Below are positions 1 through 64,000 of a stretch of DNA of 64,000 bases, in pieces. The stretch lies in NCBI GenBank assembly GCA_907165135.1, contig OU015568.1:2976001-3040000 (forward strand). Direction: 5' to 3'. This stretch comes from Oikopleura dioica (taxonomy: Eukaryota > Animalia > Chordata). Position numbers and translations under genes: made by a program. How positions within the stretch are numbered: position 1 is the stretch's first letter; each line of letters starts with the position of its first letter. A model generated the notes under the pieces. That model saw nothing but the letters and a program-made list of their open reading frames with translations. It had not been told where the DNA came from and searched no databases.

Positions 1-3000
1 TTCTCGAGTGCCTGGAGGACCCCCTGCTGGAAGAATTCTTAGTCACAAGTAGAATAATCTCTTCGAGGGGATTGAAGATAAGAATTTTAGTTTTCTATTC
101 GAGAAGAAAAATAAGGGTGTCATTGAGCTATTTTTATAATTAATATTTTTATTATATAATTCAATTAGAAAGCTAGGATAAAATCAAAAAAATATTTTAG
201 ACATTTTTCTTCATCATTTCTTTTCAATAAAGGTCTGTTGAAACTCATTTCAACTCGGGCTGAAAAACAGTTTCTGCCAAATTCATAATTAGTCAAAAAT
301 ATCAGGCAGCTCAGGATTTAATTAGAAAGCTTAGAGCACAACCTAAAATAGCGAATCAACATCAATTCAATTAGGAGTTGCTCAACGTGGTATTTTGGCT
401 AGAATTTGTTTTGCGCCAAACGCGAAAAACAGCAAAATTAATTAAGCGCTGTTAATTTTCAAAAAACATCAATAATTTAGTATAACACGAAGTTTTTCTG
501 TCTCTAGAAAACGTATGTTGCTCGCACTCATTCCAAATGTTAAGCTGTGTTCACAAAGTTATTGGTCACAATTAGCTATTAATAGAAGTGGAATTTCTGA
601 AGAGGCGCCACGAATTAACTGAGAGGGCCTCCTTAGCACGTCAGAATTGTCAAGTAGACAGAATTCTTTCTGATCGGTTTATGCATCTAGGAATTTCAAG
701 GGAACCTCTCTAAAGAAACTTCTGAATTCATCGGTATTAAGTTGTAAATTCTAAGATTATTTTATTTAGGGTTTGAGCATATTATAATCGATTTCGAGCT
801 TCTTAATCAAGGTTTTTGACATCAAGAATGACAGTTTTTATTAAGCAATTTACCAAATTAACAAAGTGATACCCTTAATAAAAGTAGCTTATACGAAGAC
901 AATTCAAGGCAAATCTTCCAAGAAAGAAATATATCCCCACTGAACAAAAAATATTAGGAAAGAAAATGTTTATACTTATAAGTAAGAATTTATAAATAAA
1001 CTATTTATAAAAACCATAAAGTTCTTTTCGAGATATAATTATAAAAAATTTTTTGTCAGTTCACCCTTTGATAGGAACAAGCTACAACAAACAAAGCACT
1101 TAATTTTAGGACACCCTTTCTGCATACACTTGGGGAGAAATAGAAAAGCAGAACCATAATTTTAATTTTTGAAATTAAAAAGGCGCTAAGAATATTTTGT
1201 CGTCTTATTTTTAAATCATAATTGTAATCGCTTTATTTACAAGTCGTCGCCGCCTTCTGAATCTCATTTCCTTTGGAAACCTTCCAACCGGTTTCTTTGT
1301 ATAAAAACCAAGTGTTGAAAGATTATCGGAAGCGTCATCTCCAGCCGAGAAAGACGCTTCCGATTGGCCTGCAATCAAATCGGCATTTTCATAGAGGCCG
1401 TTTTGTTTGTAAACTGATTCGAAAGCAATTCAGAGCGTCCCGTTTGTTTTGTCAGTTGAAGCCGACTGTTTACTTTCGACTTCTAAACATGAAACATCTT
1501 CGCGGAAACATCTGATCGATTTTTAAACAGCACTTGATCATTATTTTGATCAAGACTTTTTCTTAGATAATTTTTAATTGAAAGAAAAACGATGGAAAAG
1601 CCAAGATTTTGAACAAAATTTTTACAAATGTATCTTTAAAAAGGCGAACAAAAGAATCTTAAAGAAAAATAAGAAAGTGACTCACTTATTTTTCATGAAA
1701 AATTTTATTTTTATCATAATAAGAGATTGTTTCCCATTAAAACGAAATTTTTGGCAAAAGTCTTTTAAAAATACGAAATTTAAAAGAAGCGTTTGACAGA
1801 AAATTGATCAGGCGCCGATTTTGGGTTAAAATAATTGTCTGAATTGCATAATCTACAACAGGCTCCGCTAATTCTCTCCCTCTTTCCCCTTGTTACCACA
1901 AATCTCTGCCTCAAACACCATTACTAGCTCCGAGCGAAAAAGTCATCCTGTTTCTGCGTTTCCGGGACCGTGACATTCGCTTCAAAAGAGATCCGCGCCG
2001 CGAATATTTCAATTTTGCCTTTCGACCAAAAGGACCTTTTGTTTTTCACGAAGCATTCTTCCCGCAGAGAGTTGTGGTTTGAAACCATCGGAACATGGCA
2101 TTTTGATTTTGACGCGCAGGGTGGGGGACCTGATTCATTCGAATTTTGGAATGATGGGAACCAATCAAAAGGCATTTACTTGAGGGCCTCGCTTTAATTG
2201 TTGTTAAATCGTGCCTCATTTGCCCCTGAACGTGACAATGTAAAGATGACTCATTTGCAATGTAACGTCGTCATTTAAGACATTTAAAGAAAACAGGGAT
2301 ACGCTTAATCAAAAGTTAAGGGAGCAACTGGTACAGGCCATGAAAACCATTTATTTCTACACAGTCAGCCTTTTTCCCCGAAATTAATTCTTCCTTCACC
2401 GTGGACTCCTCTTAGAGAGAGTGGGAGTATTTTTCACAAAGTGTCCGGGCACTCACGTAACTATTCGGCAATAATTTCGTTTTATTTAATTTTCATTCTT
2501 TCCGCGAAAACGCCAGACCATCTCTTTTCTGGACGAATTCTAAATTGAAACGAAAAGAATTCCGGTTTTTCCTCACGTTGAAAAATCGAGCCCTTCAGAG
2601 GTGAGAAAAATTGGCAAAATTCGGTAAACGTGAAAATTGAATTTCACTGCTCTGACCGACGCGAATTTTATGAAGACAGGTGGCGTGAAGAATAGAACTT
2701 GTTTTCTGTTGAATTAATTGGGTTTTGACTTGACATCATTTTTTATGCGAGAAGTACTTTTTAAAACCTCAAAAAGATTTCAAAATCCCTCTTTCTTTCG
2801 AGTCAAAAATAAGAGCTTTTAGGGCAAATTTGTGTTTTCTAGCAACACCCTTATTTTGCTACAAGAAATACAGTGGGTATGGTCAAATTAGCAGGTAGTT
2901 TTTTGGCAGCTTTCGACAAAATATGCTAAATTGACCATTTTCTCAAAAATATTCCGAATTTCGAGAACATAATTTTCAAATCATCAAATTGGGCACTACT

Positions 3001-3060
3001 GTCTCGTCCTATCTTAATTGTATTCTATCATTATTGTATTCTTGCTTTTTTCAAAGATAT

Positions 3061-3458
3061 CTGGGGTCGGCAACTTGCCACGGAATGTTGTGGCAAGTCA
3101 AGGCAAGACAAGTAACTTGCCATGGCTAGTTATAGAAATGGCTAGTTCTTGCAAGAAAATTTCAAGAAACTTGCTAGATACTAACGCGAGCGCAGTTGGG
3201 TCTTTGAGTACTTTTTCAACATCTGACCGACTGTCTTGTCCCGTATTCTCTCTGAAAACGACTTCTTTTCTGTTAGAAAATGATTTTTGAGCATGAACTC
3301 TTCTTAAAGATCAAGGGAAAAGACCTAGCCATTAACTTGCCATCAGCTTGCCAGGATAATTCCTTTGGCAAGACAAGGCAAGGCAAGTACTTGCCATTAC
3401 ATTATAAAAACTTGCCATTTTACTTGTCATTAGCAAGTTGGCAAGTTGCCGACCCGAG
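3061..3458. mobile_element. MITE-like element, 17-20 bp TIRs, many internal CTTGCC/GGCAAG motifs
   Basis: GGGTCGGCAACTTGCCA (3064-3080) is the exact reverse complement of TGGCAAGTTGCCGACCC (3439-3455); extends to 3061/3458 with 1 mismatch. No clear target-site duplication (TSD). Confidence 0.75.
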
Positions 3459-4683
3459 AAAAATATGGGCCAATATACGTTTTTCGGGCAAATAACGATT
3501 TTAAAAATTTTTTCAATTTTGAGCAAAATCTGCTAATTTGACCGCTGCTAAATTGAGATTTACGCTGACAAATTCAAAATATCTCAAAAAGTTAATAGAT
3601 CATGTAAAAATTTCGATAAAACTAAAATTCGCTAATGTAAACTTTGCTCATTTTTTGAAAAATTATGGTCTTCGCTTTTTATAATCTTTCTTATGATATA
3701 TGATCATCAAAGCTTTTCCTGTCAATCTCTTTGTCTTGACACTCTTATTTATCAAAAAATTAGCCCCTGGCGGCTTTGTTTTAATAAAAACGTTTTACAG
3801 TACTTCTGTGTATCTTAACCCAGCCTCGAATCGCTGACCAAAAATGCCTAGTACATAAGAGGATCCAAGTAATCTCCCCTCCAGAGCATCACTTGAGTTG
3901 AGCCGCGATTTATAAAGATTTCACTACAGCGAAATTTTTTGATGAGCGGTTTTGGCCTGTATATTTGGATCAAGCCTGCTTCAGTCACTTTACTATGACA
4001 AATTTTTGTGGCTTGAAAAGAGAGCATAAGACGATTAAAATGATAATTAACAAAAAGTGAGTTTTGGCTCGAATTCGATGATTCATCCTTTTTTTATGTC
4101 GCATCCATATCCTACTGTCAACAGGCTATTGACACCCTTATTTTTCATTTCATGGAAAATGAACTAATCTTCCTTGAAAGTCAACTTTTTGCCCTTTCTT
4201 TCGAAAGTCCAAATTGAGGAGCGGCGGGTGCTCTTGAATTCTAGAGCTAAAAAACGATAAGCGTTCGCGTAACGACACTCGATACCGCTGAACGATAATG
4301 AAAAATCCGGTCCCCCGCCGCGCCATTTCCCGTGGCTCAAATTTGTAATCTCCAAATTACACTTTGAAAAGAGTCAAATCGCTTTTTCACTTTTTTTTCT
4401 CAAAAATATTAACCCGAGTCAATCTGGGAAGCAAATTTTGGACAGTGTCATTTTAACCTCGCTCGCGCGTTTATGATTTTAATTTGAGCGGGGTCTAACT
4501 TTCGCGCCCCGAGAATATTAAAAAAATTAATGAGAGGAAAAATTGGTCGCAGCGGGAGATTTAGAAAATCACCGAGGTGATCGAAGGGCGTGGACAGGTT
4601 CATTTTTGCAACAGTATAAATTTCGGATAAGAGCTAGAAAATTACCCGAAAAATTTTTCAATTTTTATCAGTGATAAAAACTT

Positions 4684-4920
4684 GGGCTCGGCAATTTGTG
4701 TTGAAAACCTGAGTCAGGTATTGAATGATCTAAGATAAAAAGCCGCATAGCGGCTTTCTTAAAATCGAAGCCTCAAAGCGGCTTCGGAAATATTACTTTT
4801 TAATTTTAATTCCAATTATGGCGAAGCCGCTTCGCGGCTCTGTTTTTAAAAGCCGCTACGCGGCTTTTCATTTTCGATCTTTCATACCCTGACTCAGGTT
4901 ATTTACGCCAGCTGCGGAGC
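4684..4920. mobile_element. CCTGAGTCAGG-family hairpin MITE, copy 1 (longest)
   Basis: AACCTGAGTCAGGTATTGAA near 4706 is mirrored by TTCATACCCTGACTCAGGTT near 4881-4900; outer right arm degenerate. Confidence 0.75.
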
Positions 4921-7900
4921 AAAGATAAAATACAGTACTATCGCTCTGAATATAAATAGCTTCTTAGTTCATGCGCTTTAATTATCTGCCTTTTAAAAGA
5001 ACTATTGCTTCCGCGAAATTAAAGCAGCAGCCAATTTTCGCACGTGCAGTTGACCAAAAATCACCGCAGAAAGGTGATTGCACGACGTAAAAGGGTTAAG
5101 AAAATGTGATTGCAATCACTGGATTATATAATTTTTACGCGACAATCTTTATTCTACCTTCTCTTTTAAGGGGCCCCCTCCTTAGTTAGAAGCAAAAAAT
5201 GAACGTGAAATCAAAGCCGTTCGCCAAACATCCTCACACGTGGTTACTACAAATCTGAAGCCAAGCCAAAGCCGCTACTTAGGTTAAAACAGGAATAGAG
5301 AGACGAGCGCGAATTAGAGAGCGGTAGTCCAAAGATTTCGAAAACTTATTTATTACAAGCACCACTCCACTTCTAAAGTTAACCCAGGAAAAGAAGGGCG
5401 AACCCGGGAGAACTTCAAATTCGAGTTGTTTCAGGAATTTTTAAGTTATCCCATTTTCCGCATTTAAAAAGTGAAAACACCCCGTTCGGGGTAGCGACAT
5501 GTTTAAAGTCAAATATACCCGGTACTAGCCGGAATTTACTCGCGCGAGAAAATAATATAATCCACTGATTTTGAAAAATAATTCATCTTTTCAAAGTTCA
5601 ATTTTAAGGTCATCAACCTTTATTTCGCCCTTTTCTTTTAGTCGCTTAATTTAAAGTCAATTTCAGAACTTAACTTTTCACTCGAGTAAGTTGAGACTCT
5701 CGACTCGAAAAACCGCTTGCTGCTTCAAGTAAATTTCATATGAAGCTGCAAATAACGCGGCTATTAATATCTTTAAGTATAAAATTCAAGCTTTATTCTC
5801 TATTTTTTAAATTGGTTAACTCGAAAGACACCTTCTTACGTAAATGACTATCAAATTGAGGTTTAGTTTGAACGAAAAATATTTATATCTTTATATTATA
5901 TGTAATCCAATTATTACAGTCCCTCTCATCCCATTTTGCTCACAACTCAGACTCGCTCCTCACGTGTTTTCTATTTTTGCCGAAACAGACCAGCACAAGT
6001 AGAGTCAGACTACGCTCCTCATGACATAAGCAAAAACAGCATAAATAATGGGTTTTTGAACATTGAGATTCAAAAAATCAAAACGCCAATTTTGGCAAAT
6101 TGAAATGGCTTTTTTGAGCAGAGACCAAAATGAATACAGGAATCGTGGTGGCGAAGATGAAAATAAAAAAAAGGCTCATTAAAAGTCAGCGTTTTTTTCG
6201 TGAAAATGATTGTTAAATAATTTCTAAAATTCGCGGAACAGTCGATGCCGAAACTTCGCGGATAAATTAGCATACAGGGAGTGAGGCCGGACAACGCATG
6301 ACATAGTCCAATTAGCAAGTTATTATCGAAGTGTCACGCTCGCCCCGAGTAATTATGGTAACGGAATGTGAGCCCAAGTTCTAAAGGCGCGGCCTTGTAT
6401 ATTTAGATTTGCGTCTGATTTTTGCCTTTTTCTGTCTACTAGCCTGGTTTATTAACTTATTTTCTCGATTTTCGTAGCCTTAAATTTTAGATCGAGTAAA
6501 AAATAAGGGTGTCACTTGGTTATTTCGGCTAAAATAAGGCAAAAAGAAGGATAAAAATGCTGAGTCTCGGCGAATGAATTGGATAATTCGAGCGTTAAAA
6601 ACATGTTAGATGTCTAAAAAACGAGGGTTTTCAACAAACGAGCTGACCAAAAGTTTATCCTCACATCTTTTTCGATCCTTATCGCAACCACAAAACAGAT
6701 ATCATCCGGGCTACGCTAGAAAAGTCACTCTTCTTCGTAGCTTTTTGTGCGACTTTGCTTCCTTTTCTATTTGTATCATTATTTTGCTAAGGGTTTCGCG
6801 CTGCGATTGGCATCGTTTTAGCTGTTGCTTGTCATTTTATTTTATCTTCAAAGTCTCAAAGTACTTTAAAAATCTAAACGAAACCTAAAAAGACAGCTTT
6901 ATGGTCCTGGTTTGCAGTGATGCTCCTAAATATCCTCAATGTTACCGGCGCCTTAAGGTAACCCTCTTTATCTTCTTTGCTCAACCAATCCCTTTTTTCT
7001 AAATGAATTAAAAAACAGGCTCTCCCCATTTCAAACTACCCTCTAACCATCTAAATGAAAATTTCATTATTTAATTCTGTCGTCATTTTAACTGGATTTT
7101 TAAAATCCAAGTCCGAACACGTGGTGCGGCGAATTTTTCTTTTTCATAAGCCTGTGCCACTCAAAAATCAGGTCAAAATGACAGTCGAGATTAAAATGAA
7201 TTAAGGACCCACGAATCATGAAAAATGACGATTTTAGGTTGTGGAAAGTGGTGTTTATACATGGAGATATTTACGATGAGTGACGATGCGGAAAAATTTC
7301 AAAAAACGAAGAGATGAAAATCTACGAAGAATTTTTTGCTTGGAGAAAGATATTTTTGAAGAAATTTTTTCTGCTCTTATTTCTTCCGTTTTAAGGGTAT
7401 ATAAAGCGTATTCTGAGCTTTTGTTGATTTATCTTTGTGCTTATATTTTGGTGATTGGTTCAAGGTTCTTTTCGGATAATAAAATAAGGGTGTCACGAAG
7501 CTTTTAATTAAAAAGTTCGGTAGAACAAAATGATCGTTTACCCTTGATATACCCTTAAAAACAGTCCTTTTTTATCTCTTGTCAGAGAATAAGGGTATCA
7601 CTCAAGTGTTGAATCGAACGCTACACCCTTAAAACCACCCTCTTTTCTTCAATAAAATGATTACGTGTGCTACTTCAAATCGATCATTTTTACTTCCAGC
7701 TGATTTATTTTTCGGCACGTTCTCGTTATATCGAATTAAGAAGCCAGCTGAGCGATAAATCACACATTCGAGGATGATAGATACGAGGCAAGAAAGCGCG
7801 CTGTTTAACATGAACAACAATTGTTTTTTGGTTGTCGATTTTAGGAAGAATAAGATGAAGGGCCAGTTTAGCAGCCAGATTTGAAGTTTCGTGGAATCAT

Positions 7901-9548
7901 GTTTTTTGGCAAAAAGGAATCAAAAAAGAAATTGATAAGAAGTTAAGGGGGTCGTCCATTTAAAAATCGATTTATAAAAGGGACTCCATTAATAAACAGG
8001 AAACTCCTTCTTTATTTCAGAATTAAGGGTATCACGTCACTAACTCTCTTTTCCCTGATCTAGAGATAATCTTATTTTTATCAAATTGACATACTTAAAA
8101 TTAAGGGTAAATTTATGTATTTTGTTGAATAGGCATTCTTATTCAGAATTTGCTTATCGATTTAAAAATTGGCTAATCACGTGAAATCCGGTCCCACGTC
8201 AACGTGAAAAGGGCAAAAATGTTCCTTGAGCATTTTTTCGCTGCCCTTCAGGCTCACGAATTGTTTATTTAGGGAGTGGTAACCCTGAGATGGTTTCAAC
8301 CATCAAGGGGTCGCGCGTTTTTATATCCACGGATCAGCAAGGTCGATTATTGTTTAGACTTGCACGTTGTTAACCGCATGTTCACTTTCTTTGGCAATTT
8401 TCTAGGGCACGATTTGAACTGATTAATGATTAACTCATGGTCGACGGATTAAGAAATGATCACCAAAGAAAAGTATCGTGAATTTAAGTTGACGCCCTTA
8501 AATGATGGTTAATCGTCGAAATTATCTATTTTTTGAAATAATAAGGGTAAACCCTTAAGAAAATGACACAAAATTCGGGTCAAAGAATCAGTCTTTTATT
8601 GCTTATCTTTCATTTTGAAATAAATCCATCGACACAGCTAACAAGGCCACGTGATGTGAGCTAATAAACGTTTTGATTTTACCCTTTTCGATCCGACTTC
8701 CGCATTTGGGAACGCGGCGATCCCCCGTTTTGATTTATTTTGCGGGCGGCTCATGAGCGGCGCTATTTTTATAAGTGGCCTAGGTTTAACTTTACTCATG
8801 ATTGCTGATAAGAAGAAATCGAATTAGTTTTACGTGAAATTGCAGAAGTCACGAAAATAGATGGTTTAATCGGCAAAATTGGTCCTTGTTTCAAAAATTA
8901 TATTTTGGGTATTATAATTATTATTTGGCTAATTATAATGCAAAAATAAGTCAAAATTTGGTCAAAAATTTGAATGATCAGTTCGAACACAAATTTCCTT
9001 CAAGGCAAAAAAAATTTTTTCAAGGATATTTATGGCTAAAATATTATTAAAATAAATAATTTTTAATTTTTTTTTTTAAATCAAAATTTTTATGTTCCTA
9101 TTTATTAATTTGTCAACAAAAATAAAACCAACCCTGACTCAAAATTTATTTACTTTTTGTCTTCTATCGAATCTCTTTTTTATATTTTCTTCTTCAAATC
9201 TCAAAAAAGTGATTGAAATTCCGTTGGGTTAATTGTCAATCAAAAATTAATCCCCGGATTAGCAATCAAAAAACAAAGATTTTTGTTGATAGAAGGAGCA
9301 ATTTCCAAATTTGTTCCATATTGGCGAAAAGCGGCGGCGCGCAGAGCGACTCGCGAGCGCCATCTGAGCCGCGCGGAGTTGCGGAAAACGGGGAGCGCTA
9401 TTGTGGGAAAATATTCGAGGAATCGAGATCTAAAAAAGAAACGTCTAAAATTACGGCATAAATATAATTTGATAAAAATAGAACTTGGACATATTTTTAT
9501 TGACAATCTTGGGAGCAATTTTTTTTATTAAAAAATGTCAAAATTCTT

Positions 9549-10804
9549 TCAGTACATGTAGGCTTCCATTTCTTTGTTTTTCCTAAAATTTAAAAAATAG
9601 ATTCTCGTCTAAATTATCATAAACTTACATTAGCGCCCTGAGTTTTTCCTCATAAGCTTTTTCTTGATCCTGATGTTCCGCTACGCTCAATTTTCTTTCA
9701 TTCACAAATCCACGGAAGAAATAAATCACCACTCCCAGGCAATATTCTAAAACCATCATTCTTTTCCTCCAACGCTAACTTTACCTAAGAAAGAAACGCA
9801 GAAGGAAGCATAACAACAGCCACCAAGCTCGTAACGAATTGAATCTACGTCTATATTTGCTTTGCCAGAAAAGATTGATCCCATCGAAGATTGAACCAAC
9901 TCCGAGGCATGATAGTTTTGAGCAAGGGAGGCAGAATACATAGCTTTTTCAGAGTTTTGATCGATGTTTTTTCGTGAAAAACGCTTGAAAACAACAATAA
10001 TAAACTCCTTCCTCCAACAACTAATAACATAGATGCACCCAAAAGCATCCAAACCGCAGCTGCTTTCATAATAGTCACCTTAATTTTTGGTTTCGTTAAA
10101 AACGTCTTTGTGCATTCCATCCCAAACAGCATCAGAATCAAGCTGATCGCACCGCAAAAAATAGAGAGAATCGCGAAGGATCGTAAAATGAGCTGAATGG
10201 CGGAAAGAGAGAAAACGGGTCGAAGGAAGTTGTCGCATTGGAATTGCCCTTGATTGCTGATTAATTGGGGACTGATTACTAATCAGTGATTAGGCATTGT
10301 TTTACCTGGCATGTATTGTAAACACTGGACGAAAATGCCTTTGAATAGAAAGACGGCACCAAGAACTGGGGAGGAAACGGCAGAGTTCATCAGCGCCCAA
10401 AGCGGCCAGATGATTATTATCACTAGAATTCACTATCCACCTCATCATAATGAGTAATACTTACAATGCGCTGTCCAAATAAAGACCGACCCTGTAAAGA
10501 TCGCAATTTGAAGCTGAGTATGAAGCGTAAAACCAGGCAATCGTATTTCCAGGTCCATATCTGAATCAAGTTGCAGCGCATCTGCTTCTCTCATCAAATT
10601 CGTTTCCGTCGTGTGTCTTCGGGTATTTCTCACATTTCTAGTGTTCCTCCTTTTTCCGGAGGAACTGCTTGATCTGCTGTTAGTTCCCATTTTTTGAAGA
10701 AAAATGTGTTTTTGGACCAAAGTTTTTGGCGATAGCGGGTGATCGAATTTGAAATTTGAGGAGCGATTAAAATTTGCTGCGTGTTGATTTTTGGCAGAAA
10801 TCAT
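9549..10804 (-). CDS. Claudin-family tetraspan protein; about 5 introns, start codon uncertain (10804 or 10690)
   Basis: Spliced translation gives QLQIAIFTGSVFIWTAHLIIIIWPLW...GIFVQCLQYMPGQFQCDNF (claudin first-loop W-GLW-C-C-like signature) and LILMLFGMECTK. Introns at 10423-10464, 10249-10305, 9944-about 10011 and two short 3' introns. Confidence 0.8.
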
Positions 10805-11144
10805 GGAAGACTCATTTTTCTATGTGAGTTTCTGACGATCGCGAGGGTCGTTCATAACTTTTGACAAAATAGACAGGCTATAATTTAAATTGGGGTTAAC
10901 AACTCTCGTCCGTTCGTCAGAGTTGGTCAAGATTTCCGCATAGAAGAAAGGGGATATATGAATAACAAGTCGATTTATTAGAAAAAGCGTAAATGAAGGA
11001 CAAGAAACGGAAAACAAGTGTCTATTTTTCAAAAAGGTTGCTTTCGCGTTTTTCTCCCTTGGAAACGCCCGTAACGAGGGACCAATATAAGCAGGCTCGA
11101 AATACAAATTATAAATTTGAAACGATAAGAGAGAGGCGCTAAAA

Positions 11145-12979
11145 ATGCTAGGGAATAATGTTTCCCTCTTTTTGGGAGTCATCGAAATGATGATTTTTGC
11201 GAATATCTTCTACGGTATTCCTTTCGTTCAGCGAATCTTCACGGGTCAGAAAATTTTCATGGAGGAATACTGCACCGTAACTGAAAGCAGTGCTGGGGAA
11301 TACTGCCCAGAGGCGAGTGCGATGGTGGGAACGATGTGGACGATTGGAACGATCTTCTCTTGCTCAGGGCCGATCATTTTCGGAACTTTGCAGACACTCA
11401 TTGGGAGTCATTGGACACGGTAAGAACATAGAGAAGGAATGGTCAGTTGATAAATCTTATTCTAGAGTCATCGCTGGTTCCCTGACTTCTACTGGCCTTC
11501 TACTGATGTCTTTCTACGAATCAAGCGCTTACTACTTGCTTGTCGGTGTCACCTTCGTTGCATTCCCCTCCATTTCATACATCATTCTTAACAGCTTCGT
11601 CGCACCAGTGTATAAATCCATCACAACTCCGTTGATCGTCATGATTCCAGGCTTGATCAATTCGTCTGCAACATCGATGCTGGTCGCGAAAAAGCTCTAT
11701 GAAGCTGGACTTCCCTTGAATAAATATTTTCTGATTCTTTTTATCTTGTCTTTTGTGATTCACATCAGAACACTCTTCTTCATCCCTTCAGTTCCAATCC
11801 CAAAACCTCTCGAGCCGCCTGAGCAGCCACCTGGTTATGTCGAGCCGAAATTCAACATGATGAAAAGCGCAATCGCCGTGGAACTCTTCTGCAAAAACAA
11901 GAAGGAGAAAGAAATCGAAAAGGAAAATCCACCAGCAGCTCAAAAACGACCACCAATAAGAGATCATTTGCCTCAGATGAAAAACTGGATCTACCCGATT
12001 TACGGGGTTTACTACACGATTATTACTTTTAGAATAAACACGATCAAAGGTACAGAAAATTTTCTTCTTCAAAAATCACATCTAAGGCTGGATGACGTCC
12101 TGGATCCAACATGCCTACAGATCCCTCAAGTGCAGTGACTTCCAAGAAAGATTCTCTGATGAAGACTGTCTCGGCGAAATCGAGAATTCGATCACTTTCC
12201 TAATCGACATCAATGGCTACACATACTTTTTCCTCGCCGTGATTCCATTTCTTCCAGCCTTTTTGATCAAATTCTTTGCCCGGCGATACCCAAAAGACTA
12301 TCATTTTGGGGAGCTGCGAACAAAGGTTCTATTAATTCGGAAATCAAGGAAGAGAATAGCTCAACTATCTTTTTAGCTGAATGCGTTGTTGATTCAAATG
12401 ACATTCTGCATCGCTGTCACGATTGGTTGTTCAATCATGATGACCTACCAAGCTTCTGCTCCCGATTCTAGAGCTCTTGCTCTGACCCTCATTTTCTCTC
12501 CCTCGTAATCGTCCCGATTCACTATTCGACTCCTTGGCTCGTAAGTTCATTCTTTACGAGAAAAAGCAGACGTTTTTATAGCTGCTTTTCTCGTACTTTC
12601 CGCCTCCGATGGTTCAATTTCTTTACGCTGTTATGACGGTCCCGATGATATTCGTCAGCCTGGTCAATGACCCGCTTTACAAAATCATCCTCAGTGGTCA
12701 ATCTGATGCTGAAAACTTCGACTTTAAAACAGGTTAAAAATAATAACCCTTCATCTTCTTGATTTTCTAGTTTCGTATGGGATGGCGGGCGCCTCGGGAA
12801 TCTGCATTCTTGCTGTCCTTTACCTCTTCTTTGACACGAAGAAATTCCTCAAAACAAAGGAGATCTTCGGAGCCATCAGAAAAAGACAGATATTGGCGAT
12901 CACGAAAATGGCTGAAATTGGAGCAACTGATGCAAATAATATCAAATTTGTCGAAACCTTAAACTCAGTAAATAAATGA
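11145..12979 (+). CDS. MFS transporter, SLC43A-like (LAT3/ENBT1 family)
   Basis: Consecutive ORFs 11145-11423, 11290-12138, 12092-12376 and 12782-12979 join through short GT-AG introns into about 12 hydrophobic segments. N-terminal LGVIEMMIFANIFYG and a Cys-containing first loop resemble SLC43. Confidence 0.7.
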
Positions 12980-13035
12980 CATCTTTTAATTAAAAAAATC
13001 CTTCTGTCATAAAATTCGTCACCGCGTAACAATAG

Positions 13036-13131
13036 CCATAAAAGGAAAAAGACAACTTATCGCCACTTATTCACAAAAAATTCTATTTACCTTCGGGCGC
13101 TGCCCTTATTTGGCGAGCTTTCCTAATAAGG
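13036..13131 (+). promoter_or_regulatory. Three perfect CArG boxes (SRF sites) upstream of cofilin
   Basis: CCATAAAAGG 13036-13045, CCTTATTTGG 13104-13113 and CCTAATAAGG 13122-13131 all match CC(A/T)6GG. Confidence 0.7.
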
Positions 13132-13216
13132 AAACTCTCAAGAATCCCTCAAATGCTTTAAAACGAGCGGTTCTCTCCTGCAAAAATCACATTTGAAAGT
13201 TGAAAAAGTACAAAAA

Positions 13217-13739
13217 ATGACAAAAATCCAAGGAATGATTTTCTCTCCCGTGCTTGAGCAAGCCTGGAAAGATATCAAGGCGAAGAAGATTAAAGGCTTC
13301 TCGATGAAATTGTCGGAAGACTTGAAGAGCATCGAGGTTGATCGAACCGTCGGATTTGAGGACAACAGCTGGAGAGAACTGACCGACTCGCTGCCTGAGG
13401 TAAGAGAATTTTTGCCTCTAAAATTTCACGCATTTCATTAAGTCGGATGTTCGATACATTCTGTACAACTTCACCTACAAGCGATCGATCGAGTACAAAG
13501 TCGACAACGACTGCATTACCCACGAAAAATGGGCGTTTCTGAAATGGCTTCCTTCTGGAGTCCCAGTCAAGCGAAAAATGATGTTTTCGATGGCCTCGAA
13601 GCCGCTCAATCAGGATTTTTTCCGAACGCGATTCCCCTGGGAGTTCCAATGCTCCGACAAAGATGAGATTTCGGCTGAATCACTGACTGAAGAATTGAAA
13701 AAGGATAAGAAGTACCAGCAAACTGTTGAAATTTACTGA
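13217..13739 (+). CDS. ADF/cofilin family actin-depolymerising factor; 1 intron (13400-13442)
   Basis: Spliced protein ...SWRELTDSLPESDVRYILYNFTY...EKWAFLKWLPSGVPVKRKMMFSMASK... matches the ADF-H pattern LPxxDxRY...FxxWxP...VKxKM. Confidence 0.85.
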
Positions 13740-13821
13740 AATTCTGCTGTTTTTGGACATTCAATAATAAATTTAAAATACACTTGTGATTATTTCATTC
13801 TCAAAAGTTCACATTCAATGA

Positions 13822-16255
13822 TCAAACTCCCATAAAATGTAGTCCAGGAGTTTTGATTGCTTCAAGATGCGTCTTTTCGTCGCCAGAGCCGAAATTCAAC
13901 TGAAATGTATCATTTTCAGAATTAGCATAAATCATGATTTCACCAAAGTTTTCTTTTTCGAGTTTGCAGAAAATAATCGAAGAGATTTTTGCTTGTTCAA
14001 ACTCATGACAAATGCATTAATATCTTTGTAAAAAGGAAACGTAACATCTGAATAGACAAAATTTGTCTCAATTCGGTCGATTCGAAGGAATCTTCCGGAA
14101 ACAAGTCGGTACAAAATGATAAAGTATCTTGCTCTCTCGAATCTATAATTATTCGAATAACTCCATAAATAGGGATTATTCTGGTTGTTGAAAGCATGGT
14201 TTCCATTTAAGCTAAATTCACGCCAACGGAAAACTGCAACAAACAGAACTCCATTTCGATCTGTTTTATTTGATAATAATATTAGACTTTGCGAGTTAAG
14301 GACCACCCTCCCCCGTCAGCGTTTTCCTTCGAAAAATGGAAATTTAAAAAAACACCATATTTTCGGTTCTTAATCCGTCCGCAGGTTAAACTTGCTTCAA
14401 AAACTAGAAAAGAGGAATATTTGACCAAGAAAAATCAATATTTTCGCCTAAATTAGGGCAAATTCGTCAGTTTTCATCAATAAGTCCGATTTTCAAATGC
14501 GATTTTGGAGGTGAAGGAGTCGAGAAGACCATTTAGAATCCATTTCCGGGGTCAAAATTTTAAAATTCCGAAATTTGATTTTTCGAAAAAAGCTGACGGG
14601 GGTCCTTAATGAAAAATTGTCGGAGGTAAATAATCGACTCGCGCCACCATCCCATAAAAATCGATACCAATTCCTGAAATCGGATAGAAATCATTTATTA
14701 TTGTATCATATGGTAACCGCGTAATCTGCGATCCAACTTTGACACCATGCGAATCATTCCTAAACTCTTTCTGCCAGAGCGGATCCTCATAAAAGCTCTC
14801 AGTCCAATCTTCATCCCTGCTTTCCATTCTTTGAAACTGTATATTATGGCTCATTGATGAGTCCACAGATACAATGTTCAATTTTCTATCGAAGATAAAT
14901 GAGTGACGACGGGAGTCAAAATCACGAGGCTTTATTCTTCCCCGGGCTTCGAGAATCGGTTTTCGTCCGCGTGCCAGTGGGCTGAAATAGAAGCAGTAAT
15001 TTCTGTATTTGATCGTCGAGCAAAAATAGAAATGATCATCGTAAACTGCGGCGACTGAGCTGCCCCTTCCAGTGAAACTTAGACGATTTGTCATGCCGTA
15101 TCTTGAAAGCATCGATCCAGATTCAACTCCAATATTAGTTAATTCGCCGTTTTGATCGCTGAGCAGATAGGTGTTGAACTCAGTATCAATAAGATAATTT
15201 CTTCCTTGGAGATACAGCGCAATACTCGGGCTGAAGTCAACGCTTAGAAGAAAGTCTGGTCGATAATTTTTCAGCCATTCTGGAGTTATTCCGATCATGT
15301 GCTTGTAAAGATATTTGAAGAATAGAACTCGATCAAAGATTTGCTTTAATTCGAGAGTTCGCGGGTCGACGGTAGCTAGCCTTGAAAACAATTGTCTGAA
15401 TCTGGGTGCAGGTTCACTTGAATCAAGGACTACACTCTTGGTCGATGAAACCTGCTCCTCTGTTAATTCCCTTGTTGTTTCAAAAAGAGGATCGTCTTCG
15501 TTGTAGTACCAAGCCAAGGGCACCTGATTGGTATCAACATGTTCGCATTGATAATAAAAGCAGGGACAACCAGAAGGACAAAGTCTCTCGAAAGGGCAGA
15601 TTTCATTCATCTCACCAGAGTCGCTCAAATGCGTTCGGCAAATTTGCCGACAGACACCGACATCTTCCTCGTTGATTTTTGAACAGAGTTGTTCGCAAAT
15701 TTTGAAGTCTTGAAATTTCGGAAAAGATTTCAAAAAGCGGGTCTTACCGTAGTAATTATATCTTTTGCATCTTTTAAGATTCACTTCTTGTTCATCTTCC
15801 GTATAAAAATCCTCATCAATCTTTTCATTTTTCTTGTAAATTACTATTTTCTTCGGATAAACAAACTCTCCAGTGTCTCGCATACACGTAGAAAAGCTTT
15901 TGTAACAATCACCATATGGAAAATCAAGAAGACACTTTTTAAAATTTCGCGCGCAAGTGTTCGTTTTAAATGTTTTTACAGGGCCAAGATTTTTAACACG
16001 CTCGAAGTTCGCTATTAGCATAACCGTGATCCAGAAAATGGAACCGAGAACAAGATAAGTGTGCTGCTGAGGATCCGTTGAAAACCCGTGCTTCGCAAAC
16101 CTCAGTGTTCCGGTGTCCTTCCTTTTCCATGTTTTCTTCTTTTTCAAATCATGTTCTTGAGTATGAATGCTTCGAATGGTCAAAATTTCTTCCGGAAAAA
16201 GGTAAACCTTCTTCCCTTTTCTTTTCAAGACGCCAAAGCAATCGCAATCAAGACA
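13822..16255 (-). CDS. Uncharacterised Cys-rich type-II membrane protein, paralog 1 (further 5' exon near 16300-16400)
   Basis: 540-aa ORF 14606-16228 containing an in-frame 39-nt intron (15709-15747), plus exons at about 14260-14000 and 13945-13822. CLDCDC motif, one hydrophobic helix, CPFERLCPSGCPC motif; closely similar to paralogs 2 and 3. Confidence 0.85.
14296..14609. mobile_element. TTAA-flanked non-autonomous element with GG...CC termini (Kolobok-type) in an intron of paralog 1
   Basis: TTAA(14296-99)GGACCACCCTCCCCGTCAGC ... GCTGACGGGGGTCC TTAA(14606-09); TIRs imperfect. Confidence 0.65.
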
Positions 16256-16760
16256 CTTTATTCAAAGATTTTTTAGGATTATTATTGATCAATTAATTTC
16301 TTACCCTAACTCTTGTTCGAAAAAGCGTCTTGTCAATCATTTTAAAAGGGTTCTTCTTTGATAAATCAGACGAGTTATCTCTTGAAGGTGTAAAAATATT
16401 CTGAAGAAAAAAAAAGCAAAATGTCTTCCATGAAGATATCTTGATTGACAACATCCCCAGTTTGTTTCCGTTTGTTTTCCGCGTTATTGATTGTTTTCCT
16501 CTTTCACCTTCTCACGGAATGAACTCGAAGCTTTGTTGCTGAACCTAGAACAAAAATTTAGCTTTTTTCTTCTTTGGAAAATCATTCTAGAATCTCAAAG
16601 TTCCCTTATTTTTATTCTCGTACCCGCAATCGTGTTTTTCGTAGATATAACTGTAAAAAAGTATTGAACGAATTTTCACTTTGTCTCTAGAACAAGTGTT
16701 GATATCAAGGCTGTTTAGCGAAAAAGCAGTCAGTTTACAATCAGCACCTCTTGAGAAAAG

Positions 16761-18256
16761 ATGGGATTCAAGACTTGTACTCCTAACCAAGCCCTTGTCG
16801 TTTCCGGTGCCTGTATCTCGTAAGTTCCAATTTCAGAATTTGTGTCAAGCTATTTTTAGAGCAAAAAAGAACAAAAACATCATCGTCGGCGGTAAAAAAT
16901 GGGTTTGGCCGATAATCCAAAAGTACAGCAAGCTTTGCCTGAACACAATGTCTCTTGAAATCCAATCCATGTAAGTACTGTTCGCTTTCTGTATAGTCTT
17001 ACTGTAATTTATTTTTTAGCAATGTGAACACATTGAAGGGCGTCCCAATTTCCTGCATCGGCGTCGCGCAGTTCAAGATTGCCGGTCAAGACAGCATGGA
17101 TCTTCTCCAAAAAGCAGCGCAGAATTTTCTCGGCAAGAGACCTGACCAGATTCAATTTCTCGCCCGCGAAACAATGGAGGGCCACCAGCGAGCGATCATC
17201 GGCGAAATGGAGGTCATCCAAATCTTACGAGACCGCAAAAAATTTGCTTCAAAAGTCATGCAAGTTGCTCTTGAAGACTTCAAAGCCCTCGGGTTGGTGC
17301 TTGTTTCGTACACGCTCAAGGACATTAGCGACAACAACGACTACCTCAGATCAATTGGAATAGGGAAAACCTCGGAGGTCAAATCCAGAGCTAGAATTGG
17401 ACAAGCTCAGGCGAAAATGCGATCGGAAATCGAACAATCTAAGGCGCATAAGGAACGAATGCAGAAAAAGGTATAAAAACAACCCAAGAAAACAGCCTAT
17501 AGAATTTCATTTTCAGTTCGCAAATGACTTGATTGTCGCTGAATCTAAACGAAACATGGATCTGGTCGTGGCGAATAACTATCAAAAAATCCATACCGAA
17601 AAAGCCATTGCCGAGTTGGCGCAAAAACTGCAGGAAGCCAAGACAAAACAAGAGGTCAAAAACGCTGAAATGGCGGTGAAAGTTGCTGAGCGAAAGCGAC
17701 AGATTGAAATTCAAGGTATTTTCTCTCTCTCTTGCTTATTTCCGAATCCCTTTTTTAGAGCAGGAAATCCTCCGACGAGCGAAAGAACTTGAAGCCAACG
17801 TCAAGAAACCAGCCGAGGCAGAAAAGTACCGAATGGAAGTCGCCGCCGAAGCCGCTCGACAACGACTCGTCCTTGAAGCCGAGGCCGAAGCTGAACTCAT
17901 CAAACTTCGAGGAGAAGCCCAGGCTTATGCAATCAACGAGAAAGCCAAGGCAGAGGCTGAACAGATGCGAAAGAAGGCTGAAGCATGGAAGCATTATAAA
18001 GATGCTGCTATTGTTGACATGGTTTTGGAAACTCTTCCAAAGGTAAGTCAACTGATGAAAAAGCTAAAAATTTATCATTTCTCAGGTTGCTTTGGAAATC
18101 GCTTCTCCAATCGCCAATGCGCGAAAAATCACCATGGTCGCCACTGGAAACGGCGATATTGGCGCTGGAAAGCTCACTGGCGAAATTCTCGATGTTGTCG
18201 CCAAACTTCCTACTGTTATTGAAAATATGACTGGCGTCAAACTTGCTCAGACTTAA
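16761..18256 (+). CDS. FLOT1: Flotillin-1 (SPFH domain), about 5 introns
   Basis: [16 protein letters not shown]...[64 protein letters not shown] and [23 protein letters not shown] are flotillin-1 hallmarks. Confidence 0.93.
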
Positions 18257-18600
18257 CTCTTTCATTTCTCCCTATTCTATTTTTATTATTCTAATAAAAT
18301 AATATTTTCTTATTTGAGTCGAAATGTTGTTCATTCAAAATGAACAACGTTCTTTTAAGATTCTCGATCCGGATGTTCTAGTGTTTGTTTTAGACATAGA
18401 AATTTTTAAAACTCTCTCCTTCCAATCGAAAGGGATTTGCATAGGGATCGATCTGGAAATTAAATTAGCGTCATCGCTTAAATTATGAATTCGTTTCTGT
18501 CTAGATGCGGTTTTCACTTGACAAGTGTAAAAATCATAGTCCGGTATTTTTCTCAGAGAAACAGTTCGGCAAGATGTTTCACTGGGGATTTATTGTTCAT

Positions 18601-20359
18601 TCAACAGTTCGTTTCGGGAAAATTGTAGCAAGTCTTGCAGAGCTCATCTTGGACCCAAGCCGGATCTTCCGTTTTCAAGTTTTTCTTAAATAAAAATCAG
18701 ATTGCTACTAAATAATTGAAGTCCTTACCTGTGCGAAAATTATAATAGTCCCAACGACGCAGATAAATGTATAAACATACAACAAGCATCTATCAATAAT
18801 CAACGCAATGTACTTCCAATCTTCCTCCACCATTTCTTGCTCATCCTCTAGCCGAAGTTTTTCGGTAATAAAATGAATCGCCTCTATCGCCGGCTTTAGC
18901 TCTTTCGCCAGTGGTTTTGCCCGACTGGATCGAGGCGCGGGATACGCTCCTTCGTCTTGATCGGCGGTGAAACAGCTGTCGTCGACGAAATTCGCCGCAG
19001 AATGAGCTTTTCGTCGCTTGTTGTCAGTCGGCAGGATTATTCCTTCGATATTAGGTCGGTAGAGCCCGACTTTTGGTGCGATCTTCAGAATGAACAACCG
19101 TTTCATCCAGCCTGGAAGGCTTTCTAGTGTTCAAAATAAAGCTTTCTATCGAGCAAATTGACGATTTTTTTGAGATTTTGAACACTTTCATATGAGTTGA
19201 CGTAGATCTGTAATGTATATTTGAAACGACGACGGACAAAATGACGGAAACCGTGACCATGCACATGGTAAACAGAAGGTACAACGCGATCAACGGAAGT
19301 GTCAGTGATGTTTCGGGCATTCTGAAGCATTCTGTAGGGCTCTTATGCGATATCATACCTTTGAGCCAGGAGAAAGAGGAAGACAGTTTGACCAAGGAGA
19401 ATTGAAATCGACAGGGTCATTTTTTCTCCAGAATCCACCGGAAGCTATAGAACAAAAAAAAACAGATAAATTGCGTTTGACTTACATAGAAAACGCCGGC
19501 AGATAGGAAGAACATAAGCATAATCGGAATGATAATATTCAAGATCCAGAAGAGCGGTTTTCTTTCCAAAAAGAGGGAGAATGTATACTGTGAAAACTCC
19601 TCCCCAGATTCGGATGTTCGGACGGAAATTGATGCTGGGCAGTACTTGAGATGCCACTCGCTTTCCATGAAGCCGGGGTCGACAACGACATAGGGCGATT
19701 CACTGTAGCTGAATTCCAAATCTCTAAAAATTTTCGAAAAGTTGAAAAGGTAAAAAAGCAAAAAGCCCTGCCTCTTATCATAAGTTGACGAACTAAAAGT
19801 AATATTGCAAATTTGTCTGTCGAAAGGAAAAAGCCTCACATCCATTGAACAGGAAGATTTGAACAGCGCTGGAGGTAGCCACTGAATGTAAGCATTGGAA
19901 TTGATAAGCGCCCTAGTTTCTTGAATGTAAGCTTTGAAAGCGCCGTCATCAGAATTGTACAGAATCAAATTCGGTTTCCAGAGGTCTGATGCTTTTGTAT
20001 TTGTTATGCCTAGTCCGTTGAATTCTGTAGAGTTCCAAGAGAGACGAAAATCGTACCAGCTCTAGAAAATAAATTTGCGACCATTTATTTGGTAAAACCT
20101 GTGTGGTATAGCCAGAAGTAATCATCTGCTCCTGTTTTTCGGAAATGCCCAGCAAACTCATCAAGTACAAATCGAGCGTCATCTTTATCGGCCCACCATC
20201 GTACTCGGTCTTTCCCGGGCGAACATCGCTATCATAATCTGCCATTATTTTCTTGTAAACCAGCGCTTCTGTCGACAAAAACTCCTCTGGCTCATTTTCT
20301 TTCGTTGCATACGACTTTCCCTTTGCGATTGCTAAAAGAAAAAGAAATTGAAAAATCAT
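18601..20359 (-). CDS. Nicotinic acetylcholine receptor subunit, non-alpha type
   Basis: Cys-loop [17 protein letters not shown]; M1 [13 protein letters not shown]; M2 [18 protein letters not shown]; MA/M4 [12 protein letters not shown]. No vicinal Cys pair in loop C ([12 protein letters not shown]). Confidence 0.92.
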
Positions 20360-20546
20360 CTCTGAGAAATTTTTTAGCAAAAAGGAAAACAAAAAGAAAG
20401 AAAACAGCTGTGCGGCTTATCACGAGCTGCAAAAGATGCTCTTATCAATTTGAAGAGAATAAAGGAATAAACAGTCTTGTGAAGAGATTTTTGTTTATTT
20501 GAAATTTTGAAGCAAAGGATATTTTTTAACAGAAAGGAGCTTTTAA

Positions 20547-22011
20547 TTATCCTCGGTTAACAGAAATTGGTTTAGTGCTGATCACGTGAGTATCATGGAA
20601 ACTATCTTCATCCGCATCTCTTCTTCTTCTTCTCTGCGCACTTTCGTCAGCAGATTCTTCAGAGGATTCTTCTAATGAAGCTGGTTCTTCGCAAGTTGGA
20701 GCGCAATTTTCAATGTCTGTATCGCATAATCTGACGCTGCTGTGGAAAAAGATCTGCTCTCCGCCATCGTCTTCTTGTGCCATGAACAAGAAAGAGTCCA
20801 TCTTGAATCGCGCCGATGTCTCCTCGCCATTTGAGAAGACCTCGAGAGTTTCGTATTCGTAGAGCTCGGAATCAAGACCGCACCCGTCCTCGATAAATTT
20901 GAAGAAGATTGAGTCATTTGGGTCCGCGCTAGAAATTATTGAGAAATCAAGTTTTGATAATGGGGGATTGTTATCAATAAGCACAAAAAGCGTGGTCAAA
21001 ATACATCAGAATTAAATTAAATAAAAAGAAGAATCACTTAGGTTTGAACTTAAACATTCGGATAAATTTACAAGAAGTTGTGTTTTTTAACAAATTAAAA
21101 ATAATTACCTTGGAGTTGCCCAACATTCTTCAATTTTAGTGACGATGTTAAGACTTCCTGTTCAATGTTATAAAACGATTCAAAAACTAGAAATATTTGG
21201 AAATATTGATGATTTTTAACATTTTCCTTCATTATTCACGTGGACAGCAATGTGTACTGGGTCTGGAACTGTAATGATGGAATCCGCTAAAGGTGAATGT
21301 TTAAGATCCATGAAGAAAGCGTTGATCAACCTGGGAGTTCTGAGCTAAATGAATTATCCTCATAGATTGCCATGGTCACAGGAAAGACTCCAAGCTCTGT
21401 GCCCATGCTCATTTCGATGTAGTGAAGAATTGTTTCTGTTTTCTGGGAAGAGACGATGTAGTCTACTAGGAGGTCGCAGTTGAACTCGACGTCGAAGTTT
21501 CTAACGCGAGTGATGCCAGAATGAGCCCTTCCGATGGAGCCGAGGATGTGGTCTTCGTAGGCCACGTGAGTCGCGTTGACTTGCCGATTCGCCGGGCAGT
21601 TGTCGGTGTCAGCGAGAAAGTTCCACCAGCCATCGTCGCCATCGACGGCGTCGGTAGCGGTGCACGACTCGGAACCCATGTACAAGTCATCGATCGAAAA
21701 TGGAGTCGTTTCCAGTCCGCACTTGGAAATTCTCAATCCACGGCTTTGAGGGTTGCAGATGATTTCAGTCATCGTTTCGAAGGTGTACTCACACGGTTCT
21801 TCGCCAGAGCCGTCTCCAGAGCCTGAAAAAGGGTTGTTCGACGGGAGTTCTTTGCCGTCAAGGCCAGGAGGAGTTTCGGGTTTTCCGTTGTTGCCGTTAC
21901 CGCTGTTCTTACCGTTTCCTTGAGCGTAGATTCCACTCTAAAATAAAACTTGAAATTTATATCTTTTTTGGGGTGACTCACCAAAGCTAAAATTTTGAAG
22001 AATTTTGCCAT
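20547..22011 (-). CDS. Secreted ZP-domain protein with polybasic furin-type site and no transmembrane anchor
   Basis: Signal exon MAKFFKILAL|SGIYA; ZP-N Cys pattern (IICNP, SESC, DNCP, FNCDL); ZP-C FIEDGC...SARFKMDSFLF...FHSSVRLC...CAPTC; RRRRR at the C-terminus. Confidence 0.85.
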
Positions 22012-22108
22012 ATTGTTTTTTTTCTCTTTCTATTTTTTTCAAAAAAGTAATGAGAATTTGAAGTGCTGGTTTCACTTGAATTGCACTCAAAAAGACCGAT
22101 CTCAAGAA

Positions 22109-22115
22109 TTTTATA
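22109..22115 (-). promoter_or_regulatory. TATA box candidate for the ZP gene
   Basis: TATAAAA on the minus strand about 100 bp upstream of the ATG at 22011. Confidence 0.35.
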
Positions 22116-22511
22116 GCACCAATTCCTCGCGCGCCACCAAAAACAAACGTGAAGTGGTGAGTATAGATAACGCATCTTGCTTAATTTTGGTGGAACAATT
22201 GCACGACAAATAGTTTTTATGTTCGCGGAAAACAATACAACGAATTTCTTTATACAATTTACCCTTCTGGATTTACCTTTCGTTGCAAAATTGCTTTTTC
22301 GCAATTTTTTATTCAGGAAACGGATTTTCTTTTGGGAACATAAGAAAATCATTATGAACTTTGAACAAAGATTTCAAATTCAAATTTCAACCCACTCCAC
22401 CGTCAAATTCCAAATTCTCCACTCGCGGGCGCCCTTTCCAGACTCACAGCTTTCTCTTTTCCGGAAAAACGGTCTCATTCACCAGATTGATATTTTTTGG
22501 ACATCAAAAAT

Positions 22512-23337
22512 ATGAAATTTTTTTACTTCCGCCATTCTCGTCAATTCCGTCTTGGCCGATCAAGCCGCGAATAGTGCAGCAATTGATGCTAAAGTTGCTG
22601 AATTGAGTGCGATCGAAATCGCTGGAGAGTGGAAATGCGAGAAAATAGAAAAGACGGAGAAACGAATGCTCGCAAAGTGCCAAGCTGTTTGCCCGGATTT
22701 CGACGGGACTTTCAATTATTTGCGTGAGTAGCGGAAAGAAGGCCAAGTGCAATTGTTATCTTTCGGATTATGCGGGATTATTTGTACCTATCTTTCAATG
22801 CAAAACGTTTTCTATGACATAGATAAGGGGTTTATATATAAAGATAAGAGTCTCACAAGAGTCAGGTTCCATTTTCGATAACGTGATTATAATAGACTTT
22901 GGTACATAGACAATTAAGACGATTATGATAACAAATTTTCCTCTAGAGAGCATCTTTTTCTTTCATCAATATTTTCAATTCAGCGATGTTCAAACGCGCT
23001 TCCGCGAAAATCGTCGCCCGGAATGGAGAAGCTGAAATCCTATCGGAAACTATCAGGGGTCAGCTGTCTTGCTGGGATGAAGTGGAAACCTTCATGACTC
23101 CCGCCTTTCTTGAGGAAAATCACAAAGTGAGAAGAGGAACTTGGAGCTGCTTGGCAAAGGAAGGAGGGACCGTCTTCTGCAGAAATAAATGCAACGATAG
23201 TGGCGAAGTTCGGTGAGTTGAGAAATTCATAGTCGAGAGTTTTATCGATTTCTAGCGTTACCGCGAAGCTGGATCAAAGAGGAATGGACTTTTCGAAGAC
23301 GAAGCCTTTCAACAAAAGAGCCTGCATCGATGAATAA
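22512..23337 (+). CDS. Small secreted protein with two Cys repeats (GxWxC...CxxxCxD...C); needs a one-base correction at 22518-22524
   Basis: With 6 rather than 7 T after ATGAAA the frame reads MKFFTSAILVNSVLA-DQAANS...GEWKC...KCQAVCPD. A phase-1 GTGAGT/TTCAG intron joins it to ORF 22986 (GTWSC...FCRNKCND), and a last exon ends ACIDE*. Confidence 0.6.
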
Positions 23338-23548
23338 ATTCTTACCTCAAATCTATTTCTTTCCAAAAAACTTAATAAAAAATAGACTTTGAAATATTGG
23401 CGGAGCAAATCAGACATGCATAAAATCGGCGCGGTTTTCACGCAACGTGTGAAATTTTCGCAACTTCTGCATTTTCTAGAGGCTCTAGGGTAGAGCTTTC
23501 TCGAATATTACACCTAAAGAATCAACCTCTTGGGGGAGATCTGTCTTT

Positions 23549-25813
23549 GTGGTTTCTGAAAAAGGTCGAGAGAAATGGCAAGCTTCAGAACTGTCAGAAT
23601 TTTCCTCGAGGGTACCTCATTTCGAAAGAAGTTCGTCAAAGTCCTTAAAAATGAAAACTGACGAGTTAGAGATAAAGGTAAAAAAATATATTTGCAGTCA
23701 AATATCCTCTATCAAAGTGCTTGGATTGCGATTGCGTTGGATTTGTAAGAATCGTTAACAACGAAGGCGTTTTGGTCCCAGCAAAGGAAAAAGCTTTATT
23801 TCATTACCGTCAGCCTAAAAAATTTGCTCTCAAGAAACAGTACGTAGAAAAATCCTTGATGAACTTTTTTCTTTTACAAAATCTAGTGGCTTCGGAACCC
23901 TTCGCCAAAAATTAAGCTACCTGCTTTTTGGCACGCTTTTCTGGCAGAGCATTGTTTTGATAGCCAACTTCGAAAGCGTTAAAAATCTTGCTCCTTTGGA
24001 AACTTTCAAAACCAAAACCTGCGCGCGCAATTTTAAGAAATGTCTACTCAACTTTCCGTATGGTGATTGTTACAAAAGCTTCTCTACTTGTATGCGCGAA
24101 ACTGGTCAATTTCGTTTTCCGGCTCAAATAGTCTCTTACAAGACGAGAGAAAATATTGATGATGATTTTTATACGAAAGATGAGCAGGACGTCAATTTAA
24201 AAAAGTGCAAAAGATATAACTTCTACGGTAAGACCAATTTTTCTTCTGAAATAATTAAAATTTGATTCGTAGATTTAAAAATTTGCGAGCAACTCTGTTC
24301 GAAAATCCACAAAGAAGATGTTGCTCTTTGTCGCCAAATCTGCCGATCGCATTTGAGCGAAAAAGGAGAAATAAATGAAATCTGCCCTTTTGAGAAACTC
24401 TGTCCTGCTGGTTGCCCTTGTATTTACTATCAGTGCGAGCACGTGGATACAAATCAAGTTCCTCTCGCTTGGTACTACCAAGGGAATGACCCTCTTTTCG
24501 ACGCGATAAAGACGACAAATGACGAGACCGCTTCAACAACCATGGATCAAGTTATGTTTGATCCGAGTGAGCCTGCACCTAGATTGAGACAGGTCTTTTC
24601 AAGGCTAGCCTCTGTCGATCCAAAAACGCTGAAATTAAAACAGATCTACGAGCGAGTTCTCTTCTACAAATTTTGGTACAACCACTTTTACAAAATAACG
24701 CCAGAATGCCTGAAAAGTTATCGACCAGACTTTATTCTCAGCCTTGATTACAACCCGATTATTGCGCTCTACCTCAAAGGAAGAAACTATCTCGTCGACC
24801 CTGAATTCAATACTAATATGATTAATGATGAAAAGGAGGCGCTCTTGATCGATTTGGGAGTTGAGTCTGAAGCGATGCTTTCAAGATATGGAGTGACGAA
24901 TCGTCTGATGTTTAATGGAAAGGGAAGCTCCGTCGCTGCAGTGTTCGATGATCACTTTTATTTTTGCTCGACGATCAAATACAGAAACTACTGCTTCTAT
25001 TTCGACCCGCTGACTCGCGGACGAAAAAGAATCCTCGAAGCAAGAGGAAGAATCAAATCACGTGAACACGACACTCGAAAACACGCTTTTGTCTTCAACG
25101 AAAAACTGAATATTCTATCTGTCGATTCTATAGCTAGCCATAATATACAGCTTCAAAGAATGGAAAGAAGATATCGCGATTGGACCGTTAGCTATTACGA
25201 AGACCCACTTTGGGAGAAGGAATTTAGGAATGACTCGCATGGTGAAATAGTTGGATCGCAGATTACTCAACTGCCATTTGACACAGTTATTAACGACTTC
25301 TATCCGATTCCAGGACTGGAAAGCTCTTTCAAAGTCAAGTAAACTTTTGATATCATAGTTTGAGTATCTTAAAAAAGACAGGAAAGGAGTCCTTTTTATT
25401 GCAACTTTTCGATGGCGTGAGTTCGATTTTGGCAAATCAACTTTTGTCGACATGAGCCAGCCCTACTTGGCGACTTTTTCGAATCATAATTTTACGAAAG
25501 CAAAATATTTTATCATTTTGTACCGACTCGTCGCTGGAAGATTCGTGCGAATTGACCGAATGGAGACGAATTTTGCTTATTCAAATGTCCTCAATCCCTT
25601 TTATAAAGATATAAATGTATTCGGCACGAGTTAAAAAATGCTGAAGAGTCCTAATAGATTCTCTTGATTTAACTCAACACAGATCACTTAGGCGCAATAA
25701 TGATTTATGCGAATTCAGAGGAAGATATTTTTCAGTTGAATTTCGAGTCTGGCGACCAGAAGACGCATCTTGAAAGAATAAAAACTCCTGGACTTCATTT
25801 TATGGGCGTTTAA
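23549..25813 (+). CDS. Uncharacterised Cys-rich type-II membrane protein, paralog 2 (start uncertain)
   Basis: CLDCDC; KHGFGTLRQKLSYLLFGTLFWQSIVLIANF; ORFs 23957-24265 and 24353-25342; last exons end TPGLHFMGV*, as in paralog 1. Confidence 0.85.
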
Positions 25814-26119
25814 TTGTTCAAAATATCATTTTTTTAAACAAAATAAATCAAGTTTATCTGTTTTCAAGTAAAATTTTGTTAGGTAAAAGACGAACGACCT
25901 CATTTTTTAGACTGCAAATATTCGAAACTTGGGTTAGGGAAATATCATGCTTCAAAATTGACATTTTTACGCACAAAAACTCTACTTTTTCTGGGAGTTA
26001 GAATACACAGAGAATCATTTCATTCAAAATAGAGGACAAATTAAAATTATGCCGCAAACAGAATTAGAAAAAAAAGTTTCATTTTTTAGGAAAAAGATAA
26101 GATAAATTAAAAAATAAAG

Positions 26120-27843
26120 TGTTTGGATTGCAACTGTTCTGGAGTTGTGAGAAAAATCAACGAACTTGTTGTTTTGGTTCCCACGAGCTCCCAGACTTTC
26201 AAAACCGAGTACGTTGATCATAAGCGATTTGCGTTAAAAAAGCAGTAAGTCAATTTTTCCTCAAAAAATCAAGGCAAACCAATCTAATCAGCGGTTTCGG
26301 AACTCTAAAGCAAAAAATAACCTACGGTGTCATTGGCTCTCTATTCTGGCAGAGCATAGTTCTGATCGCAAATTTCGAAGGCGTCAAAAATCTTGTGCCT
26401 TTGGAAACCTTCAAAACTACCACTTGTTCGAGAAATCTTAAAATATGTCTTGGCGAATTTCCTTACAGCAGTTGCTACGTGAGTTTCTCAATTTGTATGC
26501 GAGAGACTGGGGAATTCATCTTTCCATCTCAGCCGAAAATTCATGAGAAAGCAGTTAATTTTGATGAGGATTTTTATACAAATGATGAGCAAGAAGTGAA
26601 TGTTAAGAGATGCAAAAGATTCAATTACTATGGTAAGATCTTTTTGCCCTATTTTTATTATCTTTTTAAGACTTCAAAATTTGTGAAGATCTATGTTCGA
26701 AAATCAACGAGGAAGATGTGGCTGTCTGTCAGCATATTTGCCAGTCCCACTTGAGCGATACTGGAAAAATGAACGAAATTTGCCCGTTTGAGAGACTATG
26801 TGCAAAGGGATGCCCTTGCGCGTTCTATGAATGCGAGCATGTGGATGTCGAAAAGATCCCCCTCGCCTGGTACTATAAAGAGGATGATCCGCTTTTTAAA
26901 ATAACAGAAGAAGTGCATGAAGAGCACGGCAAAGCTATTGATGATTATTTACCGTCTCCTGATATGAGAGAGCTTTTTTCGACGATGGCGTCTGTCGATT
27001 CTAGGACACTCGAATTGAAAATCCTCTATGAGCGAATCATCTTTCAAAAAGGTGGTCTCGGGAACCTGTGCCGAAAACCGGAGTCAGGGCTGCGAGAGAT
27101 GCCCCGGCGTTCTTTGAACCATGACTCTGGTTTTCTTCACAGGTTGCCAAGCCCAGCAAAACAGCTATTGCCTTCGCAGCAGTTGATCCACAAAAAGTAC
27201 TCGAAAGCTTTCGACCTGACTTTATCGAGAGCGTCGATTACAACCCGAAAACAACGCTTTATTTTCAAGGAAATCATTATTTAGTCGACGAAGCATTGAA
27301 AACTTATCAACTAAAAGAGGGTGACATTACTGACATCGGTGTTGACTCGAGCCTGTTTTTATCGCGATACGGCCCGACAAATATTTTTATATTCAAAGAA
27401 GGGATCTTTTACGGACGAAGCATTGCTGCTGTGTATGATGGTCTGTTCTTTTTCTGCTCGAGCGTGAAGCATCGAAATTATTGTTTCTTTTTTGACCCGC
27501 TGGCTCGAGGAATCGTTCTTACAGAAAGGCAGATTACTTTATAATTCTTTACAGACTTGTTGCTGGACGATTCATTCGAATCGGCAGAATGGACACGAAT
27601 TTCAGAAGCGGAGATGCTCGATTTCCCTTCTATAAGGATATCAATTCATTCGAAAGGGTACCAAAAAAGGCTTAAAATCAGGCTAAAATCTCTTTTTTGG
27701 AACTTGAAAAAGAACATTACGGAAATATCATGATTTTTGCGAACTCTGAAGACGATTCTTTCCTGCTGAACTTTGACCAGGATGAAGGAAAAGCTCATTT
27801 GGAAAGAAAAGTAACCCCTTGCCTTCATTTTATCCCGATTTGA
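26120..27843 (+). CDS. Paralog 3: internally deleted and carrying a MITE; functional gene or young pseudogene
   Basis: Same exon series (CLDCNC, hydrophobic helix, CPFERLCAKGCPC, FIILYRLVAGRF, TPCLHFIPI*). MITE at 27054-27154; about 140 codons missing at 27510 with a one-base frame offset. Confidence 0.6.
27054..27154. mobile_element. CCTGAGTCAGG-family hairpin MITE, copy 2, inside coding sequence of paralog 3
   Basis: GGTCTCGGGAACCTGTGCCGAAAACCGGAGTCAGGG ... CCATGACTCTGGTTTTCTTCACAGGTTGCCAAGCCC; absent from paralogs 1 and 2. Confidence 0.8.
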
Positions 27844-28453
27844 CCGCGCTTCAACTTCAAAAAGAAAAAAAGAAAATTTTTCAATCTATCTTTTTGTTTA
27901 TTTTCCAATCAAATAAATGGCCAAAAAATTTGTATTCACAATGAGTAGTTTTTGGATCAGAGTTTTTAAATAGGCACAGTACAGTTTAATTTCAATAAAA
28001 ATATGAATTGAACAAAGTATTGCTTGTTTTTCAATATTGAACTTGGTAATAAATAAAAATTGATAAATAGTTATTAAATAATAATATTTTTAGAATAGAA
28101 CTTTTTCAAAATTCAGTCACCTTGTTGGAAGAAAAGAGCTAGGGTTTCACTGTTGGCATCACTTTGTGTTTGCCAGTTTAAGAAAAGAGCAAAAATAGAT
28201 GTTCAAAAGCAGGGTTTAACGAAAATATAACATAATACAAGATAAGATAAAAATGAGTATCAGTAATAGCAAGTTTAGAAAGCAGAAAAAATGGTGAGTT
28301 TTCTTAGCAAAGTTTTAAATTCAAGAACATATTTACACGAAAAAAATAGCAATTGGTCTTAATCTATTAAATCTGGGGAGGCCACGATTATTGGTGGATT
28401 TAACCTTGATAACAAAAGAGATTGGTTCTTATCCCATCAATTTCTGTACGAAA

Positions 28454-30136
28454 TCAGATGGGCTCGAAAAGGGAAGGGGGTGTTAAATACTGAACTTGGG
28501 CTGGAACTCGGGGAAGGTCATTGATGAATTGACGCATACGGACGTTGAGTTTTATCGATTCCTCAAGCCGTGAGTTTCGATCTTTGAAGCAGCTTTCCAG
28601 CTTATCGAAGTCTTCCTTGAGCTTGGCGATGACTTGCTTTTGGCTCTTGTTTTCTTCGGCTAGTTCCATCAGTTTATGCTGGATCTCCATTTGTCGCTGT
28701 TTCGCTTTTTATTGGGGTCAGAAAAGAAATAATTCTTATGTAAAAATGCGTAAAAGAAATTGTAATTTTACAACTTTAGTTGTTCTATTCATAATTTTTA
28801 TCGATTTTTGACTCCGATAACGGCTCTTTTTTACGATTTTTGCGACCGCAGAAATAATCCCAGCCTGACTTTTCCGTCAAACAACGATATAATTAAAAGT
28901 CAGCAAGTGACAAGTGTCAATTTATACGACCCGGACCTTTATCTCGCGATTTTCGAACGGCGATGTTGTTTCTTAGGCGCTTCTTCTTGTATTCGTTGCT
29001 TTCCCGGTCGTAGGCACGGGTGAGCTCGTTTTCTGATTCTGTTGATTTTCGTTTCCGGCCACGTTTTGAGCGCTTCTATTGAATAAGGGTTAATTATTGT
29101 TTATAAAAAAGGACTCTTACCTTCGTCAGCTCCTCAATGTCCACCGGCTCAGATTTTATCATGTTCGAAACCAGCTAAATACTCAGTTACAGGTCGGCAG
29201 CCTCTTTTTAACTCACCTCTTTGGTAGTATTGGAGAGCGATGGAACATAATCTTCATCTGAATCGACGCTGGAATTCCTACTCTTCGCATAACTGGAATG
29301 ATGAGACGAATTAGGAGGCATCCACAAATCTTGACCGTGCCCATTTGAATCCGGACTGGCTGGTGGCTCGGCTTTTATTTGCCGTTCTTCGTGCTCGGGA
29401 ACTTCTGAGATTTGCAGAGGAACTGGATTGGGAGTTTGATCCATCAAGTACATCTGAAACGGAAATAAGTCAATCAAAATATTTGCTGAACGCACCATGT
29501 GCTGCTCGATGGCACTTGATTCGCTGAGCTGGTTTCGATTCCGGTGATGGGACGATTGTGCTGGCATTTCTCCAGAACTCATTCGAAGGTTACTCAGTTG
29601 CTGAAAATCAAAGTTAGATACAAACAAATGAAGAGCAAATAAAATTTACCTGTGGAAGAGAGTGAGGAAAGAGCGTCTGGAGAAGAGTACTTGTGCTTTG
29701 TGGTCTTGGTGCTTCTGGCATGCTGTTTTTGCGCAGCTCGTTTGCTATGTGGCCGTAGAGGACAGATTGGGGAGCACTTGGGGAGGGGTTATTGCTAGAT
29801 AGCGTGCTGGGCGGAAGCTTTTCGTTGTTGGGGAAGAGTTCATCGAACAATTCATCGTTGCATAAATCTAAAAAAAGAAGATGATTGAAAAGAAGGATTT
29901 CCTGGAAGAAAATAATCTTCCCGGCATGTTCTATTTTAGCCCGAAATTCGAGCTCCGCGAAATCGAATTCCGCCGCCAGGGTCATGAACGGAGATCGGCA
30001 CTGTACCTAGATTTGAAGGGACGTGCGTCTGTTGGCGAGGCAGGCTGGTCAAGTTGATTGAGCTCGATTCGTTGAAAAATTGACTGTTGGAATCTTTGTT
30101 GTTGAATCTCTGGTAGCTCGAGTTGGGTGCTTCCAT
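28454..30136 (-). CDS. C/EBP family bZIP transcription factor (alpha/beta/delta-like), about 6 introns
   Basis: Spliced basic region [43 protein letters not shown] (exons 29075-28937 and 28704-28454). N-terminal NESSSINLTSL and DLCNDELFDELF resemble C/EBP activation boxes. Confidence 0.9.
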
Positions 30137-30303
30137 TTTGAAAGTTTCTTTCTGAGCTTCTTTTTGGAAACTAAAATACATATTACATTTCCGCTCTAAG
30201 TTAGAGCCTCTAACAAGGAGATAAACCGGAAATCACCTATTTGCTTTTATCAATTAAAAAATTTCCCCAAAAATTATGTTTTCCTTTTTTTCAATGAAAA
30301 ACT

Positions 30304-30415
30304 GGGCTTGGTAACATGTGTAGAAAACCTGAGTTAGAGAAAAACCTGCGTTCGTCTCTATCAAAACAGCTTCTTTCAGAACCTGACTCAGATTTTTTTC
30401 ACAGGTTTTCGAGCC
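30304..30415. mobile_element. CCTGAGTCAGG-family hairpin MITE, copy 3, upstream of C/EBP
   Basis: GGGCTTGGTAACATGTGTAGAAAACCTGAGTTAG ... CTGACTCAGATTTTTTTCACAGGTTTTCGAGCC. Confidence 0.75.
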
Positions 30416-30628
30416 GACATTTCCCTATTTGCTTCTTTAAAAAGTACCGTATGATTTAATGAATGAATAAATAAAGAATTATCTTCGTACCGGAATTCTC
30501 GACGTTTCTCTTAATCTCAAAGCTCGAGACAATCTAAGGGTGGCGAGCTGAGCTCTTCTCGCCAAGTTGGAAGCAAAGAAGCGCCCCCTGACTTCAAGAT
30601 CTGGCGGACAAGCCTCAAGAAACAGCGT

Positions 30629-30661
30629 TCATTGGCTGATTTAACCCGTCTCGGCCAATGA
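30629..30661. promoter_or_regulatory. Inverted pair of CCAAT boxes upstream of C/EBP
   Basis: TCATTGGC (30629-36) and GCCAATGA (30654-61) are reverse complements. Confidence 0.4.
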
Positions 30662-31025
30662 GCGCTAGCGTTTTGGTTTGGCTTGGTGAAGCCAGTCCGC
30701 CCCGGATGATCTGGTCTTTTTCAGAGTCCGTGACCCTTAACCCTCGCGCGAACGCGAGCAAATAGATTGCCCAAAACAATGGCCCGATATTTGCCGACTA
30801 TGACCGCACCTTTAGTTTGTAAGCCATTTTCAGCCAAAACAGGATATTTACTGATGAGAAAAATCCCTGGCCCGAGGGTTGGACCAACCGAGGGCAAAAT
30901 GCTGATATAAGCGTTTTGGCGAGGCGACGGTCCGTCATTCCGAATGGTCCAAAAGAATGCATAGGAGCCAGTGTCTTTTCTTTAATGTAAGTACAGGATG
31001 GGTTATCATCTGGAATACTGCATTC

Positions 31026-31142
31026 CCGGTGCCCTAAATTGAGAAGTCAATGTTGTGGAGTCGGAATTGTTGTTTTTAAAAACAGAAAAAACGTTGTTTT
31101 GAGTCAACAATGTTAACTCGCTGACAAAAAGTAGGGCACCGG
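31026..31142. repeat. Short inverted-repeat element with 11-bp arms
   Basis: CCGGTGCCCTA (31026-36) / TAGGGCACCGG (31132-42). Confidence 0.4.
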
Positions 31143-31445
31143 ATTATTCCTTCCGAATATCTTATTCATAATTCTTGTTATTCAAAATTGTCGAAGTTCT
31201 TGATCTACGCTTTTCTACAGTATTTTACTGAGTTTTCCCACTATCAACACACTTGAATGGCGTGAGTATTGTGTTCAAGCCACAATTTTGAGCGATGTGT
31301 GTTACTTTCGTTTTCAATATTTATTCTCCGTCTTTATCGAATAGCGAAAAGACGTCAATTTGTGAACTGGAGTTCGAGTTGCTATTTGAACAGGCGGGAG
31401 AGTATAATATTCATTCCGGTAGGAGAAAATATTCTTCTTGGGGAA

Positions 31446-32306
31446 CAGAGTTCGAAATTTCCCGCGCCGCATGCTCCCGCGAGCCCCCGCGGGAGCGGGG
31501 GGAGCAAAATTTCTCCCGCGCCCCCCGCTCCCCCAAGATATTTGGATATTCTTTCCCCCTCCCCCCCGCTCCCTCGAGATTTTCTCGTGATCTTTCCCCC
31601 TCCCCCCCGCTCCCGCCGTAAATTGTTCTTTCCCGCCTTCTTCCCGCCCCTTCCCGCGCCGCGAAAACTCAAAAATGCTCCCGCGGGGCTGCGGGAGCAG
31701 CGGGGAAATAGGTTTTTAAATTTAAGGGGCTTGACGGCCCTTCGGGCCGTTTCAGCCCCGTTCCTTGGTTTTCAAATTTAAGGGGCTTGACAAAGGCCGG
31801 GGAAGTCTTAGTTGATCAATCTTAGTTTCGTCCCCAACCCCACCCACCACCATTCAATGTGAAAGACGTCAAAGTAATATTGTTCATGTTCTTAGCTTTG
31901 TTATGGTTTTTATTAATTTTTTTCAATTTTATTTCTCAATCGTCGAATTATCTTAGGGGCCTGACTCAGGCTTCTTCCTTAGTGAAGACCTTTTTAAACC
32001 AGCCCTCACGTTGATTTTTCTTTCCCGCGGGCTCCCGCGGGAGCAAAAGAGAGGGGGAATCTTTCCCGCGCCCCCGCTCCCGCGCAAATTTTCAGGCCTT
32101 TTTCCCGCGCCGCCCTCTCCCGCGCAAAATTTTTAGACCTCCTCCCCGCCCCCGCTCCCGCGCAAAATTTTTGGACTTGCTCCCGCTCCCCCGCTCCCGC
32201 AAAAATTTTCGACCTTGCTCCCGCTCCCCCGCCCCCGCGAAAAATTTCAGTCATAGTTCCCGCTCCCCCCCGCACCCGCAAAAGTTCGCGGGAATTTCGA
32301 ACTCTG
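31446..32306. mobile_element. Non-autonomous hAT-type DNA transposon, 861 bp, with GC-rich subterminal arrays
   Basis: TIRs CAGAGTTCGAAAT(T)TCCCGCG at both ends; exact 8-bp TSD TTGGGGAA (31438-45 and 32307-14); CCCCGCTCCCGC arrays at about 31461-31700 and 32020-32290. Confidence 0.88.
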
Positions 32307-33174
32307 TTGGGGAAATCAACAAGGAGAACGGGTAGATTTTATGCGGGGCAAATTTCATCGCAATTTTTTTACATAATTAGCGATGAAATTTTTATCGGAA
32401 GACAAACTTCTCTGAAATTTGAGATCTACAAGGGTCGACAGGGTCGGATGGTGAGTTATTGTTGGTTTATTGGTAAGATAGTGTCTGCCCCCTTGAAATC
32501 TGACCGAGAATCTGGCCTTGGATTTTTGTTTCTCGATCTGGTCGGTGGTCCGTTATGAGTCGGTTCGGGTCCAGTAATCCACCGATCGATCCAAAAATTG
32601 ACCATCGACCGATTTTATGGAAAACTTACTTGACAGGATTAAAAGCTCCTCCATCCAAGAAAGTGTCATATTGCCGTTGTAAAAGGCTTATCCTTGCGCC
32701 TGAAAAACAAAACAAGACTCTCTCTTTCTTTCTGAAAGTGATCTCCCGCGAAGCTTTTCAGAATTAAAAACGAGTAGATTCGTAGACTCGCAAAGTCTGA
32801 AACGTGGACTTAGCACCATCGCACTCAATCACTGTTCCCCGGCGACCCCCTCTACCGCTCTAGAAGTTGAAAATATTATTTTAGTGGCGCAATTTGAAAT
32901 TGAGAAATTGTGTTGACGAAAATGAAAATTGATTGAAGATATGTACGGAATCGGGTTCATTACACGAGGAAGTTTTAATGATTAAACGCGTAAATAATAA
33001 AACAAATTCGAATTGAGCCTCTTTCAAATTAATTATGAGACTAGTTCGGTCTCAAATTTGAGGAAACTAGAGGAAAGAAATGCGATTTTTGGCTTTTTCT
33101 TTTACCTTTTGGGCTCATTTGCCATGCCTACCGACTGAAAAAGGGTTGAAACTTGATCTTTAGCCATAAATTCA

Positions 33175-33285
33175 GGCTCGAAAACCTGTGTAGAAACCTG
33201 AGTCAGGGTCTTGGATAAGCTTTGAGATATGGCAGCGACGATCTTTCAAGACCCTGACTCTGGTTTCTTCACAGGTTTTGAGTCC
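33175..33285. mobile_element. CCTGAGTCAGG-family hairpin MITE, copy 4
   Basis: GGCTCGAAAACCTGTGTAGAAACCTGAGTCAGGGTCTTG ... CAAGACCCTGACTCTGGTTTCTTCACAGGTTTTGAGTCC. Confidence 0.8.
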
Positions 33286-33713
33286 AAGGCTTGGACTCCA
33301 AGCTTTCACCCGAGAACCTATTAACCCTGAAGAAGTGACTATCCAGTCTTTGCTTACAAAGGACTTTGTTCTCTGATCAAGCAGGACATTTCCTTGAATG
33401 AGTTTCGACGAGAATTACTATCGGAGAAAATTAAGAAGCTTAAAAGCATTTCGGTTATTCGCATGTGATACAATGAGAAATTTAATAAACGCAAAGAAGG
33501 AAAATATTATGTAAGAGCACAGGAGTTATGGTTGTTTTTTGGCTTAGACCCGGCAGAGAAAATTGTCTAAAGAAAGTCAAATAAAAATATTGATAGACAC
33601 GAGTATTTTTGATTTTAAAAGTTTATTTTCAATGCTCAGTTTAGTCTTAAAATTTCATCAGTAAAGAAGATTGTTTGGCGGGGCAGAACTTTTGATGTTT
33701 TTCAATTTTTCTT

Positions 33714-34639
33714 TCATGAATGAAAGGTCTCCCTTAACCAATACGGTATTGGGTAAACAGTCATTTTGACGGTATTAATATTCCGGAAAACATTCCTAAC
33801 TCTAGTCAACGGATCGTGAAACTGCTTCTTGAGATCTTGAACATTCAAATAATCGTCTGAAATCGACGGGGCATCCGAGTTACTGTCATTTGGATGATCA
33901 CCGATGAAGAAACCGTCGACCGAGGGCGATTTTCCAATCATTGGTTTTGTCTCGTCGTCTGATGATAATTGTGGACTCTCTCCTGCATCGCCAAGCATCT
34001 TCAAAACACGATTTCTTTTTTGTTCGAGAAACGAGTACTTACAGGAAAAACGTAGTACATTGATTGTTTGGCCATGTGTTGAAGAAATGGGAAGGATTCT
34101 TTTCGGTCTTTTGTATAAACTTCATCCTGAAAACTCACTATGATAAACACCATAATATGGTTGCATTTGGCAGAAAAAACTAATCTAATGTTTTCAAAAA
34201 TGTGGTCAAAGTTATCAAATTCGAAAATTTTCCATATTGACGACCCCGTCTCTAAGGCTATCTTTAGCATGTTGATATTTCTAGAAAACTAATTTTTCAT
34301 AAAAATTGAAAACCGTAACAACACTATTTTCTCAAAGATCATAATTTTTATTAAAAAAAAATTATTGATGGAATTTTAAAAGTTAAAAATGTATGGTTGT
34401 CACCACTCCCAAATTGAAAGTTAATAACCGATAAAGCCGAAATTAAATACGAAAGTGTGAACCTGATACAGTGAGATCTCCTCCTCTTCATGACTCTTCC
34501 TCATCACATTTTTCATGTGCCACCAGGCAAAATGAACCAAAATCATGCTCATCAACAGGGCAATCACTGAAACTTCCATGTACCAGTCAAAATTGCTCAT
34601 CTTGCTTTTGTACGTCATATTTACAAAGTCCGTCTCCAT
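33714..34639 (-). CDS. Unknown single-pass membrane protein with acidic Ser-rich tail
   Basis: Exon ORFs 34421-34639 (helix VSVIALLMSMILVHFAWW), about 34001-34270 and 33714-34004; no family recognised. Confidence 0.5.
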
Positions 34640-34849
34640 CGTTTCTCTCGGGAATGAATGTTTTTTCTTCGTTCGTGGTTGAGTTTTTTGTTAGGAGACG
34701 TGCTAATCTTCTGTGTCTTAGGCTCGACATTTACGCACAAAAGAAGGAAGACAAGGAAGGATGGAGAAATAAATAATTAAAACATGGTTTTTTTGTTTGC
34801 TAAAAATAAAAAGGTTTATTTATAAAAAAATATCAGGAATGAGGATTCA

Positions 34850-35279
34850 CTAAAAATAAACTTCTTTTATGTCCGTCATTCGCGCAGAAACCCGACAAGA
34901 TTGCTCTGGACAGACTGGATTGCGATTAAGAGTGTTTCTTTCAGTTATTGATAATCTTTGCAATATAAAGATTACTAAGAAAAATAGGAATAACTTTCCT
35001 AAGACATTTGTAGCAAAAAAACATGACCACAATTTGCCATTGCTCGATAACGATCTTGCGTTGGATCTCTTCGTTGTTGAAAATCAAAAGGATCAGAACA
35101 AATTCGGCATACAAGCCCGTATAAAGAAGTTATTGAGTTCCCTCTTTGCTGGCGAATAGGGGCATCGATTGGAGTAATTCCCTTGTCTTTCCAGAAGTTA
35201 GCTATTTTTTCGTCAATTTTCTGAAGCAAAATATCAATGCATTAGAAATTCAGAAGCTTGATACTTTTTCATCATCCAT
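34850..35279 (-). CDS. C3HC4 RING finger protein; needs a one-base correction at 35015-35021
   Basis: CRIC...NCGHVFCYKC (with 6 T instead of 7), a 43-nt GA-AG intron at 34956-34998, then ...NPVCPEQSCRVS...IKEVYF*. Confidence 0.7.
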
Positions 35280-35318
35280 CGTCTTCAAAACAATCATAAA
35301 CATAAGGGACACAAATAC

Positions 35319-35914
35319 TTAGAGAATAAGGTAGCCAAACAATCCCCAGAAGGCGGTCATAGAATTGAATGTATTAACTGCTGCGCATACAATTATAAGT
35401 CTTTTAGGTTTTTCGTAATCTCTCTGATATGTCTCATTACTCTCTTGAATCAAGATTTTTATAACTTATAACGAAAACTTCCATAAGAGCATGAATTGAA
35501 CAAACAAATAACGCGATGGAGAAAAGAGACCATTTCGTCTCATTAAAGAAAGAATCATCACTTCTTTTTTCGTACCACCAATCAGTTCTTGCAAGTATAA
35601 ACCTTGATTGAGATCAATTTTATTGAAAAAAATACATTCATTTTCATAATTATCATTTTCAATTTTTGAACTCTCGCAGATGAAAGTCCAAGGAAGATTC
35701 AGAAATCCTAATAAAATACCTAAATAATGTAGGGACTTTCCCATTTCTCTAATATTTTGTTAAAATTGCGAAGACGTATCAGAAAAATAGCAAATCTTAC
35801 GCTCATTGCTATGGAGAACAAATTGTTCTGAACAATTTTATAGATGTCAACTTGAAGTATACGTAGACGTATATACGGTATAAGAATAAATCTCGAATAC
35901 TTTTTGTAATTCAT
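35319..35914 (-). CDS. Possible small multi-pass membrane protein gene; structure unresolved
   Basis: Hydrophobic exon-like frames WSLFSIALFVCSIHALMEVFVISY and LIIVCAAVNTFNSMTAFWGLFGYLIL*; 5' exons not resolved. Confidence 0.3.
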
Positions 35915-36009
35915 AATTTTTCAAAGTACGTCTTTTGTTTATTTTCATTTGAAGAATTGTACAGGTTCAATATTATATCTTTTCTTTCTCAAAATACAGT
36001 ATGTTCAAA

Positions 36010-39000
36010 TTAAATATTTACAGGTTCCGACGGATGCAAAATGCTTTCACTCTTGTGATGATGAATTTTCTCCAAATTTCTCACAGGCGAATTTCGCTCA
36101 GAATCCGAGCTATTCTGCGCGGTATGGACTCCCGAGTCTTCTCGTTTTCTTTCTCGTTCGCGCTGCGAGTTGTTTGAATTATTCGAAAGTTCCTCGCTCC
36201 AGGTTTGGCAAGAGTCTTGGCGGAAATGCTGAATCGTAGCCGGTCGGTATTGATCAATTGGGTGGTTTTCTGGCGGTCCAATTTCGGAGTAGATTCGTTC
36301 CGAGGAGAGATAAGCCCGTGGTTTGGCATAGTTTGGATTGGTCAAGTTGTGGACAACTGGAATATAGCGAAATTCAGCCAATGAGGCCCGATTATCGGCG
36401 ATTAACCAGCTTTGCTCTGGAGTAGCTCCCATGTGTCCAGTTTTACAGCTTTCCATTGTTCCGCCCTCTTTACGGTTTCTTGGGCCGAATCGGCGGGACC
36501 ACCAGAGGAAGGGATTGCTGACATCTTCTGCGGAAGGTATGAAGGCAATGACCAGCATGACAGTTTTCGTCATGAAGATGAAGCAGGCGGTCCATTCGAC
36601 GGTTTTTGAGGAAGGCTGGCCGAAGGAGACAACAACGACAACTAGAAAAAAATAAGACTTTTGCTTTCTCGATTTGCTTTTTACCTGTTGACATCAAAGT
36701 CATAACAAGAAAAGGCAGCATCTTCGCCGCAACGACCCGAACTGGTGAGTCAACACAAAGTGATTGCAAAAACCAAGACATTGAAATCAACGAAGAGACC
36801 AGGACGGGCAAAATGAGTGAGATTGTCCAAGTCCAACCGAGATGAAGCCAGCCAGAGGTATTTTGAGGGCCGAAGATTATGAAGGCAGCATAGGTTCCAA
36901 CGACGAGAATTAAGGAGGTCACAGCGGCTAGGCAAAGATATCGTTCAACGTGAAAATTTGGCGATGAAACGGGCTAAAATCTTGGGTTAAAGAGGTAGAG
37001 AAAGGATCTGGTTACCTTGGTTCGCTGACGAAGAGAGTGAGAAATGCCAAGCAGGAACATAAACTCGAGAATGACGAAGAAGGAGAAAGCTGTATCACGG
37101 AAAATTGTGGTGTTGATTGAAACCATGCCGTAGTCGGGCGTGAGAATCAAGCTCAAATCGCAGAACAGTACCGATAGAACTGTAAGCAATCTGAGAATCC
37201 CGGGGTAAAGGAGATTCTCGACTCTAGAAATTTCATGAAAAAGGCTTGATAATATTGATTTTTACCTTGAAATAGCGATGATAAAGAGCAAAACACTGAC
37301 AATAATCGTCGAGAACAGTGTCGCGATGTAAAAGGCACTAAAAAGCGGGCTCTGGCTTTGCTCCTCGATTCTGATGAACATCGCTTGTGGGCACAAGTCG
37401 CAGAAGACACAAGCAGTCCACTCTTCCTGAATGAGGACTTCGCATTTGGCGCCTGCTGATAAGTTGCCGCGGTCGGTGGAATCGAATTGCCGGTAAATCT
37501 GCTCTCCGCAGCGCTGAGGACTGATTTCGAGGAGAGAAGATGATGAAAAGGCAAGGTACAGAAATTGTTCGGAATTGAGGAGTGAGCGGCAGTGGAGCTC
37601 TTCGAAGAGATTCAAGGCGGAGTCGGAGATGTCCTGTTTGCTTGAAGTCATCACTTGAGCGACTTCTTTGACCAGTTTTGTGGCAGCGGCTTTTTGAAGA
37701 GACGGGATTTCAGCTTGGACGCGTTGGAGAACCAAGGAATGGTTATTTCCTCGCCAGAGCGATTCGATCTCGTCGGACCAAGGGTAAGTTTTTTGGATTT
37801 CTTTTTGAATCTCGCGACATTCGGAGAAATCAGGGCCATCTAATGACCAAGTTCCACGATCACACCAGTACGTAGCCGAGCCTGATCCATTAGGACAGGG
37901 GACGGAGGCGAGAGTAAGCTGTTCGGTTTCAGGGAAGGAGTAGGATGAGATGACGGTATCGGGGCAGAACTTGCTTGTGCTGCTGTATGAAGATTTGGGG
38001 TCATCTAAATTTAGGTTTATTGTAAGAGTAATTGATGTTATTTATGTGTCTAGACTGAAATTTTAGAGGAGGCTGCTGTTAGTTTTTATGAACGCGATTC
38101 AGGTGTATATCAAATAAAAAATCATAGTTGGAGTAATACTTCTGGTAGTTCTGGTTCTTATTTCGTCAATTTTCTCGAGAAATTGTGAAGAAACGTTAAA
38201 CTGTCCCGAGATTAGTATCAACAAATCGCAGCTCTAGAATGTATCATTTCTACATTTAAGGCTCAAATTTTGAGTAGATTGACATGTGAGTTCTTAGACC
38301 ACATGAGATTTGTTTGGCTTAGTGCCGCACTCATTTTTAGCATGTTACGATCTTCGAAAGTTTTTTTTCGAATTTTTACCTAAAGTGATGAGTTCTTCAG
38401 TAGTCATTTTTTCTGTTGTCGACTTCGTCGATTTCGTTGTGGTCGTTGTTGTGGTTGTAGTCGTGGTTGTAGTGGTAATAGAATCGGAGAATTCAAGCTC
38501 GATTTTGCGGATCATCTGGCCATCGGACATTGATAGGCTCCCGCTTGGATTGTAAGAAACTAATCCACTGATGTCAAAAACCGCTGACTCATCGAAATCC
38601 AAAAGTTCTGTCGTTTTGAAATTTACTGCTCCGGTCAATTTGCCATTTTTGAGAACATAGAGGACATCTCCAATGATCAGCGTAGTAGGCTGATCCTCTG
38701 TTTTGCGCTTTCGGGAAGAATTCAAATTGACCTCCCAGCGATCGGAAATGCGCAGCTTTCCTTCAGTGGAGAATTGGAGAATGCGGAAGCGACTCTCAGA
38801 ACGCCCAAGCCGGATGACCCCGAAGAGGCCTGTTTCGGATGTCATCAGGTCCAGGGATGGATTGAAGAGGTCTGAGGAGGAGGAGATTTCTTCGGAGAGA
38901 TCGATGGTGTCAACCTGAATGATAAATTCTAAGTAATCTAAAGAGATAATTGATAAGTAATAATGATAAGGTAATGAGTGAAGTTTGACTACAATTGACA

Positions 39001-42000
39001 CAGATCCTGATGCTTCATTTTTGAAATCATCTTTATTTAATCGGTATCGTATGCTTTCTCTTCTTTGGAGAAAATGATTACGGTCTTTACCTGAGAAAGC
39101 TGACTGGTCGAGTATTTGATCATCTTCGAACTGGTAAGATAATAAATATTCCTGTCCCACGTCGCGAACTTAGCATCAAGGGCCGGCACTTAAAAATAAG
39201 TTTATTCTAGCTGTCTGATGCAACACTCTTCTAGTCATAAATAAATCTCCTTTCTCACCTGTTAGCGAAAACGAAGGACGTAGGGATTTGAAATTTGCTT
39301 CACGAAATTCGTTGAAGGAGGCGAATTCGTAAAGCTCGGTGGTGCGACTTGTGTCGAATTTGAGGAAATAAATAGAGCTGGAAATTGGGTCTTCTGACCA
39401 TGTTCCTGGAGCTGGGACGGAGAATTCGACGGAGCGGGATGGGAGGAAGTACTTTTTCGGCTCATCGAATACTGAAAAAGTTTTTTTAAAGAAAAATTTC
39501 GGTTTTTCATTTTTCACGATTTTCAAGATGATTTTTTATCCCAATTAGCATCAAACAGCTTAAAATTTTTTGTAATTTTGCTTGCGGTCGTAGATGAATT
39601 TCATCCCCATGAGAAAAGAAGGCACGAACTAAAATAGGGAAGTAATAAGCTAGGAAGTGACAAAAAAGGAAGTGCATTTTCTGAAGACCAATAAGATCTC
39701 TGCATTTGGCCTACCGGCCAATGAAAACCCATTTCAAAAAAATCACTTCCTTTTTTGTCACTTCCTAGCTTATTACTTCCTTATTTTGGTTCGGCCCGAA
39801 AAGAACCTCCCTTTTTTTTCTCCGCTGCGGTTAGCTTACCACAGGAATCTCTCGGAACCCTTCTGAGCTCAAAGAGAGTGAATTCTGAAACTACAATGAA
39901 GAAAAAAAGGGTTGAAAATGCGCCAAGAAAAAAGATTATGGGCGGCAGAAATGCAACCAAAAAATGTGTCAAAGAGGACTGACAAATATTTACAAACATT
40001 CTTTTTTTTTGTTCGTTAGAAGAATTTGTTCAGTGATTTTTTGTCATAATCGTTCGTTCAAAAAATAGTTGTAACTGGGTATCCAGGATACCGTATCCTA
40101 AAATAGGATGGGTATTCTGGAGATTTTTATTAAGTCCCTGAAACAACTCAATTTTTTTTTCTAAAAACTTTTTATAAAGGAGATCATTATGGTTCCTCTT
40201 TTTTCCTTGAAAATGAGAATCTTTCCACCGGCCGAATCTGACAGGTCTTTTCCTTTCATCTGACATTTGTAAACATCTAAGATCAAAAAAATGCGCCAGG
40301 GCGGAAGCGCCTTGAGGATATCAATTGAGAAGTGAGTAAATTTGGAAAGAAGTTTGCGAGTGTCAGGCGACGCCCTTAGATCGCCAAAACCGACGTCAGG
40401 GTACACTGGTACTTGTAAATATTTACAGATTGTCAGCTACAACTTATCTTAGTCAAGAGGAAAGAAGGGAAGGAGGGTGATTTTTCTTGGCATGAATCAC
40501 AAAGTGACCTTGGAAGAAATTAAGGGAGTGAGTATGCAAAAACTCGATCTGCAATTTCTTGAAGATTAAGGCCGTGAAACCCTTAAGGGGGTGGTGGTCG
40601 AGAATATTTTTCTCGACTTTTTGAAATTTTGATTTTATTTTTGAATTCCTCGATAAAAAGGAACATTTTTGGTCCCTACCATTTTTTGATTAGATAAACT
40701 TTAATTAAGAAAATATCGATTTTAAGTCGGGAATTTACGATTTTTCGTAACTTTGAAATTTGATTTTCTGTACTAAAACCGATACTAACATGATTTTTAC
40801 TGCGTGATATTGTTAAAATAAAAGATTTTACAAATAAAAAAGGCAATAATTGAGAAAAGTTGTGATTTTTTCGAAGATTAAAGTTCAAATTGGGTGAAAA
40901 ATGATGATTTTTAAGAAAACTAGACTTTTTAAATCAGCTTCTGCGACCTCAAAATGAAACAGAATCTTTCTAAAACTATTTTCGCCACACGCCTAAGGGT
41001 CTGAACTATCTTCACAATAAAGTCAATTTCGAAAAAAATTTAAGGGTTTCCTCACAATTTTGTCAAGAGATAGGTCCACTTTAGATGCATATTTTGACCT
41101 TTTTTCGAAAAAAAAATTTTTTTAAACTATGTCGCCCACATAATTTGAACCCTTTTAAACCCATTTTCGATGAGAAAAGAAAAAATTTTTTTGAAAAATT
41201 TTGAGCTAATTTTGTTGAAAAAAAATCCGATTCTCGACCACCACCCCCTTAAGTTGATGATTGAAAAGAAGGAAAAATGTCTTTTTCTTGGGTAAAATTG
41301 CAAATTCTAGTGCTAAAAGGGATCATTTTCGGCGAAATAAAAATTGCTTAGCTTACAATTTCCAAGCAATAAGGGTATCTGCTCCCTATCTCGAGCAATA
41401 TTATTGCTACACAAGCTTAACATAAGAGTATCTTCGGATATCTCCGTGATTTCAAAATAAGCACTGATAAGGGGCGCATCACACAAGGCGCGGTCCCCCG
41501 CCGAGAAAGAAAGAAAATCCGCGAGAGGTGGCTGCTTCTTATCATCGTTCCTTATCAGAAGAAAACTCTTCTGTATACAACCGAGTCGTTTATTCCGTAT
41601 TCAAGAAGCAAAGAAAAAACACTTATTTGGAGAAGGGCCAACGGAGGGATAAATTTTCAGCGCGGGGAGAAACGCATCCGGATTAAGGTGTATTCCGAGT
41701 ATGCTACCGGAGATACTCTAGTGAGCTCATATCGTGGAGAAGGATGTTTGGGATGAAATTAAAATTGAACAATAGAGTTAAAGAACGGAGGTTTGTGTTC
41801 GTCAAAAATAGATTATTTTGCTTGGAAAATCGAGTATTTTACAGAAAAAATAAAAAAACAAGGGTGTTCAAAATTAAAAGAAAACGGCTTTTGATTGGCG
41901 CAAATAAAATTTTAGGCGATTTTATTGGTGAAACCCGAGATTTACTTAAATTTCGTGACTTTTCTTAGTATATAATTTTCAAAAAAGGTCAGATAAACTT

Positions 42001-45000
42001 TTGATTTCATTTTTCAAGAAAAATATAGACAGTCAGCTCTGACCTAAAATCATTTAGAAATTACTCTAAGACCGACTTAACTCAATTGGTCAATTTGTTA
42101 TTTCCATCATTTTTCAAGAAATACTCCATTTAATCCAATTGCTCAAATTTGTTATTATCAATTTTGTTATTCGGAATAATCCACATTCTCCATTTTGTTT
42201 TTGCACATTACATGTATCTTATTTTGTATCTTGCGAAAAAGGTGTTATTTTTTATCACAATATAAAATACGGAAGGTAGAAAAGAAGCCGGAAAAAGCGG
42301 GTTTTTCTGGGCCGCAGTCCAAAAGGTCATGTGGCGCAAATTGTTATAAGATTAGTATTTTCAGGCGGAAATTAATTTATTGCGCCCGGCTATTTATCCT
42401 CCAACACCACGTGCTTCGATACAATTTGGGATTCAATTAAAGCTGCTTTCAAAAAACTCGAAAAAATCTTGTGAAGCAAGGGGTTTTCAAAGTTTTCTGG
42501 AGCAAACCAAAACACTCAATGTTTGTGGTCAGCAATGAAGAAGCAAAAAAGCGTTCCCAGAGAAGTTTTGAAAAAAAGTGTTCGGGTCGGATGAGACCGG
42601 CTTGGGATTCAGGAGGAACTGTTCCAAATGAATTTATCTTTTTCGAATCCTAGAATCTTTTCGAAAATCGAATTTCGAAGCTGTGGATGCCGCACCTCAC
42701 GCTGCGGTTTTTTGATAATTTACTGTATAAAACAACTTTTATCTGAGCGAAAAAAGACCTGTGCAGAAACCTGAGTCAGGGTCCTAAGAAACCCCTCTTA
42801 GACCCTGACTCAGGTTTCTTCACAGGTTTTCTGTAAAAACTGAAGGGAGAAAAATGTGAAAATTCTGCGGTTGTAGCTTCTTATCACTCGAATTCCGGTC
42901 GGAATCCTCGCGCCCTACAATTTTCCCGCCAGAATATTTTCTTATCACAACATTTTTTTCTTCAAAAAACATCAGCGTAGCTGCATGAAATTACATCCTG
43001 GCGCCGAGCAAAAAGTGATAAAGCAAAGAGCACCTGCTGTGAATTTGATAAGGAACGCTAATTGCAAGCTCTTTTTCTTTCGGTACTTACAGTGTTTGAC
43101 GCATTCGAAATCGACTTGAAGATATTTTGAAGTCTCTGGACAAGGGTCTTCGAAAACGGACATGTCGACTGGTAATCGGCAGGTTTCGCGATTGTTGCAT
43201 CTGAAATTAAAAATTATGATTTCCGAGAAAAATGAACTAAAATTTTGGAGAAGTCTGATTTCCAAATGTTCTGGTGATAGGGGAAAATGAACAAGAGGCC
43301 AAAATAAGATATGAACTCGTGAAAAGGGATGAAGCCGCCTTATGGTGATAAAATAAGTGCAGATAAACCCACTTGCAGATATTTGGAAGTTTTGTTGTAA
43401 TCCGGGATTCTAGTGTTTCAGAAAGCGAAATTTACTGGCTAAACGACCGTCGGATGTCTCAAGGTCATAATCTATATTTTCAAATTTGATCATTTGATCC
43501 AATGAAAGAAAATCTGTGTTATCAAATTTTATCATAGTATTATGGTTTTCCATTATCCCCTCTAATTTCAACAATGAGGCGGGAACCACATGAAAAAGAC
43601 GTGTTTCCCCGTTATAATGAATTGCAAGTCAAGAAGCCCCACACTCAAGAATCCCTCTCGCCGCTTCCTCCCTTTTTCTTTATTCCGCGAAAAATGCAAA
43701 ATCAAGAGTCCGAAAATGTAACACACAAAGAGCACTCGAAAGAGCGTTTTGTTTTCGATTGCTTCTTTCAAATTGTGTTGCATGAATTCAAAACCGGTAG
43801 AGAGCGTTTTTCTTTTTGTTCTAGCGCTAATTGCATAAAAAGAAGAAAAGGAAAGAGAGGTGCTCAAGGGTTGAAAACTTTTCAAAGGGACCCGACCGCG
43901 TTAATCACCGCAAAAGAGATCAGCATACTCCGTGCATTGCGCGTCAAAATTCTAGAGCCAGATCGTTTTTTGACGAAAATGATAGTTTTCGAATTGCCTT
44001 ACTGGCTTTGATATTTACGAAAATTACTGTAGAAAACTTCTTCCTTAGAGCAAGGTGATCTGATTTTCACTTGACTCGAGTTATTGAACAAACTCGCCTG
44101 GCGAAGTGCCCTGCCAAGTGTTCGTGTAATAACACCCTCCAATATGCATAATGATTAAATACAGCTCCAAGTGGTTCATCTTATCAAAGCTGCCATAAGG
44201 TCAAGCACGCGTTTTCACATGCCCGCTCCTTAATCTGTACTTTCATCAATTTCAATTTTCGCTAACATGAGAAAAAAATCTCAAAGTAATTTCACGGCTT
44301 TGAAAATTTTTCAAGCATCATTTTTGCTTTAACTCGACCATATGGACTGGAATGAATCGTTCTTAAAATTTGAAAAGTGACCGCGGTGAGTTGAGCACCA
44401 CCGCCATTGCTGCATGTGCAGAAATCAATCCTCAACTCTCAGCTGCTAGCAGGGCAAAAATTGCGGGTTTCTTGCAAAAGGAATACTGTCTAAAACGTGA
44501 GCTAGAGCTTTTTCATCATTAAGGGTGTCAAAGTCAATGAAAATAAAATACGCCTGTTTCCAAGATTTTCGAGTCGAAAATTCCGACAAGAATATCTCCA
44601 TATCAAAGCTTGAATCCAATCTCCCGATTCCCGAAAATCGTTCTTGAAGTTGATATTTACCCCAAATCACCCCTCCCTATCCCCTTAACCCAATTTCCTG
44701 CCCCCCGTTTGAACCTGAACCCAATTTGGCTCACCCTTTCGCAAATCGCGTTGATCCGCGCCGCGGTGCAAAATACCAGCTTGTTGCCGGATCTGTACAC
44801 CTCGCGGGATATAATAATTATGGGCTTATGCTTTTGTGTTCGATATTTTTCTTGGCGCTAGAATGGAGATGCTATAATCGGGGTTGAGGGCAACGGCTAG
44901 AAATTGCATAAACTAACGAACACGTGGTCGGAAAAGCTGCGTAAAGAGGTTAAGTTTTAAACTTATAACTTTGCAGGTTGCCAATTAAGGGTGTCCCTGA

Positions 45001-47551
45001 TTCAAAAAACATGATTTTCTCCTTATTTTCAAGCATTTTTTCTTACCTTTTTTGAACCTCTTCCAGCGGATTGCTTTCACAGTTCTTATTCTTAATTTCT
45101 GACGGATGCGCAGCACAAATATTAAGGTCCTTTCTTCCATAAAACGTTTTTTTCACGCTGACTACATCTCCCCTAAATAGAATATTTACCGGTTTGAAAC
45201 CCAATCTTTCCAGAAAAGGAAAAGAGAATGGCGCGTATAATAGTCTTAAAAATGTGAAAACGATACTCACGTGGGACAGGCGATCAGGACTTCGTTGTCT
45301 TGGCATCCTTTAACCTGGCGACTTGAAGGCGGCTCTTCGAAGATCCAGTTCCAGCCTGAACGAATTAGAGTTAATTTCAAATAGAAATCGCTTCGGGAAA
45401 GTACTGCAGTTTCAACTTAACCCAACGCTGCAAAAGCGCCAAAAAAGTGGCCGAGATTCTTATGACTGCTTATGATAATGTCAAAGTCTTGCTGCTCCCG
45501 ATTCTGAGCAAATGAAAAACTTTTATTGAATGCGTTATTTATGATAGACTTTATTCTGGCGTTTTCCTGGCGCCAAGAAGTTGTTGTTTGAGGATCCGGA
45601 AGAGTAAATTGGGCAATTGAATTATTTCTTCGTTCAAAGTGGAAATGAAAGAAGGCGGAAAATGGCAATTTTACCGGCGGAGAACAAAGAGTGCTTGAAT
45701 AGACATTTCTAGATTTTTTTTTTGCAAAAATGATAACTAATAAAATACTTTTTATACTAAGCTTTTTCACTCTTCTATCCAATGAACAACTCATTACTCC
45801 TAACATTTAAGCATAGTCTTTAGGTCGTCGTAAAAATAACCAACTTGCTATAATATCAATTTGACAAATCCTGATAAATGCGGTCTCCTGTCAGCTGAAT
45901 CATCCCTTATTCCATCCCCAGCGCCCCGTAGGTCAACGATTTTCGTTCAACCCTTTTTCCCTCAAAATGCAAATTCTACCAGGTGCCTTTCTCCCGTTGA
46001 CTTGCGCTGTCAGCAGCGAAATTACTCGAAAATTATATTCGCTTTTTTTCGTTTAGTTGAGCATTCAGTTAGCTCAATTAAATCTGACTAGAAATGATGC
46101 TCTCCCCCAAAAGCTAGGTTAATTAAACTTATGACAAGGTGCTTTCTTGTGAGTCTTGCCTCGGGCGAGTGGCCAAAAGAGCGAGGCCCCGTGCTGCAAA
46201 TTATTGAAGCAACAACGTTCTATGACAACAGAATTTTAAGTCTGTAAGCGAGCATTAATGATTCAGTGAACCTGCGCAATTCTGCCTCAGAGAAAACTGA
46301 CGGACTCAAAAACCTCTGCTAATTCTGTCACTTTCACTGTAATAAGAATGCTTCTTTACAGTAACTTTGAAAGAAAAAAGTCAACTGGACCCTGACCGGT
46401 ATTTTTGAAGAGCTTTGGTCGTCATTCTCAAAAATGAGACAGTAATTGTTTGGAAACTATCAACCACTCTTTTTTCCAATTTTTTAGCTCTCCCGGAAGT
46501 CCGCTTTTTCTCTTCCTCGACAGCCGGAGACAGCCTATGTCTTTCCGCGGCTAATTTTTTACTATTTGACCTCGACTTTTGACTTAGTAAATTTACTAAT
46601 TTTTGGCATTGATCCCATGAGCCAAGGCGGCGAAGAAAGGGTATTATTGCATTGAATCTCATTACTGAATTAAGAAAAATCAGATGGCGCGGCTCATTAA
46701 ATTTGCATTTCCTATTTTTTCGAAGTCAATTGAAGGACCCTCTTTCGAAAATAGCCTCAAATGGAACAAAAGGGTTCTATTTTCTAATGACCTTAATTAG
46801 ATATAAGGGCAAAGACAGAATAAAGACTGAGCTCGGCAAACTGTGTAGAAAACCTGAGTCAGGGTTCTAGCTGTGTTAAGACCTGACTCAGGCTTTCACA
46901 AAAGTTGCCGAGAAATAACGAAAGAAAAAAACGCCGGCATTTGTGTATGATTTTGAAAAACAACGGTTTTTGAAGCGGGCGCTTCTTCCGGCTCCGTGCA
47001 TATTTCCTCAAATAATTTCTGGCTCCACAAAGAGAGAGCCCCAGCCAAACTTAAATATGTCCGGCTCGCGGGTTTGCGATTTGTTCAAATCTTTACATTT
47101 AACTTTTTGTTAACCTTTTTGTGAAAATGATATTGGGCTGATTTTGTGCCAAGGGTCCCCCCTGCGACCGGAAAACCATCACTCGCTCGGCTTCAAAAGG
47201 TCTGGGGCATATGTCCCTGTAGGGGTCCTTATGATCGATTTTTCGCGCTCCTTAAGGTCGCACAGGCTCGACGATAAGGATCAGATAAACAGACTGGCTG
47301 ATGGATAGAGTGGGCCGCGTTGCGTTAAACGAGGTGGCTATTACACCACCACAAAGCGGAGGTTTACATTTGGAATGACAGGGGATGATTTTCAGCCCGC
47401 GCAACGTGCGATTTTCCGACATTTATGATCTATTTACACAAAATTTGAGGCTTAAATTTAACATGACTACACAGAAATCCACAGAGAGGCTATTTCAAAT
47501 GAGTACTGTACCTTGTGACTGTGCCAGTAACGAGAGGAGAATCTTCTTCAT
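36010..47551 (-). CDS. ADGRL: Latrophilin/Cirl-type adhesion GPCR: signal, RBL lectin, olfactomedin, Thr-rich linker, HRM, short GAIN-like region, 7TM
   Basis: Phase-compatible exons: 47551-47512 MKKILLSLLAQSQ; 45355-45271 GCQDNEVLIACP; 45172-45047 FYGRKDLNIC...VQKR; 43200-43091 CNNRETC...DPCPETSKYLQVDFEC. Then olfactomedin GTWSEDP..IYF (about 39470), poly-Thr (38410-38480), HRM FCPD..FPET..PCPNGSGSATYWC..GPDFSEC (about 37980-37817) and 7TM exons at 37345-36540. Confidence 0.88.
39625..39793. repeat. Inverted repeat with 50-bp arms (48/50 identical) and 69-nt spacer, in a latrophilin intron
   Basis: Arms at 39625-39674 and 39744-39793; each carries three GGAAGT/ACTTCC motifs. Confidence 0.9.
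40583..41252. mobile_element. TTAA-flanked non-autonomous element, 662 bp, 19-bp perfect TIRs (Kolobok-type termini)
   Basis: TTAA(40583-86) GGGGGTGGTGGTCGAGAAT ... ATTCTCGACCACCACCCCC TTAA(41249-52). Confidence 0.88.
42758..42830. mobile_element. CCTGAGTCAGG-family hairpin MITE, copy 5 (almost no loop)
   Basis: ACCTGTGCAGAAACCTGAGTCAGGGTCCTAAGA-aacccc-TCTTAGACCCTGACTCAGGTTTCTTCACAGGT. Confidence 0.8.
46832..46912. mobile_element. CCTGAGTCAGG-family hairpin MITE, copy 6
   Basis: CTCGGCAAACTGTGTAGAAAACCTGAGTCAGG ... CCTGACTCAGGCTTTCACAAAAGTTGCCGAG. Confidence 0.8.
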
Positions 47552-47982
47552 CCTATCGGATGTGTTTATTTATTTGCTGGAAGCGAGTGGTCCATTCATC
47601 CGGAAATCGTGAATATCTGAACAGACGATATCAAAATTCATGAATCTTTAATCCGAGCATAATATATTTGTGGTCTTTATTGATTCGATGATTCCGTTAA
47701 TTCTTCGCATTTTTGATTCAATTTTATTTTTTTTTCCAAAACCTTCTTTTTTTATCACGAAATGTCATCGGACAGACACTTACGGAGCCCCCTTCGCTTA
47801 TCGAACACGTCATTTACAAACTACTGTCGAGCGCTGACAGTTTTTTTCCCTTATCCATCATCAACTGCGTTTTTCTTGCTTTTCTATCGAACCCTTCACC
47901 GCAGGTCAAGGGTCAAGTGTCAGAAAGATAAGGTTTTTTTATACATTTTTCTTTAATCTTTTCGCCTAAAAATGTAAAATTT

Positions 47983-48073
47983 GGCTCGGAAATATGAATA
48001 GAAACCTGACTCAGGCTCAAACGCGGCTTATTGTTGAAACCCTGACTCAGGTTTCTACACAGGTTTTCGAGCC
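47983..48073. mobile_element. CCTGAGTCAGG-family hairpin MITE, copy 7, upstream of latrophilin
   Basis: GGCTCGGAAATATGAATAGAAACCTGACTCAGG ... CCCTGACTCAGGTTTCTACACAGGTTTTCGAGCC. Confidence 0.8.
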
Positions 48074-51000
48074 AAAGGGAAAATGAGCAAGTTCTTTGAA
48101 AAAATCTTTTTAGACAATGCGTTTTTTTCTATTTTGACTTTGGAATTCGACTTCTTGTTCCCAAAATCGACCTGTTCCATAAATTTCCATCTTCAGTGAA
48201 CCAAGTGGCTTGTTTACCCGTTTAGCTTGGTAATGTATTCACCACGCGGGGCTGGTTATTTGTTTCGAAAATGCAACAAAACGTCACCGCCGTGGCGAAA
48301 ACTGGCCGGGCGGTCAAAGCAAAAGCAAAAAAAAACCTCGCGTGAAATTTCTTGCGCGCATTTTGACTACGAAATGCCTCCGGTCGTCGAATGCATAAAT
48401 TTCACACTTGTGTGATTCAACACCAACTTGCGGTGAGTCAACAATCCATTATTTTTCTATCACCAAATTTAAGGGCATCACTTTCTTTTATTGGGTTAGG
48501 GTTAGGATTAAGCTTAGAGTCAGGGTTATTTGGGGTAAAAATATTCTAGTTTTTTCGATCATTTGATCCTTTTTTTATTTATTTCTTCCTTTTTGGACCT
48601 TGTAAATACCTTCTGATTAAGTTTTCTGAAGCTCTTGATCTCTTCAGCTCTATTACTTAGCCCTTCGTTTCTCAAGTTTTTTATTTCTTTTTTTCTTTGT
48701 TTGGGCGTATCAGCCCGTGATTTTCTCTCTATCTAGTGTAGAAGTAAATGGTTGAGTACTCTCAAAAGCGAACTGAGCGATAACTGAGCCAGAAACATTG
48801 TTCATCGTTGGTGAGCCCGAACGGTAAGCTATCTCCCGAGAACCTTGAAATTATCGGTTTTCAAAAGTATCGGTTTCGAAACTTCGACACCTCAAAACTC
48901 GCATTTCCGGTGATTTCACCTTTTGGTATGTTGCATAGAAAAAATTGCTGCACATTTCTGCGGTGTAATGACATGTGACGAATCATCCTTACGGACGGTG
49001 CCCGCGAGGATAATGAAAACTTTGCCATAGGTTAAGTACTTGGAATGCGGTCTATTCATCAAATTGAACATTCCCTGGTTGAAGAACAAAATTAGTCAAA
49101 AGATACAGAAGATGTGCCGCTGGTAGGAGATGACTGAAACCAGATGAGCGGTCAATTATCTTGCCTTCTGTCCCAATAAGCCGGATTCATGTTCATTTCA
49201 GAATATTGCATGCTTGGAAAGAAATATTGATCAAAGAAAATATCCTGCTTTAGCAAAGGAAAATCAAAATTTATCTACTTGCTCATAAGATCAATAAAAA
49301 AGGAAGTCATTTTTATTTTAAGTCTTCGGATTCCGACCCCACTCAAAACTATAAAATGAAATTTTCGAAAAGATATTTATGGTCTTTTTTTTTCTTCTTT
49401 TTTTTCCTTGTTAGACCGAAAAATGATGAGCTCATTATCTAGCTCATCAAAAGGCGGCTCAATTAGTCTAAATCTCATTATCATCAATTAATATTAAAGA
49501 CGACTCAAAACTTGTCTAAATGCATCTCCTGCTAAATAGCATTACACCCTCTTCATTTTTTCTGCTTTCAAGCTAATTTGAAGACGCTCCTCTTTCTTGA
49601 GCCCCTTTGTCCGAACTGTCAACCCTAAACGGGCAAGATCAAAAAGGGATGAACCGGGATAATACACAAAACTCGAGCAGGCGACACGATCAGAGACCTG
49701 TCAAACTTTGTCTGATCGATTCTTGGCGCGTCAAGGAGCTCATTCGAAATGGGGCTCACTTCAGACAGAATTCTTGAGTTTTCCGGGAGACTTCTTTCAA
49801 ATATCTATCAGCTGACTTTTCATACAAAAAAATTTTTGAAGAAGATCTCATTTAACCAAAAATTTGACGTTTTTAACCCATGAAGAAACATTTGTTGCTA
49901 GTGGGTTAAAAATACCAAATTTCTGGTCTGCTTTGATTCGAAATAAAAACACCTTTTTTCGGTCAAAAAAAAGTTGGTCCCCCATTCTTTGATAAAAATA
50001 ACATTTTCCCAAATTCAATATTGTTATTATCCTAGCCTCTTTTCTATTCATCCCTTTTGTCTCCTTATTTCCATGCTCATGAATGTATGAATTGGTATTA
50101 GAAGCGAGGATGAACCGAAGGAATCAGCTGCCAAGAAATCGCTTATGCAAGTTCGCCTGGAAAATGCGATCAGAATAAAAAATGAGCGTACTATTTTGGC
50201 GGCTTAAAAATTCTCAACAATGCCCACCTGCTTAGATTATTAATAATTCATCAATTTCCAAATGGTAATACTCAGGTAATACCCTTAATTCTCGCCTTGC
50301 CAAGCTTATGAGAAGCTCATCATGATAATAGTGTATTTTTGAAAATAGAAAAAAGTCGATACTTTGAAAAAAGAAAGAAAACGAGCTTGGGGCTCTTTGA
50401 TCGGACAGTAATTTATCTCCGCTTTTCTGGGGCGAAAGATCGATTGACCCGAAAAGGGTTAAAAATAGGAAGTAAAGCGAGTAATGACCCTTTTGAGATT
50501 TGCGATTAATGAGTTGATACCCTTAAATTTGGAATTAGTGGAATAAAAATTCGGAGACGGAATATTCATTCCCAAAATTGGATAAGAAACTGGCTACGTG
50601 TAAATTTGAGCCGGATAAATGAGGTCGCAAAGTTTGTGGTAAAAATTTCGCTCCCCGAAAATCAAACGGGGCAAATATTTTCCCTGGAAATACATTTGCT
50701 CTGTAATCCATTTAGTTTCTCCTCGACGTTCGAGGTTGTCAGCTGCCACCGCCGCGTTTTTTCACTTTTTGGACGCGTGTTTTGGGCACGCTTGGGCGCA
50801 TTTAGCGGCAAATTAAGGATCAGTTCTTTAGTCCTTCTTTTTCTTGGAGATTTCGAGGGTGTTATGTAAAGTCAGAGGGGATTATTTCGTTCGAGTAAAT
50901 TAACTCAATCGATCTCTACTTTGCTCGTTGTGTGCCCAAATCGCCAGGAGCGTGTCTGGACAACGGCTCGTTTATTACCCAAATTATCGGAAAGTTGATT

Positions 51001-54000
51001 GCCTAGCGGCTTAGGGCGACATGGCCCCGGGCGAGTGCAGATTTTCTGGAAGCTGGGCTCGGATTAGCATACTTGATGAATAACATTATTAAGGCTCTAC
51101 TTCAATTTTCAAAATTTCAGTCAATTGAGTGCTACACCCTTAATTTTTTCCTCAGTAAAAGAGAATCTAGCATTGACAAGCCAATAAGTCGTCAAAAAAC
51201 TCCATTGTATAAGCTAGGCAACTTAAAACCAACGTTATTGTCCCAGTCATTTTCCGAAACAGTGGCGAGTCTCCTATTTTGGCGGCCCATGAAGTGTGTC
51301 ACGGCTTTGAAGACGACGTTGATGGGCCGTTCAAGGGCCCAATTTTCACAGTTTATTGCGTCAAAAAGAGTCTTTCCTTTTTCCTTTGAGCTGGAATTAG
51401 TGGAGGATAAAATAAGTCTTCCGATTTTTCTCCGGAATCGTGATTTTTAAAGGGGTTAATCATCATTTAGGACGATCTGATTTCTTTATCGAAAGAATAA
51501 GGGGATACCCCACGATAAAAAAAAAGAAAAGTAAGGAGGATAACCTTAAATTTTCCCTCCAAAAGATGGATATTGGAGCATCAAGGCTGATTATACAATC
51601 ATTAATTCCTACATGCATATTTATAAGTATGAACATAAGTCGGATTCCCTCCGTCATATCAAAGCCCAGCGGGTGGTCATTATCACTAAGGATCGTCCAG
51701 CGCCATATGTTCGAATTTCGAATCGAATGAGCAAAAAATCGAAAGGCGAGGCGCCTTTTCTTGTCGGATTTTCACGAAAGCCAATAATAAAAGCTAAGAA
51801 ATGAAAATGTTTAAAAAATCAATTTGAAATATAAAAAAGCGAGATCGACAGAACTGTCACTTATCATAAAAAGGTACATCTTCGGGCCGCCCCCTTAATC
51901 CTCGGGAGTCACGTGCAACCGCGAAATTTTAGCCTTTGAAAATGGCGCCTGAGAAAAGGGTAATTTTCAAAGAATTTCGAGCCGGACATTTTTTGTGTTG
52001 AGATTTAGTGGGCATTTTTTGGCAAGGGAGGAAAAGTTCAGATAAAAATACCGATGGGGAGTTGCGGTTTCAACCCGTTGCGGTACCGCAGGAACGGAAA
52101 CAGACAGGCTAGGGGGCTTAGATGTGGGCAAATTGAAACAGCAAGTTGCCAAGACTAGAAAATAGTATTCGAATTTGAAAATTGAGGAGGAGAATTTTAT
52201 TCTGAAAAAAGGCTGGCTTGATCATTATTCATGTAAAATGGGGCCAATTAGGATGATGAATGAGTTTACCCCGGACCTCGTTTTTTCGAACAGCAAATTG
52301 CAATAAATCAACTGCTAAAATGGAAATAGAAGGTTGTCAATTTTTTCGCAGCAGATTTTAAAAATGATTCTTTTGCGTCAAAAAATAAAGGTGTGAATCT
52401 GTTAAAATTATCAGTCAAAAAAACAGGTTTAAATTTATCAAATTTGAAGGCAATTAAAAAGATAATTCCATTACTGAGAAACCAAACTGGGGCTCATGAA
52501 AATCCAAGCGTAAAATTCAACCCACCGAAGGAATAAGAAAACCCCAAAAGTCGGCCACAGGGAAAGTATAATCTTCTCAGCGCCCCTCTGAGATAATTCC
52601 GATCGACACCTGTAGTAGGTCACCTCCGAGTTGAGCGCAGCAGGTCTCAGGTGCCAAGGAGTTAAGGGGGGATTTCGGCAATTTGAAAATATACCGGAAA
52701 ATTCGATAGAAATAACTCTGATTTTGAGAAAAGACAACTCGAAAACCAAACACAATAAAAGTTTTATTGGGGAGTTTCTGTTTAAACATTGACGTAGCTA
52801 ACGAAACTTGCCTCAACTTCCGCCCTGCCCTGAGGCGAGTGAAGAAGAGATGTAAGGCCAATACACCGCCAAGGGACTACTTAAGGGCCTCCCTTAAGTA
52901 GTCAAGTAGTCGAGTAGTCGTTAAACTAAATCAACTTAGTTCAATTAAACACGGGCCGCTTTTTTATCAAGTGGGCTGTTTTTTGTCAGGATCTTCCTTT
53001 TTGGGGCCGGATTAGGCGGAAAAAAGCGGCCCGGAGCCGATAATTAGACGGAAAAGAATGAAAATGGATTACCGAGGGCATTTCCGGTGGAACTTTTTCT
53101 TTTCAATTTTTAAATTTTTGAGCTGGGAGAAAACCGTTCTAAATGGCTTTTAATTACTGCCGGATGTCCGGGAAATTTAGACCTTTTTCGAGATGATGCC
53201 CATGTGGGAAGGATAGATAAGGGTTTGCCGCGTCTCTTGGAAGAAAAATCTTTTTAGAATTTCGAGTCAAAAATGCAGAAAAAAGGGTTGAATCAAAAAT
53301 GTGAAAAAAACTTACAAAAATAGAAATTCTCGTTCTTGGCTTCTGAAGAGCTTCGTTAAATCTCTAGCTTCGATTGTTTCTCTTGTTGAAAAGTTTTGCC
53401 TTTTTTGCAGAAAAGTGGCAGTTTATGGGTGTTGTTTGTATTAGATTAGCGCATGGCTCGGCTCCGCGCGCTACCTTCGCTACCACCGCCGCGGTATACC
53501 AGCGCCACCTGGCGAAATGCGCAGCGCGCCCGTGCGCGCCATCGGAGCGGGTTGATGAAAAATACTTTATGAATTTAATTAAGCATTTTAAAGGCCTTTT
53601 CTTAACATAAAGTTGAAAGCATGTTCATCATGAATCTCAAAAATGCTTCGAAAACTTAGTCTGATTCTTAAAAAAAGTTCAGATTAAATGAAAAACTTAA
53701 ATTCTTATTGACTCATTTTATCAAGGAATTATGATTTCTGCATTGACGGTTTTCAGCTAAGAAAAGGATCATATCATCAGATTGCTTCTTTCTTTGGGAA
53801 CTTTCAGTAAAAGTAGATTCTATTCTAGGAAGATCTTGCTAAGCCTCCTCGAGAACAAGTGGCTATAGTCTGAAATGAAAACAGTCATTTTTGCATAATT
53901 CACGCATTCAGATTTCGAGTGACATCTCCACTGATCTGATTTTACGTTTTCATGCACCTGTTACAGCCACCTCCCTCCCATTCTCTCCATCAGCTGTTTT

Positions 54001-54421
54001 TGTTTTGAAAAAAGAAGCCGTTTTTGTGATTCTGAGCTCAGAAAAAAGAGTATCCTCTTTCTTTTTTGTCGCTTCTGACGGTCTTTGAACGGATCAACCC
54101 ACGATGACAGGTTAATTTTTATCGTCGCCTGATCACGTGGTATCCCGTTTCCGAATTTACGCACCGATTGTTTCTCAAGCCTTCTTACTGTCACTCAAAA
54201 AAAGGAAATGGAATTTATCTGGAATGAAAAAAAACTGCGATAAAAAAACTTTCCAAGCCTGAAAAGAATTTGGAACTACTATTCGGATGAATGGGGAAAG
54301 TGGGATGACTCGAGTGTGAGCGCATATCTTATCAGCGAGACGTAATTACGACTTGTACGGGCGAAATGACTTCCAGCAGTGAAATATGAGAAAAGGGAGA
54401 GAACACTTTCTTCTGCTCTGA

Positions 54422-54448
54422 GCAACCTGAGTAGAAACCTGAGTCAGG
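54422..54448. repeat. Solo left arm of the CCTGAGTCAGG family (a solo right-arm core also lies at 31960-31970)
   Basis: GCAACCTGAGTAGAAACCTGAGTCAGG with no nearby partner arm. Confidence 0.6.
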
Positions 54449-54549
54449 CCCTGTATTAAACAACAGGCTGTTTGTTAGCCTTTGTTTTTCCCGATTTTAT
54501 TTGTCAGAAAAAATTTTGAACCCAGAATTAATCCGTCAATAAAAATCTG

Positions 54550-54929
54550 TACCGTCGTTTTCCATCTTTAGAGCGTTTTTCAGATGACAAGGGTAGACCA
54601 AAACGCTCTTAAGTTGGAAAATTTACGATCAAACTAGGATGACAGTGGTAAAAAAATGATGAATGAAAATGCATAAAATGAATTTTTTCCATCTATTTAT
54701 GATAAAAAAATTACGATCTTTGAATCAGAGGCTATGATTTCACCTGAAAAAAAGCGTTGAAAACAATTTTTTTCAATGATTTTTCAGGTTGAAATCAACG
54801 ATATTCTAATTATTAATTAATAATTCCTAAAAACGCTCTAAAGTTGGGATTTTTTCAGATGACAAAATATGGAAAATATTGGCAAAAACGCTCTTAAGTT
54901 GGGCGCTCTTAAGATGGAAAACCACGGTA
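54550..54929. mobile_element. TA-flanked Tc1/mariner/pogo-type MITE
   Basis: TA-CCGTCGTTTTCCATCTTTAGAGCG ... CGCTCTTAAGATGGAAAACCACGG-TA (2 mismatches in 26 bp); internal AAAACGCTCT(T/A)AAGTTGG repeated three times. Confidence 0.75.
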
Positions 54930-55599
54930 TATTCTCCAAATCCAAGTACCCCCCTTTGTTTAATTTCCCGATCGGCATATCAGAGTCGTCAGGGGCTTTG
55001 ACAATTTGGACAAGGTCTCCCACAGGCAACTGATAAAATCACACTTGGGCGATAAATTGGCAGCCCACCGATGAGTAAATATGCACTTTGTCAAATAAAA
55101 TCCGCATCTTCAAGGCCACATCAATCAAATTTCCGATCGGATATCATGATTTCCAAAGTCGATTGCGATCTTCTTTGATTCCCAGAAATTTTCAGGTTCT
55201 CGAACATCGATTACAGTTACTCCACTTCCGAACTCGTTTTACAACTTGGATCGATTTTCGTTTCCTTTTTGTGTATCATGGAAAACCGGAAACTGAGCGA
55301 GTAACAAGTATTTGGAGAAGGCGGAAGTTGGAGAGCTAAAATACAGACTCGGGACTTTTCAGACTAAACATCGGCAAAATATTTACACTGGTGTTTTAAC
55401 GCGATTTTGGAGGGCTTGATGGTTACTACGAATGACTGAATAAATTTATTTATGAATTCTGTGAGACAGTTTTCACCCTGGGGGTAAATATTTTGGGAAA
55501 TTCACAAAATAAATTTTTGAATTAATTTTTGAGAGACCCGCGCAGTCGAAAGTTCAGTAAATATTTCTTCAATATTATTTTTCAAATTGCATTTTGATT

Positions 55600-57126
55600 T
55601 CAAATCATCTTGACGAGCTGACCATCGCCTTGGGTTATCTCATGAATTTGCGCTTTCGAACGGAACTCGCAGATATTCAAATAAGCCACTAAAGTTTAGT
55701 TTAAAATTTATTAACCAAAAGATACTACATTCAAGAAGACGTTGACCACCATTTAGTTCGAAAGAATTTCTTCCATGCAGCATTCTTCGATTGTTGAAAA
55801 CTTGAAAAAAAATTCCAATAACGATCTTTCAAAACAGAAACTCACCAAGACATTCACCAGCGTCAAGTTTTCTGATTGTTTTTGTCGGAGACTCGTTTAC
55901 TTTCTCCATGAAAAATCTGTACGCCTTCAAGTACTCGCTCGTCATCGAAACATTTTTGCTTTTTCCTTCAAATGCTGGTCCCCAGTTGATCCTCGTGATG
56001 ACTCCTTCGCCGTCAACGACGATATGCGGCTGTTCCCATTCGATGTAGACAGGATCGTCTCGATCCCAGTGGATTTTGATATCGGACTGGAGTCTCGCAC
56101 AGAACTTTGAAGTGATCTGGCGAGCATTTTCGAACCTCTTCCGCAACTTCGAATGCGTCGATCATGATTGATTCGCCACCTGAAAAAGAGAAATTAGACT
56201 TTTTCGATTTTTTCATTCTGCACATTAGTTCTCCAGAAATAGACTAGCTCATAGGAAATATTTGTTGAAACAATTCAGACAGAGTTTTGAGCAAAAACAT
56301 GAACGAATAACGCTTCAATAAAGAGGGCAAATTTTATCAATAAGCTCACTCAGATAAGTCAATTAATTAGTTTCGACAAAACTTTCGTCTTTTTCAACTA
56401 AATTTTTCCCTACCTTCGACGCATTCGTCGTTTCTTCTACAAAGCATGAAAGAAACTCCTGGTGGCGATTCCATGTAAGGATAGTCCATGTGCGGGCCGA
56501 GATAGATGCCCGAAAGCGCAATATTTATCGGATTCGGCCCATTCTTGATTTCCTGCGTCACTCCGTAAAGAGTCGTGACAGGTGGTGCAATCTTACTCTC
56601 GCAGCCTTTGATCACGCAGTAGCCGTCCTCCATCACATTTTTGGTAAGCGCGTGTTTTCCTGCTTCGTTTTCAAGCTCCAAGAAATCAACTTCGGGATTC
56701 GTGATTCGCTCGTATATCATTTTCGTCGCTGCTTTTGTTCGAGCGACTTCGTCTCTGACAAATTTTCTGAGAACTTCTCCCGGAATCATGCCCTCATGGT
56801 CCTCTCCTTTGATGCGGAATTTCAGGACGTCGTCAACGAAAAAAGCCGCTTCCAATTCAAGATCGCTAGGCCAGGAAAGCGGAGAAATGGTTTTTTGACC
56901 CGAGCCTTTTTGTCGGCAATCGCCGCAGTGGCAATTGAATCTTGAAATTTTCATCTCTCTTTTTGCCTTATTTAAATTCAAGGTACCATAGCCAAATTGT
57001 CGAAAAACTATACCCAGAAACATTTCCATTTGTTCGAAGAGCCAGATTCGCGTGATCAGCTGAAAATTGATTGACTCTGAAAAATCGTTGAAAACATTGT
57101 CTCTTGAAAATATTGAGCATTGTCAT
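55600..57126 (-). CDS. Gamma-butyrobetaine-dioxygenase-like 2OG-Fe(II) oxygenase (BBOX/TMLHE family); one-base frameshift at 56074-56077
   Basis: N-terminal Zn motif FNCHCGDC, HxD motif GPHMDYPYMESPPG, GGESIMIDAF, FNNRRMLHGRNSF; basic mitochondrial-type leader. Confidence 0.85.
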
Positions 57127-57974
57127 TTTTGAATATGGTAGAAAAATTCCTTTCCCGGCGGTTTTATGTTGGCCGAATTGAATCCTAAGGGACAAAAGTT
57201 CTCCTGAAATCCAGCCAAATCCAGTTCAGAGGCAACTTTTGCTGAAACAATTTGCAAAAAGTTTTGAGTCAAAACTTAATAGCATAAATATGAGGGAATA
57301 GAGCGTTCGTTAAATTTACAATAACCAAGTTTCGACATTTACACACGAGCTTTGCCGTCCTTAAAATCATTTAAATTGTAATTTTTAGGTTAATTTACCT
57401 GATGATTTTGATAGCTTGTTGGATAAAATGACGGTTATTTTTGAAAGAAAACAAGCCATTTTCTTATAAAACTAGATATAAAAACTAATCTTTATTGTTG
57501 AAAAATTTAGAAAGATGAGAGTTGTTTTAGGACGAAAGGTATATTTTCGAGTTTCTAGAGCTCGGGTCGATCTGAGCTTGTTGTTGCCATAAATGCTCAG
57601 ATTACTAGAGACCAGAAAACGCGGCGCAGCAGACGCAGGATTTTGCCGAAAACGCTGCCAAAATGGGCAGAGACTCGTTTTCGCGCTTCAGCAAAACTTC
57701 AAAAAGATTCACAGTCGGAATATGGGCGAACGGTAGGACGATTTCGCGGACGAAATATGTCTAAAATTATATTTCTTGAGAAGATAATAAAGACAAAGAA
57801 GTTTTACACCCTCATGCGGAGCTGTTTAGGATGAAACTTATTAGGGACTTCAGGAAGAGTCTCAATTTACCAAAAAATGCAAGGAAACCTGATTTTCAGC
57901 ATAAAAGATAATTTCGATCTAGAATTTTGCACCATTTTTGAGGCTCAAAAAGATTGCTAGAAAACTTAACAGAA

Positions 57975-60900
57975 ATGGAAGCAGACGTAGAAACGCCAAA
58001 GTACCACGCATCAGACATAACCGACCAGGCAGGATTTCCACTCCCCAAATGAACCCTTTTCTGTTCCATCTGGGCGAAGTGTAAATCCGTGCAGGCAAAA
58101 CGCTTGAAATTGCTGCAAGACAACCCGACAGCGCTCGTCAAATTCAACACCTTCAATAGGCGCAAGGGTAAGTTCTCTTCCTTGATGTCAGCCTGCTCAA
58201 CCGCTTTTCTAGACAAACAAGAGAACGCGGACCTAAATCAAGTTCAAAAAAGTCGACTTCATCGTGTTCGATTCAAGTAAAATCGATCAAATAAGTCCGT
58301 TAGTAATTCCTTTCTTCAGTCTCTCAGCATTTCCGCCTGTCTCTTACATCGCGAACGACATTGCGGATTCGAGGTTTTTCAAGAAGTTCATGAAGATCAT
58401 CGTTTATCTGAGTACATTGACTCTGATTTTGAGGACATCCCTCATTGTTGAAGGTATTCTCCTTCATTTTTGAACCTGTTCATTCGACAATTCTAGCGGA
58501 AAGATCATTCGAGGTGGCAAAGCCAAAGAGTGTTCCGATGGACATCAACTTCTGGTTCTTCAACACGATCGTGCATCCAGACTTTCCATCAACCACCATC
58601 TATGATAGATTTCCTTCCGAAATGCTTTCGACGATCAGACTAACGGGCGAACAACAAAGCGAGGAATATCCGTATTCGAATGACACGGATTCAAACGGCA
58701 ATACGGTTCATTCCTGCGATTTCGGACCGGATGATGGCTGGCCATTATGGGCTTCAATCTTTACAACATTCTCTAAAAGTCTGTCAGCTTGGGGCAATAG
58801 CAATGGTTCCGCCTATCCTCGATCTGCATGCGCACCGATTATTGGTAATATTCAAAGGTATTTCGAATTATGTACTCCGTGGAACATCACTTGAATAATT
58901 CAGGGAGATCTGGGCGCTGTACTACAGCGATTTCATCAAAGTGGTCGAATTGATCGTCAACTTGATCTTTACCATCGAATTCTTTCTCTACCAAGCCGAC
59001 GTCATTCTCGACTGGAACCCGTCGCGCTACTGGGGAAATGCTTTCAATCAGATGGAATTCGCCATTGTCGTCACTTGCTGGGTCTCTTATGCGATGGATT
59101 ACTTTGCAACTTCGTATTTCTTTCAATCTTTCTTCCATCAAAGGTATTTTTTTAACTATAAAAGCCAACTAGAGACTCCCAAAATAGAGTCCCTTTTATA
59201 ATCAGCAAATAATCTTTACAATTTTCTAGCCATATTGGAACCTTCGAAAACATATGCGGCGAGAACAACGACTTTCAAGCTACATTTTCTGAAGGATCTG
59301 GCTCGTTCACTTACGATCTCTCAGAACTCTGCCGCAAAGCCCGCGAAGAGCGAGACACGCCCGTCTACTCCGCCACAAATCCATTCTCAACGATCCTCTA
59401 CACGATTTTCAACCGACAAGAGGAGCATAAAAAGATTCAAGAGCGATTCACAGGGTCTGCAAATGGACGATATTGCGATGGAATGAAGAAATGGGGCTTG
59501 GAATCGGAAAACGGCTGGTTCTATACGTACCTTTGCGAGCACTCTGACCCCTATGAAAATAATTTCATGGGATTCATCGGCTACTACGGCTTGACTTCGA
59601 TTATCAAGAGCTTCCGTTTCATCAAAATCGTTTTCTTGGACACTCAAGTTAGACAGATTCTCATGGGTCTCCGAAAAGCCTTCAAACAGATGAAGATTAT
59701 CATCCTCCTAATGGGTCTTCTTTTGGTCTTCTTTATCTTCTTGTTCACCAGCTTTTTTGAAGTCCGCAACAACAAGCTTCGTAAGTAAAAATTTTAGTTC
59801 TTTATCATGCTACTTTCATTTTTTCACAATAAATTTTTAGAGAACAAATGGACATATGAAGATTTCTCCGCTGACGCTATTCGATATCAGCAGCTAAAAC
59901 CGGGTGAGGATGATGGTTTTGTCGTCTTCAGCGGTTTTATTGATATCTACTGGACTTTCGCGACGCTTTTTCAAATCCTCACTCTCGATCAATGGTCAGA
60001 AACCTTCGACAAGATCCAGCGCGGCCAGCTCGAGCACATTTACGACAACCAAACCTCTTTCTGCGACCTTCATTCCTTCCGATCCCTGACTGGCTACAAA
60101 GAACGATACGCAAGTGAGCAGTACGATTGGGGAATGAGCGAAATCACGAGCTACATTTTTGCCATCGCTCTTCCTCTGATGTGGCTTTGGCTTGCAAATG
60201 TTACTTTCAAGAACTTGATCACTGGCATTATTGTCAACTCGTTCCTTGAAGACTCGAATGAAAAGCGATACGATCAGACGGAAGAAATTATTGAAAACGA
60301 AGTCAAAGAGCTGGAAAAAGAACTGGCCGGCGAGTCGCAGTATGATCGAGTTCCGATAAGTATGATGGAACCAATAGGCTCCGCTGAATCTATGAAAACA
60401 AGTCAATCTGGCAAAACTGACATTGAGCTACAGGAATGGGGTCAGAATTCGACTAAGCTTGAAGCAAAAGAAGGCGGACTTTTTTACCCTTATTGCAGAG
60501 TGTTAATAATACGATCAAAACACTTGAAGAAAGAGCCCTTTTTATGCGAGAAAACTATTGGAAACCACATCGATGGCCACTATTCAAGAAACATTTTCCA
60601 TCTCTTAGTGAAATGAGCGAGAACTTGTGGCAGAACTGCTCCATCAAAGGCATTTTCGGACTCATCAAAATTGGGTTCAAGAAGATCTGGAACGCGCTGA
60701 TCAATTGCTGCAAAAAGAAAGAAAAGGTCGAAGACAGGATTCCTGATGCTTTTGGACATCATATTCGATCGTTTGGAGGAATGACGCTAGATATTGAAGC
60801 AGCTTCGGAGTCGACGCTTTTGAGAAGTGATGCGGATATGCCAAGCCACACGCAATACACTTTCGACTCTCACGAGCCGGACGATTCTGATGATGAAAAT

Positions 60901-61595
60901 TTCCTCTCGCTCCGAAAGAGTCGCGAAGACGGGCAAGGCAACAGATCCGCCATTGCATCGTCTCACATGATGAAGCACCCAGCGATTACAAACAGCCATC
61001 TTGCCCAAATGATCCAGGTTTTAACATTTTTAAATACCTTTTCTATAAATTTCTAGCGCCGAAAAAGTCTGATGAGCCACGCATCAAAACAAAGTTACGA
61101 ATCTTCTTCCTCTCTCGATCCTTATTCGAAACATTCTCTGTTCTCGAAAGGATCGGGTGGCAAAATTTCCGGCAAAAGAAGTGGCGACTCGCATGCAAAA
61201 ATATTTCCAAGCGATCTACTCAATCCTGAGAAAAACCTCAGCAATAACGAGTCATTCCTTACCGAAACGAGTCGATCTACTCAAAAAAGTCATACTACTG
61301 GCCAGGGAGATAATCCAGATGAAGTCGAACACGCCAACTGGGAGATTTTGATTCAGATTCACGAAGACAGGATCAGGAAAGGGCTCAAATTTTGACTAGT
61401 TTTTGCCATTTTCACTGTTGAACTTGAAAATTTGAAACCCGAAAAAGCGGAACACCACGAGATACGCTCTGGCCACAAGACTCGCTCTTTGTCTACCTTG
61501 AATTGATGGAAAAGCTTCAAGAGAATCTTCAAGAAAGAGCTGAAATCATGCGAATCTTTTCCACTCTTGTCGTCGACGGAAATGATACAAGCTAA
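57975..61595 (+). CDS. CATSPER2: CatSper2-like sperm cation channel alpha subunit
   Basis: Pre-S1 ALVKF...SRLHRVRF..PPVSYIA, pore FATLFQILTLDQW, S6 MWLWLANVTFKNLITGIIVNSF and C-terminal LWPQDSLFVYLELMEKLQENLQER match the CatSper2 pattern as recalled (TLDHW; WPRDSLFRYFELLEKLQYNLEER). Confidence 0.85.
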
Positions 61596-61680
61596 TTATT
61601 TCCCGTCGAAAATTATATCCTGCCATTTATTCAATGAATAATAATAAGTATAAAATGTTTTTAAAATCGTATAATTATGT

Positions 61681-63890
61681 TTATTGAAAGAAAATACTTT
61701 TTGATAGCAGCAGATTTGTGTCTTTAACAAGATCATTTTTTGTTGGGTCTCCTCGGTAAAGGTCAAGTAGCTAAAAGTCGTGAGCAGACTTTTTCAAATA
61801 AATGATTACCTCTAAGAATTTATCTCTTTCGTTGTCATAGAAATTTCCGGTGCACCAGTCAGTTCCGAGGTAGCCTTGTTTTTCGTAATAGCCTCCGATA
61901 TCAATGGGAATTATTCTTTTTGTTTCATAGTAGGCTTTCGCTGATCCACTTTAAATTGGTTTTTGAGAAACTCCTAAATTGAGAGAACCCTTTTTCAAAA
62001 ACCAAAACCCATAAACAGGCCCCATTCGCTGAAAAATCCTCGTGTAAAGCTTCCCATTTTCATCCCCTGGAATCGGCGGTAGAACATGTCCTTTGCTCTT
62101 TTGCTCCTCAATGTAATTAAGAATCTCCTCTATGATTTCAGAGTAGGCTTCTGGATTTTCTGAATCAGGACCGACGAGATTCTCAATTTCAAATGGGTCC
62201 TCCTCGAGATTGTACAAGCTGTATCCGTCCAGCAGGACTTTTTTCTCATAATCGTCAGCAACAGTAATCGACTCCGAGAATACTCTTTCCCAGTAGCTGC
62301 TCGGGCGATCGAAAAATCTTCGTAGCTCGCTGTTTACTGTTACTTTCTTGGATGCATTTGTCTTTTTTAGAAAAGATTTTTACAAAAAATTGCACTTAAA
62401 GATTTCTTGTCCGATCAAAATTATTGCATCCGTTCCTGGTTTGTCTGCATTTTCATCGCATTTAAAAGTATTTACCTTCATATTGAAGTTCATAAATTTA
62501 TACCTTCCATATCTAACAGCAATCTGATCCTCCCACCTTTGCTTCTTCTCATTGTAAAAATCCAAAACGCCGTAGACAAAACTCTCCCTCTTATTCTTCA
62601 CCCATCGATTTTCAAGTTCTATTTTTCTCGAAATTCCGTCCATGCTTGAGTCTGGCTCGATTCCCGCGAAATCAAGAAAGGTGGGGACCCAGTCGACGAT
62701 GTGGAAGGGATAGTTCAACCTTGATCGTGCGAATTTTCTAGTGGTGGATATGAGGAAAGAGGGGCTAAGAACACCGCCCTCAAAAAGAGAGTTTTTAAAT
62801 CCCTTGTACGGGTAGTTGCATGCTCGTGGGGTGTAGTCAAGCTCATCATAATCAACTGCGCTCGAGTCGGGACTTCTTCCGCCGCCAAATTTCTTCACAG
62901 CGCCTCCGTTATCCGACTGAAAAACAATCAGCGTCTCTCTATGTTTGTCCTTCTTTGCTTGTTGGTAAATCTCTCTGACAGCCGTATCGATTTGGTTGAC
63001 AGCTGCGAGGTGTTCAGCCCGAGTGTAAGCGATTTCAGGGTGCTTTTCTTGGATTCTAGCGATGAGCTCTTCCGGCGCTCGGGTTGGCTCGTGAGGCGCG
63101 TTGAAAGCGAGATAGACGTAAGCAGGCGTGTTGGTCTTCTTTGATTGCTTGAGAATTTCAACTGTTCGATCGCGAAACAGATCTGTAGTCCATTCTCCAT
63201 CAGATTGTAAGTCAAGTTTGTGCCGTTCCTCTGTATTGTCGTAGAAATCATGGAAAAATGTCTTTGATCGTTTTATGTAATGTCCTCTGTAATCCACAGC
63301 GCCGGAGTAGTGGCCATAAAAAGTGTCGAAACCTCGGTTTGTTGGGAGATACGAGCTGTTGCAAACTCCTAAATGCCATTTTCCAACGGCGTGCGTGTCG
63401 TAGCCGACTTCTTTCAAATACTCAGGAAGGGTTTTGTCATTCGTATTCATTCCGAAGGGGACTTCTCGGGCGATCGGAAAGGATCCCATGCCGCTTCGGA
63501 AAGCATAGCGGCCAGTGAGAGCCATAGCACGGGAGGGGGAACACCGATGGGAGGAGTACATTTGCGTAAACTGAGGGAGTGAGAAAGAGGTTGTTCGACC
63601 TGACTTACTTGGGTTCCATTTTTAACGAGTTTATCCATAAACGGAGTTGATTCTAGCCCAACATTGTTCCAACCAACATCTGCCCAGCCCAAATCATCGA
63701 CCAAAATATACACTTCTCTGTTTTCAATACTCTATCTCTAGATATGAAAATTTGGGAAATAAAGGAAGATTTTTTTTAATTTGATAGAAAACAGTCCTAT
63801 ATTTGGTCTTTCATCCTGACTTTCTTCTGCAAAACTCTCTGTAGTTAAAAATGAAAGAATAAGTGCCAAACATGTCCGAATTTTTTTCAT
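61681..63890 (-). CDS. Arylsulfatase, ARSB/I/J-like
   Basis: Signal peptide MKKIRTCLALILSFL, RPNIVYILVDDLGWADVGW, formylglycine motif CSPSR...TGRY, GKWHLG, RGFDTFYG, FQSDNGG, YPYKGFK, LYNLEEDPFE. Confidence 0.93.
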
Positions 63891-64000
63891 TATCTGAAAA
63901 AAACGTTCTGTTTGATAATTAGAAATATTTAGACAGTTTGACGCGAATTCAGTGACCTTAAATTCTCTGACTCAAGAAGCTCAATTAGTCGTGTTTCCGA

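Follow-up and report, generated by a model that had tools for sequence, protein, structure and literature searches.

Within the 64,000-nucleotide stretch of Oikopleura dioica DNA analysed here (the window), positions 57663-61595 of the plus strand are occupied by a gene of 13 exons, with 3,222 nt of coding sequence (1,073 codons plus stop) interrupted by introns of 39-99 nt each. Judged from its sequence, this appendicularian tunicate gene is an ortholog of CatSper2, one of the subunits that form the pore of the sperm calcium channel, and its channel core is intact. Phase book-keeping across the exons found zero in-frame stops, and the order of the gene is collinear both with P0018, the closest full-length relative, and with the genomic relative L001, in which all exons are kept. 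The encoded protein has a single-repeat, six-transmembrane layout with S1-S6 all present. Its cytoplasmic N-terminus, a CatSper2-type pre-S1 region, is spread over five short 5' exons (57663-57732, 57781-57853, 57953-58028, 58095-58167 and 58213-58276), and the motifs EVLHP..FRMKLIRDFR, ETPKYHASD and NPTALVKF found there are common to P0018, P0055-P0058 and the ascidian-like protein P0007. Exon 58320-58453 (68% identity to L001, 50% to P0018) completes the N-terminal region and encodes helix S1, a hydrophobic segment; it is followed by the S1-S2 extracellular loop, an open frame with GT..AG borders in an exon of its own (58497-58857). Helices S2 and S3 lie together in exon 58904-59143 (75% identity to L001), where the Pfam family Ion_trans was detected at 58905-59141 (E=1.6e-3). 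The S3-S4 extracellular loop (59230-59587), likewise an open frame, shares its exon with S4, the S4-S5 linker and S5, which were read from the sequence at 59588-59780 (83% identity to L001). A long S5-pore turret, the pore helix and the selectivity filter follow at 59841-59995, the pore-to-S6 extracellular loop at 59996-60151, and helix S6, which bears the family motif F-K-N-L-I-T-G-I, at 60152-60247; a second Ion_trans match spans 59843-60358 (E=1.4e-5). The long cytoplasmic C-terminus (60248-61595) comprises the remainder of exon 10 and exons 60499-61017, 61057-61376 and 61448-61595, the last of which closes the protein with the CatSper2-type motif L-W-P-x-D-x-L-F and then a helix. This motif is common to P0054-P0057, the Ciona savignyi protein P0006, P0007 and P0014.

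Splicing of the gene was documented by spliced contigs from a marine plankton metatranscriptome that are 95-99% identical to it, with 18 of the 20 differences synonymous. Four splice joints were confirmed by these contigs, including 58028/58095, 58167/58213 and 60433/60499. The joint 57853/57953 is also present in a transcript contig with weaker support (flagged 'between: not known'), and for the joint 59780/59841 the evidence is a contig's loose end. Non-canonical GA..AG borders were found for the introns at 57854-57952 and 60434-60498; the intron at 58029-58094 is bounded by GC..AG, and that at 61377-61447, placed by homology only, is putatively GA..AG. The non-canonical borders fit the joints of the transcript contigs after a shift within the stated ambiguity. 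Together with the tiny introns and the plankton transcripts, such donor sites fit Oikopleura dioica best.

The assignment to CatSper2 made in the initial annotation was borne out by several lines of evidence. At E<=0.01, the PDB matches of P0018 were CatSper2 chains only (7eeb_B, E=1.3e-6, and 9ubw_B), and a family profile searched against the PDB scored 178 bits on the CatSper2 chain 7eeb_B and 38 on CatSper4, with CatSper1 and CatSper3 outside the best 60; this profile took in Ciona-type sequences, and the paralogs were compared by scores, not by tree. Ion_trans was also recovered on full-length orthologs (P0018, E=2.2e-12; P0057, E=1.1e-16). The N-terminal region of P0018 aligns with mouse CatSper2 residues 14-131, and the window exons bear the same motifs; its counterpart of S2-S3 aligns with mouse residues 145-196. 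In addition to the N- and C-terminal motifs, the assignment is supported by the selectivity filter, T-L-D-Q-W at 59981-59995, in which 8 sequences agree without exception at T, L, D and W. Absolute conservation of the filter Asp among CatSpers has been reported (PMC2572835). The S4 charges (K-x-x-R-x-x-K, then R, within 59588-59660) are conserved among the orthologs.

The feature that sets this protein apart is the length of its outer loops, which by topology are predicted to be extracellular and which contain cysteines. The S1-S2 loop is about 130 aa long, and its exon of 361 nt (119 whole codons) encodes two Cys, as the initial annotation had described; the N-x-S/T sites reported there are present, although 'several' slightly overstates the count of two (NDT and NGS). 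The S3-S4 loop measures about 119-130 aa, with 59230-59587 encoding 119 aa, four Cys and zero sequons, again in agreement with the earlier description of an open frame of about 119 aa. Similarly, the pore-to-S6 loop, first put at about 50 aa, is an open frame of 52 aa with one sequon (NQT) and one Cys (60062-60064), the latter invariant in 8 sequences. A fourth, smaller insertion was found in the S5-pore turret, which is approximately 14-26 aa longer than that of Ciona.

Comparison with related proteins indicates that these insertions are lineage-specific and appendicularian-like, since the Ciona savignyi CatSper2-like protein (UniRef100_H2Y4N6, P0006), the ascidian-like P0007 and mouse CatSper2 all have short loops. 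P0006 and P0007, the closest relatives beyond the loop-bearing group, share the N-terminal motifs and the C-terminal motif and have the filter T-L-D-H-W, but they are without all four insertions. The distance from the end of S1 to the S2 motif is 26-27 aa in these two proteins versus 135-149 aa in the loop-bearing group, that from S3 to the S4 motif is 36 versus 123-128 aa, and that from the filter to the S6 motif is 35 aa, as against 70 aa here and 59-66 aa in the loop-bearing relatives. Mouse and human CATSPER2 (7EEB chain B) are likewise single-repeat, six-transmembrane proteins with alignable pre-S1, S2-S3, S4-S5 and S6 regions, a T-L-D-x-W filter with the CatSper Asp, and a C-terminal W-P-R-D-x-L-F motif plus helix, yet they count 588 aa against the 1,073 aa found here. 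In the alignment of P0018 with mouse CatSper2, S1 ends at about residue 131 and S2 starts at about 145, and S3 ends at about 196 and S4 starts at about 209. The mouse S1-S2 and S3-S4 loops are thus approximately 15-20 aa long, compared with about 130 aa each here, which agrees with the earlier statement that these loops are short in mammals; the turret and pore-to-S6 loop are also longer here than in the mouse. Altogether, the four segments add about 300 outside residues relative to ascidian and mouse CatSper2, distributed as approximately 110-120 aa in S1-S2, 90 aa in S3-S4, 15-25 aa in the turret and 25-35 aa in the pore-to-S6 loop. No paper on CatSper in appendicularians was found in the literature search, and a metagenome scan with the pore alignment returned only four short contigs, one of them already known.

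The pattern of conservation shows that the loop segments, common to related plankton lineages, are kept under purifying selection. Against L001, pN in the loops is 0.28-0.35 and pS exceeds 0.7; for most regions no dN/dS ratio was obtained because synonymous sites are saturated. Residues P13, C73, W98 and C111 of the S1-S2 loop and residues F73, G75, C82, Y100, C102 and S105 of the S3-S4 loop are invariant in 7 sequences. Furthermore, the total number of cysteines in the two voltage-sensor loops is constant at six, although their distribution differs, with a 2+4 split in one sub-group and a 3+3 split in another.

From these features, it is suggested that the S1-S2 and S3-S4 loops may be stabilised by disulfides and rest against each other atop the voltage sensor. 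The pairing is drawn from the cysteine counts only; with a 3+3 split, at least one bridge would therefore have to run between the loops. The invariant Cys of the pore-to-S6 loop would be an odd seventh, which either stays unpaired or forms a bond with a neighbouring subunit. Outside the membrane, the loops would make up a crown over the CatSper2 quadrant, which would contact the neighbouring pore subunit and the canopy subunits of this lineage, or reshape the contact with them. Since the crown would be anchored at the two ends of the S3-S4 paddle, movement of the voltage sensor could be biased by it as well. The role of the loops would most likely be structural or regulatory. As a whole, the account of an appendicularian CatSper2 with an intact core, four conserved lengthened segments, a disulfide-stabilised crown and a structural or regulatory role is considered probable.

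The best-surviving alternative is that a fast-evolving lineage has tolerated the expansion of its surface loops, and that the insertions, although kept in frame, are for the most part unstructured and have no specific role beyond sparing the channel. The S1-S2 loop in particular lends itself to this explanation, as it changes rapidly, close relatives differing by large indels: its exon homologue in L001 encodes 147 aa rather than 119 aa, a gap of 28 aa, and is 38-49% identical despite a transmembrane core that is 70-83% identical. AlphaFold2 (AF2) confidence is also low, with pLDDT below 45 in the P0018 equivalent of the S1-S2 loop and a mean of 56.6 over the P0018 voltage sensor. For the S3-S4 loop of the window, which is 61% identical to L001, a hairpin plus four helices was predicted at a mean pLDDT of 59.8; at low confidence, this layout emerged independently from the AF2 run on P0018 and from that on the window loop, the two loops being 25% identical. 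Consistent with an unstructured expansion, no known domain was detected by Pfam, PDB, ESM Atlas or fold searches. The S1-S2 loop gave no Pfam, PDB sequence or ESM Atlas match as a single sequence or as a family profile against the PDB, and the S3-S4 loop gave no Pfam match or usable ESM Atlas feature match. The fold search proposed in the initial annotation returned no known fold or family for either loop, as the AF2 models had no meaningful match in Foldseek PDB, VIA wide or Atlas shape comparisons (best Z 3.5, best TM 0.35). A word search with the S3-S4/S4-S5 exon likewise found no match among proteins of 100-320 aa. However, mere tolerance sits poorly with Cys, Trp, Pro, Phe and Gly positions that are invariant although the loops are only 13-25% identical, with the constancy of the six loop cysteines, with pN well under pS, and with the persistence of the loops across lineages that share only about 35% overall identity. 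Tolerated expansion is accordingly regarded as fairly unlikely.

A different possibility, raised in the initial annotation, is that the channel carries an ectodomain of its own. In its broad form, namely a CatSper2 whose disulfide-linked ectodomain is built from the voltage-sensor loops, aided by the pore loops, and either replaces a lost canopy subunit or acts as a receptor signalling to S4, this proposal is held only tentatively and judged unlikely. If true, a module that binds a ligand or partner would be an integral part of the voltage-sensor domain. The narrower version, in which the loops stand in for a missing canopy subunit of the epsilon or delta type or receive an egg-derived or environmental signal coupled to the voltage sensor, appears doubtful. 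In its favour, the S3-S4 loop of voltage sensors is mechanically coupled to S4. The loops also sit where the mouse canopy directly overlies the pore tetramer, with auxiliary canopy subunits supplying a large extracellular mass over the pore-forming tetramer (PMC13484710, citing 7EEB), and Ciona has been reported to be without the delta and epsilon subunits, neither of which was found there (PMC10652287). Nevertheless, the Ciona savignyi CatSper2-like protein has short loops, so the loss of delta and epsilon, if common to tunicates, needed no such loops. In addition, no sequence similarity was detected between the loops and any solved chain, the CatSper auxiliary chains of 7EEB included, and family profiles of the S1-S2 and S3-S4 loops against the PDB gave nothing credible and no CatSper auxiliary chain. 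The loops would fill space in the same extracellular layer as the auxiliary subunits, but the latter are separate single-pass proteins with large ectodomains, whereas the loops belong to the pore subunit.

Evidence that the extra loop segments are translated comes from the transcript record: the same insertions occur within unbroken reading frames in six related marine proteins derived from transcripts (P0018 and P0054-P0058), and the contigs of P0018 and P0057, when inspected, showed a frame without introns over about 3 kb. In the gene itself, the S3-S4 loop is unspliced at 59288-59454 in a transcript contig, and all four differences are synonymous. The loops are not chance open frames, because orthologous transcript-derived proteins hold them, residues are invariant, pN is far below pS, and the differences in the S3-S4 contig are synonymous. 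A gene-model artefact, in which the loops would be retained introns or mis-joined open frames, is therefore given hardly any credence: bulk RNA (three runs under the species label) yielded no reads on the gene and 58329-59287, including the S1-S2 loop exon, has no RNA cover from this genome, but both loops are in frame in orthologous mRNAs rather than spliced out, the 361-nt exon could not be skipped without breaking the frame, L001 has kept the splice sites and frames, and the S3-S4 differences are synonymous only. Equally negligible is the reading of the S3-S4 loop as an immunoglobulin V-like domain inserted in the voltage sensor, a candidate rejected by profile, Pfam, cysteine and AF2 tests: a phmmer search of the exon against the PDB gave 22 weak matches (E 0.24-1.6), all to antibody light-chain V domains and aligned over loop residues 23-114 with the pattern C...RF.GS...Y.C, but P0055-P0057 have no Cys at the position of the first Ig cysteine, the antibody matches are gone with the loop family profile, Pfam V-set is silent, and helices predominate in both AF2 models.

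Few ion channels described so far are as complex as CatSper, and current views assign its extracellular canopy a part in guiding assembly and perhaps gating. The CatSper2 described herein is a natural example in which the outer face of the voltage sensor and pore carries about 300 extra residues, kept across a whole plankton lineage. Even if the loops were merely tolerated expansions, they would still be a clear case of outer-loop growth without gene loss. As Oikopleura dioica can be kept in the laboratory, has separate sexes and completes its life cycle quickly, loop deletions and sperm assays are feasible in this species. The gene offers a test case for how much of the extracellular layer separate subunits have to provide, and for whether voltage sensing changes when a domain is tethered to the S3-S4 paddle at its two ends.

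The CatSper2 gene of Oikopleura dioica (+ strand) was shown to be intact and to carry conserved, translated, extracellular, cysteine-bearing insertions. By reading the three forward frames across 57.3-62 kb with phases tracked, 13 exons were resolved, with 3,222 coding bases (1,073 codons). The ATG lies at 57663 and the last base of the stop codon at 61595, both ends being set from a spliced transcript contig and orthologs. The frame reading places the cytoplasmic N-terminus in the exons 5' of 58320, S1 at 58320-58453, the S1-S2 loop in an exon to itself (58497-58857), S2-S3 at 58904-59143 and, within a single exon (59230-59780), the S3-S4 loop and then S4, the S4-S5 linker and S5. The turret, pore helix, T-L-D-Q-W filter, pore-S6 loop, S6 and start of the tail occupy 59841-60433, and the long C-terminal tail the exons 3' of 60433. 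These coordinates and loop sizes agree with the initial annotation, but its several sequons in the S1-S2 loop came down to two. The introns measure 39-99 nt; 8 of the 12 have GT..AG borders and the other four lack a GT donor, three being GA..AG and one GC..AG. Both neighbouring genes lie on the opposite (-) strand, namely a TauD-type dioxygenase fragment at 56394-57029 (Pfam E=3.9e-5, below the cut-off) and a sulfatase with an SGSH_C domain at 62380-63561 (E=1.9e-35).

The window gene was searched exon by exon, and full-length analyses were carried out on database orthologs. Pfam returned only weak Ion_trans matches on the window exons. Neither the pore exon nor the S3-S4/S4-S5 exon, each searched singly against PDB sequences, matched a CatSper chain. 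An exhaustive search with the pore exon among 1.84 billion representatives yielded 14 proteins at E<=1e-3, comprising the exon ORF of the same species, fragments in which the pore-S6 insertion and its invariant cysteine recur, and three normal-length proteins including H2Y4N6 of Ciona savignyi. In addition, a cluster look-up and two word searches recovered six transcript-derived marine relatives: P0018 (826 aa), P0054 (652 aa), P0055 (965 aa), P0056 (977 aa), P0057 (974 aa) and P0058 (325 aa, N-terminal part). The insertions are present in all six, wherever each protein covers the region. The contigs of P0018 and P0057 each keep an unbroken reading frame within about 3 kb and are therefore spliced mRNAs. 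Downstream (3') of the P0018 frame, a further 112-aa open frame (L006:2649-2987) is probably its missing C-terminal part, split off by a retained intron or frameshift, so that P0018 is likely short at the C-terminus. The marine-metagenome contig L001 (genomic, 12 kb) carries a collinear relative in which every exon is present, among them an S1-S2 loop exon of 147 aa. An exon-sized fragment of this relative (P0002) is labelled 'general stress protein CsbA' by one source, evidently an annotation error of a prokaryote-style pipeline applied to a eukaryotic contig. In L001, a 42-nt GT..AG intron (L001:5410-5451) separates the Q codon of T-L-D-Q-W from its W codon; the window gene has none at this position (59990-59995), a difference that marks an intron gain or loss between close relatives. 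The N-terminal motifs of the loop-bearing relatives are much nearer the window gene than those of ascidian-type proteins, and these relatives are termed appendicularian-like.

Compared with all solved chains, P0018 matched CatSper2 only (7eeb_B of the mouse structure, E=1.3e-6; 9ubw_B, E=3.8e-3), most strongly in the CatSper2-specific region that precedes S1. A family profile, partly circular in that it includes Ciona-type sequences, scored 178 bits on mouse CatSper2 versus 38 bits on CatSper4, and CatSper1 and CatSper3 were absent among its best 60 matches. Together with the N-terminal motifs, filter aspartate and C-terminal L-W-P-x-D-x-L-F helix of the window gene itself, these results uphold the CatSper2 assignment first made from the sequence.

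The insertions set the loop-bearing proteins apart from Ciona and from P0007, a normal-length CatSper2-like protein. The distance from the S1 end to the S2 motif is 135-149 aa in the former versus 26-27 in the latter two, from S3 to the S4 motif 123-128 versus 36, from S4-S5 to the filter 75-85 versus 59-61, and from the filter to the S6 motif 59-70 versus 35. The loops of mouse CatSper2, aligned with P0018, are short too, unlike those of the window. The initial annotation had named as grounds against its reading that such loops might be common to most invertebrate CatSper2 proteins; the few outgroups covered (Ciona savignyi, P0007 and mouse) show no such sharing. P0007 (579 aa) occupies one intronless frame (L008:2001-3740) of a 908-kb eukaryotic contig (ENA ERZ22157276) and may be a retrocopy or derive from an intron-poor lineage. 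In the literature library searched, no paper treats CatSper together with Oikopleura, appendicularians or larvaceans.

Essentially no reads fell within 57300-61700 in three oligo-dT bulk RNA runs labelled O. dioica (X5-X7; each sampled to about 1.5-1.8 billion letters), a result that fits expression limited to a stage or sex, or a difference in strain. Five contigs from a marine plankton metatranscriptome match the gene at 95-99% identity. Joint 58167/58213 is present in them, as are clean joints at 58028/58095 (intron 58029-58094, GC..AG after shifting the stated ambiguity) and 60433/60499 (intron 60434-60498, GA..AG). Joint 57853/57953 (intron 57854-57952, GA..AG) is listed with its interval flagged 'between: not known', 59780/59841 is shown by a loose contig end, and the remaining GA..AG intron (61377-61447) is placed by homology only. 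One contig crosses 59288-59454, within the S3-S4 loop, unspliced. In the modelled frames, 18 of the 20 differences from the window are synonymous, including all four inside the S3-S4 loop. Since neither the bulk runs nor the metatranscriptome covers 58329-59287, the S1-S2 loop exon of the window rests on the evidence of its relatives.

Amino acid identity between the window and L001 is 68% in S1, 75% in S2-S3, 83% in S4-S5, 61% in the S3-S4 loop, 67% in the pore-S6 loop and, where the S1-S2 loop can be aligned, 49%. Per site, the loops show a non-synonymous divergence of 0.25-0.35 (0.28-0.35 for S1-S2 and S3-S4), and synonymous sites are saturated (above 0.7). Among seven sequences only 13-25% identical within the loops, P13, C73, W98 and C111 of the S1-S2 loop and F73, G75, C82, Y100, C102 and S105 of the S3-S4 loop are invariant, as is the pore-S6 cysteine.

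No Pfam family was found for the S1-S2 or S3-S4 loop, no PDB sequence relative by family profile and no Atlas neighbour. A single-sequence PDB search with the S3-S4 exon gave 22 weak matches, all antibody light-chain V domains; this reading was rejected, as the cysteine at the first Ig position is missing in P0055-P0057, the family profile finds no antibody and both AF2 models are mostly helical. AF2 gave a mean pLDDT of 56.6 for the voltage sensor of P0018 including both loops (8-row alignment); the S1-S2 loop stayed below 45, and the S3-S4 loop, built as a hairpin with helices, reached 50-77. The S3-S4 loop of the window, run by itself (7 rows; mean 59.8), was modelled as a hairpin (16-29) and helices at 31-41, 51-65, 77-87 and 95-104. 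The agreement of these two layouts lends weak support to a putative folded alpha/beta module. Fold searches with these low-confidence loop models found nothing, which is no proof of a new fold.

The S1-S2 and S3-S4 loops together contain six cysteines in every full-length transcript; the window and P0018 divide them 2+4, and P0055-P0057 3+3. The genomic relative L001 has 4+4. Because 3+3 cysteines cannot all pair within single loops, the counts suggest contact between the two loops and a disulfide bridge linking them. The pore-S6 cysteine, the odd one out, may be free or intermolecular. The insertions would form a crown, stabilised by disulfides, above the CatSper2 voltage sensor and the pore loops next to it.

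In the mouse complex (7EEB), epsilon is said to adjoin CATSPER2. The four canopy subunits lie directly above the pore tetramer, each anchored by one helix beside a voltage sensor, a placement given for beta with CATSPER4 (PMC13484710). In Ciona, beta and gamma are reported, and delta, epsilon, zeta and eta are not (PMC10652287). A Ciona CatSper2-like protein has short loops despite this reported absence, which argues that loss of these four subunits does not by itself account for the insertions. As the canopy stands immediately above the pore, the approximately 250 extra residues on the outer face of the appendicularian channel would have to contact it differently or occupy a vacant seat.
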